Assembly: GCA_000320545.1 (NCBI GenBank) | Contig: ADNK01003173.1 | Location: 1 to 64,000, forward strand | Reading direction: 5' to 3' | DNA: 64,000 nucleotides | Source: Bigelowiella natans CCMP2755 | Taxonomy: Eukaryota > Protista > Cercozoa | Shown: positions 1-64,000 of the stretch, in pieces | Position numbering within the stretch: position 1 is the stretch's first letter | How the letters are laid out: every line of letters starts with the position of its first letter | The notes under the pieces: generated by a model | What the model was told of the DNA's origin: nothing | Databases searched by the model: none | Seen by the model: only the letters and a program-made list of their open reading frames with translations | Program-made: the position numbers and the translations under genes

Positions 1-846
1 TTCCTCCGTCTCGTTCCCATAGTGCTTGTGGCCGACCCTTTCACAGGGGAACGAGGGGAGGACGAGGGGAAGGGGGAGTAACTATGAAATTCGATTCGAT
101 ATAATATTAAATATATACGTGCATATTAATTATGTATGGTGTATAAAAACGAGAAGGCCGCTACAGATTCTCTTCTTCTTCTTCTTCTTCTCATTCTTCT
201 TCTTCTTCTCCATCATTACCATCATCACCATCATCATCATCATCATCATCATCCTCGTCATCATCGTTCTCCCCAGAGCACACAGACAGGCGCAAGATGT
301 AGCTTGCACACATCCGTGTATACTGCTTATGAAATCCCCGGCAGCGGAGCTCCCCGCGACACCAAGCAAAACGTATACCTCAGCAGGTCGCCAGTTCGGA
401 ACCACTTGTCCCCTGTCGAGCGATTACAACGACGACGACCAACGTGAATCACAACGATGATGATGACGATGAGAACGAAGATGATGATGATAATGATGAT
501 GATGATGATGATGATGATTGGTGATGATGATGATGATGATTGGTGATGGTGGTGGTGATGAGCACGACGTCAGTACCGCTCACAAGGGGGGAAACAAGTG
601 AGAAAGATACTTGCCTTGTGACTCCAAGATCATCGGCAGCATGCACGAATACAACAGCAATCATATACTTCTCCCGTGCATTTGTTATCATCACTCGCCC
701 TCATGTGAAAGGGTCGGCCACAAGCACTATGGGAACGAGACGGAGGAAAGGGGGATGCAGGCAGGGGTGCTGGGCGGCTGCTACCTGGTGCGAACACATC
801 CAAAAGAATCTTCCTAGATGTAGCTGAGGTGTCCACGTACCTAATT

Positions 847-883
<37 letters not shown>

Positions 884-1277
884 GTCCTCATTATCGTCAT
901 TTCTCATCATCCTTTTCGTTGTAGTACCCTCCCATCAGCACCATCCATCAGCACCAGCATACCTACTACCGCTGCTATGGATATGCCCACACAAACACCG
1001 CACAGACCATTCGTCCGGATTCCGCCCCCCCCCCCCCCCTAACGCATATGTTGCTCTTCCGCAATGCGCGGCGCTACCGACCCGTCGAATCTCCTATCAA
1101 TGGAAGCTGACACGTCGTTCCTGATACGGCTGATAAGCTCTCCAACCTATGCACAAGAAGAAGAAGAAGAAGAAGAAGAAGAAGAAGAAGAAGGAAATGG
1201 AGAAGGGAAACAGCAAAAACAAACACACAGAGTGAGTGTACACACCCGAAGATGGGGAATTTGCCCGTTTGCTGTGC

Positions 1278-1313
<36 letters not shown>

Positions 1314-1490
1314 AGGGGGGGGGGGGAGGCTGGTTGCTTGATCTTATAGCCGCTCACTACATAGGAATCACCTCTCCATCTTTGCATACCACGCAAGGAC
1401 GGAAGATGGTAGATCTGAAGTCGAAATAGCAGCAGCAAAAGCAGCAGATATATGTGAGTATACATATAAGAATATTATATAAATTACATA

Positions 1491-1524
<34 letters not shown>

Positions 1525-2539
1525 TATATACATATATAGGCGAACAACACAAGCCAAAGCCACGAAGACGCATACACATACACGGAATAATATTGTATTC
1601 TCGACGTGTGCCCCTATCAAATGCATGAATTCCCACACCCTCCCCCCCCTCTCCTTGTGTTCTATCCTTATCCTCACCTCTGCGAACGCTTTGAGCGCCC
1701 CTCGCCGCCCCCACCCCCCCTCCCTCCTGATGCAGTATTCCCTATGAGCTGCTCCTCCCCGCGCCTTGGGACGGCTGTCACAGGGTCAACTTCGATAAGC
1801 TTGAGAGGATAATCAACGAATGGGATGTAGTCCGCAACCCCAGGAACATACCCAACAGCACCAACCTTGTGAAGGGGAAAAAAAAGAGGGGGGGGGGGGG
1901 GGGGATAGAAAGCAAGAAGCAAAAAGAAGCAGCAGCGAAAAGCAATAATCGTGAGTGCAGGCCACAATGATGGTATTATTGGCATTGAGCGATGATAACG
2001 ACAGCAGAGAGGAGTTGATGATGTGGAAGGAGGGTGACATAAGGCGCCCTCACTGCTACCTTGCTCTGGTTGTTGATAAGCACGGCATTTCCCTCTGTCG
2101 CGGCGTAGAATTCACCGATGTAAGGGATCCCAAATCTAGAAGAGGAGAGGTGGAGGGGGGGGGATGGGATGTTACTAGTCCGACATAAGAGGTAAGAGAG
2201 AGACGGACGCTATTCCAGGCCACTAGCAATCCATTGCTTGCTACTACTATCACGGAAGAAGCTGTTTTTAAGTGAAAAGCACCTCCTTTGGAACTTGGTC
2301 CACGTTTCGATCCGCATGCCGTTTCCGACGGCCTGTGAGTGTTACCGCGGTGCGCCATGGACATTGACAATGAGCGTTTGTGAAAAGTTCGGTGCGGGGA
2401 GTAGCTGCTTCGTGCAGGTGTTTTATCGACGTGACATGGTCATCACCCACCTTCTTGACGTTGTGAGCGCGGTCGTGCTGGCTTGGCTTCGATGCAACGA
2501 GATACCTATAACACACACACACACACACACACACGCACG

Positions 2540-2578
<39 letters not shown>

Positions 2579-3009
2579 CACACACTCAGAAGCACTCGCG
2601 CTGTTTGTCATCATCGTCGTCGTCATCATGCTGTAACAAAGCCAGCGGAAAGCAAAGCACACAGACTGAGAATATTGGCCACAACCTGCATATTTGGCCG
2701 ATGTACTGAATCACAGTAGCTCTTGTGGAACAACACTCGGAGAAGAATCTTTACGATTAGGAGGAGGAAGAAGGGGGGGGGGGGAGAGGGGGGAGAGGAG
2801 GAGGACGGTTCATTATTTTAGATCAAACACACACACACACACACACACAAGCAGCAGCATCATGAATACACCATTTCCCCCCCTTCGATCTCTTCAGTCG
2901 CTCAATCATGCTGTCTTACTTTGACGCGGAAAACTTCCTGGAGAGGATGAGCGTGGCGCCCGCATACCAGCTCATCGACACCCCAATCATGCCCTGGTTG
3001 ATAAATATC

Positions 3010-3044
<35 letters not shown>

Positions 3045-3709
3045 AATATATCAACAAACTGGTATGCTGCTAGGATCACAGTGCTTATGAAGCCTTCACG
3101 CCACCGGAAAGAGCAAAACACAGCGAATTGGCATCAATAATTAAAAAAATGTAGCAGCAGCAGCAGGAGGAGGAGTAAGCTGTCGGTCACGTCCAGGAAC
3201 ATAAAGCTTGGCCGTATAGTAGGAAAATGGAAGGAAACGCATAAAACAACGATTCTCAATCTCTCACCCCGGCCGAGTGGTACAGAGGCAATGCGCAGTA
3301 GATCCGGTCGCTATCGAGAGCCGATCCAATCCCGCGACGTGGTAAATAGTCCAGAATTTCGTTTTTTAAGGAACGGGGAAAATGTGGTCAGGCACGCGTG
3401 TCGGTAACATTGGCGCAAAGTACGATTCTTTGCACTTCTACCTCTCGCGAGAAGAAAACATGGACGAGTTCTCCCCTCCGCGACAAGGCCGATCGATGAC
3501 CAACGCCCTGTCGCAGAAGGAGCAGTCTCGTCTCCCATTGCACAAACACCACCACTCTCTATCTACTTCGCTTGTAATCGCGCTTCTTCTTCTTCCGCTG
3601 CTAATACTTGGATCTGATGCCGTTGAATGTGGAGAACGCCACGCCTGCAGAAGGGGGGGGGGGGGGGGGGGTAGAGTGTGAGACGTCGTTGTCAATGTGG
3701 AGATTAAGC

Positions 3710-3751
<42 letters not shown>

Positions 3752-4947
3752 GCATGTGTGCCTTTGTGTGCCTTTGAGTGCACGCGCGCGTGTGTGTGTG
3801 TGTGTGTGTGTGTGCGTGTGCATGATCGTCCGATCAGAAATGATAATCTGGCGTGTGGGCTGGACCCGTAGAACGAAAATCTAGGTGTTTCTTCCGGCAG
3901 CATTTGAGAAGTATTATGAGCGAAAAGAGTATAGTCGTGGTTTGTAGTAGTAGGATCAGTAGTAGGAATCAGTAGTAGGTAGTAGGTAGTAGTAGAAATA
4001 GTATTAGTAGTAGTAGTAGTAGGATCAGCGAGTGTGATGGTGGAGAGGCACCTGCGGCGAAGAAGCGCGCATGAGTTATCTTAGCTGCCTGGAGTAAATA
4101 TTTAAAGTTCAGCGTTCTCTATCCCTGCGTCATCGTAATCGCCATCGCCCCGCACAGCACCATCATCATCATCGTCATCAGCAGCATCATCATCATCATC
4201 ACCATCACCATCACCATCATCATCATCATCATCGTTGTCGTCATCTCCAGGCCGTTATCACCTTTGGAAGCCCTGTTGTGCCGCTTGTGAAGATATAGAA
4301 TAGCACTGAAGTCGGGGAGGAAGATGGTGATGATGATGAGGAGGAGGAGGAGCGATACCCCCCCCTCCCTTCCGTTGGGAGCTCAGATTCGAGTGGAATA
4401 GCACTGCTTGCTGCCGTCAAGGTGCTGGTGATGAATGAGGCCCTTCTCCCCCCCCCCCCTATACCGCGGTCTGTTAGTAAGAGGATGATAATTATCAATT
4501 CCTTATGCTATGAAGTGTGCTTATGGATAGAAACCATCCTTCGATTTGCACGACGACCAATTACAACGCCCAGCCCCCTCTCCCCCCCCTTGCGCAATAT
4601 CATCAACAATATTTCTATCATTTACCCTGCTTGCTCTCCCCACGCTTGCTGTCCATCATCGCTGCCGCCTTCTTCGAGGGAGAAGAGGAGGGGGGGGAGG
4701 AAGATGAAGATATATGTATCGATGATAGTCCAGGATCAAGCGCCTCGATTCCTCCTCCTCCCCCTGCTGCTGTTGTAGCGGATGGTGATAATGACAACGA
4801 CGGCGATTCCGCCGCCGCGACTTCGAAGCATGGGATGCAAAGCTTAGTGCACATCTCTATAACACTGCCCGTGAAGCAAGACTCCGAAATCACTGCCTAA
4901 TTTGCGTTGGAATTCAGTTAAATTATATATGTACATATATGTGTAGG

Positions 4948-4978
<31 letters not shown>

Positions 4979-6077
4979 ATAAAATACGTCTAGTTCCCTT
5001 CAAGACCGACCTTAGGCGTCGTTGTTGCGATGCAGTGGTGGAGAGAGCGTCCTCTTAGATTGACGTTGAGCAGGGCTCCGATGACACCCACCTTCGACAG
5101 GCCAAGCCATACGCCGATGAACTCAGGGCGATTTCTTTCCACAACAATAACAACAATAACGACGACGACGACAGGTTGGCAGGTTGAACGACCCAAAGAC
5201 GGGTTTATGCACAAATACACACATGCGCGCACACACACCCACACACGCACGCACAGACCCCATCATGATCGCCACAACGTCCCCCTTCTTCATCTTCTTT
5301 CGCTGTAGCGCCCAAACAGCGACTCTGTTCGCATAATCGTCCAGATCGGAATACGACCATTCCCTACCTACCCGATAAATATAACGTGTATATTTATACA
5401 TGTAATTGAAAACTCACACGTTGCATGTGCCCACACTCCTGCATCTACCGTCGCATAACCGAATACGCTCTTTACATCATCGTTGCCGCCACCATCATCA
5501 TCACCATCATCAGCAGCAGCATCATCAGCAGCATCATCGCACTGAGAGTATCTCCCCCCATCCCAATCAACCTGCAAAAGACACCGCGCTGGCATGCGGG
5601 GAGGCAGCTACTCGTGCCTCAAATTCCTCTGGAACGCTTCTCCGATTCTTGACGAACCTGTTGGGCCACGTTTACAAAAGGGTGGAGGGTGTGGGGGGGG
5701 GAGGGGGTGGGAGGGGGAATGAGATATGGAGGGGTGATTACAACAATATATCATCGCAACCTTCGCATAGCTATGCGCGTCTTCAGCAAGCTGATTGCCA
5801 TGCCGACCCATCGAATTGGCTCGCTGCCTATGGGGAAGAAAAAGAGGGGGGCGGCGAAGAGGTAAAGAAGGCGGCTCTGACAGTCTTTGAGCCTCAGTCT
5901 ATTGACCGACGGAATGCCCGTCTCAAAGGGAGGAAGAGAGGATGAGGACCGTTTGTGCTCTTTCTCTCATCAAGCATGCAAAACTATGAAGGACAGCGAC
6001 GACGGCGTGGCGGTACCTAGAAACGCATAGGCAACAAGAACCCAGAAGGCCACGAACATCGCAATCACGAAGAACAT
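1..6077 (-). CDS. Fatty acid transport protein / very-long-chain acyl-CoA synthetase (SLC27/FATP family), multi-exon, 3' end runs off the window
   Basis: Exon peptides: N-terminal TM MFFVIAMFVAFWVLVAYAFL (ATG 6077), [42 protein letters not shown] (AMP-binding), IYCALPLYHS, QYIG, GNGMR, KVGAVGY, GDKWFRTGDLLR; microsatellite-filled introns. Confidence 0.88.
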
Positions 6078-6610
6078 GCTTGCGGGGATGGGCTTCCAAG
6101 GCTGCGACGGTGGAGCCTTAGATATTGAAGGCCGCCATCGTCATCGTCGTCATCGTCGTCATCATCGCGATGATCGGTACAGCACTGAACTGACGCGTCG
6201 CCTGGACTTCGTTCCGTTCCAACCACGAAGCCGACGAAATACTTTTCGGAACAATTTTATACGAAGTATATCCACCGCATCTCTCTTTTCCGAAGGCCTC
6301 ACAAATCCGCTTGAAGATCCGATTTCACCCACGATGAGTAAAATATTATACGATATTTCCGGTTCTGTAGACTTTCTAGAAATTTGTTTTCAATTTTTGG
6401 TGTCGCCAACGACACCTCTCCTCGCGCCAGCACGTGCCCCGCAAAAATAAATAAAATGATATGTTTTTGGACTTCTGGTACCCCTCTTGGGCAATTTCAT
6501 TAGCCGATCTTGGCTGCGAGACATGCAAAATTGCTATAACTCCAACGAGATTCGCCTCCAATTTAATTCGAAAGGTGATGTCGGACATCTCTAAAATCAA
6601 GCTACGGCAT

Positions 6611-6626
6611 TAGATCTAGATCTAGA
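6611..6626. promoter_or_regulatory. (TCTAGA)n palindromic motif in divergent promoter
   Basis: TAGATCTAGATCTAGA between the FATP and 4CL-like starts; a longer copy lies at 36054-36075 in another divergent spacer. Confidence 0.3.
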
Positions 6627-6745
6627 GTATTAGAGCTGATATTATATTGGGATGCGACAATCAAAATGCACTGTCGCATAGGAACATTTACCTGTATTTT
6701 TTTACTAGATTTTGGATAATTTAAACTGAAATATCTACGAACACG

Positions 6746-7713
6746 ATGGGGTCCGATGAGCGCTTCTCCTTCGCTGATGAGAAAGGCATCCTCAAGGGTC
6801 CTTACGCCAATATCGAACCAATAAAGGCCAGTTCGATCACAGAGTACTGCCTTAAGAACGTCGGCTCGTTTGGGAAGTCAGCATTCCTTGTAGATCCGAA
6901 AACGAAGCGCACTCTCACCTACGGTAGATCAAACCTCTTTTTTTTGTTACCTGTCGCCCTCCATGAATCCTTCTCTCCTCGTTTCATCGTTTTTTTCATG
7001 TTGCTTTTCAGAGGCTCTACCCAACGAAATACGCAAATTCGGGGCTGGTTTGGTCAGCTTGGGCTTAAAGAAGGGAGATGTTGTTTGTATGTTTTCGCCT
7101 AACAGCTTGGAGTGGGGAATCGTTTTCCACGGGGTTCTTTCTGTTGGGGGCATTTTGACCACGTGCAACCCTATTTACAAAGAGAAGGAGCTGAATCATC
7201 AGCTGGGCCATTCCGGAGCTAAAATTCTCATCGCTGCTCACGCGTTTTTGGACAAAGCTACAGAGGCAATGAAAGGGACGGCCGTCGAGACCTTGATCGT
7301 CATCGGCGGTGAGAAGGCCAGCGAAGGTGCCCTCTCCTTCGAGAAGGTAATGGATAACGACGGATCTAGGTTCCCAGATGACTTGAAAATCTCGCCGGAC
7401 GACGTGGCGATATTGCCCTACTCATCGGGGACCACAGGGCTGCCGAAGGGAGTCATGCTTACGCATGGGAACATCTGCGCGAATTTGGCTCAGGTGAGAG
7501 ACGCGTCCAGCGACATCCATCTACCCGACACCATTATCTTACGCTAGACCCTGGGTATGTCTCTGCCACGCCAGATCTAACCACAAATGTGTCCAATATG
7601 TGGTGGAAAGTAGATCGACCACGAGGAGCTTGTGAATCTCTCCCCGAAAGATACGCTTCTAGGGCTCCTTCCATTTTTCCACGTCTACGGAATGGTTGTC
7701 ATTCTTAATGCAG

Positions 7714-7744
<31 letters not shown>

Positions 7745-8601
7745 CAGCAGCAGCAGCAGCAGTAGCGGCAGTAAAATGAACATAGGCATGCGCGTTGATA
7801 GACAGCGGGAAGGAGGGAGGGATCGAGCGACTCGACGGTGTAGCTATCGATACGAAAAACACACCGGCTATTTATGAATCAAATCAGCACTCCGCAAAGG
7901 CTCGAAGGTAATTGTAATGTCCAAGTTCGAGCCTGGGGCCTTCCTTACGCTCATTCAGGCGTATAAAGTCACCCTTGCTCACGTTGTGCCTCCGATTGTC
8001 GTCTTCCTCGCAAAGCACCCCGTCGTCGCCAAGTTCGACCTTTCCTCCCTCAAGGAGGTGTTCTCCGGCGCCGCGCCGCTCGGTACCTTGATCAGACAGG
8101 CCTTCATGCTGTCTTCATGATTAACTGATTCGTTGCGATGGCGTGATGCTGCTGAAGAAAGTACTGTGACTTTGACGGTGCCCCTACTCGGGGAATGCTA
8201 TCGTTGCGAAATGTAGCATTGAACGTCATGTACAAAAGACCTTCACAGCTAATCTCTCCCTTGCCGACCCCCCCCCCCCCTTCCCCCCCTCTCGACTACT
8301 TAAAGGAAAGGAACTGACGGATGCGGTCGCTAGAAGATTAAAGCTAGAAAAGACGCGACAGGGTTGGGGAATGACTGAGTTGTCGCCTGTGGGCCTCGTA
8401 GTACCCAACAGCAGCAAGGTACTGTCTTCTACTATTACTACAGTAGCAATCTAGTCGGCAGTGTCTTCCAAGCTTGGAGACTATATTGTCAGATAAATGA
8501 TCGTCTATTCGTGCATATATGTGTGTATGAATGTGTTTCTCCCAGTCCGCACACGCCTCTCTTTCCCCGGTTTTCCATCATTTCCCCGGCAAAATAGCAA
8601 A

Positions 8602-8654
<53 letters not shown>

Positions 8655-9253
8655 CGCGTTGCTTGACGATGGGCGATGATACATGGGGCCAGGTGTACGG
8701 CAGCGCGGGCGTCCTCATTCGGAGCACGGAAGCGAAGCTTGTCGATGTCAAGACGCAGAGCGTGATCACATCGCCAGGGAAGGAGGGCGAGGTATGGATC
8801 CGGGGCCCTCAGGTCATGAAAGGCTACCTGAACAACGAAAAGGCCACAAAGCACACTATCGACGAGGATGGTTTTCTCCATACCGGAGACATCGCGGTGG
8901 TAGATAAAGACGGCAACTTCTTCATCGTGGACCGCCTCAAGGAGCTGATCAAGTACAAGGGCTATCAGGTCCCACCCGCGGAGCTGGAAGCGCTCCTCCT
9001 CGGCAACGCCAAGATCGCGGATGCAGCCGTCATCGGTGTCCCCGACGAGAAGGCCGACGAGCTCCCCAAGGCCTTCATCGTGAAGAAAGACGAGTCCCTC
9101 ACCGCCGACGACGTCATGGGCTACGTTGCGAAGCAGGTGGCGCCTTACAAGAAGATTCGTCTTGTGGAGTTCGTCGACCAGATTCCGAAGAGTGCCAGTG
9201 GAAAGATCCTGCGCCGGGTTCTCCGAGACCGAGAAAAGAGCAAGAAAAAATAG
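6746..9253 (+). CDS. 4-coumarate:CoA ligase / luciferase-like acyl-CoA synthetase (ANL superfamily), multi-exon
   Basis: [92 protein letters not shown]; GT-AG introns. Confidence 0.93.
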
Positions 9254-10292
9254 GCGTGTATCTAAAGATGTAAAAACACATAGTGATGGAAACGACATGT
9301 CACTTGCATTCATCGATGCAAATTCAGCCCCATTGATTTGCAAAAATACTAAATGTGCAGCCATGCGGCCTGAAGCATGCACTTTCTAGATTTGCATGTT
9401 CGCATTGGATCGCATCACATCATGTTGACAAATGAGCAAATGGTCGGTCCAGAGATAGAAGTGCATACATGCACACATGCTGTGAATGCACATTGAAAAA
9501 GATTCCACATGTGTGTGCATCGATAGACCGCGCACAAGTGCATGACTGATGCGCTAATATGAAAACAAAAACAGCACATACGCACACACGTGCTCCTACT
9601 AGCCTAGTGCTGCAGTCATGCGTCGTGTTTCTACGCAGGTCTAGTGGTGACACGTACGTACGTACACATGCGGTCGCAGTAGACTTGTGCAACAGTTGCT
9701 TGCACAAGTAGCTCACATGCACGGAGCAGTGTCGTCGCATCCTGCCTAGCTGCATCGCTCGGCCGCTGCAAAGGGCGCGTGTCACACTGCACATGATGCA
9801 TGCACAACACAACACAACTTAAGCGCTGGGGCCGCTGCATTCTAGCACTGCAAATCTACATTAGTAGAATGATAATTGAAAATTTTTAAATATTCATTAC
9901 ATCCATGTACTATGACATGGTAAATATGTATAAAAATGAGGTATGCAAGACGATGTGCGGTATAGTATACAACACATTATTGCTTGGATGATGTTGGCAT
10001 TGAATTATACTCAAATTTGGCGACGATCTACTATCCTTCGATGTTGGTGTTATGATGTGTAAGAGCAGCCAGGCGGAAAACAGTCTCTTACTTCCCCCGA
10101 ATATGTTACACGTCAACTCCTAGTAGCACGGAAAGCAATATATCATAATCATAAAGCACTCTAAAAGCTCATATTTGACGTGTCGGCGTAGCCATCGGTA
10201 TCATCGATGATCGATGACATTCGTCATTCTCCTCCTATCATCATAGCCGATATACTCAATCGTCGTCATTACAATCCTAGTAATAAGGACTT

Positions 10293-10324
<32 letters not shown>

Positions 10325-10360
10325 CTCCTCCTCCTCCTCCTCTTTTTCTCTCTTCCTCCG

Positions 10361-10664
10361 CTATATCCTTCTACCTTTGAAGTGTTCCAAGCCACTCGTG
10401 ATACGCACCGATTCGATCTTGTCACCAACCTGGAAGGAGCAGTCGCACATATGAGGGTAGGGTGAGGCGCGAGATGTATAGATAAATGGATGCTGCTGCT
10501 GCTGCTGCTGCTGTTACTTTTTGCAGCAACTAGCATAGCATATTTATTGAGGAGTAGCGAAAGACCAAAATCGTCTTATAAAGTCGAACTTAAACGGTGT
10601 TGTCATATACCCGAAGCTCACGGAGCGCATCATTGTTCTTTGTCGTGTAGCCTAATCGATGATA

Positions 10665-10698
<34 letters not shown>

Positions 10699-11064
10699 GA
10701 TGATAAGGATGCGGATGGGGATGAGGACGACGGCGGTAGTAATGAAGGCAATCACGATACGAATGATGCGATGAGGACAAGTAGGTATTAATAATGATGT
10801 TAATGGATGTATTGCTCTTGAAGATGATGATGATCATCAGCTGCTGCTACAAAGATTAATTGCGAAGCTATACGTGTCGCCATCCACCTCCTACTCCCCC
10901 CCCTCTCACAACATAATATAAACTGCTATTCTCTCACCGAAAACAGCAAAGCGTCCATCAAGAACATTTGTTCCTGAGTAGTAGTTCGTTCGAGGTAGTG
11001 GAGGGGTGAGGAAGCGATGCGCAAACATACGTGCATCATCATCACATCATCATCATCATCTTCC

Positions 11065-11097
<33 letters not shown>

Positions 11098-11217
11098 CGA
11101 TCATAATGTTCACTACGCACCGCTTGGAGTCATGTCGTTGTCCTTGAGCAGCCAGAAGATCTAAAGGCGACAGTGATAAGACCAAAGCAAAGAGAGGAAG
11201 AACGCATCCGAGGAGGA

Positions 11218-11248
<31 letters not shown>

Positions 11249-12768
11249 AAGAAAAAGAAGATGATGAAGAATTCCGATGGAAATTGCGTTAAGGTAAAGC
11301 AGCGGTAGTTCGACATAAACACAAGCTATGGTGAGCAAAACCAATTGAAATCGTGCTTTTAACACTAATACCCTCAACTCTTACCCTCTCACCCCCCCCC
11401 CTTCATCTCCTTCTTCCCTATCCGTCCGTACCTGCGTATCCGCGCTATTGGGATCGTCAATATTGCGCGACATGGCCAAGGTTCTGTGGTTGGTTGCAAA
11501 GCCATTACCATTGCATCTCATACTATACTCATATGCCCTCCCTTCTCCCCCCCCCCTCCCGCTTCTCATGCTTTTTTGCTTTCCTCACCCAAGCGCGTTG
11601 AACGGCAATGTCACAGGCTCATCGAATCTTGATACGCTCTCCAGGGTGTACTCGTAGCTGAGAAGAGAGGCAGAAGAGGATGGGGGGCGAGGGGGGGGAA
11701 GTGGATGGGAAAAGGAGAGAATGGCGGAAATCGATCATAAGGAGCGGTTGATGGTTCGCAAGTTGGTTTGGGGATAGCGGAGGCGAGATGCAACAAGCAA
11801 TGATGTCTCCTTTCCGATGGACGACGACGCAACAATCTTGTAACATCGCGTCGTTGTCATCGTCGTCGGCATCGTCGTTATAGAAGTGCTACTCTTGAAA
11901 TATTATCTTAATTTTTTATCGATCATCGACAGGTCGCAGCGGTCTCTTCTGTACATTGGAAGCTTCTGCGTCTCTACTTTGATCTCCAGAGGAATTTGCT
12001 CTGCAACTTTCTTCTTGGCCTAGTGAGGGAATCAGGACGGCGGCGGCGGCGATGTTGTGTTAACCCCGCGACAAAATGACAGTATAAAAGGGCACGCACG
12101 GTGTAAAAATCAGACCGAGAAAACATCGAAGATATTTCGAAAGGCGGCGGCCGAACCCAACCGTTTCACGTCTCCTCCCCCCCCCCCCCCCCCCCCCTCG
12201 CATATCCTTTACAGTTACTGTTTCCACGCACATCTCCTGTTTGAACGATGAAACCGTCGCTGCGTTGGATCTCCATGTCATCGTAGAAACCCTTCTTTGC
12301 CAAAGAGACAAAGCGTCCTATTTGAGCAGCAACAGCAGCATTATTCGCAGTTGTGAGTCTCCAACTCGGATCAAACAATCACCATTATCACATAACTTGT
12401 TTCCAGGAGAGGGGGGGGGGAGGAGGGGGGTCAGGAGGGGGGTCAGGAGGGTAAGGGAAGCTGGAAAATCAGCAACCTGCTGTGATAGGAGCGTTGTAGC
12501 CATCGATAGTCAACTCCATTGTGACGGTCTTGGGGCGTTCTCCTGGAGGCGTCGTCCTCACACGTACCTATGATGCGATATCTTGCATATATTTACTCAT
12601 TATCATTACTACTACTACTCCTCCTCCTCCTCCTCCTCATCCTCCTACTGCTGCTACCACTTCGTGGTGAGAACATGATGTTGAATAGCCTGATCATCGG
12701 CTGTTTCTTACGGATTAGACTGGTACGGGTTGTCATTTTGTATTATTACTACAGAAAACAACTCTATA

Positions 12769-12814
<46 letters not shown>

Positions 12815-13629
12815 GTATTATGTATATGTATACACGGAATATCTACTATATCTCTCCTGTTGCGACCTCAGCAGTCGCCCGTCCCAGGAGCCTCTCGTGC
12901 GAAGCATACTCCTTCTGTGAAAAAGAGCCCACAGTTTGTCGTAAGAACGCACAAAAACAACAAGAAGAAGAAGAAGAACAACAACATGATGATGTTCAAG
13001 AGAATAAATGTACGCTGATGACATATCGATGTATGGCCTTTTTCAAAGGGGGGATAATTTATCAGCATTTTTTCGTTTTCTTCTTCCTCTACTCTTCCTC
13101 CTCCTGCTCAACCCCCCCCCCCCCCCTTCCCTATATATACCGGGATCTCGAACGGAAACTTTTGCACGGAAGCGGTCTGTGTTGGGATGAAACCAATGTA
13201 TGGGAGTATATGCGTGGGTGTGTCAGTACAAAAAAAACGGGCAAATTAACACCAAAACCCTCATATCCGCAAAAACCTCCTCGGATCTCATGGAAATGTA
13301 TTCCATCCCCCCAGGGGGGAAGGATAAAGCTGCTATTTTTTGCCCTATCGTGTAACTACCTAAAATTTACGCTTTACGATGTTCGCTCTCCATTGTATTT
13401 GAAAAAAAATTTCCCGCTATCCCCCCCCCCCCCCCCCTTCCCCGGTCCTCTCTCTTCTTGCTATGCAACCTAACGTACTGTACCTTCATTTGGGACACCG
13501 AATGCAACGCATTTTGCTGCAAATGGTAGATCTTTTCCATACGGGAAGAGAAACACAAGCACGCAGAAACAGATACAAATATATAAGAATATATAATAAA
13601 TATGCGTGTAAGTATGTATTATATATAAT

Positions 13630-13682
<53 letters not shown>

Positions 13683-15237
13683 AATATCACCGCCGATCTT
13701 ACTCGTATCGTCTTCTCTAGCAGCAGATCAAACATAGGAACTACCTCCTCAACTGTAGCACCAGATTCGCTACCCCCATCCAACTTGCTTTTCAGCGCCT
13801 CAAGATGCTGCATGTAAGGGGGATTCGAGATCAAATATAAATATTAATATGTCAGGACTTTATCTAATATATGTGTATATGTGCATATATACACGTGTAT
13901 ACTAATATATTTTTAAAGCTATACATGCATCCGAAACGACGTGCTGTTAAGTACATGAAGGAAACAAGTGAATAATCCAGCCTGTGATGGAGTGTGTGGT
14001 TATTTCTTCTTAAGATATATTTGTTTATGATTCTTTCTGTTGTTGATAGATTCGCATTCGACCTGATCAAGACTGTTCATCGCATTCACCATCTTAGCCT
14101 TTCCATCTTTTGTGCGTATATGGTTTAGCGATTGCGCACCCAACCCCCCGCTACCCACCCTCATCATCCTTCGTAGTATCATCACCCCCAATCAAAGTAC
14201 CCCCTTCCCCCCTCTTTCTTTCACTTGTCTTCATTCTAACCATGCATCGTCATTCGCATTTTATCAAAAGGCCTCCCCTCCTCCCCCCTTCTTTTCCACC
14301 TACTTTCCGGGGGTAGCGTTACAAGATACTCCTGCTGTGAGTTTAGGATGCTGGCGGCCTCTCTCACCATCTCTCGGAGTTCTCCAGGAGAGCTGACTCT
14401 GAGAACAATGAATAAGGACGACGCCGGGGCTTATCAGTGGTGTGCACGTAAGTACACGTATGCATACGAAAATCGCGATTGCATGTGCATGCATGCAGGC
14501 ATGTATGCGTATGGCCCTTTCAATACGCAAATGCCAATACTGTGTAGTAACAACACTAATACTATCGTTTGTTGTTCGTACTTGCGGTCTTGGCGCATTT
14601 CTATTCCCGTCGTACCTAAGTGAGATTTATACGAGAACTCAAAAAAAAAACAAAAAAAAGGCCATTTCGCGACATTGTCTCAAGCCGCTGTCATGGAAAA
14701 CAATCGCCACTGATTTTTCAGTTTAGCTTACACGATTTCTTCATGATATTATCAACAGCAGCAGGCAACTGCACCACCGCTACTGTCACAACCTATCATG
14801 GTGTTGCTGTCTCTGCCTTGCCTGGAGCTCCATCCCCCTAGTCCCTTTTCATCATAAAGAGTGAAAACGACCACCACAAAACCATGAAAAGGGAGAGAGA
14901 GAGAGAGAAGGGGGGAGGGCGGGCTGAATAAAGCTATGAGGTGCGGCAGCGGCAGCTAGGTGTAGAGAATTGGAAAGCTTTGATATCGTTTTGATATAGA
15001 AGCGTGGGAGAAGCCTGTTGTGGGTAGTAGTTCTCTTACCTTTTGCATCGAAAAAAGCTTTGATTGGAGACTGTCCAGTACCGGGTCTTTGACCGGAATA
15101 GCTCTTCGCAGAATCTCGTGCGGATCGCTTATTGGTTCGCTCAGCAACGAAACCTCGGAGCGTGACTTTCCCCTCGAAATCTATTCCCGATTTCACACAT
15201 CAAAGCAGCAGTCGTCGCAACCTTTCTCTTACTTGCG

Positions 15238-15272
<35 letters not shown>

Positions 15273-16094
15273 CGTGTGCGTAACGGGCATGCATTACCAT
15301 TGGATATGCCATTTGCGTTAGATAAGGACCCACGAACAGACCAGGAATGGTGCGACGTCTAAAGAGATGTGGCAGAGTATTGTGCCTGTCGTCAACATGT
15401 GTCGAGTCATAAGCCCCCTCCCACCATTTTTCTGTAGTCCCCCAATTTCTGATACGAGGTATATATTTGTGTCATAGAGATAGACAACACCGAATGATTG
15501 GAAGCTCTTCTCCGCATTTTCCTGACTGCTGAGATTTCGCTCGAGGAATAGTTACAGCCTGTGATTATGGCATGCGTTTTGAGGAAATTGGAAGAGAGTG
15601 ATTATTCCGAAGAAAAGAAAAGAGCGAGGTCAGTGGGAGACTACATGAACATGGGATTGGATGTTCCGAACCCAAACCGCATCATTGAATTATCAGGGAA
15701 GTAAAGATTGATGGTTTCATTGAATATTTTTGGTGTCTGTGTGCTTGTGTTTGAGGACGACGTCATCCTTCCTAACTCAACATACAAATTCCTATTTTGC
15801 CGTGCTCTGAGAAATAAATGTGTGAAATATTTATGAGGACTAGAATGGTAAGCATACCACAGATCGAATGGAAGCTGACGGGCTCGCAACTCTCCTCCCA
15901 ATCGACGTTCCTTCGAAGCAAGCAAGAATTTCCAATCAGGGAAGCGCAGGCATTTTGATGCATGAAAACCAAATTTACTCACCTAGGAAGTTCGATCCTT
16001 TATCAGCCATGGCGATGAAGATGAGAGCTAGGAAGGAGAGAACTAGGGACGCGAGCGTCTTCATCGGAGAGGTACGGGAGCGTGCCACTGCCAT
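10361..16094 (-). CDS. Thylakoid-lumen cyclophilin CYP38/TLP40-like PPIase with bipartite signal + transit leader, multi-exon
   Basis: Exon 1 [31 protein letters not shown] (signal peptide); later exons [71 protein letters not shown]...[39 protein letters not shown]. Confidence 0.88.
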
Positions 16095-16279
16095 TGTGTG
16101 GGAGTGTACTTTGGCGAAAGGCAGAACATGGGATTTTTGCTGATTTTGAACTTACCGACGAGACGCATGATGAAAATGGCATTCATTTATTGGTTTCACT
16201 TCATCCATTTTCTTTCTCACAGCTCGAGCAAGAGGGGGTACTTGCTCACGTAGTTGCAGTTTGGAAATTTTCGCTCCTA

Positions 16280-17067
16280 AGTTGCCAGACCTGTGCTCAA
16301 ATTGACAGAAAATCCCAAGTCGCGAGGGCAACATGAATGGCTTTTCGAGAATGATCGCTCATTGACTTTGACTTTCACGTGCTGACCACTGTTCATTGTG
16401 GGACACGCTTCATCAGCATGTCTTGACACTGCGCTGCTCGTCAAAGAGGAGAGTTTGTTGGCACTCCTGATCATCCTTTTCTGTGTGTCACAGGTCCGCA
16501 CCCTGTTTTTTCACGGAAACAACTGCAATCATCCTTGAGTTTTCGTGGTGGGTCTTGCAGTTGATTGAGAACGCGAGCTGGAGAGGTGTGCACGCACACG
16601 AAGTGAAACACAAGCACCACAAGCAACCTTTTTGTTTTGTGCGTGTGTGTTCGTGTGCACGTCAGGTTCGATCTCCTGTCGTGAACGGCGGCTTCGTTCA
16701 CTTTGGACTTGGTGTGCGCACGTTGTTGCGTTGAGTCTGTGCACCACGACACACGTGTGTGTGTGGGGCGGACGCACGTGTTTCAGTGTTGCACGACATC
16801 CTGGCATCGTTCAGCACACGCTGGCACGTGAGTGGTGAGTGTGTGCGCGTGATCGAGTGACACACAGCAGCGATGCGATGCATTGATCGAGTGCCGCAGT
16901 CTGGCGGCAGTGCACTGCGGCCGTGGACGCTGGCTAGCTGGGACGGCACACGCCAGCACGCAACCTGACGCACGCCGGCACGCTGGCACGATGCGAGCTA
17001 GCTGGTGGTGACGATCGTGCATCGCAGTGTTGCGTCACGCGTTGCGATGCTGGTGCATGCATGTAGC
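16280..17067. other. TpA-erased intergenic island (left part, split by the retrotransposon)
   Basis: No TA in 16280-16934; remaining TA are CTAG (16934, 16998) and the TSD; rich in TG/CA/CG. Confidence 0.9.
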
Positions 17068-17393
17068 TGTAGCGCGTACCACTACGCGGGCACAAGTCAC
17101 GTGCGACAACAAAGGGGTTGTCGCGGATATAGAATATAGATAACGTAGATATTAATACAGCATAGGCACGTGGGTTCCGGCGGGACTCATGGCAGCACAC
17201 CGGAAGTGTGCTGCCCCACGTGCGGCGGCATTCGCGAAAGCTTCGCGAATGATTACGCAGTGCACGATTTAATAAAAATATAATCTTTAATAAAAATAAA
17301 CACAACTCTTCAAAAGGAAGCAAACGTGCCTTTCCCCCCCCCTGCCTACTTGTGCACGTAGCGCCTCGGCCTGTGAACACCTTACGCGCAACA
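17068..17393 (+). repeat. 5' LTR (326 bp)
   Basis: TGTAGCGCGTA...TACGCGCAACA terminal inverted repeat (10/11); identical to 22458-22783; duplicated TTTAATAAAAATA polyA-signal-like motif. Confidence 0.97.
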
Positions 17394-17398
17394 ACCTT

Positions 17399-17421
17399 TG
17401 GCTTCCACACACGGGAAACGA
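17399..17421 (+). promoter_or_regulatory. Primer-binding site (tRNA 3'-end complement, resembles tRNA-Glu/Asp)
   Basis: TGGCTTCCACACACGGGAAACGA begins after a 5-nt spacer following the 5' LTR; the tRNA identity is inferred. Confidence 0.6.
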
Positions 17422-17432
17422 TTTGACTAACA

Positions 17433-20400
17433 ATGTCACAGCAGCTAGAAGAACAGCAGGACTTTGGCTCGCAGGCCGTGCAAGGGCACGAGCAGAAACA
17501 GGAAAGGAAGGGCGATACGGACGCTAAGGAAGGAGGAGGAACACCTCCACAGGCACCGCCGGGACCAGCACCCGGGATTAAGAAAGCAGATGCAGCAGCA
17601 GAGGCACTGGAGAACTTCTACGAGGCGGACGACGAGGACGTGGCCGCCGAAAGCAAGAAGGTCGTAATGGCATTACGAGCCTTGCGACCCAGGGCGAGCA
17701 ACTACGCCAAACTGAAAGTATCGATAGAATACAAGTATCAGACACATGATGTTTGGGCAGCTATCATGCAGGACATCATGGATTACGAAGCAGACTTACC
17801 TCCAGAGTGGGCAGCTTTGTTTAGGAACGACGGGGGTCTGGGCGCCTCGCGGGGGACGACCTAGAGCACCGTCAAGCAGCAGCAGCCGGTACAGCGGAAC
17901 ACCCAGTTCATGTCTGTTAAAACAGCACCGGTTATGATAACGAAATACAACGGGAAAAGAGGTGAGGCAAGGAGGTGGTGGAAGAACGCTAGGAGTATAC
18001 TCTGCGACTTTACCCCTAACCCCACCGAAAACGACAAGCTCAAATGGCTAGCTATAATAAAGCAAGCCATGGACCTTTACGAGACAGGCAGGACCCGGAT
18101 CAGGCAGCTAGAGAAAATACACACTACAGTTAGTGGGCTACGAGACGTTGAGGCGATAATGAAGGCTTTTGTAAATGAACAGGATGCTAACTCCCTACCC
18201 CAGGCTATTAGAAAATACAGAGCAATGATGCAGCATGAGAGAGAACCTGTTAGAGACTTTGCCACGCGCTTCCAGGATATGATCGACGAACTACATGATT
18301 TTAATTACAACACAGGTGATGATCAGGCAAGGTTTGAAGAGTTCAAGTTAAAGATAAAGGAATCCACTTACGTTACGGAGAAAGGCTACACCACGATGGA
18401 GGCAGCAGTGCAGGCTATATCCCTACGCGAGCAGGAGCAGGACCGCAAGTTTACCAGCCCTAAGGTACCTGGCATAGGAAACATTAACGCTATTAAGCCG
18501 CAGCGAGACTGGTACAAGGACAGGGAAGGTAACCGACGTTGCGGATACTGCTCACGTAAAGGGAAACACACCGCTAAAGACTGCAGAGACAGGAAAGAAG
18601 GACGACCCAGGATGACGATCAGGCAGCTCAACGAACACTACGAGAAGTTAAAGAGAAAGAAAGGCAGAGGACAAGGATATAACAACAGCAAATGGCAAGG
18701 CAGCAACAACGGGAAGAACAATAAATATAAGAACAAAAAGCAGAACAGTATCAATGCTATACAGCAGCAGATAAACGGAATATTAGATCACCTTAAGCAG
18801 GCGCCGACGAAGACAGCAGTACCAGCAACGCAGGACCAAGACAAGCCCATGACCCTAGACGACATAAAGAACTTAGGAGTATGCAACATTAATGACGAAG
18901 ACGCTAACAGGACTATCAAAGTTGCTATGACCAAGGTTAAAGTTAAAGACAGCTACGGAGACTACAAGAAACTACCTGCCCTTTGGGATAGTGGCAGCAT
19001 GCCGAAGTCCTTCATAAGCCTAAGCACAGTAAGAAGGTTAGGACTATTGGATCAAGTGACTAAGAAAGAACGTAAATATGCTCAAGCAGACGGAAGCTCT
19101 TCCATGAAGACCGTCGGTGAGCTAATGCTAAAGCTACAGATACCTGGCAGCGACGCGGAGACCCAAATCAAGACCCGAGTAGCCATGACTTTATCCATGG
19201 AACTACTCCTCGGACAGGATGCCCTAGAAAAATTAGGGGGGATCATATCATTCTACAATCACAAGATATACTTTGCTAAGTTGTCAAAGAAGTCAGGCAG
19301 GACCATCAGCCAGAACATGATACGGCTTGACGAGTGGACCTCTGAGTCAAGCGTTAATGCGTTAGAGTTTATGGACCTAGCGGACAACAAGCTACCTACA
19401 CCTACCGAGCTACGGAAGAAGAACCCCGGCAAGACCATCCGACAGATAACGGAGCTACTGGACAAGACCCCCCCAGCTGATGATTGGGATATCGACAAAG
19501 GCAAAAAGTACATTAATAAAATATTAAACGAGAAGTACTCTGACATCACCAAGCCGACGACGAAGCCCTCCAGCAAGCTTACCCCAGTAAAGATCGAGCT
19601 AAAGAAGGGATACGAAGAGTGCATCATCAATGACCCAGAACATAGGCGACCGGAAGCGGACTGGGAAAAGATAGAGTGGCAGATCAATGAATGGGCAAAG
19701 GAAGGGAAGATAGAGCCAAGCAACTCACCATGGAACGTGAGACATGTGCTAGCTAAGAAACCTACTTACCCTTTCTTCCGCCTGGCGCACAACTTCATCC
19801 GCCACAACCGAGTAATAAAGAGGATCCAGACACCTACACCAAGGATAGATGACGTTATTGAACACGTCATAGGATACAAATACTACTCTTCCCTAGATAA
19901 AAATGAATCATACATGCAGACACCCATCCACAAAACCTCCCGCCCCATTACCGCGTTCTCCAGCAGGCACAGGAAGTGGCACTTCGTCGTATTCCCTTAC
20001 GGCCTAAGCATATCAGGGGATGCGTTCAGTAGTCAGAACTACAGGGCATACACACATGATGGGATGGCGTCTGTGTTGTGGGTGTTTGTGTTTGTGTATG
20101 TGGATGATGACATAATATGTACCAACACAGTCGTCGCTCAGATCTTCCTCCTGGAAAATATATTTATTAGGTTTGCACACTTCGGTTTTACTATTAGACT
20201 GCAGAAGTGTACATTCCTAGCTACAAGAATCAAGTGGTGTGGATATTACCTGGAGCAAGGCCGCATCACCCCAAACCCCGAGAAAGTAGCAGCACTACAG
20301 CAAGCCCCTAAACCTAAGAATGCAAAGGAGTTAAAGTCATTCTTGCAGACTGCAGCTTGGATACTACGTAGGTTCTCCCCTACCTACGCTAGGACTGCAG

Positions 20401-22406
20401 CTGCTTTTACTACTGCTTACCGGAAGGAGAACTCTGTAGGCCTCAGCTTCGCTAAGGTGTGGGCCAAGGCTGGCCTTGATGCCCACTTCGATAACCTAAT
20501 AAAGTTATGCAGCAACACCCTATTGAATGCTAAGCTAGACACTACTAGACCAGCTACCCTATGGACAGACTGGTCTAAGCTAGGTATGGCTGCTGTACTT
20601 ACCCAAGACCAGCAGATCATACGGGTGTGGGGCAGGGCCTGCACAGCAGCTGAGGCCAAGTACAGCCCTACAAAAGGAGAGTATAAAGCCATGACTGAGG
20701 CGCAGAGGAAACTAAGATACTACCTGCTGTCGGTGCCCAGCTTCACCTTAATGACTGACCACAAGCCCCTCCTAGGCATCGACCGCAAGCTCGAAGCGCC
20801 TAACGATGAGTATGCAGCTATGAGGGCGGACACGGAAGAGTTTAGGGACAAGAGGACAGTGGTCTACGCACCAGGAGACAAGCAGCTTGCTGACTATTTC
20901 AGCAGGCTGTTCGAAAAGAAAGTCCCTACCCAGGTCACCCCTATGGTTAACGCGATTACCTTCGAGGACGGCGACTTCCTGCCTGAGCCAGAGGAGCTCC
21001 AGCACCTTCAAGAACACCTGGATAAATACAAACACAAGCATGAGGTACTTAGTGATAGGATATATGTATACACTAATAATGTTAGGCGTACCTACGTGCC
21101 ACGGCGGACCAGGGGAGCCCTTCTCTTTACCGCCCATGGACCTGCACACGTAGGAGAAAACCATATCACTGCTCTACTCTACCATTACTACTGGCCCTAC
21201 AAGCTAAAAGAGATAAGGACATACCTGCGTGGCTGCAGGTGCTCCAGCTTGAAGGCGGCAGGCGTCGCCACCAAGGAGTCCAGCAAGAGCCGTGCATCTA
21301 AGAAAATCAAAGCAAGGAACTTCTTAGATATCGTGCAAATTGATGTTTATAAGTACGATGGCTATCACTACCTTACCTTCGTTGATGTGGCCACTGGAAA
21401 GTGCTGGGTTAAAAAGATTATCAAGGTCAACGTTGCTAAGAAGAACAAAGGCTTATATAAGCAGAGGCTTACTAACTGCTACCGTACCTGGGAGTCTGAG
21501 CTCCAGGCTATCCCTGATGAAGTTAGCATAAACAAGATACCAAAGAAGTTACATGTGGATAATGAGACCTCTCTTCTACAGCTACCACACCCTAATATTG
21601 ATGCCTCACCTGTATACTATGCCCAGTCCAACTCCAAGGTAGAGCGACTCCACCGCACCTTGGCCAACCTAAGCAGGATAAATAGCACCACACCAGACAA
21701 GATACAAGGGTTAGTAAACGACACCTTCACGTCTGGGGGAGGTATCAAGGATAAGGAGAGGGAAGAAGGCGACGACAACGACGACGATACCGAGAGCGAA
21801 GACGAGAAGGTCCCGTACGATGGCCGAGTTCTAAAGGAAGGACAGTATGTTAGGGCCAAGGTAAATCTGAGATCGAGAAATAAACAAGACCCCTTCTGGG
21901 GTGGCGTTGCAAAGGTTACCGAGAGGAAGGGGAGGAAGCAGTACTACATCTATGATGGGAACAGGGTCACCTTGCGCCACATCAGTCACCTAAAGAATTA
22001 TGATATCGGTGAGAAGCTCCTAGAGGATGTTAAAGTAAACCCTACTGTGTGGGAGCGAGCAATGCCTTGTTTAGGACCCCGACCTAAGTTCGATGTGGAA
22101 TATGGAAACAATAAGGTCAGGGTGAACGACGATTGGCGCATGAAGATTGTCTATCTAGGCTACCCTGGATTACGAAATATGGAGAGGGTAGCTATGAAAA
22201 TAAAGGACGGAAAATATCAGCTACTCTACCTAGCTGTTCCCGACTTACCCTTTGAGCACTGGTATAAGGTCCTGGGGGACCTTGATGCAGAGGGCTGGTA
22301 TGGACACGAACCTAAGGACGAAGGTGAGTTCTGGGTAAGCGACAAAGGAGATAAGGTTAGAGAGGAATCTATTACCTGGTGGTTGGTGAAGTTCCGAAAG
22401 CGATGA
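17433..22406 (+). CDS. Gag-Pol polyprotein, single frame interrupted by TAG at 17862-17864 (143 aa ORF + 1498 aa ORF from 17910)
   Basis: Zn knuckle CGYCSRKGKHTAKDC; protease LWDSGS; RT SLDK...FPYGL...YVDD; RNase H WTDWS...TDH...ADYFSR; integrase H-x3-H...CRC, QIDV, VDNE, SNSKVER; SH3-like segment ending RHISHLKNY; C-terminal MTase-like extension. Confidence 0.95.
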
Positions 22407-22449
22407 AGGTCTAAGGGAATAAGGAAGGAAGGAAGGAGCAACGTGACTT

Positions 22450-22457
22450 GGGGGAGG
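22450..22457 (+). promoter_or_regulatory. Polypurine tract
   Basis: GGGGGAGG abutting the 3' LTR TG, preceded by a purine-rich run at about 22413-22438. Confidence 0.85.
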
Positions 22458-22783
22458 TGTAGCGCGTACCACTACGCGGGCACAAGTCACGTGCGACAAC
22501 AAAGGGGTTGTCGCGGATATAGAATATAGATAACGTAGATATTAATACAGCATAGGCACGTGGGTTCCGGCGGGACTCATGGCAGCACACCGGAAGTGTG
22601 CTGCCCCACGTGCGGCGGCATTCGCGAAAGCTTCGCGAATGATTACGCAGTGCACGATTTAATAAAAATATAATCTTTAATAAAAATAAACACAACTCTT
22701 CAAAAGGAAGCAAACGTGCCTTTCCCCCCCCCTGCCTACTTGTGCACGTAGCGCCTCGGCCTGTGAACACCTTACGCGCAACA
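22458..22783 (+). repeat. 3' LTR (326 bp)
   Basis: Identical to the 5' LTR; followed by TSD TAGC. Confidence 0.97.
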
Positions 22784-22787
22784 TAGC

Positions 22788-23056
22788 CAACAACGTGGAA
22801 ATGATGCATGATCGAAGCAGGACGCATGTTGCATGAGCCGCGTGTCGCAGACGCATGACACAGGCTAGCTAGCGTGCGCCGCACGCCAGAGAACGTGTGA
22901 CAGATGCTCAATTGGAAATCCAACAGTCACAAGTGCATGCATGTGCTCTCTGCTGGGTTGCATTTGCCGAGAGTGCTGCGCAGCAGCCTCAAAGAACACA
23001 AGAACCAATCTAGAAATCTGACTGAATGTGCATGCAATTCCATGCCGTGTGCAATT
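22788..23056. other. TpA-erased intergenic island (right part)
   Basis: The only TA are three CTAG (22865, 22869, 23010). Confidence 0.85.
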
Positions 23057-23298
23057 TAGCTACACAATGCATGCGTGTGCACGTTGTGAAATGAATCCAT
23101 CAACCCAAAACGTAACGTCGTGCTTGAGGGAAAACGCATCTAACTGTTTCCTGCAACTTGTACATTGGGTGGAATTTCGTTTTCAATTAAAGCTTAGCTT
23201 TAGGGCCAACAGTACCTGCAAGGATGAATATTCATCACACGGGGGTAGATTTGGAATTTGGTTGGTTGTGTCCACCCAATGATTTGTTAATTCTCTAT

Positions 23299-23951
23299 TT
23301 ACGAACCGATCTTGAGCTTCTTGTTGTATTTCTTGAGGACGTGAGGTCCGTGGAACATTTTAAATTTTTTAGAGGAGTCTTTTCCGCCCTGTAAATAATT
23401 TTTCTAAAAGTTAACGCTATTTCTACAGAGATTGGCGGAAAATTTTCTAATTTGTTTGCCTCTGGTGTCCACCTCTTTTAGGAGAATTTTCTTTCCTCCA
23501 GGATGAAACTTGGCAAATTTGGTAACATTATATACTCCTCCTATCAATGAATTATATCCCATTTGTTACATAAAATAATTCAGTATAGGGTCAGAACAAA
23601 GAATTCTGTTTGCAAATTTCGTGTGAATTCTGATTATTAATCATGAGATCGTGCATACAGGGGATGGAAAGAGTGGATGGAATCCATTGTGAACACTATA
23701 TTAGAATGATGGTCTGGGTGGTAGTATCTCTCAAAGTAGGCGGGAAATCGATAATATGAGACCGTTGATGATGATCCAGCAGTCGTCCTCCTTGTTGTGC
23801 TTCTTGACCTCTGCTACAGTGTAAACTTTCGACTGAAGAGCACAAAATAAAAGGCGTAAGAGTGAGATAAGATACCGGCAATGATATAGGCTAACCCCAT
23901 GAGCAGTGAGAATTGGGATGGCTCCCCACAATCGAAAGTCTACTGTACCAT
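23299..23951 (-). CDS. Small soluble cytochrome b5-like heme-binding protein, multi-exon
   Basis: ATG|intron|SKVYTVAEVKKHNKEDDCWIIING, VYNVTKFAKFHPGG, GKDSSKKFKMFH; termini approximate. Confidence 0.85.
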
Positions 23952-24617
23952 GGTTAGTTATCCGGGTTGGGATTTCCCAACTGCGGTGGGGCGTCGCTTT
24001 GAACGTCGTCTTTAACTTTAAACCCGGCTCTACTACAACAAATTTTTGACTTTTTTGAAAGTGCCTTTTATCTATCTTGAAAGGCACCGATTTGTTATGT
24101 CGTAGATCAAAATCAAAACGCGTTTCTGCAGTGTGGGCGGCTCTGGTAAATCTGTTTTGGGCTTATAATCCCCCGGTAGTAGCCGATAGGATACCCCCCC
24201 TTAGTTGTCACTGACTGATATTTGTGACCAGCTCTGTCTGAACTACTTCCTTTTTCGATGAGAGACAGGAGAATCTCCACTGGAAAAAGCGCTTTCGGGT
24301 GGCTTATTGCAAGCTGCTTCAATTTAAATCGAAGCCCAGCGGGAACACTCTGAGATTCAGAGAGATGAGATCTCTGATAGTCTCGGATTGAACAAAATTT
24401 GTAGTAGCTGCCTCCAAACCCATTCACTCTGCGCTCGCTTGCTGCTCCGAACCACGCTTCATTCGAGCATGCGCTGCTGCTGCTGCAGGTTGCGCATCCG
24501 AAGAGCAAGGAAAAAAATGAAGATGTCAGTGCTAGGTTCCGTATTCACTCAGCAGATAACCGACGTACGTGCATAAACCATAGGGTTCCGCCCCCTGTGC
24601 CTTGGTAGATCGTCAAC

Positions 24618-26915
24618 ATGGCAGGCAGCGAGATTCAAACTGCTGGCGTGCACAGAAAGACTACAACCGACTCTGGTGTAGAACTTTTGATGAAGCCCAA
24701 CCATCCGCTTTCAGCCGACCTCGAGAAGGCAGATTCCAAATCCAGCTTCGACTCGAAGAGTGAAGTCTCAGACCCTCAAGCGGCATCGCGAAGGGCATTC
24801 AGCAAAAGGATGGAAAAGATAGTTGGAAACCAAGCCAATAAGTCTTACAACCTTGTCTTTGAAGATGTGCGAGTCAAGGTCAGCATGCCAGCATGGATGC
24901 CTGCCTTCGCGACGCCGGGAGTCCCAGGGCAGACGAAGGAAATACTGAAAGGCGTAAGCGGGCGCGTCACATCCGGCCAGGTGAGAGCAAAGGCCAGCAC
25001 AAGCAATGCGTTTGTTCTCCTTAAAATATTGAAATAGGTGTTGGCGATTATTGGAGCTTCTGGATCTGGGAAGACCACTCTTCTGGATCAGCTTGCGCAT
25101 GCCCCGCTCATGCCTGGAGGTTCACTCAGTCTAGTGAAGGATTGCCTGGTGTTGGCAACAGTCATTCTGACTCAACTTGCTTGTGTTAGGGGAGGCCACG
25201 GACCACATTTATGTGAACGGTGTTGAAATGAATGACAAATTCTTCAAGTCCCACTGCGCATATGTCCACCAGGATGATCGGCTCTGGGGTATCATCACGC
25301 CCAAACAACAATCTACTCGAAGTCAATTGTTTTTCTGAACACCAAAACGCGAACTATAGGAGCTCTTACGGTGTACGAAAATCTGGCTATGGCTTCAAGG
25401 CTGTACAACCCATCCTTGAAACCGAAAGAGCGAGATGAAATGATAGCAGAGGTCCTCGAGGCGACAGGCCTTCAGTCCTGCATGCACACGAAGGTCGGGA
25501 ATGTTCTAATTAAAGGCGTATCCGGTGGCCAGCGTCGCCGAGTCTCCATTGCAGTCGAGGTATTCTTTTTCTGTGATTGTGGATCTGTATGAGCTTCATC
25601 CTGCAGCTCCTTTCTTGAATTTGCGCTTTCCGCGATCGCAGCTCATGGGGCGTCCCGGTCTCCTCTTCTTGGACGAGCCTACTTCTGGCTTGGACTCGAA
25701 GTCCGCCGCAGAGATCATGGAGCTGCTCGGAATGCTCGCGAAAACAACAAAAGTGACCATCGTGTGTTCCATCCACCAGCCATCCTCACGAACCTTCTTG
25801 GCCTTCGACAAAACGCTGCTCCTCTCCAAGGGCAAAGTGGCCTACTTCGGGCCCGCGAAGAAAGCGCTGACGTACTTCGCGGAGCTGGGCTTCAAAGCCC
25901 CCTCCCAGATGAACCCCGCCGATTACCTGATCGAGATCTCCAACCCTGACTTCACCGACCCGAAGCAGGTCAACAAGCTGATCAGCCATTGGGAGGAGAA
26001 GTGGGGGGCGACCAGAAGAAGCAGGCTGCTGCTGCTTCCGACAGCAGAAGTGCCCCCGACGCGACCCCCGCGTTCCCGTACGCTGCAGGCTATCCTCAGC
26101 AGGTGTACGTGTTGACACAGCGGATGTTCACGTCGTACACCCGAGACCCGGGCGCCTACATCGGGCGCAGCGTCCTGTACGTCACCATGTCGATCATATT
26201 CGGGGTGATATACGTCGGCGCGAGGGAGAAGAACCAGGACCACGCGCTCGACATCCTGTTCGCCATTGCGTGGGGGATGGCGACGCCGAGCTACATGGCC
26301 TGCATGATCATGCCGGTGTTTACCTTCGAGAGCGCGACCTTCACGAAGGAGGCGAAGAATGGAATGTACGCTCCGATCTCCTACGTCGCGAGCTCCAGTT
26401 TGGTCCAGCTGCTCTTTGTGCTGATGGCGTCCTCTCTGAGCGTCATCCCCTACTACTGGATCGACGACATCAACGACGACCCGGGTCGGTTCTTCGCCTT
26501 CCTCATCTTGCAGTTCAGCTTTCTGTACACCGTCGAAAGCATAGCAACCGTCGCTGCCGCCCTCATTCCCAACTTCATCATCGCTCTGGGCATCGTCGTC
26601 TCCCTTCTGTCCAACTTCTTCGTGTTCAACGGGCTCTTTGTAACCCCTGATTCGGTTCCGTGGGTCTTCCGATGGATTGAGTTTATCTCGCCCCACGCGT
26701 ATGCCATGCGTGGCCTTGCGTGGCTCTCCTACGCGGGGGAAAGTTTCAGTGGAATTGATTCGTGTAATCCCTGCTTTGGAGCTACCGGGGAAGAGGTCCT
26801 GGACGCTGTCCAGGGCTTGTCATCGGACGTTGATTTTGGCGTGATCTTTGGAGTGCTGTGGGCTGAATCGTTCGCCCTGCGAGCCTGGCACTGGTACATT
26901 CTTCGCAACAAATAG
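24618..26915 (+). CDS. ABCG (White-like) half transporter; apparent 1-nt frameshift in G6 run at 26003-26008
   Basis: Walker A GASGSGKTT, signature VSGGQRRRVSI, LFLDEPTSGLDS, SIHQP, then a C-terminal multi-TM domain in a shifted frame. Confidence 0.92.
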
Positions 26916-27054
26916 CTCAGCACCGATGAGTTCCAAAGTTGGTGTCCGATGTACACAGTGCACATCACATGACTTTGTTGTCCATGTAGCCGCTCCTCTG
27001 CGTAGTAGCTACATTGCATTTAAGGGGAAAAGACTTTATTTCTCTGACTTTATG

Positions 27055-27092
<38 letters not shown>

Positions 27093-27676
27093 TGTGTACA
27101 TGCATATAATATGTGTACATGTATATACATGTATAAACGTGTCTGTTTGATCGACAAGTACAACGTGCATCAGCGTTCTGCCAGCATGCTAGCATGTCAT
27201 GTAGACTTGGGGCTCTACTCACACTACACGCGTGTACTACTGATAAGCACATGAGTAGGAGAAAAGGCACACAACATTAAGGCGTCGGTGTACGTCTGTA
27301 GACTTCATGTCTGCATGGTATGAATGCAAATGTCTAACCCACGGCCTGATTCGTGCTGTTGCGGCAGCATGCGCTGAATGTCCAGACATGCACGAGACAA
27401 GGAGGAGGCTATATATTCTTACTAGCTTAGCCATGTTGTCAGCAGAGAGACTCGCTTGAGTAGCGTGTTCATTATTGCAGAGGTATGTGCATGTTACGGA
27501 CACGAGGATAACCCCCGAAATTCCTGGCCGAACATTCTGAAAGTATCAAGAACTTGCCACGTGACGAAGTACAAACAATTGTCTATTCGTTCCGCGACGA
27601 ACCTCATACACTAAGAAATAAGGCGTTTACATGTGATGCCCTATTTCCAATATTGCAGGGCAGCTGTAACACTACC

Positions 27677-28112
27677 TCATGATATCAATGACATAACAGT
27701 AGTCGTGGTGGAGGCAATCCCTAGAACCGAACCGCCGATGGCGAGCGCGAGAATGAGAACGTACTTTTGAAAATATACACGCACACACGCACAGACACAG
27801 ATTTAGGAATTTTCCAAGACTCACAACTTACGCTTACGCGCGCGCGCGCGCGCACACACACACACCCACACAGGCAGGCAGACAGACACACATTTATGCA
27901 TCTACATTTGACGACCTGTGAAAGAGGCGGGCACTCCATGTGGCCTAGTTGGATCATCTTCAAGGACAGCAAAGCCGGTAGTACAAAGCAAACGAAGGAA
28001 GACGCAGTGCTCCCCATGAGACCAAACACCTGAACATGTCAAATTCATCACAGGTACAAAACACGAAGGTATATCATTTAATGCAATACAGATATAGCAT
28101 ATTAACTAATAA

Positions 28113-28151
<39 letters not shown>

Positions 28152-29689
28152 AACATCGTCATCGTGCAATAAGCGGTGTTTTATTTTCCTTCCCCCACCA
28201 TCCACCCTGCTAACAAGTGAAGGAGGACCGTGCTGATGTCTGGGATAAACATGGAGGCGGCCAGAGCGGAGAGGCAAAGAACGCAAGTCACCGTCCCGTG
28301 AAGCATAGTAGGCATTTTGCCATCCTTGATGCCAAACACCAGCACGCCGATCGTAAAGCGGCACGGGAAGATTACCAAAGGAAAGGCCATCACCACCGTC
28401 AGCACCACCGCGACGCTCGCGAACATCATCAGAACGTCCTGCACGGCAATGCTATGACCGACGTTCGTCGAATGCATGTAGTTCTGCAGTATGTTCGGCT
28501 TCGTCGCGCTGCCGTATTCCAGGTAGCCAGCGGTCCCCATCAGGAGATAGATCGAGAAGCAAATGGCGACCGAGCGCCACGAGACCTTGCGCATGCGCTT
28601 TGGGGAGGGTTGAGCTAGCTCGTGGTACACAGAGAACACGTTGGTCTGGCAGGTGTAGGCGAAAATCATCACAGGCAAAGCCAGCAATGAACCACTGGCA
28701 TTCGTGAAGAAGACATCGTCCCTGCGCATGATCTCTTGGAGGCTGCGGTGGCTCAGCTCGACGGAGGCGTGCACGCACGCCGCAAACACCAGGTAGAAGA
28801 TGGACACCACCCCGAGGAAGCTCGTGAACCGGAGAGCGTTGACGCTATCGACCAGCGAGAGGGGGAGCATGATGAGGAAGAAGAAGGCACAGATGACCCC
28901 TTTCTGCCCAAGCAGCTGGAGAATGAACGGCATGCGCGTCAGCTCCAGGATGTCACCGACGGCGATTATGTAGGCGACGGCGCACCCGAAGCAGAACACG
29001 ATCACGCACACTTCCATCACGTATCCCATGCGATGGCCCATGAGCTGAACCGTCAGGTCCTCGTAGGAGCGCGCGCCTGTGACGTCCCGGGCCTTGATGA
29101 GGAGGTGGATCGAGAACTGGGTTGCAGCTCCTCCGACCCAAAGCAGCACGATCCCAGTGAGCAGCCTGTTTTAAAGAAAAACCCAGTTTCAAATAGTAGA
29201 AAGAAAAGAACGCGGCTCTTCCCACATGCGCAAACAACAGCACAACGCGCAGTCTTCACAGCCTTGGAACATACGCAGTGATACGCCGCACATGCATACA
29301 TCGAGGATTAGCTGGTACCCAGATTGCCGGAATGCGTAGGGCAGCGAGAGAGCACCTGCACCAAGGGTGGCGCTGCAAAGATTGAACACCGAAGCCCTAA
29401 TTGACCCCTCTCTGAATGTGCAGAGCCCGCCATATGGATCCCCCTCCAGCTGCAGCTCATCGCAGCCTTCAGCCTCCTTTTCATCAAACGTGTCGTACCT
29501 CGCCATGGGCAAGTTTGGTAAACTCTTGACCGTCCGCAGGGGTTTAATGAGGGGAGAGGTGTCCGGGTAGAAGCCGATCATCTTCACCGCAAACTCCTCC
29601 GGATCGAAGTAGCCGTCGCCTTCCTGCACCGACCGGCTCGCGTGCAGGGGGCGGCGATGGCCGCCATTTTCACTGCCCGAATCTGCCAT
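27677..29689 (-). CDS. Amino-acid transporter (Aa_trans / SLC38 / AVT-like), multi-exon
   Basis: SVFNLCSATLGAGALSLPYAF, SYEDL, LPLSL...LRFTS, FAYTCQTNVF, GYLEYG, FGLMGSTASSFVCFVLP; many TM segments. Confidence 0.92.
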
Positions 29690-30187
29690 CAAGACTGATC
29701 TCCGTCCCTTTTCCGAATATTCCCCAAAAATGGAGAAGAATGAGAGGATGAGAGTCAGAGCAGAGGAAGGGGGGGGGGGGGTCAAGCAGTCAGCATCCTC
29801 CAGCTGCTAACGGAAGTACAAGTACAGTCGTCGGCCCGCTTATTCTATACAGCAAAAATGGTTAAATCCCGCATGAAAATCTGCCCAAATCGTCCCGGCC
29901 CACGGCCACTGTGGCGACGGAAGACGGAACCAACTGCCGCTCCAAATGCAGGCCAATTTCCTTCGTGGTCGGCCCGAGTCGGGAGACATGATTTTGTACC
30001 AGGATTAAATCGGCTTGAAATTAGTCCCATTTTCGCTCTGCGACAGGATAAAAAAACCAAATTCGCTGCAAGCCTCAACTGGCCCCGGTGCTTGTTTCTG
30101 GTGTCGGCGCGTGCAAATCTCGCTTTTTACATCAGGGGTGCTCTGGAAAGGGGGGGAGGACCCGTGCGCGGTGTTTGCGGCCCCTAA

Positions 30188-30670
30188 ATGGGACAGTACT
30201 TCGGCAAGAAAGTTTTTGAGCGCGCAGTGGAAAGCAAGTTTGAGGATTTCACACTGAAAGACGTCAAGACGCACGCGCGCGTTCTGAGCGTTTATGATGG
30301 GGACACCTGCACGCTGGGCTTCAAATGGCTTGGGAAATACTTCAAAGTGAAGGTGCGCATGTACGGGTATGATTCTCCAGAAATGAGGCCTCGAAAGAAC
30401 CAGGAAAACCGAGAAGAGGAAATCAAAGCTGCAAAATTAGCTAAGGAGTATCTGATTGGCGTGACCAAGGACCAGATATTGTGGGCACATTTTCTCGACT
30501 TCGATAAGTACGGGCGCCCGCTTGTGACTCTGTACTTGAATCAATACATGTTTTGCTGCCTCGGGAATAACAAAGAAAACATCAATGAGATGATGGTAGA
30601 AAGCGGTCACGGCTACCCCTACAAAGGAGGGACGAAGAAAAAATTCGTAGCGACGGAAAAGAAGGTTTGA
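30188..30670 (+). CDS. Staphylococcal-nuclease (thermonuclease)-like protein, intronless, possible N-myristoylation
   Basis: VYDGDT, VRMYGYDSPE, DKYGR, INEMMVESGHG, YKGGTK; MG N-terminus. Confidence 0.9.
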   Translation: MGQYFGKKVFERAVESKFEDFTLKDVKTHARVLSVYDGDTCTLGFKWLGKYFKVKVRMYGYDSPEMRPRKNQENREEEIKAAKLAKEYLIGVTKDQILWAHFLDFDKYGRPLVTLYLNQYMFCCLGNNKENINEMMVESGHGYPYKGGTKKKFVATEKKV

Positions 30671-31361
30671 ACCCAAATTCAGGACGGAAAGGCTTATGCT
30701 TCACACGTCTTGACTCTTTCTCCGCTGTGCCACATAGATGTACTGTGTTTTGTACGTGAAGAAACGACTATGTAGATACGTGAGTGTGCAAAAACGTTCA
30801 TGCTACAGCTAGACAGTAGTACACTAGCACTGGCTACGCGTATACATGGATCGCAGTGCACTACCACGGATGCAATATGAAGTGTGCACACGCCTAACAA
30901 AACAAACAATGATCACATACGAGTGCACGATGGCATGAATTGAACTCGCACATGCCATCGCATCATACGCTAGCACATAGCCTATGCACATGCGCTTGCT
31001 TCAGCCCCAATTGAGGCATGTATGTGTGCGAGCTGCAACGTATCACAGCTGCCACGGCAGCGCACAGCCTGCTGTGACCTCGTAGGCGCATGGATATTCT
31101 TTCCTTGGATTTTCCTTTCTAGCTTTTATACTTTGCGTGCAAACGTAGGGCAATGTGTCGCATGTGAATGTCATGGCACACACATAAAACGCACTACAAG
31201 GTGGTAGGCGCTAGCTACAGCTGCACATCTTAACATGCAGCTGATGAGCGCATCTACATGTGTCATAGCTGTAGGGTGCTTCAATCAATGATGTCAAATC
31301 GGCTCGCTCAATGCTATATTCAATGTCTTTCTTTGCTAAAGAAATAAATGCCAAAAAAAAA

Positions 31362-34300
31362 CTAGTTAACATCAACATCTGTGGCTTGCAACGTACCTGC
31401 AGCGATTAATGTCACAAGCGCAGATGCGAGGCTTACCATTAAGCCAAAGCTGATATCGATCCCATACATCTTAAGTGTAAGCGATTGATCTCTCGCGACT
31501 CTTTCGCTCGCTGCCTCGAGTAAAAACTTCATAGTCTCCATTTTCCTGCCTTCGTCCTGGTTCGCTCCGATCCAATCGACATCCACGTTCAGAAGTCCTA
31601 CGCTCGAATCTAAATGCTTTACGATCCTTCTGACATCAGACTTCTCGTCCAGGGGTCCAGCCACTCTGTCTGGAGCTTTTGTCTCTTCTTTTACTTCTGG
31701 CTTTGTTATTGACTCCATGGTCGGCATGGCCAGTTCGTGCGAAGCATCGACCGACGCCAATCCGTGCGAAGCATCGACCGACGCCAATCTGTTGAGCTTC
31801 GGGTTGAAGAAGCCGTTTTCCAAAGCAGGCGCCTCTTCTCTGGAGTTGCCTAATTCTTTTTCATCAAAGAACTCGGTGGCCCGTTTTACCCCGATGCCAC
31901 GAGCTCGCTCTTCGTCTCTACGAGACTTTTTATGGTTAATGTTTAAATTGGATATGGATTTCCAAAGCTGCTCGCAAACGGAAAATTTGTAGGATGTCAG
32001 CACGTCGATGATAACGTCGTTCATAGAATGGTTCGCGTACGCTGCGGTATATAGGACGAGGATGGAGTATAGCGACAATAAAATAAGCAGTGCGAAGCGT
32101 ATAATCTGCTCTTTTTCGTCAAGAGCAAAGATTTGTCCATTCTCAACAACGCCAACGACAACGAGCACCACCACGACAACCAAGGGTGCAATGATTAAGT
32201 TGATGGGAAACACGGATTGTAGTTTCTCTTTCATTTGATTGAAAACGCGACGACGGATCGAAAGCCAAGCTTGTAAGTTTTGTGGGGAGTTTAATCGTAT
32301 AAAAAGTTTCAAGCCGTAACGCTTCGCAGCGGACGACGATGACATATCTCCAATCGCGGAAAATTTGTAGAGGGTATAAGCGGCCACTTTAAACCATAGA
32401 TGCACTTTAAATAGGAGCCAAGTAAGACCCAAAGAACACACGAGGAAGTAGGTCAATGCTACAATGAACCCCGATCCCCCAGGAAAGAAGCTTTGCCCCC
32501 TTCTGAGCTGTATCATACCTGGGACGCAGCCGATAATCACGCCAACCAAAAAGCAATACAACCATTTCATCCTGTCATGGAGGTTCGCATGGGTGTAAAG
32601 GACCAATGAGTACACGTCTGGCTGCCACCGTTTCTCAATCCTCGAAAACGTTTCTTTCGTAGAACCGTGAATATCTGCGAGAACGTGCGAGATAGATGAG
32701 ATCTTCTCCACAAAGGCGAATGATTCCTCGGAAAACCTGCAGTACTCAATTTGCTTCTCGAAGAGGTCAGAGGCATCTTTGACTGTGTCGCTGTCGAATT
32801 CGTAGGCTCGCGCGTCTGCCAACATGGAATGGTCCCCAAGAACAACCTGCTCGGAAACGTTCCCAACCATGAAAGCGATAACAATTGGGGTCCACGCCTC
32901 CGTGTAGGTAGCATCGGACTGAGACGTGTACTGAACGACGAGGCTGGCAATCGACACTATTGAAACCAGCAGTAAAACGAGGAAAAAAGCGGATGTCCCT
33001 CTGATCTGACAACCTTGCCTATAAAACCATGTCAAGGGAGCAGACAGCGGCGCTGTTAGCGTGTAACACAAGTTCTTCAATACGCTCCCAATGGTTGTCG
33101 TTGGAGCATTTAGAATGGGATTTCTTTCTTTAACTCTTAGGGATCTTAGTCTCGCTTTCAGCTCAGTTGCCAACTCTCTGAACCACACGCTCACTCCCTT
33201 CTTTTCCTCAGGGGAAACGTCTACATAGTCAGGAAAAGTGGAACATATTGTCTCGAGAAAGAATCCCGTGGCCTGCTGGGCATTCCTGTTCCTGACACCG
33301 TTACGCTCTAGATGCATTGCTACACAAATCATCAAGTCGTTCAAGATCTTCGCGTACTGTTTACTAGCATGCAGGTGCCTAATTCTTCTGTTGTGGTACA
33401 TAACACGATGTATGCTGTGCACAATTTGCGACTCCGGGAAACCCCGCGACGCAAACAGTTTCCGTACGATCATAAAGATACAAGCAGACTTTTCCTCATT
33501 CGCAAAAGTATTTCCTAGTATCTCCATAGCTGATCGAACATTGTTCACAACATCTACGATGAGATCCGGCTCTGCGATGCGATCGAAAAACGTATTTGAT
33601 GTTGCGACAAACTGCATGGATTGACGTATCTGCGCTTTCTTGCCTTCTGCAGCAATGCTCTTTAACCTGGTCAGTCGCTTCTTCATTTTGGTTTCACCAA
33701 TTTTTGATTCCTTTTCCATTTTAGCCTCCTTATGTTGCGTACTGAATTGCGTCTTTGAGTCGCTCCCAGGGGTATCGGCAGTCGGGGATTTTGAGTTTTT
33801 GACAGGTAACGAATTCGACGAAGGCCTAGGATTATCCTTAAGATCCAGGCCCTTTTTTGACTCTGAAGATCTGCCAACTTCAAGACGATCCAACCGTTCA
33901 ATTCGCGGAAACAACTCAGCGACCATATCGATAGCATCCGGCCTTTTTCCACGATCATGATCAAGGCATTTTCTTATTATGTTCTCCATGAATTTTAAGT
34001 CATCACCCACATGTTCCTTCAATATGCCAAACCTTTCTGAGTTCTCGAATTCGATTACCTTTTCATCTGTCTCGCGACCAGAATCTACCACTAGCTTTGG
34101 TAGGCTATCTTTGAGCTGCAACTTTCCACTTACAATAGCCTTCGTCTGCTCACGAATTGAACCAGAAACACAATAAGGTATTTTCCCCCTTGTGATCAAC
34201 TCCCACATTGTAACCCCTGTACATTATAGATATGGGAATCAATTCCTTCCTGCGTCGCCGACTAATTTTGTTTGAGGCGAAGTTAAGATGCTTCGGGGTT

Positions 34301-34366
34301 AGAAAGGAGACAAGGACAAGGAGGCAACGAAGAGTAGGTGAGAGAGGGTGGGGAAGGAGAGAAAAA

Positions 34367-34408
<42 letters not shown>

Positions 34409-35198
34409 GAGAGAATACTTTCAGACTAGACAAAAAACAGAAATTTTATGATGCAGCAAGGTAGAGTGAAAGATGGATTATCTAAGCTTTCTGGACGTGT
34501 TTATATTTCATTTTAATATTTGTTCACTCTCTACTACCGGCTGAATAAATGTCACTTCGGAACGAAAACACCCGGCTGCGTAGGGACTCTGGGGCTGTCC
34601 AAGCCCATGCTAACGGTGTCCTGCTAACGTCCTTGCCTTCTCCATTCATAATCAATCCGAAATCAGCAATTTGGACATCGAATTTATTCGTGAGCAGCAA
34701 ATTGCGGCACGCAATGTCTCGATGAATGATTCCGTTGCTATGCATCCATTGTAAACCGCAAAAGAGACCAAATATGATGCGGAAAAATAGTTTTGGATCC
34801 GTAAAATCGTAACGTCCATGTAGCTCGTCCAGACTACCCATTTCGGCAAACTCAACTAGATAGCACTGTTTGCCTTCAATCGTCTGCGTGATTCCAACGA
34901 GCTGTAAGATATTCGAATGTCCCGAGAGTTTCCTCAAGCCTGCGATTTCGGCGCTGAATTCCTTGCTAAAATTTTTATTCTTGTTAATCTTAGCAACTAG
35001 TTTGGCGCTCCCAACGGAAACTAAATACGATTCTCCAAAATTTCCCTGCCCTATCTTTCTCCAGTTTTTCATGGACTCATCTTCGAAGAATAAGGGGTTT
35101 GTATTTCCACTGTAAGCTGTAAGATCTCTTTGGGCATATAAGGGTAAGTAATTGATGTCATCCAAGTCTTCTTCCTGAGGCAATTGTTCAAAATGCAT
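31362..35198 (-). CDS. Tyrosine-kinase-like domain fused to a C-terminal 7-TM PHTF/gustatory-receptor-like domain; intron 34217-34537
   Basis: IGQGNFG, VAK, HRDIACRN, DFG, WTAPE, SDIYSAG|VTMWEL; seven hydrophobic segments in about 31362-33090 with FIRLNSPQNLQAWLSIR and LKMYGIDISFGLMVSL. Confidence 0.85.
31736..31789. repeat. In-frame 27-bp tandem duplication (LASVDASH[G/E] x2)
   Basis: CGTGCGAAGCATCGACCGACGCCAATC x2. Confidence 0.9.
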
Positions 35199-35593
35199 GT
35201 TTTATTTCCTCGAAGTGCAACAGGATGTTTTATGATTAACAAGTGTATGCGACCATACCGAGGCGAATGTTTCGTTTTTTTCCAAATCTTACAAATAGCG
35301 ATCAGATCATCATGCACTTCAACATACAAAGTTCTCTAGTTGTTGCTCTTGCTTACTTTCTTCTCCGCGTGTTCCGTGTACATAAAATCTTCCTTAACTA
35401 TTGTCTGATGGCAATTGTTCAAAAAGATGTTTTATTTCCTCGAAGTGCAATAGGATGCTTTATGATTAACAAGTGTATGCGACCATACCGAGGTGTGAAT
35501 GTTTCGGTTTTTTTCCAAATCTTACAAATAGCGATCAGATCATCATGCACTTCAACATGCAAAGTTCTCTAGTTGTTGCTCTTGCTTACTTTC
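35179..35593. repeat. ~180-bp direct duplication at the 5' end of the kinase gene
   Basis: 35179-35360 and 35410-35593 are near-identical with small indels and contain intron-like GTAAGC...AG and GTATGG...AG segments on the minus strand. Confidence 0.9.
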
Positions 35594-36053
35594 CGCTCTT
35601 GTTGAGACTTCGAAGTGGCGTCCGTTTGAATTCGCATCCCCGACGAAAGAGAGCAAAATTTGCGGCGTGGATGAATGAATGAATGGGCGGGGCAGGTTTT
35701 AGACGCCCACAGCTGCTGGACTGACTGCGCACGGCCTCAACCGAATGGAATGTTTGAGCTGTGCAGGCGATTCGCGTTGCAGTGTCGTCCCCAGACAAAG
35801 CGATAGCGTGGGGCTCTAAGCTTGCGCTAGATCTATGAGCTGATGCGAAAGGATGACGAGTTGAAGAGCGCGTCGTTACCAGGTTCCTCCTGACCGAAGG
35901 AATTCGGGAATCCTCGTAACGTCCAAACTGCTTCTCTGGGTTCAGTTTCAGTACTACTGCAACATTGATGTAGTAACTTGGGCAAAATTACCGGGGAAAA
36001 TCCTCTGTCAGTCTCTTTCTCATCATCCCCCGTAAACTTTCCTAGATTTTTTG

Positions 36054-36075
36054 TCTAGATCTAGATCTAGATCTA
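36054..36075. promoter_or_regulatory. (TCTAGA)n palindromic motif in divergent promoter
   Basis: TCTAGATCTAGATCTAGATCTA about 130 bp upstream of the cytochrome c6A ATG. Confidence 0.3.
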
Positions 36076-36207
36076 CCAGAATGATCGCCTGACGTCGCCG
36101 CCGATAGCAAGACCGGGCTGGTACCCTACCCTAACCCTACCCCGCTACGGCTGTGCGGAGAACAAGAAGCGAGGACAATAGAGCGGATACTCTTCAAAAG
36201 AGAACAG

Positions 36208-37062
36208 ATGTACCGGGAAGATATAACTATGTTGGCCAATGGATCACGAAATTGCAGGCTAAAACTCAGCGCTATTGTTGCTGGAGCGTGTTTGATGTCA
36301 TTCGCGGCACTGGTGGCCAGCGGTGTCGACCTGAGCCCTGGTCTTTCCGCAGGACCCTCGGGACCTCGAACAATATGTAGTGTACTATTTTTTTTCCCTT
36401 CTTCTCTTATCCACTTGTGAAGCTGATTTTATGCTGTAATGAAATAAAGCTCGTCGTACAATAGTCGGGGGGATTTCTTTATCCGCCTTGCGATTTGCAA
36501 GACCATCAAGGGCCGATGTGGATCAGGACACAGTCGATCTTTTTGCCACAAAGTGTGCAGGTTGTCATCAAGGTGGATCGAACATCTTCGGAGGTTATTC
36601 AATCTTTTGCTCTCCTTCTCCACGCAGTATTTTGATGTTTTTTAAATATCATGTATCCTAGGACCTACTTTGAAAAAGAAGGATCTGGAGAAAAATAACC
36701 TCTATGATCTCGAAGCCCTTGCCGAATACATTGCCAAGGGAAATAAGAAAATGCCTGGATTTGGAGAGGAGGTCCAGTATGCATAGTTCTCTGGAATATC
36801 TGCAAACCTTTACCGTTCATCGGGGCGATTTTTTTAAAAAATTGCTCTCTTAATTTACATAGTGCAAACCGAAGACTGCTTGCACATTTGGAACACGGCT
36901 CACCAGGGCTGAGCTCCAGAAGGTATTTCAGCCCTACATGTATGCTCCCATCTACACACACACTTCCTCTGATTTGACGGCCAGAACTACGCAGTTTTAT
37001 TCATATGACATGGTCAGGTTGCGGAATTCGTCCTTCAAAACGCGGAGAATGATTGGAAATAA
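36208..37062 (+). CDS. Cytochrome c6A, plastid-targeted, multi-exon
   Basis: Hydrophobic leader; FATKCAGCHQGG (CxxCH), PTLKKKDLEKN, MPGFGEE|CKPKTACTFG (two-Cys loop insertion diagnostic of c6A), VAEFVLQNAENDWK*. Confidence 0.9.
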
Positions 37063-37812
37063 TCAACTACAGATGACAATATTATTTGTATATTTTTAAA
37101 AATATTACTCAAGCAGTTTTGCTTATCATATTAATATATATATATACATATGGAATCATACGAGATGATGTAGCGCTAGCCATATTTTTATGTGGCGGGC
37201 GTGCCAGTCTAATCTAGTAATGTACGACCGGACTATGAGACGGATGCATGCGCAATGATATGACCAAATCTCTAGATGTTTTCAATTGCCATCCTAGTGT
37301 ATATAGCTGCTGTGCAAAGCCGATCTTCATGTATGTAGTTATTGCGTGCACAGCATCGCAACATCACAGCACATCGCAGCTGAAGTAGTAGCGCATGCGC
37401 GACTCGCTCTCGTAGCCCTTCTGCACTTCTAGACTTGTGCGAAACGGACATGTGCTAATGAACATAGCATTTTTTTCAATTGTCATGTCATCATGTCATT
37501 CTAACGTATATCGTACTGCAAGTCAGGCTATTTTTAAAAAAAAATCGTGTGCATTGCATACTGCATTATTATATATTATGCGTATGGCGCAGATATTATA
37601 TCAGCTGCGCACCAACCTACCTGCATGCCGTTGTTTCTCTTTTAACGATGCTGCGGGGATGTCAGCTATACGCATGTACTTTAAAGCTAGTTGTCCGTCT
37701 TTCAGTATTAATATTACATCTTCTAATGCAAATGTCACACAGGTTATTCCAAAGTTTTTCTATCCCACGGACTTCTCTCGAAGAAATAAAAGGGCCAGCA
37801 ATGCAAATTCTA

Positions 37813-39278
37813 TTACTTTCCCGCTGCACTTGCCGGTGGTTCATCATCGTCATCATCGTCATCATCGGAATCTTGCTCTTCTTTCTCCTTGAGATCCTTT
37901 GCTACCTTTACGGCTTCTTCAAGAAGTCCGGCTGGTACTCTTACGTGTTTCCTATTTCAGATTTATGAATCAATAAAATCAATAATAGTGTAACACATCA
38001 TATCACGTAATCATTACTTTTTGGACTCGTCGCACGCCCAAGTCATTTCGAGAGTGAAATCCTTGTCCTTGGATTCGTCGTGCAGCTTGTAGATGCTAAA
38101 AGCATTTCTGTGTCAGCTCTTTCCTTGCTGTACGAAAAGTTAGAAAAATAACTTACATGCGAGCGATTTCCTTCACAGCATCTCTACACTTGTAGGTTCG
38201 GAAATCGATTTTCTCGAGCTCCGATTTCGCTGCCTCTTTGTTCTTACCGACAACCGCTGCATAGTATCCCTGCAACAAATAGTAATAATTCCTATCAGCA
38301 ATCTTCTTTGTCACAAATTCAAAAAAGGCCGCTATTACATGGCACACTCCTGAGGGGTCGATTTGGTGCAGTTCTGGCTCGCCCTCTGGGTTGTAACTCC
38401 CGATAAGGACGGAGCATCCGAAGGGGCGATAGTACCAATACAGTGTGTGCAAATGCACAAATCCCCTGCACGAGCATAATTGTGAAAGCAACCGTAAGAA
38501 GCCAAACTTCTCTTCTGTATATTAGGATGACATACGCTAGTCGGTTTGCCAAAGTGCTTCCTGGTATAGCGCTCGCGTAGTAACCCTTGTAGCTTGTCGC
38601 CTCCTCGCGGCCGCGATTGACAATTTGTCGAGCATCAGCAGCGAATCCAGAAAGCGCCTGGATCATCATGAAAGTGTTAGACCTTAATGCAGCCACCAAG
38701 GAAATGTCATCAAAGATTACAATGCCATTGTGGATGCCAACGGTGTAAATCCTTCTATTGGATTCGTTGAGTATCATCCTCGACACAATTGCTTTCTCGA
38801 CTCCCAGCACAACACCATCGGCGCATCGGATACCAATTGCAGTCCTAAGGTGTGGTATTTGTGTTTTACGACAGAAACAGATGGACAAAGAAGAAGAAAG
38901 ATCAGGTTAGATGTGAGACTACCCGCTCTTTTCTATTGCCTTCGAGGCGTACTCCACTTGGAAGACTCTACCATCCGGGGAGAAAGTTGTGACGGAAAGG
39001 TCGTACTAAGGATAGCGTCATCATTCATAACAAATCAACGAGACAAGTTGGATTCTTCCTCACGCTTTCTGTATTGGAAGCAATTCCTTCCATCGCGCAT
39101 TTTTTCGCAAATGTCAATTCTCGAATCTCTGACTCTAAAAAAAAGTCGCCCCTCCCTCATACAGTGAAGTTGCATCCAAAATTTCGAGGTGCAATCGCTT
39201 AGAAGTGTGTATGCGGAGCCCCCTGAGGGGGAGTGGCTCAGAGGCACAAAAGCTCACCCCTGATCCTGTCGCGCTCAT
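37813..39278 (-). CDS. PSMA3: 20S proteasome subunit alpha type-3 (alpha7), multi-exon
   Basis: MSATGSG|YDLSVTTFSPDGRVFQVEYA, TAIGIRCADGVVLGVEK, HLHTLYWYYRPFG, AKSELEK, acidic tail. Confidence 0.95.
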
Positions 39279-39764
39279 TGCTCCTGGATTTAGATTTCAA
39301 AGTGTCCAGACTGTGCGAGAAAACTTAAGATTAAAACCAACGCTTTGTGTAGCAAATATTTTAAATATGCCGTAAGAACAAGACAAATTCTCTATTTTTT
39401 GCATGACGTACTGAATATGTGTAGTTATGAACACTTGAAAGTAGTTTTTGTATCTATTTAATAAATTCAGAACAATTTCAATACGACATGTCTTCTTTAG
39501 TCAAAATCTTCCTAAATCGCCAACAGTTTAATATTTTCTGCAGCCCATAGATGCTCCGCTGAGCTGATTGTCAGTGTTTGCGTGAGTTTTAAGATCTATA
39601 GTAGCAGTTGAAAGAAATATTTTAGTGATAATACCATGTATTTCGTAATAATTACACACACGAATGCAAATTCATGCTAAAAAAGAAGGCAACTGGAGAT
39701 TTCGATTGCACCTACGGGTCTTGAATTTTGACACTGGCACCGCATTGTGCCGAGAAAAGGAAGT

Positions 39765-40341
39765 ATGCCAGCGGTCCATGAAACTACACGTTGGCACAAG
39801 AAAAGTGGTAATTTAACCGATACGCTCATAAAAGTGCAAGTAGAGGAGAAGAAGTATTTTTTGGCCAGACAATCGTAACTTGTCTGATATATCGTAAGAA
39901 AGTTTGGGGTCAATATATGTCCACAATTCACCCCACCGATCGACCCTGGAGTCACCAGGAGACGCCCATTCCATGCGGAGGTGTTGGTCCCTGTTTTTCG
40001 GTGCTATGAACCAGGCTGCGAAGACTCGAAGAAGTAGCTTTCGGTTTAAAAATTTCAAGGAAGCCCCTGATCTCCTTCGAATTCTGGTGGATGAAGGCTA
40101 CGTCCAATTCTACCAGAAAAAGGGGCCGTACGTTGAGGTACGCTTACGCAAGGATCGCGATGGGGTTCTCGTGAGAGAAGTCCAGCAGGTTTCTAAGTCA
40201 AGTATGCCCAAATATATTAAAGCTAAGGATGTTAAGTGGGACACCCGTCTTAACATAATTGCGGCAGACGGTAAGATGGCAACATCCTCAGAGTGCAAGA
40301 TGAACAACATTGGGGGTGAGCATCTAGCAATTATTCGGTAA
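39765..40341 (+). CDS. rps8: Organellar-type (probably mitochondrial) ribosomal protein uS8, nucleus-encoded; probable intron 39808-39898
   Basis: LLRILVDEGYVQ, QQVSKSSMPKYI, GKMATSSECKMNNIGGEHLAII; the 5' exon is inferred. Confidence 0.75.
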
Positions 40342-40658
40342 AATAAGCCTCGGGGAAAGATTACTGATTGCAGCAACTTACTGATGATAATGGGCCTTTG
40401 GTATACTGTCGAGAACTCTACATATGACTGGATGATTGAATTTACAATTAAGTTTTAGAGTCAAATGCGTGCATTACAGTACCAGGTTCAGCATCGATAG
40501 TGCCGAATTTACCGAGAAAATGTCAACTGGTCATATGTCTTAGGAATAACAGTTGTGCCACAGCAAAAATGGAGAAGTTTATTTGATATATTGCTTCACA
40601 TAAGAACATGTATCAACAAGTACACATGCACAGATGTCCATCAAGTATGCATTTATTC

Positions 40659-40698
<40 letters not shown>

Positions 40699-40730
40699 CA
40701 CACACAAACTCACACATACAGAGAGAGGGA

Positions 40731-40785
<55 letters not shown>

Positions 40786-40787
<2 letters not shown>

Positions 40788-41130
40788 CAGCAGCACGTCC
40801 ATGTCGTGCTAGCGTGCATGCTTCACTAGATCTAGAGACCAGCAGGCAGGCTAGCAGGTCCGCGCTAGCTAGCTAGCCCGTAGCATGTGTCGCACCTGAT
40901 GCACAAGCACACGCTCATTGCCAACACTGGAACAAGGCTCTAAGGCATAACACGCCTAGACGCGCCAGACATCATCACATCGTCTAGATCGTGTGATTAA
41001 CATCTAGAACATGTGCATGTCTAGATCTAGAGATGTCATTGTTGCATGGCAACCTGCTAGCAACGCACATGCACGCATGCAGTTAGCTGAAGCCCATCAT
41101 GATCACCCACGATGCGCATCCACAGGACAG
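40786..41130. other. Partially TpA-eroded, CTAG-dense convergent spacer
   Basis: About 13 CTAG versus about 5 other TA in ~340 bp. Confidence 0.7.
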
Positions 41131-41628
41131 CTAACATAAACTCAACACTCAAAGAATTCGCATGCGACGGCATTGTAACAACAGCCAATGCAATGTTGAG
41201 CCATGCTCTTAGCTTAGAAAACTGTCATTGCATGGCGACTACGATACGAGCATTCTAATCATCCGCGTTCAATAAGCGTTGCTAGATTGGCACAAAATTC
41301 ATTCAAACTTGAAAAACAAAAACAGTGACAATGTCAGAAATGCATTTGATTTCAAATGATTTGTTCAGCCGGATTAAATTCATTAGTGAATTTACTCATA
41401 ATTGTCTTATTTTTTCGAATTACCATCATCGCGTTTCATAATTTCTACGATACAGAATATTCACAATGTTGTTGTATTTCCCCCCTTTCATTGGCTTGTA
41501 CTGTTGTCCACAGTACTTGCGGAAGGGACTGAAAAATAACGCCAATGAGCTCAAGTCAAATACAATGTGAATGCAATGCATACCTTTAGAGGTGGATAAG
41601 CTTGCACTGTTTAAAGTTCCTAAACTAC

Positions 41629-43506
41629 TTAAGCTGGACATTCGTTCGAGGGAAACCTGGACCAGGAAAGAGGAGGTTGTTGAGCCTGACAAATAATCTT
41701 ACGAATTTGAAATACGAGCAAGTTTCGTGTCATCAAACCTGATCAGGGGCGGAGGCTGTATTAAGGAGATGATGAGGTGGCTGCGTGTCAGCAGAGGGAG
41801 ACTTGGTGTCCCATAATTCACTTTTAATCCATGGACTCGGGATTCCTTCAGGGGAAGTTAGTAGTTGTAGGGGTGTTGGAATGGGTGATAGCTTTTCACC
41901 ATTTGGGATTGCGCAGCTTCTAATGCTTCGAGGACATCTTTCTTCCGAAGTATTTGATTTAAATTTCAAATATTTCAATAAATTCATTTCAGATTTGACG
42001 ATCTGGACAGTTGGTGATGAATTAGAATCTTGTTGTCCAATCTGACTTCGTTTTCTATCCACGATTTCCAATGCTATGATTATAGATGATATGATATGTT
42101 AACAAGATGAACTAACGTAAAGATATTATTTACTCACAATGAGAACGGTCTTGGGGAGAAGACGTTATTTTACGTTTTATGTGTCGTGTAAATTGTCGCC
42201 CGAGGCTTTCAAATGGGAATTCTTTAGACCGTTCTTCATCTATGCTCAGTGTGGGAGTATCCAATCCTTTAGGGCCGTTGCTTAGTGATACAGCAGAAAT
42301 TGAGCAGGATTTCCTGTTTCTTGTCCCGTTTCCTCCTTCTCTTCTTGTATGACCAGAATTGACATGATTGATATCCTCCCCGTTACCATCTTTAGGAACA
42401 TGTTGGCTCGAAGATTTTAACTTTAATGCACACATGTCCATTGCGATTTCACTTCGCTTTTGTTGTGCTTTTAAAATGCATGTGATAGCCTGAAAGGCAC
42501 ATAATCGATGTGCGTTGCAACATTGATTTAAACAATGAGATTAAGAATAACTCTTAGACCTGGCGAAGTTGATCAGGTTTCATTCTTTCAATCGGACGCC
42601 AGAGTTCAGGTTTAACACACTTTGGTCGCTAAATGCATTTAACATGGAATCAAAAATAAGAAATGCTATAGTAGCTGCTAATCACCTCGTTAGGATCCTT
42701 GCAATTTGGAATATTTCCATTATGCATCGACTATTTTAAAATATAAGAGTTTGATGCCATTCAGTGCAGAATCTTTGGCCTTGTACAAGTTCGAATCTTC
42801 CCATACCGAGCTGAAAATTACCTGAATCAAAGATCTATAGATCGACCGAAGTTCGTCTTTTGAACATTTACACAAGCTTCCTTCATTCATCTTGCCAGGA
42901 TCGGCGAATATCTAAATAATTTGTTAAATCCATAGTGTAGACAGCCACGATATTTTTCAACTTTCGAATTTACAAATGTCGATTCTTTCTTGCACAGGAG
43001 GGAATGTATACCTGATAGCAGACTTCATCGAAAGTGGACTTCTTTATTGCAAAATTATAAATTGTGCTCGGTCCATATGCGAAGCTTTTTAATCGACGAC
43101 TTGGACTAAAAAAGGCCGCCTTTGCATTCGAAATGTCACAGAATGATCACAGGAAATTAAACAGTAGAGTTTCTGCAAATATGATCACCAGTATCTGAGT
43201 TCCACACTTGATTTCCAACTCTTCCATTTTTTTCATGATGGTTTTCTTCAGAGTCGTAGCAGCAGACTTTCTCCGTTGGGGATCTTTGATGTATTCTACT
43301 GTACGTTTTCCTGAAGATGCTGAAATTGTATTGTGTTCACTTAAAACCGATCCCCGTAACATCATGGATAGATTGAAGCTCATCGGGCTTTGCTTTGATG
43401 AATTGATGATTGCTCTTTCTTGCAATGTCACATCATAGGAGTAGAATTCAATTCGCAAACCTCTGTGGTCGCCCAGACGTCTCTTCTTCGTAGACGACGG
43501 CACCAT
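41629..43506 (-). CDS. Divergent MADS-box (SRF-like) transcription factor, multi-exon
   Basis: GKRTVEYIKDPQRRKSAATTLKKTIMKKMEELEIKCGTQILVIIFAE resembles the SRF MADS core; 3' end approximate. Confidence 0.7.
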
Positions 43507-43832
43507 CAGGGAAATGGTAACGGACCTATGAAGAAAGAATGCAGGGGATAGGGGGGGGGTTGAAGACTTCCTTTTTCCTAGCACCGGACAATCCAAGTCG
43601 CACACAAAAAACTGCAATCGATTTTTCGTGTCGCGAACTAAAAACTACAATCAATTCGCTTGGAACGACTAGCTCCTCCCGCTCCCGAGCTGTTTTTTTT
43701 CTGCTTTTCGTGGGTTCGGATATAAGGGAGACTGGAACCTCTGCGACAAGGATTCAGACATTGTCGTTGGCCGGATTGCGAGTCATTTTCCGCGTTCCCG
43801 AATGCGCGCGACCCTTGCTGCCTGCAGGACAA

Positions 43833-44435
43833 ATGAAGCTCATCCCCCGACTAACCACGTTGGTTGTTTTCGCGGCTGCGGCTTTCTCGCCGTGCAATCA
43901 CACCCACAGTGGCGGTCAACGGGTACTCACTCATGGAATATCTGATACAGAACTGCGTCGAAGGTTTCATGACCTAGTGGCCACAATGAATCGAACGTTG
44001 AATCCAGAACCGTCGACTCGTCTCGGTGCTTTTGCGGCCAACATTCAATTTGAACCTGGAACTGTTGGCTATTCAATTAACAATGCCATTGCTACTATTT
44101 ACATGCAGCTCGGAAGCTATGGCCAAGCAAATATAGGCGATGTCTTTAATGGGGCAACAGCAAACAGTCTCTATGAGTTTCCAGTTCAATCAAATGCAAA
44201 TCTTCAGATTGCTGAGCTAGAATACAATTATTGGTTAAACAACGTTTCTTTGAAAAATATTTTCACAGCTCCTGCAACTCTATGCGCTCGATCAGCCTTG
44301 CCTTCTTTTAGAGCGGCTGTCCAGAGAAATTATTTTAGCAAAACTTCCATTAGCTGTTCGATACTGTATTGCAACGTGCATTTTGGTCACACAATGGACA
44401 ATGTCAACAATTTGCTAAACACTACGGTATGCTAA
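43833..44435 (+). CDS. Hypothetical secreted protein (200 aa, intronless)
   Basis: Signal-peptide-like MKLIPRLTTLVVFAAAAFS; uninterrupted ORF; no family recognised. Confidence 0.6.
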   Translation: MKLIPRLTTLVVFAAAAFSPCNHTHSGGQRVLTHGISDTELRRRFHDLVATMNRTLNPEPSTRLGAFAANIQFEPGTVGYSINNAIATIYMQLGSYGQANIGDVFNGATANSLYEFPVQSNANLQIAELEYNYWLNNVSLKNIFTAPATLCARSALPSFRAAVQRNYFSKTSISCSILYCNVHFGHTMDNVNNLLNTTVC

Positions 44436-45215
44436 TTGAGTACAACCGAATTTGTGCACACAGTGTCTGCCTGTTTGACTCCCACAGCTGTTGAAGTTTT
44501 CGCGTCGTCACATTTTGTTCTTACTACTGTCATTCTACAAAATTAGCTCAGATTTTTGGTTTGGATTTTGAGTTGAAACAAATCATTTGTTACAAGTGAG
44601 AACATTGACGCTTTGCACATCTGCATCATTGCATCTTCTTTCATGGGATGAACATTCTAAATGATGACATTTGCTCACCTAGCTTTCCTTGCCAACTAGC
44701 TAAGCTACCGAAGGTTGGTGAATCGCTTTGCCCATCATTTCAATGTGCGATGCATGCCAAATTTACACAGTTACACATGGCTGTGCATCACATTGTCCCC
44801 AATGAACATTTGCATGGCACATTGTCTATGTTGCGCATCAAGCCCTAGACTAGTAGGGCCGATTAAATCACGTGCAATTTATGGCTGGCTCATTGCATCG
44901 TTCCAGGCATTGCAACAATCTAGCCATCTATGAATCTCTGTGATCACTGAATGACAATTAATCTAGTAATGGCCAGCTCACTTTCGAGCAGCCTGCACTG
45001 CACGCTTGTCCACAAGCACGTACGTACCGTGCACATCTTGCAATGCCTCAATGCGTGATGCAACCAGCACAGTTCTTTCCACATACACCCGCATGATGTC
45101 ACACTGTTCACACATCTCTCTCTCTCTCTCACAACAACAACGCTTTGTCCGAATCCCCACGACGGATGTGAACCTGCTATGAATGACATCACATTTTTAA
45201 CTACGCCATTACGCA

Positions 45216-46493
45216 CTAGCTGATCCAAGTCAAAGCGTCATCCCGGCGACGAACTTCGGTAGAGCGTTCCAGAGTTGATAAGAAACCCTTCTCTCGCATC
45301 CACTGTTCATTGAACAATTTGCTCTACAACAACATATGTGCGAGAAATGAAACATTAGATTCATCCAACAAAAATATGTAAATACTTCCGCTGCGAGGAA
45401 TCCACAGTGTGATTCACCTCGCTTTTATTTTAGTGCCTTGAGAATATAACATATTTTATTTTCTCTTTCCATCCCTCCCTTCCGTCTCTCAAAGCTTACG
45501 ACAAGTACTGGGACCTTGTATCGATCTCCAGAATCACACAGCACGGTGACAACGGTCTTTCCTGGTCCGAGCTTGCGAGCAAGCTTCACAGCTCCAACAA
45601 CGTTTAATGCCGCGGAGGGGCCAACCAGAACCCCGTCAACTTCCTATCAGAGCAGAAAGAGCGCCATTGATGAGTCTCACCCGCAATTTCAAAGAACTAG
45701 CAAGCCCATACTTTGAGATGATACGCCATTTCAATAGCCTCTTCGTCGCTGCCCGTGAAAGCCCCGTCGATCTTCGCCTAGTTTCGTAGGTGCCGTGCAC
45801 GTGTGTTTGCTTGTGCATAAATGTGTACGTGCATGTGCGCATGTGTGTGTGTGTGTGTTCATATATGTGCAGCAGGAGCACCCATCGGTGCACTAAGAAA
45901 TTAATCGATGAGTGTATCCTTGCGACATGTCGCTTTGCCATGCCGCGCGACAAGCCTATCGTGTGTTTTCAGAACCGCGAGAATTTCTTGGAATGTCGCT
46001 TCTAGCTGTTTCACATTTTACTTTGGCAAAGTTTGCAGTGAGACGACCGATCCCAATGCCTTCTGTGACCGAGCTTCCCTGAGCAATCGGTACTCATCGT
46101 TGGGTGAAAATGAAGGCAGACGCAGTGCAGTAGCGCGTTCTCATTTGATTGAGACCGAAAAACGTCCCCACCTTCGATCTTGGGAAGAAACGCACGGACT
46201 CGCCCTCCACAGACTGGAGTGGCAAAAGATGAAGAAGAGGAACGGGGTGGGGGGGGGGGGGGGGTAGTAAGAACGAGAAATAATTTTATGTTGCAAAGAC
46301 TTGACCTGATCGGCGAATGGCCCGCCCAGAACGTAGCCGCGATACCCAGAACTTACAAGGACAACAACAACCACGATTGGTAACCAGCAATATTGAGAGC
46401 AAGCACAGCCTTGCATCATCATCGAACGGCAATGGACATTACTTCGTACTCTCTTCACAAGTACAGATTTACGTGAAAAACGAACTAACGCAC

Positions 46494-46533
<40 letters not shown>

Positions 46534-47409
46534 GAAGATTTTTTTATAAATATATATGCATATATATACATTCACATACATACATTTGTAATAATATATG
46601 TGTGTGTGTGTAGAAGAGAGCGATGATAGGCTTCCATAGCTGACGCAGCTATCTATACCCCGGTGGATCAATGAGGTAGACTTGGCATTCGGGATGCACC
46701 TAAAAATCAAAATTCGATGATTATAATAGCAATTTGGCGGCTGCAGCTCTCATGGGGCGCTGATGGTGAATTCTCGTCCCCTCTTGAAGGATTTGCTGTG
46801 TGAAGAAAATCGCCCGCTAGCCAGCTTTCGTTGTTGGCCAACAGACATTCTCTCCAAAAGATTTCGTCGATGCGAATTTTGCTGTGGCCGCGTTCTCCAT
46901 TGGGCTCGGCGGCACGGGTTGTTCGATGAAAGTCGTGCATGATGAAAAGCATTTGGTTACGGACCGCTTTGAAGAACTGCGAGCATCCTGATATAGTCCC
47001 CCCGGTGCCTTGTCGATACAAGCAACGATGGTTATCATCATCTTCATCATCATCATCACCATCACCATCACCATCACCACCACCACTATGATCATCATCA
47101 TTATCATATGTCATCCAACACCGCTGCCGTCTCACCACAGGACCCCCCTGCTGCTACCACCCTCCCCATGATCAAGTAGCTCCATCTTACTTCCAAACAC
47201 CATCACCCATCATCGATTAACGCACTCTTCGTAATGATCTCGCGCGCAAGCTCACGACAAGCTATATCAACAACATACCGGCGCTCGCGACGAAGCCATC
47301 TACGCTTCCTATGTGGGGATGACATTAACCCTTAGTTTTCATTCGATGTGATTTGTGCGTGCCTGTAGGCATGCATGATGTTCTGGTAGGGTGCGATAAA
47401 AAGGATAGT

Positions 47410-47454
<45 letters not shown>

Positions 47455-47613
47455 TTTCCGCTTTTGCCTTGCGTCTGAGCCCAGATTTCAGGTGCCGTTC
47501 CTTCGAGATGCGCTTGGTAATTGGCCTATGTTAAGTGAGATTCGATGTCTCCTTTAGCCTTCTTGGAGCCAGGAGTGTGTCATTTTGTAGGCGGATAAGA
47601 GAGAGAGAGAGAG

Positions 47614-47654
<41 letters not shown>

Positions 47655-49154
47655 AAGAGAGCGCGCGCGCGTGTGTGTTTATCGCGGTTGTGGATGCTCA
47701 GCGGCAAAAGTAACGAGGGCGCGATCTCCATGCGGACTGACGATTTCAAACGCCCACGTTGCAAAGAATCGCACTGACTCCTTCCCTTGCTCCCAACGAC
47801 AGCGAGATCGTGTTAAGCGTCACTGTACATTGCCCTTGCCACTACCTCATTATCGAATTGGTTTGGGAAGAAACCGTTCTTCCTCTCTGCCGCCGCGCGC
47901 TTTGCTGTGTGAAAGTAGTGGCTACAGTATGGGAAGACAACGAAGAAAAGGGCACGAGGACCATTCTCAGCTAAAATCACATCACATCACATCACACGGT
48001 GGCGCAGTAAACACCAAACGCCAGGGACACGAAATGCGCGGCGCAAACGCGGAGAAGCCAGGTCTTAAAAGCGGGATTGATGGAATGCATGCACGTGTTC
48101 GTCTGTCGTTTGCATCTGAATTGTGTTTCCTTGATATCCAAATCATTAGAGCGATATTTTCTTCTATGTGCATCAACAACCGTTTGTCCGTGAAGGGCAC
48201 TGATGGTGTTAGGATAACAGATGCTCCGAAGATCTGATCGAAGATTGCAGCACCGACATTACAATCAACATCCACGCATGAGCACACACACTCACACACA
48301 CACACACATACACGCTCGGTCGCACAATAGTCACGCAATGCGTACTCAATGTGAGTGCATTTGTCATTGTACAAGTCGGTGCGTGTGCATGTGCCTGGGT
48401 TCTGCGAGCAATGGTTTCACCTTCATCGCATCTATCTTTTCCTGAGCGATGGACGCCGGCATCGCCATGATCTGACGGTGCAAAATCACGTCCCCAATCA
48501 ACATTGTTTGCCTAGACATGAGCAGAAGAATCTTTGAAATTGATAAAAGAACCACCGATTGATATCCCTTGGCAGCGGCTACGAGCGCGAGCCCTACTCC
48601 GGTATTCCCGCCCGTCCCCTCGCAGATGACTCCCTGTGTCAGATTATGCACACTTACTTAGCAGCAGAAAGAACCATAGTACAGGGCTTATGCGACGTTT
48701 TAATTACCCCGGGAGACAAACGGCCATCCTTCTCTGCCTTCTCGACCATCCACAGGGCGGCGCGGTCCTTCACACTGGCAAGCAATGAAATCGATCATTT
48801 TGAGCACGTGGATCGGAAATCCGGTCATCTACGTTTCAGAGGTGGCATTTCCCCTACCTCCCTCCCGGGTTGAGATGTTCGCATTTCGCTAAAATCGTGC
48901 ATCCGGTGGCCTTGGAAAGGCTTTTCAGCTCGATGAGAGGCGTGTTGCCGATTGCCTTGAGTACACCCGGCCTCTCGTTCTTGACGCCTGCTTTCTGAGC
49001 TTTCGCCTCCGCTGGCACAACAAGCACAAACGTGAGTGACCCAGTCCCCACCCCTCCCTCTCTCCGGAGTCTACGCACCTTCGCAGGGAAACACAACGCG
49101 GTACACCGACACGGCAGCGGCGATGGAGAAGCCCGCACGGCGGATCGCGATCAT
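45216..49154 (-). CDS. Cysteine synthase-like PLP enzyme (OAS-TL / CysK family), multi-exon
   Basis: IGNTPLIEL, AKCEHLNPGG|SVKDRAA, EGTGGNTG, FADQ, GTGGTI, GPSAALNVVGA, VTVLCDSGDRY. Confidence 0.92.
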
Positions 49155-49339
49155 CCGTGGATTGTGCCTGGAACTCAAAAAATGTTGTTGCGGTTGTTGC
49201 AAGAGGACAGGAGGCGCGATTTTTATCTGAAAAAGGAAATTTTCACATGTCGCAGCTTGTCATTCACATCCGTCACAAGGGAAAGCCAGAGCTGGTCGGG
49301 GCAGTTTTTGGTGCTGAAAACATCTGTCAGTAGTCTTTA

Positions 49340-49625
49340 TCTTCATTCATGTGAGCCGAAGCTTTCATTGCTGCTTTTTTGAATCGTTCACCCAGAGCTG
49401 CTGGTCAGCTGCATTTGCGTTTGCAAACTCCTGAATTTGCTGTGCATCGTCGCGCTCAGCGCGCGCACATGCGTGTGATTGACATCGCAACATCATGGCA
49501 TTGCATGTGCAGGGTGGCTCAACGCTAGAACGTGCATGACAACGTGACGCATGCGACACATCATCAGATCATCGTTGCGCATTGCAGAACATGCTTTTTG
49601 CAGAGCCACACCATCATCTAGTCAT
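49340..49625. other. TpA-erased intergenic island
   Basis: The only TA are two CTAG; lies between the PARG 3' end and the cysteine synthase start. Confidence 0.8.
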
Positions 49626-49741
49626 CACTAATCATGATGAGTTGCAGTGACGAATCCCGGTCGCTAGCAAAGATTACCACCCATGCCAATCACACGGACG
49701 TGGAGCACAATCATAGTGCTATTTCCCCCTACCATCGATCA

Positions 49742-52022
49742 CTACATTCTATGTGAGAACTTCTGTTTGAGCATTCCGAGAAGACCTTCCTTCGTCTCAT
49801 CAGCTTCCTCAGAATAGTTGGAGATGACATCCATCACATCCTTGATGTTTACCTGGATGTGCTGAGCCAAGTCCTCGATGGCAGCAAACTTCTTCCTTTC
49901 CTCCTCATCCGAGTCCGGCCACAAGTGATAGCGGATGGGGCGACCAGCGAAGGTCGCAGCGATCCATTGAACCAGTAACCTTAGGTGAGGGTCCCCCCCC
50001 GCCCCTCCACCGCCCCAATTTCCCGTGGCAATCGAGCCATAATTCTCTCCAAGAGTGACCGGGTTGAGGGAAAAGGCTGTATATGCCTTGAAGACCTCCC
50101 GCGACACCGTTTCCATGCCAAATTCCGCAATATCCGCAGCCTCTAACGGGTCGATCAGCATGAGCGCGTTGCACTTCCTCCCGTAGATGTCATAGGGGGT
50201 GGGGTCCTTCCCAAGATCGCGCGCGCCCTCGAACGTGATGCCGCTCCCATGGCCCGAGACTTCGTTGAAGTGGTGGGCGCCGATGACGACGCCGCACTCG
50301 TTGTCCGCGAGGGGCTCGAGGAGATAGTGCATCAGGAGCACCTCAGGGTACATGCACATCATCATCTCTTCCTGGCCGCATCCACTCCCAAAGAACCCGC
50401 TTCCCGCGATATTCGAGCTAAACACCGTCTGGAGGGACAGCTCTCCCTCCGCCGCCTCCTCCTCCTCTTTGTCTCTCCCTTTGCCATTGGCCTCGGAGAA
50501 AGCGGGGGGGGAGGTGGAGGTAGAGGAGGACGAAGAAAAGGAGTTGCTGGGGGGGGAGGGGGAGGAGTAGCCTTTGATGGGCCCGGAGGTGACTCGCAAA
50601 TCGTTGAGCACGGGAGAGTTCTTCGAGCTGGATAACATCTTGAACGACACCACGGGGGACCGGATGCCTCGCCGATGGTACGATATTCGGCTGAGCCCCT
50701 CCGTCTCTGGGTGGAACGGGTGGTGATGGCTAGAAAGCGGTGAGGATGATGATGATGGCGACGACGATGATGGTGATGATGATGATGGAGGAGGAGAGGC
50801 AGACGAAGAAGGCGTAGCTGCTGGCATTGTCATTCGGTTCGCCGCAAACGATGATTGGTCGAGAAGGTCATAGGTCGCCTCGAGGTACGAGGAGATGCAG
50901 CGGAACTTTTCGAATTGGTGCAAGGTGGGCTTCTGGCTGATGAAGATCGAGAGCATGGAATGATTCATCGAATCCTCCTCTTCGTGTTTCCTGTGTTTCC
51001 GCTTGCCAACAGATTGAGCATCCTGTTGTTTTCACCGAAGAAGAAGAAGAAGAAGAAGAAGCGGCGTAATAAGCGGGAAAAGACAATAAAACTCAGATGG
51101 CATTGAAACGGCTATCTATCATTGCAGTAGGCGGTTATGTTAGTGCTGGTGGTAGTAGTTATGCAGGGTGTGGTTGGCCTAAAAAACCTTCGCAAAATTT
51201 CCGAGAAAGTTGCTGGCGAGGATGAAAGCCACTTCCCTTTGTAAAAATGCATGTATTCACTACATGATTAGTTAGGTAGCATGGTTTTCTCTCCCCATTT
51301 TCATCATCGTAACCGTCATCATCATCATCATCATCATCATCATCTATCCCGCGCAACCACACCACCCACCACCATGACGCTCTCATCGACATTGGATCTC
51401 ACAATCCTTAACGCTATTGTCACAGCTGCCATGTATTGCAGCGCAACTGTGGGGGGGGGCGATGTGGTGAGACGGACTTTCGTGTAAAATCGATTGGGCC
51501 CTCAAAGAAGGGAGTCAAAGCGGGAGCGGTGATGGGCGCCTCCTTCTTGTTCATCGTGCTGAGAGCCAGTATCTAACAATCACAATGCAGTGTTTTTTTA
51601 TCTGAGGAGAGAAATTTCTGAGGTTTGGCCCGACCGTTCGACTACGATGCCGGGATGCAGCAATCCTCCCTTCCCACCAAAAAAAAAAGAAACCGCCCCA
51701 TCCCCCCGTCACCACCACCACCACCTTTGGCAGTGTTTCCTTGAAGAACTTCTCTCTCTCTGAGACGGTCTAACAATATAAACGACAAATCGTCAATGTT
51801 GTGTTGGTATTGACGAAGGAATGTAGGGTAAAGGGTAAAGGCATATTCTCGGCTTGCATTTCTCCCTAAAAGGGAGGAAGTTGTCGTTGCCTACTGCCGC
51901 ACCGCATTCCTACCATGTACTCTTTGATCAGAGCCACCAGTCCTGGAAAATTCTGTCAAGATTAGGGTAGGAAAATATGAACTTACTCTTACTTTCCCTC
52001 CCTCCCTCCCTCCCTCCCTCCT

Positions 52023-52068
<46 letters not shown>

Positions 52069-53207
52069 ACATATATTACATATTTTTGTTTGATATTTAC
52101 ATTTGTGGCGTCAGTATAATGTTAATGTGATATTACACTGAACACATACGTAACCAAATATATCTACCGAGGTGCGGCCAGTTTCCATCTTGTTGAGCCG
52201 TCCTGTCGGAAAGAACGATAAGTTTCCCACCATCTTCAAATTACAAGGAAGAATGCAGGCATACGACTATGTTAAGACCGACCCAAGAGCGCGCAGAATG
52301 ACACCAGCGTATGCTTATCAGCTTCCAGACTTCGAGACTATATCATAGATTCACAAATGTGAAGTGCAATCGAAATAAGTTATCAGTGCATGCTTTGGGG
52401 CACAGTTCCATAGAACGTTGGTTTGGTAATTCATATTTCGCTTGTAAAACTACAATGATTCTGCGAGCGCGGCGATCTGTCCCGAGCTGTCTCCATCGAT
52501 TCTGTGGATTGGGTAGGTACGGACAAGTGGGCTATCATATTTTGAGCGCATCTTCTTTTTTTTTAATGATTGCTCTTGCCTGTGTACCCCTCTCACCCGC
52601 TTGCTCTCGCTCCCACGAATAATATTCTCTCACTGATTCTATGTACCACGGGGCGCGACGGAATGGCACGTTCTTGCAACTCGTGAATCCACTCAATATT
52701 CTTGTGAACGCCTGAAAGGGTGAAGACGGCCATGAGAACGGCGACAGCAACCCAGCAGAACACGCACTTTCACCGGACATGTACGCCTGCACACCTTTCT
52801 CCCCGCACCCTCCCCTCTGAACCACTGTTCTCCTTTTTGGTTCTCAGTTGACACAACTGTCCCTACTACTACTACTACTACACACGCTCGAAGATCCTAC
52901 CGGAATGCCGGTGCGTGTCGGTCATTCGAGGGGCCGTTTTTGGCACGAGGGTCCGACGGATGCCTTGAAACCTGGCCATAAACTTTCTCCTGAACTTTTC
53001 TCTCCTCGTCATTTTCCGTTTAGCACTCTTGAGACCTGAAGAGAACAATCTCTCACCCCCTGCAAGGCAGTCGGAGAGGGCAGCCCTGCGGGGGCGAACA
53101 AGACGCAGCATCGGACGGAATCCCTTATTATTTTGTGTTACACCGGGGGATCTCGAGATCTCCTCAGAGCCTTTTCTTAATTCTTCCATCGTAATGCCGT
53201 GTCGCAT
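49742..53207 (-). CDS. Poly(ADP-ribose) glycohydrolase (PARG)-like, multi-exon; 5' end uncertain
   Basis: GSGCGQEEMMMCMYPE, EPLADNE, REVFKAYTAF, IATGNWGGG..GGDPHL, QWIAA. Confidence 0.85.
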
Positions 53208-53264
53208 AGTAAAAATGTCATGTGAATAATTGCAAAATGATCACATTTCCCCAAAATTTAATTA

Positions 53265-53940
53265 ATTCAAGTCGGAAAAGATTGTCGTTGAACAAAAACA
53301 TCATGCTTTCTTGAACAATGAGGGCTCGGTCGCTTCACCATCATTCGTTCATGCCTCGTTGTTTTCAGCTCGAGGCCTGCTTTTGGTGCAGGATTGCATG
53401 GCAAGTGGTCACGTGTGTGTGTGGAATCGTGCGACGCTCACACGTTGCACACACACCACCTGCTGTCACTGCGCATGCTTGGTGCCCTTTGTGCTCTGCA
53501 GATTGGGTTGGCCAGTGGATGCGAAGCGACACACCCAGCTAGCCAGTTTTTCGCAAAGATCCACACTCATTGATTGACAAAGTTGAGGAGGAGGCTCTGG
53601 TTGCATCTGATGATTCTTTTGACCTGAAAGTTCTTCACTCGTCAACTGTTACATTCACTCGATCACCGTTGCACTTCACGACGAGACGTCAATGCTCTCC
53701 AACGGCTTGACATTGCAGGAGTTTTCATGCAACGAACCCCCTTCATCTAGTCATGCACGTGGCATCTTTGCTAGTTACATGCTGGCATGCTGGGTGGTAC
53801 ATTTCGAAATGATCGAATCTCTCCTCAAACCCCTCACCAAGACGTGCAGTAGGATGCGCATGGTGAGCATGCAATGGTGACGGCGACTGAGCAACGCGTG
53901 TGATCGAACAAACCTAGAAACGCAATCTCACGATCGAGAA
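53265..53940. other. TpA-erased intergenic island
   Basis: No TA in 53265-53539; then four CTAG and four other TA up to 53940. Confidence 0.85.
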
Positions 53941-54286
53941 TATTTTATTTCGAAGAGGGAAGTATGAACTTGCGTAGCGGCAGGCCTGCGCAGCTTCCGC
54001 TTCATGCATGCGCTCATTCACATCATCTGTGACGGAGCTAGCCACGGAACGCGACACATCCATGGCTGAGATCAGCACATACGGCACACAGTTGCAGTGA
54101 GCAAGTCCGTGCTCAATAGGGGGCACCTGTAACATCAGACACTGTTGTTGCTCCATGGAGCTGAACGTGCTGGCTTCCATCGCATGCTACAATGCTGAAA
54201 AAGCGCCGCCTCTTTCTTTGCTTGTGCCATCATCTTGGTTTCAAACACTGTCAAGCAAGTCTTGAAGGGTTCCATATGCACATCAA

Positions 54287-56940
<2,654 letters not shown>

Positions 56941-57256
56941 TTGCTGCAGTTGAGTCCTCTAATGGGCAGACCGAACCAGGCACCGAGGTTGGAATCGATG
57001 GATTGCCACGAAGGACGGAGAAAAAGAAATGCGAAATTATACTACGACACAATGAAATCCTTGTCGCTCAATACAAGCTAAATCCTCTCCCAAAGGCGGT
57101 GCGCGTTGGGGAAATTTCAGGCCTTTAATTCACCGAAGCTGGTTGGCTGGAGAGCTCGAAAGCCTTCCGTTTCTTTACGCGACATCGCACAAAGGCGATT
57201 TAAACCTCAAATTTCCAAGTTTCATGCTACATAGCGGACGGCTCCTTGCACCACTA

Positions 57257-58050
57257 CCACTTGCAGCAATCGGGGCTTTGGAACAAGTTCCGGGATTCCC
57301 GAACCGCGGATTGCAGGATCTTGATGGTGAATTTCACATTGTCACCTGGCCTGATGGCCTGTGCTTGGTCCAACTGCCTTGGTCGCTGGGTTCGATTGGG
57401 ATGTTGAAGTTGAACACGAATCACGAATTTTGAATCTTGCACTTCGCTGGGACTCGCCCCACCAAGGTCATTTGCCTCCGTGTCAGTGTTGTGGCCGGCG
57501 GGTGTGAGACAAACCCTCACCAATTCTTGGAGTTTTGATTGTTTGTGTGACTGGATTGAGGAGGGCATGGACGAGTCAGCGTGCACACACTGCTCCAGTG
57601 GAAACACTCTTCTTCTTTTCACTTTTGATGATCTGGAGGTGACAATTCCCGGAATTGCGCTTTGCATGGAGGGGAGGAGGGGGTGTTTTCTCTGGATCAG
57701 GCCCTCCAGGCGTGGCGCGGGAGTGGAGCGTTGAATTGGGTTTGGAGCACCTCCGGCCGCGTGACCGTGGGCTTCGCCAGACTCCAGACTGTTGGGATGA
57801 CACCGAGGTCGTTCGTCGATGACACGCAGGCCGTGAGTTCGAAGAGGACATCATTGCATTGTTTCTTCTTGCCTCTCGTTTTTTCTTCTTTTTCGATTCT
57901 CCGCCTTCAGTTCTTCTTCTTCGTCGATCTTCGACAAATTTTGTCGATTCTTGTTCTTCGCCCTTGGGTCACCTCCTAGCACTTCGTGCTTCTTGATCGC
58001 TCTCGTGGCACTCGCTCGTGGCAGGCTCAGTTCTTCTTGTTCGTTGCTTC
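57257..58050 (-). pseudogene. Possible decayed coding sequence of unknown family within the TpA-free island
   Basis: Complex, coding-like sequence (charged E/K/R stretch followed by DVLFELTACVSSTNDLGVIPTVWSL...) broken by TGA stops, with no Tyr codons. Confidence 0.4.
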
Positions 58051-58379
58051 CTTCCTGCACAGCTGTCATCCAGTCATGGCAACTGAACATGCTTGCTGTG
58101 GTCCGAGTGATGGCACAATTACACAAAGCTGAACTTGCTCGCACAGCTGCGTGCGTGTTTGCGTCACGGAATGATGCAACCGCACCCGGCTTTCGAGCAC
58201 GTCGTCCGCACGCTAGCACGCTCCAGTGCTAGCACCTGACACGGCTCGTGACAGCTCGCTCACCCGCCATGCTGGTTGCAGCATGTGCATGTGCATCACT
58301 CACTGCTAGATGTGATCTAGGACAGGCAGTGCCACACACCGGCTTATTCCATGTGCAGCTAGCACAGCTAGACAGCCCA
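57257..58379. other. TpA-erased intergenic island (continues at 60861-61030 beyond the retrotransposon)
   Basis: No TA in 57257-57976; then seven CTAG and two other TA up to 58379. Confidence 0.92.
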
Positions 58380-58705
58380 TGTAGCGCGTACCACTACGCG
58401 GGCACAAGTCACGTGCGACAACAAAGGGGTTGTCGCGGATATAGAATATAGATAACGTAGATATTAATACAGCATAGGCACGTGGGTTCCGGCGGGACTC
58501 ATGGCAGCACACCGGAAGTGTGCTGCCCCACGTGCGGCGGCATTCGCGAAAGCTTCGCGAATGATTACGCAGTGCACGATTTAATAAAAATATAATCTTT
58601 AATAAAAATAAACACAACTCTTCAAAAGGAAGCAAACGTGCCTTCCCCCCCCCCTGCCTACTTGTGCACGTAGCGCCTCGGCCTGTGAACACCTTACGCG
58701 CAACA
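58380..58705 (+). repeat. 5' LTR of copy 2
   Basis: One T/C difference from the copy 1 LTRs (58645). Confidence 0.96.
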
Positions 58706-58744
58706 ACCTTTGGCTTCCACACACGGGAAACGATTTGACTAACA

Positions 58745-60859
58745 ATGTCACAGCAGCTAGAAGAACAGCAGGACTTTGGCTCGCAGGCCGTGCAAGGGCA
58801 CGAGCAGAAACAGGAAAGGAAGGGCGATACGGACGCTAAGGAAGGAGGAGGAACACCTCCACAGGCACCGCCGGGACCAGCACCCGGGATTAAGAAAGCA
58901 GATGCAGCAGCAGAGGCACTGGAGAACTTCTACGAGGCGGACGACGAGGACGTGGCCGCCGAAAGCAAGAAGGTCGTAATGGCATTACGAGCCTTGCGAC
59001 CCAGGGCGAGCAACTACGCCAAACTGAAAGTATCGATAGAATACAAGTATCAGACACATGATGTTTGGGCAGCTATCATGCAGGACATCATGGATTACGA
59101 AGCAGACTTACCTCCAGAGTGGGCAGCTTTGTTTAGGAACGACGGGGGTCTGGGCGCCTCGCGGGGGACGACCCAGAGCACCGTCAAGCAGCAGCAGCCG
59201 GTACAGCGGAACACCCAGTTCATGTCTGTTAAAACAGCACCGGTTATGATAACGAAATACAACGGGAAAAGAGGTGAGGCAAGGAGGTGGTGGAAGAACG
59301 CTAGGAGTATACTCTGCGACTTTACCCCTAACCCCACCGAAAACGACAAGCTCAAATGGCTAGCTATAATAAAGCAAGCCATGGACCTTTACGAGACAGG
59401 CAGGACCCGGATCAGGCAGCTAGAGAAAATACACACTACAGTTAGTGGGCTACGAGACGTTGAGGCGATAATGAAGGCTTTTGTAAATGAACAGGATGCT
59501 AACTCCCTACCCCAGGCTATTAGAAAATACAGAGCAATGATGCAGCATGAGAGAGAACCTGTTAGAGACTTTGCCACGCGCTTCCAGGATATGATCGACG
59601 AACTACATGATTTTAATTACAACACAGGTGATGATCAGGCAAGGTTTGAAGAGTTCAAGTTAAAGATAAAGGAATCCACTTACGTTACGGAGAAAGGCTA
59701 CACCACGATGGAGGCAGCAGTGCAGGCTATATCCCTACGCGAGCAGGAGCAGGACCGCAAGTTTACCAGCCCTAAGGTACCTGGCATAGGAAACATTAAC
59801 GCTATTAAGCCGCAGCGAGACTGGTACAAGGACAGGGAAGGTAACCGACGTTGCGGATACTGCTCACGTAAAGGGAAACACACCGCTAAAGACTGCAGAG
59901 ACAGGAAAGAAGGACGACCCAGGATGACGATCAGGCAGCTCAACGAACACTACGAGAAGTTAAAGAGAAAGAAAGGCAGAGGACAAGGATATAACAACAG
60001 CAAATGGCAAGGCAGCAACAACGGGAAGAACAATAAATATAAGAACAAAAAGCAGAACAGTATCAATGCTATACAGCAGCAGATAAACGGAATATTAGAT
60101 CACCTTAAGCAGGCGCCGACGAAGACAGCAGTACCAGCAACGCAGGACCAAGACAAGCCCATGACCCTAGACGACATAAAGAACTTAGGAGTATGCAACA
60201 TTAATGACGAAGACGCTAACAGGACTATCAAAGTTGCTATGACCAAGGTTAAAGTTAAAGACAGCTACGGAGACTACAAGAAACTACCTGCCCTTTGGGA
60301 TAGTGGCAGCATGCCGAAGTCCTTCATAAGCCTAAGCACAGTAAGAAGGTTAGGACTATTGGATCAAGTGACTAAGAAAGAACGTAAATATGCTCAAGCA
60401 GACGGAAGCTCTTCCATGAAGACCGTCGGTGAGCTAATGCTAAAGCTACAGATACCTGGCAGCGACGCGGAGACCCAAATCAAGACCCGAGTAGCCATGA
60501 CTTTATCCATGGAACTACTCCTCGGACAGGATGCCCTAGAAAAATTAGGGGGGATCATATCATTCTACAATCACAAGATATACTTTGCTAAGTTGCCAAA
60601 GAAGTCAGGCAGGACCATCAGCCAGAACATGATACGGCTTGACGAGTGGACCTCTGAGTCAAGCGTTAATGCGTTAGAGTTTATGGACCTAGCGGACAAC
60701 AAGCTACCTACACCTACCGAGCTACGGAAGAAGAACCCCGGCAAGACCATCCGACAGATAACGGAGCTACTGGACAAGACCCCCCCAGCTGATGATTGGG
60801 ATATCGACAAAGGCAAAAAGTACATTAATAAAACAAAAAGTACATTAATAAAATATTAA
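58745..60859 (+). CDS. Uninterrupted Gag-protease ORF (704 aa), truncated before RT
   Basis: CAG at 59174-59176 where copy 1 has TAG; Zn knuckle and DSG protease present; ends in a 20-bp duplication that frameshifts it. Confidence 0.9.
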   Translation: MSQQLEEQQDFGSQAVQGHEQKQERKGDTDAKEGGGTPPQAPPGPAPGIKKADAAAEALENFYEADDEDVAAESKKVVMALRALRPRASNYAKLKVSIEYKYQTHDVWAAIMQDIMDYEADLPPEWAALFRNDGGLGASRGTTQSTVKQQQPVQRNTQFMSVKTAPVMITKYNGKRGEARRWWKNARSILCDFTPNPTENDKLKWLAIIKQAMDLYETGRTRIRQLEKIHTTVSGLRDVEAIMKAFVNEQDANSLPQAIRKYRAMMQHEREPVRDFATRFQDMIDELHDFNYNTGDDQARFEEFKLKIKESTYVTEKGYTTMEAAVQAISLREQEQDRKFTSPKVPGIGNINAIKPQRDWYKDREGNRRCGYCSRKGKHTAKDCRDRKEGRPRMTIRQLNEHYEKLKRKKGRGQGYNNSKWQGSNNGKNNKYKNKKQNSINAIQQQINGILDHLKQAPTKTAVPATQDQDKPMTLDDIKNLGVCNINDEDANRTIKVAMTKVKVKDSYGDYKKLPALWDSGSMPKSFISLSTVRRLGLLDQVTKKERKYAQADGSSSMKTVGELMLKLQIPGSDAETQIKTRVAMTLSMELLLGQDALEKLGGIISFYNHKIYFAKLPKKSGRTISQNMIRLDEWTSESSVNALEFMDLADNKLPTPTELRKKNPGKTIRQITELLDKTPPADDWDIDKGKKYINKTKSTLIKY

Positions 60860-61215
60860 ACCCATGGTTAGACAGCCAGCATGACATGATGCATCCACAG
60901 GCGCTCAGCTTTCATCAGTGTGCACGTGCGCAATCTTGTGTGAGCGAGCAACGGTTGAGCACACATGCGATGGGTGTGCGCGGCAGTGCGTTCAGCCTAC
61001 GGGCATGCACAATGCAAGCATTCGCAGCTAGCTGTATTTTATTTGCATTTGTGTGATTGACAACAAAAGAGCAATAGAGAGCACATTCGACAGCTTAATT
61101 GACACCGCCACTCAAGAGTTTTCGTTAGTCTAACGTATCATTAAAACCATGTAGGCAAACATCGACCCTTGCATCCACAGACAGGGAGTAGGTTGAAATT
61201 GCACGCGAAAGTGTG

Positions 61216-63430
61216 TCATTTGCCCTTGTCCTCCAATCTACTACCGTGACTGTTCCCCTTTTTCATAGGAGGAGGTTGTCGAATACTCTTCGTGTAATGA
61301 TTACTATTAGAAGAGCTGTGCGAGCCTGGTATATACGTGGAAGTCGGCAGGGGCTGTGGTGAGTGCTGCACTTGTGGATGAAGACCTCTCTGCTGATAAC
61401 TTGCACCTACATTAGGTGAAACCCTAAATCTACTGTTGACTGAGACCGGTTCAACATTTCGAAGCAGCGTTGGTGGTTGCTGTCGTATGATTCTCCCCTG
61501 GGGTGGCTGGATTCCACTGCCACTGTTGCTGCTTGCTTGACCCTGCACTTTCTGTAATCCCCTATATGGACCCTGAAGACACCGAATGATTAGGCAACAA
61601 AATTATAGAAATCCGAATGTTAATCAATTGAACAATGAATAAACTAGACATGTAAAGGCGGTAAAGGAAACGAGCTTGGCTTTTCAAGGGGCATTTTAAT
61701 TTTTTCCAATCACTATTTTTTATACTCGTACCATTCCTGGGTTGAGAGGCAACTGGTTGGGATGCTGTTGCTGTGGAAGTGGTTGCCGTATCCTCCCTTC
61801 TCCCAGGTTGCTGCCGTACAGTTTATAGGCTGGGTATCCACCATGCAAATGCATTTGTGCTTCAATTCCGCCAACAGGGATCGTCTGAGATTGAGAGTGG
61901 TTCGGGGGTTGGCCATAGTATCTGATACCTTCTACATATGACGGGCCTCTTCCGTAAGGGGCTCGCATATACTGCGGTTGCTGTGCAAACATGTAGGACA
62001 CATTAGTTGCACAAATAGGAAAAAGCGTCCAATGTAGCTTCATCGATCCACTAACAGGATATTACGATGGCGCATTCCAATAAAATTGTATCACAAATGT
62101 AAATGCTTAGTTGTTAATTTAAGTTGGAACATCTTTTCCTACCTCGAATCGCCTCTCCATAGCAATCAGGCTTTCATTACTTTTGGCTTCTCTATGCATA
62201 CCCATTTGGTAACCGAGATTGGAAATATACGACGGATGCACACCTCCGTGTCGCACACCTCCGTGTTGGCGACTATGCAAAACAAATTGTTCCCAGTCAA
62301 TGTGCATGAACGTACGAGTGAAGATTATCATAAAAGCACAACTACACAACGAAGTACCGAGCCATCTCGCCGCCAAACCTCTCGTATGATGTTGGATCTA
62401 AGTGCTGCAGCCTTCCTCTGACAGTGAAAATAATGAGATTAGAGTCGACTACATTTATCAATTAGTTTCATTACCCTTGAGGCAAGTGATAGCTGTACTT
62501 CGGGTCATGCACTGGGAGTGCTGGTATTTGATGATGATACTGAGGTAGGTAGCCGCCGGGATACTGTAAAGAGGAAACAGGTGATTTGCAGTAAACGCAC
62601 AAAACCATCAAAAAGGCCTTCCAAATCGTATGCAATTTTCATACCTGATCTATCAGTTCCGGTTGATATGTCTTTAGCACTTGGTATCTCTATAATACAG
62701 TGCATTAGTTGCATAATCATAAAGTTGGGAAGTTCTTTTTCGGAGTTACCCGGGGGCCTAGCGGACCACCCATCATAGAACTCTGCATTTTCTTCCGCGA
62801 ATCCAGTTTCTCCTTATACATTCTTTTCTCTTTTTCGTATCTGGTCTTATCATACTCTGCAAGCTGGACGTATGGCTGAATAACACGGCATCTCAGTCTA
62901 ACACTGAATATCAATTTATGATGAAATAGCACCTGCTTCTCGTCCTTGCTCATGCCTCGCCAAGTTTTTCCAATCTTTTTTGCCATCTCCCGGAAATCAA
63001 GCTGATATACGGAAATTATCTACGTGTCAGATTAATTACGTCACAAAAAAATTTCTGGTTTTACACCTCTGAATCGCTAGGGCTCATCTCAGAGCGTTGC
63101 TTCACAACAAAAAATAGGTATGCTGACAGTGGATTTTTTGGTGCATCTGGATCTTTCGTTTTCTTCCGCTTCTTTTTTGTGCCAGATCCTACCGATTATC
63201 AAGTTTGTGAAAGGAGGGACACTCGCTTTCTGTATATAACTTTAGTAACCTCGTGAATCGTTGCTACTTTTCGGTGGCTGTTTTCTGACTTTTGATTTTG
63301 TGGCCTCAGGCTCAGGAACCGGGCTCCCTGCATGTGCAGGAGTAACAGATGCCTTTCCCAAAGACTCTTTCCCCTTTGTAGTAGGTTCGGTGGACGGGTT
63401 GCTTCCCTCTGCGGGAGGCGGCGATAGCAT
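61216..63430 (-). CDS. HMG-box protein with Q/P/G-rich C-terminal region, multi-exon
   Basis: KKTKDPDAPKNPLSAYLFF, FREMAKKIGKTWRGMSKDEKQ|PYVQLAEYDKTRYEKEK. Confidence 0.87.
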
Positions 63431-64000
63431 TGCCGTGGAGCTAATGATGAGTGGAGGGGACTACAATTGTGGCTCTGATTTTAGGGCGGAACGAGGCAAG
63501 ACGCTCACATAAAAGCCAAATGATAGGTCGGAATGCAGGGGGATATTTAAAAAAAAATGATAACTTTTCTGTTTTCATGCATGAATACTAAAATTCTCCT
63601 TTTCTTCATGTAGAACTGCATCTTAAATAAATAGTGGAAGATGCGACCTTAAACAAGATGAGGACTCTTCTAAATCAGTTCCGAATTTAATTTGAGAGTG
63701 TTTCGTGAAAGATGCATTCATTACGGTTAGAAATCTCCTCAATTTCTATGGATTTCTTCTTATGTCTAGGTGAATTATCTATAAATGAACAAATTAATAT
63801 ACAATTAAAGCTGCCTCAACGCTTAGGATTGGTGGGTACTTCTTAAAATCACACAAAAATCACACACATATAACGAACATATAACGAGGCTTTTCCAGAC
63901 GTTTTCAATTTCGTAATCCGTCAATTCCGGGGGCAGATTTGGATGGCGCCTCAGTATCCACACAAAATGGTCTATGCGACAAGATAAATTTGCTTCTTCC

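Follow-up and report, generated by a model that had tools for sequence, protein, structure and literature searches.

A two-exon gene of Bigelowiella natans predicted to fuse a tyrosine-kinase-like domain to a membrane domain of the insect Or/Gr channel fold

A gene of the chlorarachniophyte Bigelowiella natans CCMP2755 joins a protein kinase to a seven-helix membrane domain. It lies on the minus strand of the window (the whole stretch of DNA that was analysed, 64,000 nt of contig ADNK01003173.1) and is a genuine gene fusion whose membrane part is a variant within a superfamily already known. From its sequence, it is highly likely to be one gene of two exons with a product of ~1,170 aa. In this product, a cytosolic N-terminal kinase would be followed by a flexible linker, a helical-looking region of ~180 aa and a C-terminal seven-helix domain. 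Structure modelling gives us good confidence that the latter has the seven-transmembrane ion channel (7TMIC) fold of insect Or/Gr channels and PHTF. The proposal as a whole, a two-exon fusion with the 7TMIC fold that acts as a tetrameric channel with a coupled kinase, we consider somewhat probable. All elements that an earlier note had described for this region are present on the minus strand (Table 1), confirming the original observation. The open frame of 950 codons, the strong kinase match and the 88 database relatives of the membrane part (E ≤ 1e-3) together rule out chance.

Table 1 Predicted features of the kinase-7TMIC gene in window coordinates. Model residues refer to the structure model of the membrane domain.
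Feature	Position	Strand	Remarks
Exon 1	34538..35198	(-)	Start codon 35198-35196; kinase subdomains I-VIII
Intron	34217..34537	(-)	GT..AG, phase 1, 321 nt; contains CT/GA microsatellite
Exon 2 start, kinase subdomains IX-XI	33900..34216	(-)	..WELITRGKIPY.., ..KCLDHDRGKRPDA..
Linker, charged, Ser/Lys-rich	33645..33899	(-)	Exon-2 residues ~106-190
Cytosolic region, ~180 aa	33102..33644	(-)	Exon-2 residues 191-371; helical-looking from sequence
Membrane domain, predicted 7TMIC fold	31365..33101	(-)	579 aa; portion modelled
TM1	32925..32996	(-)	Model helix 36-59; hydropathy
TM2	32799..32906	(-)	Model helix 66-101; hydropathy
TM3	32502..32576	(-)	Model helix 176-200; family P-x3-R pair (Gln in this protein)
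TM4	32340..32471	(-)	Model 211-254; 44-residue helix extending into cytosol
Intracellular loop 2 (IL2) + TM5	32133..32339	(-)	Model 255-323; conserved ..GLKLFIRLNSPQNLQAWLSIR.. (family N275, W279, R283)
TM6	31866..32117	(-)	Model 329-412; 84-residue helix; near-invariant Asn357 at membrane exit
Intracellular loop 3 (IL3)	31578..31865	(-)	Model 413-508; disordered, acidic, short internal repeat
Split TM7	31368..31577	(-)	Cytosolic TM7a (model 509-537), membrane TM7b (552-578)
Stop codon 31364-31362 + ~45-nt 3' UTR	31317..31364	(-)	UTR reaches end of two transcript contigs

The combined length of the exons (661 + 2855 nt) is divisible by 3, and the predicted splice restores kinase subdomain IX in frame (..SDIYSAG/VTMWELITRG.., with the slash at the junction). 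The ORF 34524-35198 contains the G-loop GQGNFG, VAK, HRDIACRN, DFG and TAPE. The 45-aa tail ahead of the kinase is free of a signal peptide by sequence reading. Exon 2 is a single open frame of ~950 codons; its ORF, 31362-34208, encodes 948 aa counted from the first Met and 950 aa counted from the splice. The two exons were analysed apart and not as one spliced chain. Searched against Pfam, exon 2 matches no family at E ≤ 1, and its residues 191-371, likewise without a Pfam family match, aligned to none of the 88 relatives.

Exon 1 matches the Pfam families PK_Tyr_Ser-Thr (E 9.3e-29) and Pkinase (E 2.2e-27). The match ends at profile position 189 of 258, and the kinase motifs absent from exon 1, those of the C-lobe, open exon 2. 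For this stretch (33900-34216), the best PDB match is a kinase-fold C-lobe at the expected positions, which at E 0.45 is not significant alone; the motifs have the order and position to be expected from the point at which the exon-1 match to Pfam is cut short. Since the predicted splice joins the two exons, the kinase core would be complete: the catalytic residues are all present (G-loop, VAIK Lys, alpha-C Glu, HRD Asp, Asn, DFG and APE), together with the subdomain IX Asp and the subdomain XI Arg, within exon 1 and up to residue ~100 of exon 2. The domain is thus apparently an active, TK/TKL-like eukaryotic protein kinase. An N-terminal kinase with a tyrosine-kinase-type loop HRDIACRN, as the earlier note had described, is therefore borne out by the Pfam match and the motifs. 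The loop fits the AAR type (HRDLAARN; Ala at +2, Arg at +4, no Lys at +2). Subdomain VIII reads PLAWAWTAPE, two residues more than the P-x-x-W-x-APE of tyrosine kinases. The best PDB relatives of exon 1 are CSK (2.3e-20), JAK2, ABL and FGFR, with IRAK4 and a plant lectin kinase scoring close behind. A regular-expression scan of the catalytic loops of kinase paralogs identified one clear HRDLACRN case, and a wider loop pattern yielded nothing useful. Kinase paralogs and 7TMIC paralogs share no contig in the B. natans genome.

In the membrane domain, hydropathy reveals seven peaks (exon-2 residues 403-427, 441-460, 550-572, 581-608, 669-690, 703-725 and 917-945), which coincide with the seven helices of the structure model (pLDDT 76.8, pTM 0.74). 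This agrees with the seven TM segments read from the DNA beforehand. The amphipathic segment reported with them is consistent with an extra helix directly before TM1 in the model (residues 2-28), a candidate for the N-terminal re-entrant loop TM0, which has a pLDDT of 64-69 and is covered by few family members; structural alignments begin at residues 22-31. Similarity to Or/Gr 7TMICs had been named beforehand as the test of the fold, and Foldseek found it: ranks 1-8 are all Gr/Or chains, and 18 Gr/Or chains are among the matches listed to rank 22. In the model, TM4, TM5 (helices 273-297 plus 300-323) and TM6 are long and project into the cytosol as an anchor domain. The model of a paralog contains corresponding TM4-6 helices (248-291, 312-361 and 366-427) and a split TM7 (430-466 and 480-508); built on a shared alignment, the two models are only partly independent. 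The hinge between TM7a and TM7b reads ..LKMYGIDIS.. (family D538, K544 and G547).

The predicted topology places the N-terminus inside the cell and the C-terminus outside. Lys and Arg number 0/1/0 in extracellular loops EL1-3, versus 8/9/22 or more in IL1-3. EL1, EL2 and EL3 have 6, 10 and 5 residues, versus ~75, ~45 and ~95 for IL1, IL2 and IL3 plus helix extensions; IL1 is modelled as ~75-90 aa of helices and a hairpin. Because this topology puts the N-terminus inside, the kinase is expected in the cytosol. The cytosolic N-terminus claimed earlier thus holds as a prediction, from the positive-inside count and the absence of a signal peptide before the kinase.

The named members of the membrane-module family are all cercozoan, namely chlorarachniophytes and Mataza. 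The search for paralogs that had been proposed yielded 10 matches at 8 loci of the same genome, corresponding to this gene and 7 paralogous loci. The module is always C-terminal and follows diverse cytosolic domains, including C2, SPRY, Kelch, cNMP-binding and jacalin. EF-hands in paralogs (E 0.0057 and 0.00056) fall below the Pfam cut-offs, and the label was reduced to 'EF-hand-like'. The nearest full-length relative, a 2,891-aa protein of Amorphochlora, has a jacalin domain in place of the kinase. No kinase was found among the relatives (all 88 by phmmer, the 33 long ones by Pfam); the kinase fusion is accordingly young and confined to this lineage. Conservation in the family is highest in IL2, in TM5-6 and at the TM7 hinge, and the same regions have been reported to be the best conserved ones among 7TMICs (10.1101/2023.08.30.555482). 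A word-indexed protein search with the membrane region returned nothing, not even the protein itself, because the public models differ in length.

The 7TMIC superfamily comprises the insect Or/Orco and Gr channels as well as DUF3537, GRL, Grl and PHTF proteins (PMC9998090; 10.1101/2023.08.30.555482). The earlier note had proposed a PHTF/Gr-like domain from two motif parallels. Both quoted strings are present in ORF 31362-34208, and the PHTF strings it compared them with occur verbatim in PHTF2 sequences (PMC9998090, supplement). Aligned by eye, the PHTF motifs coincide with near-invariant columns of the family. Collinear features, also judged by eye, are P-x3-R in TM3, F-x-R-L..QN[LI]xxWLS[IL]R in IL2, Y-[AS]-N after TM6 and D-x-P-h-[KR]-h-[LFY]-G at the TM7 hinge. 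The family hallmarks look PHTF-like (Class B) at the sequence level. The Pfam model PHTF1-2_N (PF12129; PHTF = PTHR12680) does not match this protein and matches one relative of 70 at E 0.034. The profiles 7tm_6, 7tm_7 (PF08395), Trehalose_recp and DUF3537 (PF12056) do not match this protein either; 7tm_7 matches one of 70 relatives at noise level (E 0.022). A six-frame genome search with the DUF3537 and PHTF1-2_N models was blank, as were the tool controls, and says little. Language-model neighbours include DUF3537 and 7tm_7 clusters. Insig, which surfaced in the PDB sequence search with exon 2 (E 0.08), was rejected as noise. The Gr TM7 motif TYhhhhhQF is absent from the TM7b columns, and Gln572, tried as a conserved Gr-like Gln in TM7b, was dropped as a motif because 15 of 57 members keep it. 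We found no published report of a kinase paired with the 7TMIC fold; the word 'kinase' is absent from the main text of both 7TMIC screen papers and of Benton et al. 2020.

In the mechanism that we propose, the membrane module would tetramerise via the cytosolic anchor, formed by the extended TM4-6 and TM7a, as in solved Or/Gr channels, and TM7b would line the pore. The tetramer would hold four kinase domains beneath the channel. Their targets would be the long cytosolic loops of the channel itself, in IL2 the Ser-rich beginning and in IL3 the disordered stretch of ~95 aa, and/or adjacent subunits and substrates. A single 'channel-enzyme' would in this way couple ion flux to phosphorylation. 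The tetramer, conduction, ligand and coupling are inferred, with channel activity extrapolated from insects; a chemosensory function of the module, as the earlier note suggested, is likewise an inference. Coupling between channel and kinase is a tentative idea that we hold at somewhat less than even confidence. It is possible, although we would sooner doubt it, that the protein functions as a novel kind of 'chanzyme', in which a 7TMIC channel gated by a ligand carries its own conventional TK-like kinase and this kinase senses or determines the gating state. The cercozoan family would then more generally reveal PHTF-like 7TMICs to be signalling channels that interchangeable modules (kinase, C2, EF-hand-like, cNMP-binding, SPRY and Kelch) control from the cytosol. 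A role of the module in cytosolic signalling can be argued from its fusion to a kinase and, in relatives, to Ca2+/lipid-binding, cyclic-nucleotide-binding and protein-interaction modules.

The transcript contig L018 is colinear with positions 34200-31318. This places the kinase C-lobe and the membrane domain on one mRNA with no further intron, and the separate transcripts for the kinase and membrane parts that the earlier note had considered were not what we found. RNA across the exon 1-exon 2 junction, proposed earlier as support for the splice, was sought and none was found: scans of metagenome/transcriptome DNA for exon-1 transcripts were negative, both with an exact 23-mer at the 3' end of exon 1 and with a wobble-tolerant pattern over the catalytic loop. 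Two transcript contigs are available, both from an allele that is 99.2-99.5% identical to the genome. Both carry a 1-nt deletion at 32727, which separates TM1-2 from TM3-7, and the longer one has an additional 11-nt tandem duplication after 33838, in the linker. These changes break the reading frame of the transcript allele, while the frame of the genome is intact. Between this allele and the genome there are 7 non-synonymous and 2 synonymous changes, and selection on the allele looks relaxed, at low power. In public collections the two parts stand apart as ORF-style entries, P0097 with 182 aa and P0091 with 948 aa. P0097, from the same genome, is the only match of an exon-1 word search.

The fusion might accordingly not be a working gene, being instead a recent product of exon shuffling that is decaying or strain-specific, or a kinase exon and a membrane ORF with separate products. 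The two frameshifts and the 7:2 ratio of the transcript allele would fit this, as would the start of L018 at 34200, barely inside exon 2, the missing exon-1 transcript, the separate public entries and a kinase that is unique among 88 relatives. However, the genome copy is open over 1,170 codons and retains all kinase catalytic residues and the family hallmarks, and a kinase C-lobe, useless without exon 1, is nevertheless in frame and on the same mRNA as the membrane domain. P0097 continues past the donor site into intron sequence and is thus an ORF call rather than a spliced model. Because it is the conserved module that the 1-nt deletion disrupts, we place the defect in the transcript allele and not in the genome sequence. 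On balance, we regard a non-functional fusion as improbable; if it were decaying and strain-specific, the finding would amount to an annotation fix and the description of a cercozoan 7TMIC family.

The fold may instead be right and the function different, with the module serving, as ER-resident PHTF might, as a multi-pass anchor or scaffold on an internal membrane. There it would position the kinase and, in the paralogs, the other cytosolic modules; signalling would fall to the kinase, free of ion flux and external ligand. PHTF1 is reported as ER-localised and without known function, and function has been demonstrated for no PHTF and no non-animal 7TMIC (PMC9998090). Very different cytosolic domains on the same module are what a generic anchor would lead one to expect, and the missing Gr TM7 motif, with a Gln near the outer end of TM7b in 15 of 57 members, points the same way. 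Against this, the near-invariant residues (in IL2, where TM6 leaves the membrane and in the hinge of TM7a/b) and the full anchor-domain geometry of both models would be superfluous in a plain anchor, and ion channels are classically regulated by modules of the C2, EF-hand-like and cNMP-binding kinds. We consider this alternative unlikely, though worth keeping in view. That the Or/Gr resemblance is convergent or a helical-bundle artefact, and that the module belongs to an unrelated lineage-specific family with 7-8 TM helices, for example a TMEM39-like one, appears very improbable.

The 7TMIC fold occurs from insects to archaea, and domain fusions are among the few clues to its function that can be obtained from sequence only. 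If a signalling channel-kinase is the correct reading, it would provide the first functional clue for PHTF-type proteins. The result also corrects the public protein sets for this B. natans gene, in which the link between kinase and 7TMIC is invisible because the gene is split into two ORF-style fragments.

Several differences from known systems are apparent. Relative to the 7TMIC superfamily, the protein is extended at its N-terminus by ~790 residues, a protein kinase among them. PHTFs carry no enzyme domain. Its IL1 of ~75-90 aa is longer than in Ors, shorter than in PHTF, where it exceeds 300 aa (PMC9998090), and much shorter than that of the paralog L011. TRPM6 and TRPM7, the known 'chanzymes', combine a tetrameric cation channel and a protein kinase on its cytosolic side in one polypeptide, with a 6-TM TRP channel fold and a C-terminal atypical alpha-kinase; here, the predicted channel fold is unrelated, and so is the kinase, which is of the conventional eukaryotic kind and lies N-terminally. 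GPCR-PIPK fusions of oomycetes, Dictyostelium and other protists (PMC5784254) similarly unite a seven-helix sensory-type membrane domain with a kinase, but their GPCR is N-terminal and their phospholipid kinase C-terminal, while here the order is reversed, the membrane domain would be a 7TMIC of inverted topology and the enzyme belongs to the protein kinases. Receptor tyrosine and receptor-like kinases also pair a membrane sensor, here a candidate one, with a TK/TKL-type kinase, and as in these receptors oligomerisation could drive trans-phosphorylation. In receptor kinases, an N-terminal ligand domain outside the cell is connected by a single TM helix to a kinase at the C-terminus, whereas the B. 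natans protein has its kinase at the N-terminus and a polytopic membrane part with a predicted channel fold.

The gene combines a tyrosine-kinase-like domain with a seven-helix membrane domain. Both the gene and its unusual pairing of domains are real; the pairing is a new variant within a known superfamily, and both parts very probably belong to one gene. Exon 1 and exon 2 were searched as separate sequences. Exon 1 contains the kinase motifs of subdomains I–VIII (GQGNFG, VAK, the alpha-C Glu, HRDIACRN, DFG and TAPE), and its N-terminal tail lacks a signal peptide. The Pfam matches to PK_Tyr_Ser-Thr (9.3e-29) and Pkinase (2.2e-27) reach only position 189 of the 258-position profile, which leaves the domain truncated in this exon. 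Excision of the intron, whose AG is preceded by a pyrimidine-rich stretch, restores ..SDIYSAG/VTMWELITRG.. (slash, splice junction), a textbook kinase subdomain IX. The first ~100 residues of exon 2 supply what remains of the C-lobe; the subdomain XI Arg lies within ..KCLDHDRGKRPDA.. there. Searched on its own against the PDB, this piece scores best with the C-lobe of a kinase-fold protein, aligned where expected; with an E-value of 0.45 the match is corroboration only.

Features of the kinase-fusion gene in window coordinates
Feature	Position	Strand	Description
Kinase ORF	35198-34524	minus	224 aa; 45-residue tail first, then subdomains I-VIII
Intron	34537-34217	minus	321 nt, phase 1; GT at 34537, AG at 34218-34217
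Exon 2 frame	splice to stop 31364-31362	minus	single open frame, 950 codons

Several features accompany the gene. Within the intron, 34345-34405 comprises a (CT)n/(GA)n microsatellite, about 40 nt long, together with a pyrimidine-rich tract; similar CT/GT/poly-G runs border the exons of two paralogous loci, L014 and L015. Immediately upstream of the start codon is a ~230-bp tandem duplication of two blocks, 97% identical (35197-35365 and 35427-35598). Its proximal copy starts at the ATG itself and, from the minus-strand read, may enter the CDS by a few bases. The duplicated sequence could be the promoter or 5' UTR. Shortly past the 3' end of the gene, a 160-aa ORF (30188-30670, plus strand) contains ..VRMYGYDSPE.. 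and presumably resembles staphylococcal-nuclease-type thermonucleases.

Two MMETSP-derived transcript contigs match the window at 99.2–99.5% identity. L018 (2,893 nt) is colinear with 34200-31318 and L019 with 33120-31317, so that a single mRNA runs from the kinase C-lobe through the linker to the end of the membrane domain. For the C-lobe, this speaks against the separate transcripts that the earlier note named as a refutation of the fusion. The contigs indicate no further intron in exon 2 and a 3' UTR of about 45 nt. As the 5' end of L018 lies 16 nt into exon 2, it is silent on the splice, for or against; two scans of the metagenome/transcriptome collection found no exon 1 transcripts.

The two contigs differ from the genome at the same eight bases, indicating a single source allele or strain. 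They also contain frameshifts: a G is missing from both at 32727 (exon-2 residue ~496, in the inner loop IL1), and in L018 11 nt of the linker are duplicated in tandem after 33838 (residue ~126). Loss of the G leaves TM1-2 and TM3-7 in separate frames. Since these form one chain in every complete relative, the defect belongs to the transcript allele and not to the genome sequence. Coding differences between the transcript allele and the genome number nine, seven non-synonymous and two synonymous. The genome allele keeps ~1,170 codons intact; the allele seen so far in transcripts looks broken and may be a null allele or a strain polymorphism of the gene.

Public collections split the gene into two ORF-style proteins treated as unrelated. 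One, P0097 (182 aa), runs past the donor site and on into intron sequence; the other, P0091 (948 aa), begins at an internal Met at 34208. Because of this split, the link between kinase and 7TMIC is not visible to database searches of those sets.

The membrane region of exon 2 displays seven hydropathy peaks and has no match in Pfam or in a PDB sequence search. AlphaFold2 prediction of 579 residues from a 70-row family alignment yielded a mean pLDDT of 76.8 and a pTM of 0.74. Structural alignments of the model span 296–325 residues, starting ahead of TM1 and running through TM7b; the ninth hit scores 7.8. In an independent Foldseek search, Gr/Or chains occupy the first eight ranks and 18 of the ranks shown down to 22, in line with the likeness claimed in the earlier note; probabilities reach 1.0 and E-values are weak (best 5.8e-3). 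In the model, seven helices pack in the characteristic manner; the loops are short on the outer side and long on the inner side, TM4-6 are long (helices of 44, ~50 and 84 residues), and TM7 is split, its helices (509-537 and 552-578) flanking a conserved Gly hinge. A further helix ahead of TM1 (model residues 2-28, pLDDT 64–69) is a candidate for TM0. The N-terminus is predicted to be inside, based on the cytosolic kinase and the positive-inside rule (Lys+Arg counts of 0/1/0 outside versus 8/9/22 or more inside). The predicted structure makes a 7TMIC fold likely.

The most conserved family columns (model numbering) are P194, 198, N275, W279, R283, N357, D538, K544 and G547; position 198 is Arg in the family and Gln in the B. 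natans kinase-fusion protein. PHTF sequences hold four motifs in the same order and at equivalent places (PMC9998090, supplement), and the PHTF strings given in the earlier note proved exact. By eye and post hoc, PHTF ..FPFLHR.. resembles the family P-x3-R, the PHTF N-x3-W-x3-R string resembles FIRLNSPQNLQAWLSIR of the kinase-fusion protein, and ..KYSN.. after TM6 resembles the family motif at the equivalent place. The PHTF TM7 hinge ..DSPFRLYG.. compares with DEPVKLLG or DEPLRLFG in the family and ..TLKMYG.. in the kinase-fusion protein (PMC9998090). IL1 is longer than in Ors, like that of Class-B proteins. Pfam PHTF1-2_N gave no match. Language-model neighbours, which serve as leads only, include the DUF3537, 7tm_7 and Trehalose_recp clusters (0.85–0.91) and TMEM39.

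The window corresponds to contig C564 of the 91.4-Mb assembly used for paralog searches. As the earlier note had suggested looking for, paralogous loci occur in this genome, with TM3-TM7 in common at 19–33% identity. One of them, L016, holds the complete module in a single 657-aa ORF. In L011 (G000:C214:6000-15999), the module is part of an ORF (9935-4395, minus) open for more than 1,846 aa that ends in TM1-TM6, so TM7 has to be encoded by another exon; within its ~1,200 N-terminal residues Pfam recognises only a weak EF-hand. L012 (G000:C234:44000-49733) and L014 (G000:C3227:92000-101999) are closely similar and lie on different contigs. In both, the module is interrupted in IL2 directly after ..LSYG; this common break point suggests that the gene was duplicated recently and that the copies share an intron.

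A profile built from the paralogs retrieved 88 proteins at E <= 1e-3 and 47 at <= 1e-10 among 1.84 billion representatives. Named members come from Bigelowiella, Lotharella and Amorphochlora (chlorarachniophytes) and Mataza, all Cercozoa; the remainder are metagenome or run assemblies. Two are named EP00466_Bigelowiella_natans (EukProt/JGI; Bigna1 74519 and 87401). The module is C-terminal in every long hit. Domains in the relatives include C2 (2.4e-12), SPRY (1e-31), Kelch (4e-38), cNMP-binding (6e-18), jacalin (4e-6), DAC (3e-6), a glycosyl-hydrolase-3 C-domain and, as weak matches, EF-hands. A kinase occurs in none of the 88. With such varied N-terminal domains, the family behaves as a membrane module receiving shuffled cytosolic modules, of which the kinase version is, judging by these sequences, one young instance. 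The kinase itself has at least 35 paralogous matches in the genome (28–52% identity), one fused to Kelch repeats and one carrying HRDLACRN; none lies on a contig with a 7TMIC paralog in the genome searched for both.

7TMICs have thousands of members in unicellular eukaryotes (PMC9998090; 10.1101/2023.08.30.555482; PMC7746228). The word "kinase" is absent from the main texts of these three papers, as is Bigelowiella, the latter also from the searched supplements of the first two; "fusion"/"fused" and "Rhizaria" are absent from the main texts of the two 7TMIC papers searched for those words. No other paper in the literature searched links a 7TMIC with a kinase fusion. The chemosensory role that the earlier note attached to the module is not supported. 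On the model of the solved Or/Gr tetramers, four subunits would come together through the anchor domain, TM7b lying at the axis, and four kinases would hang below the channel. Their targets could be the Ser-rich start of IL2 (..DMSSSSAAKRY..), the disordered IL3 or neighbouring subunits. Coupling of channel and kinase within this protein remains a tentative proposal, somewhat short of an even chance. We favour a channel-enzyme because of two known systems: the sensitivity of insect Ors is tuned by phosphorylation of Orco's IL2, and TRPM6/7 couple a channel and a kinase in one chain.
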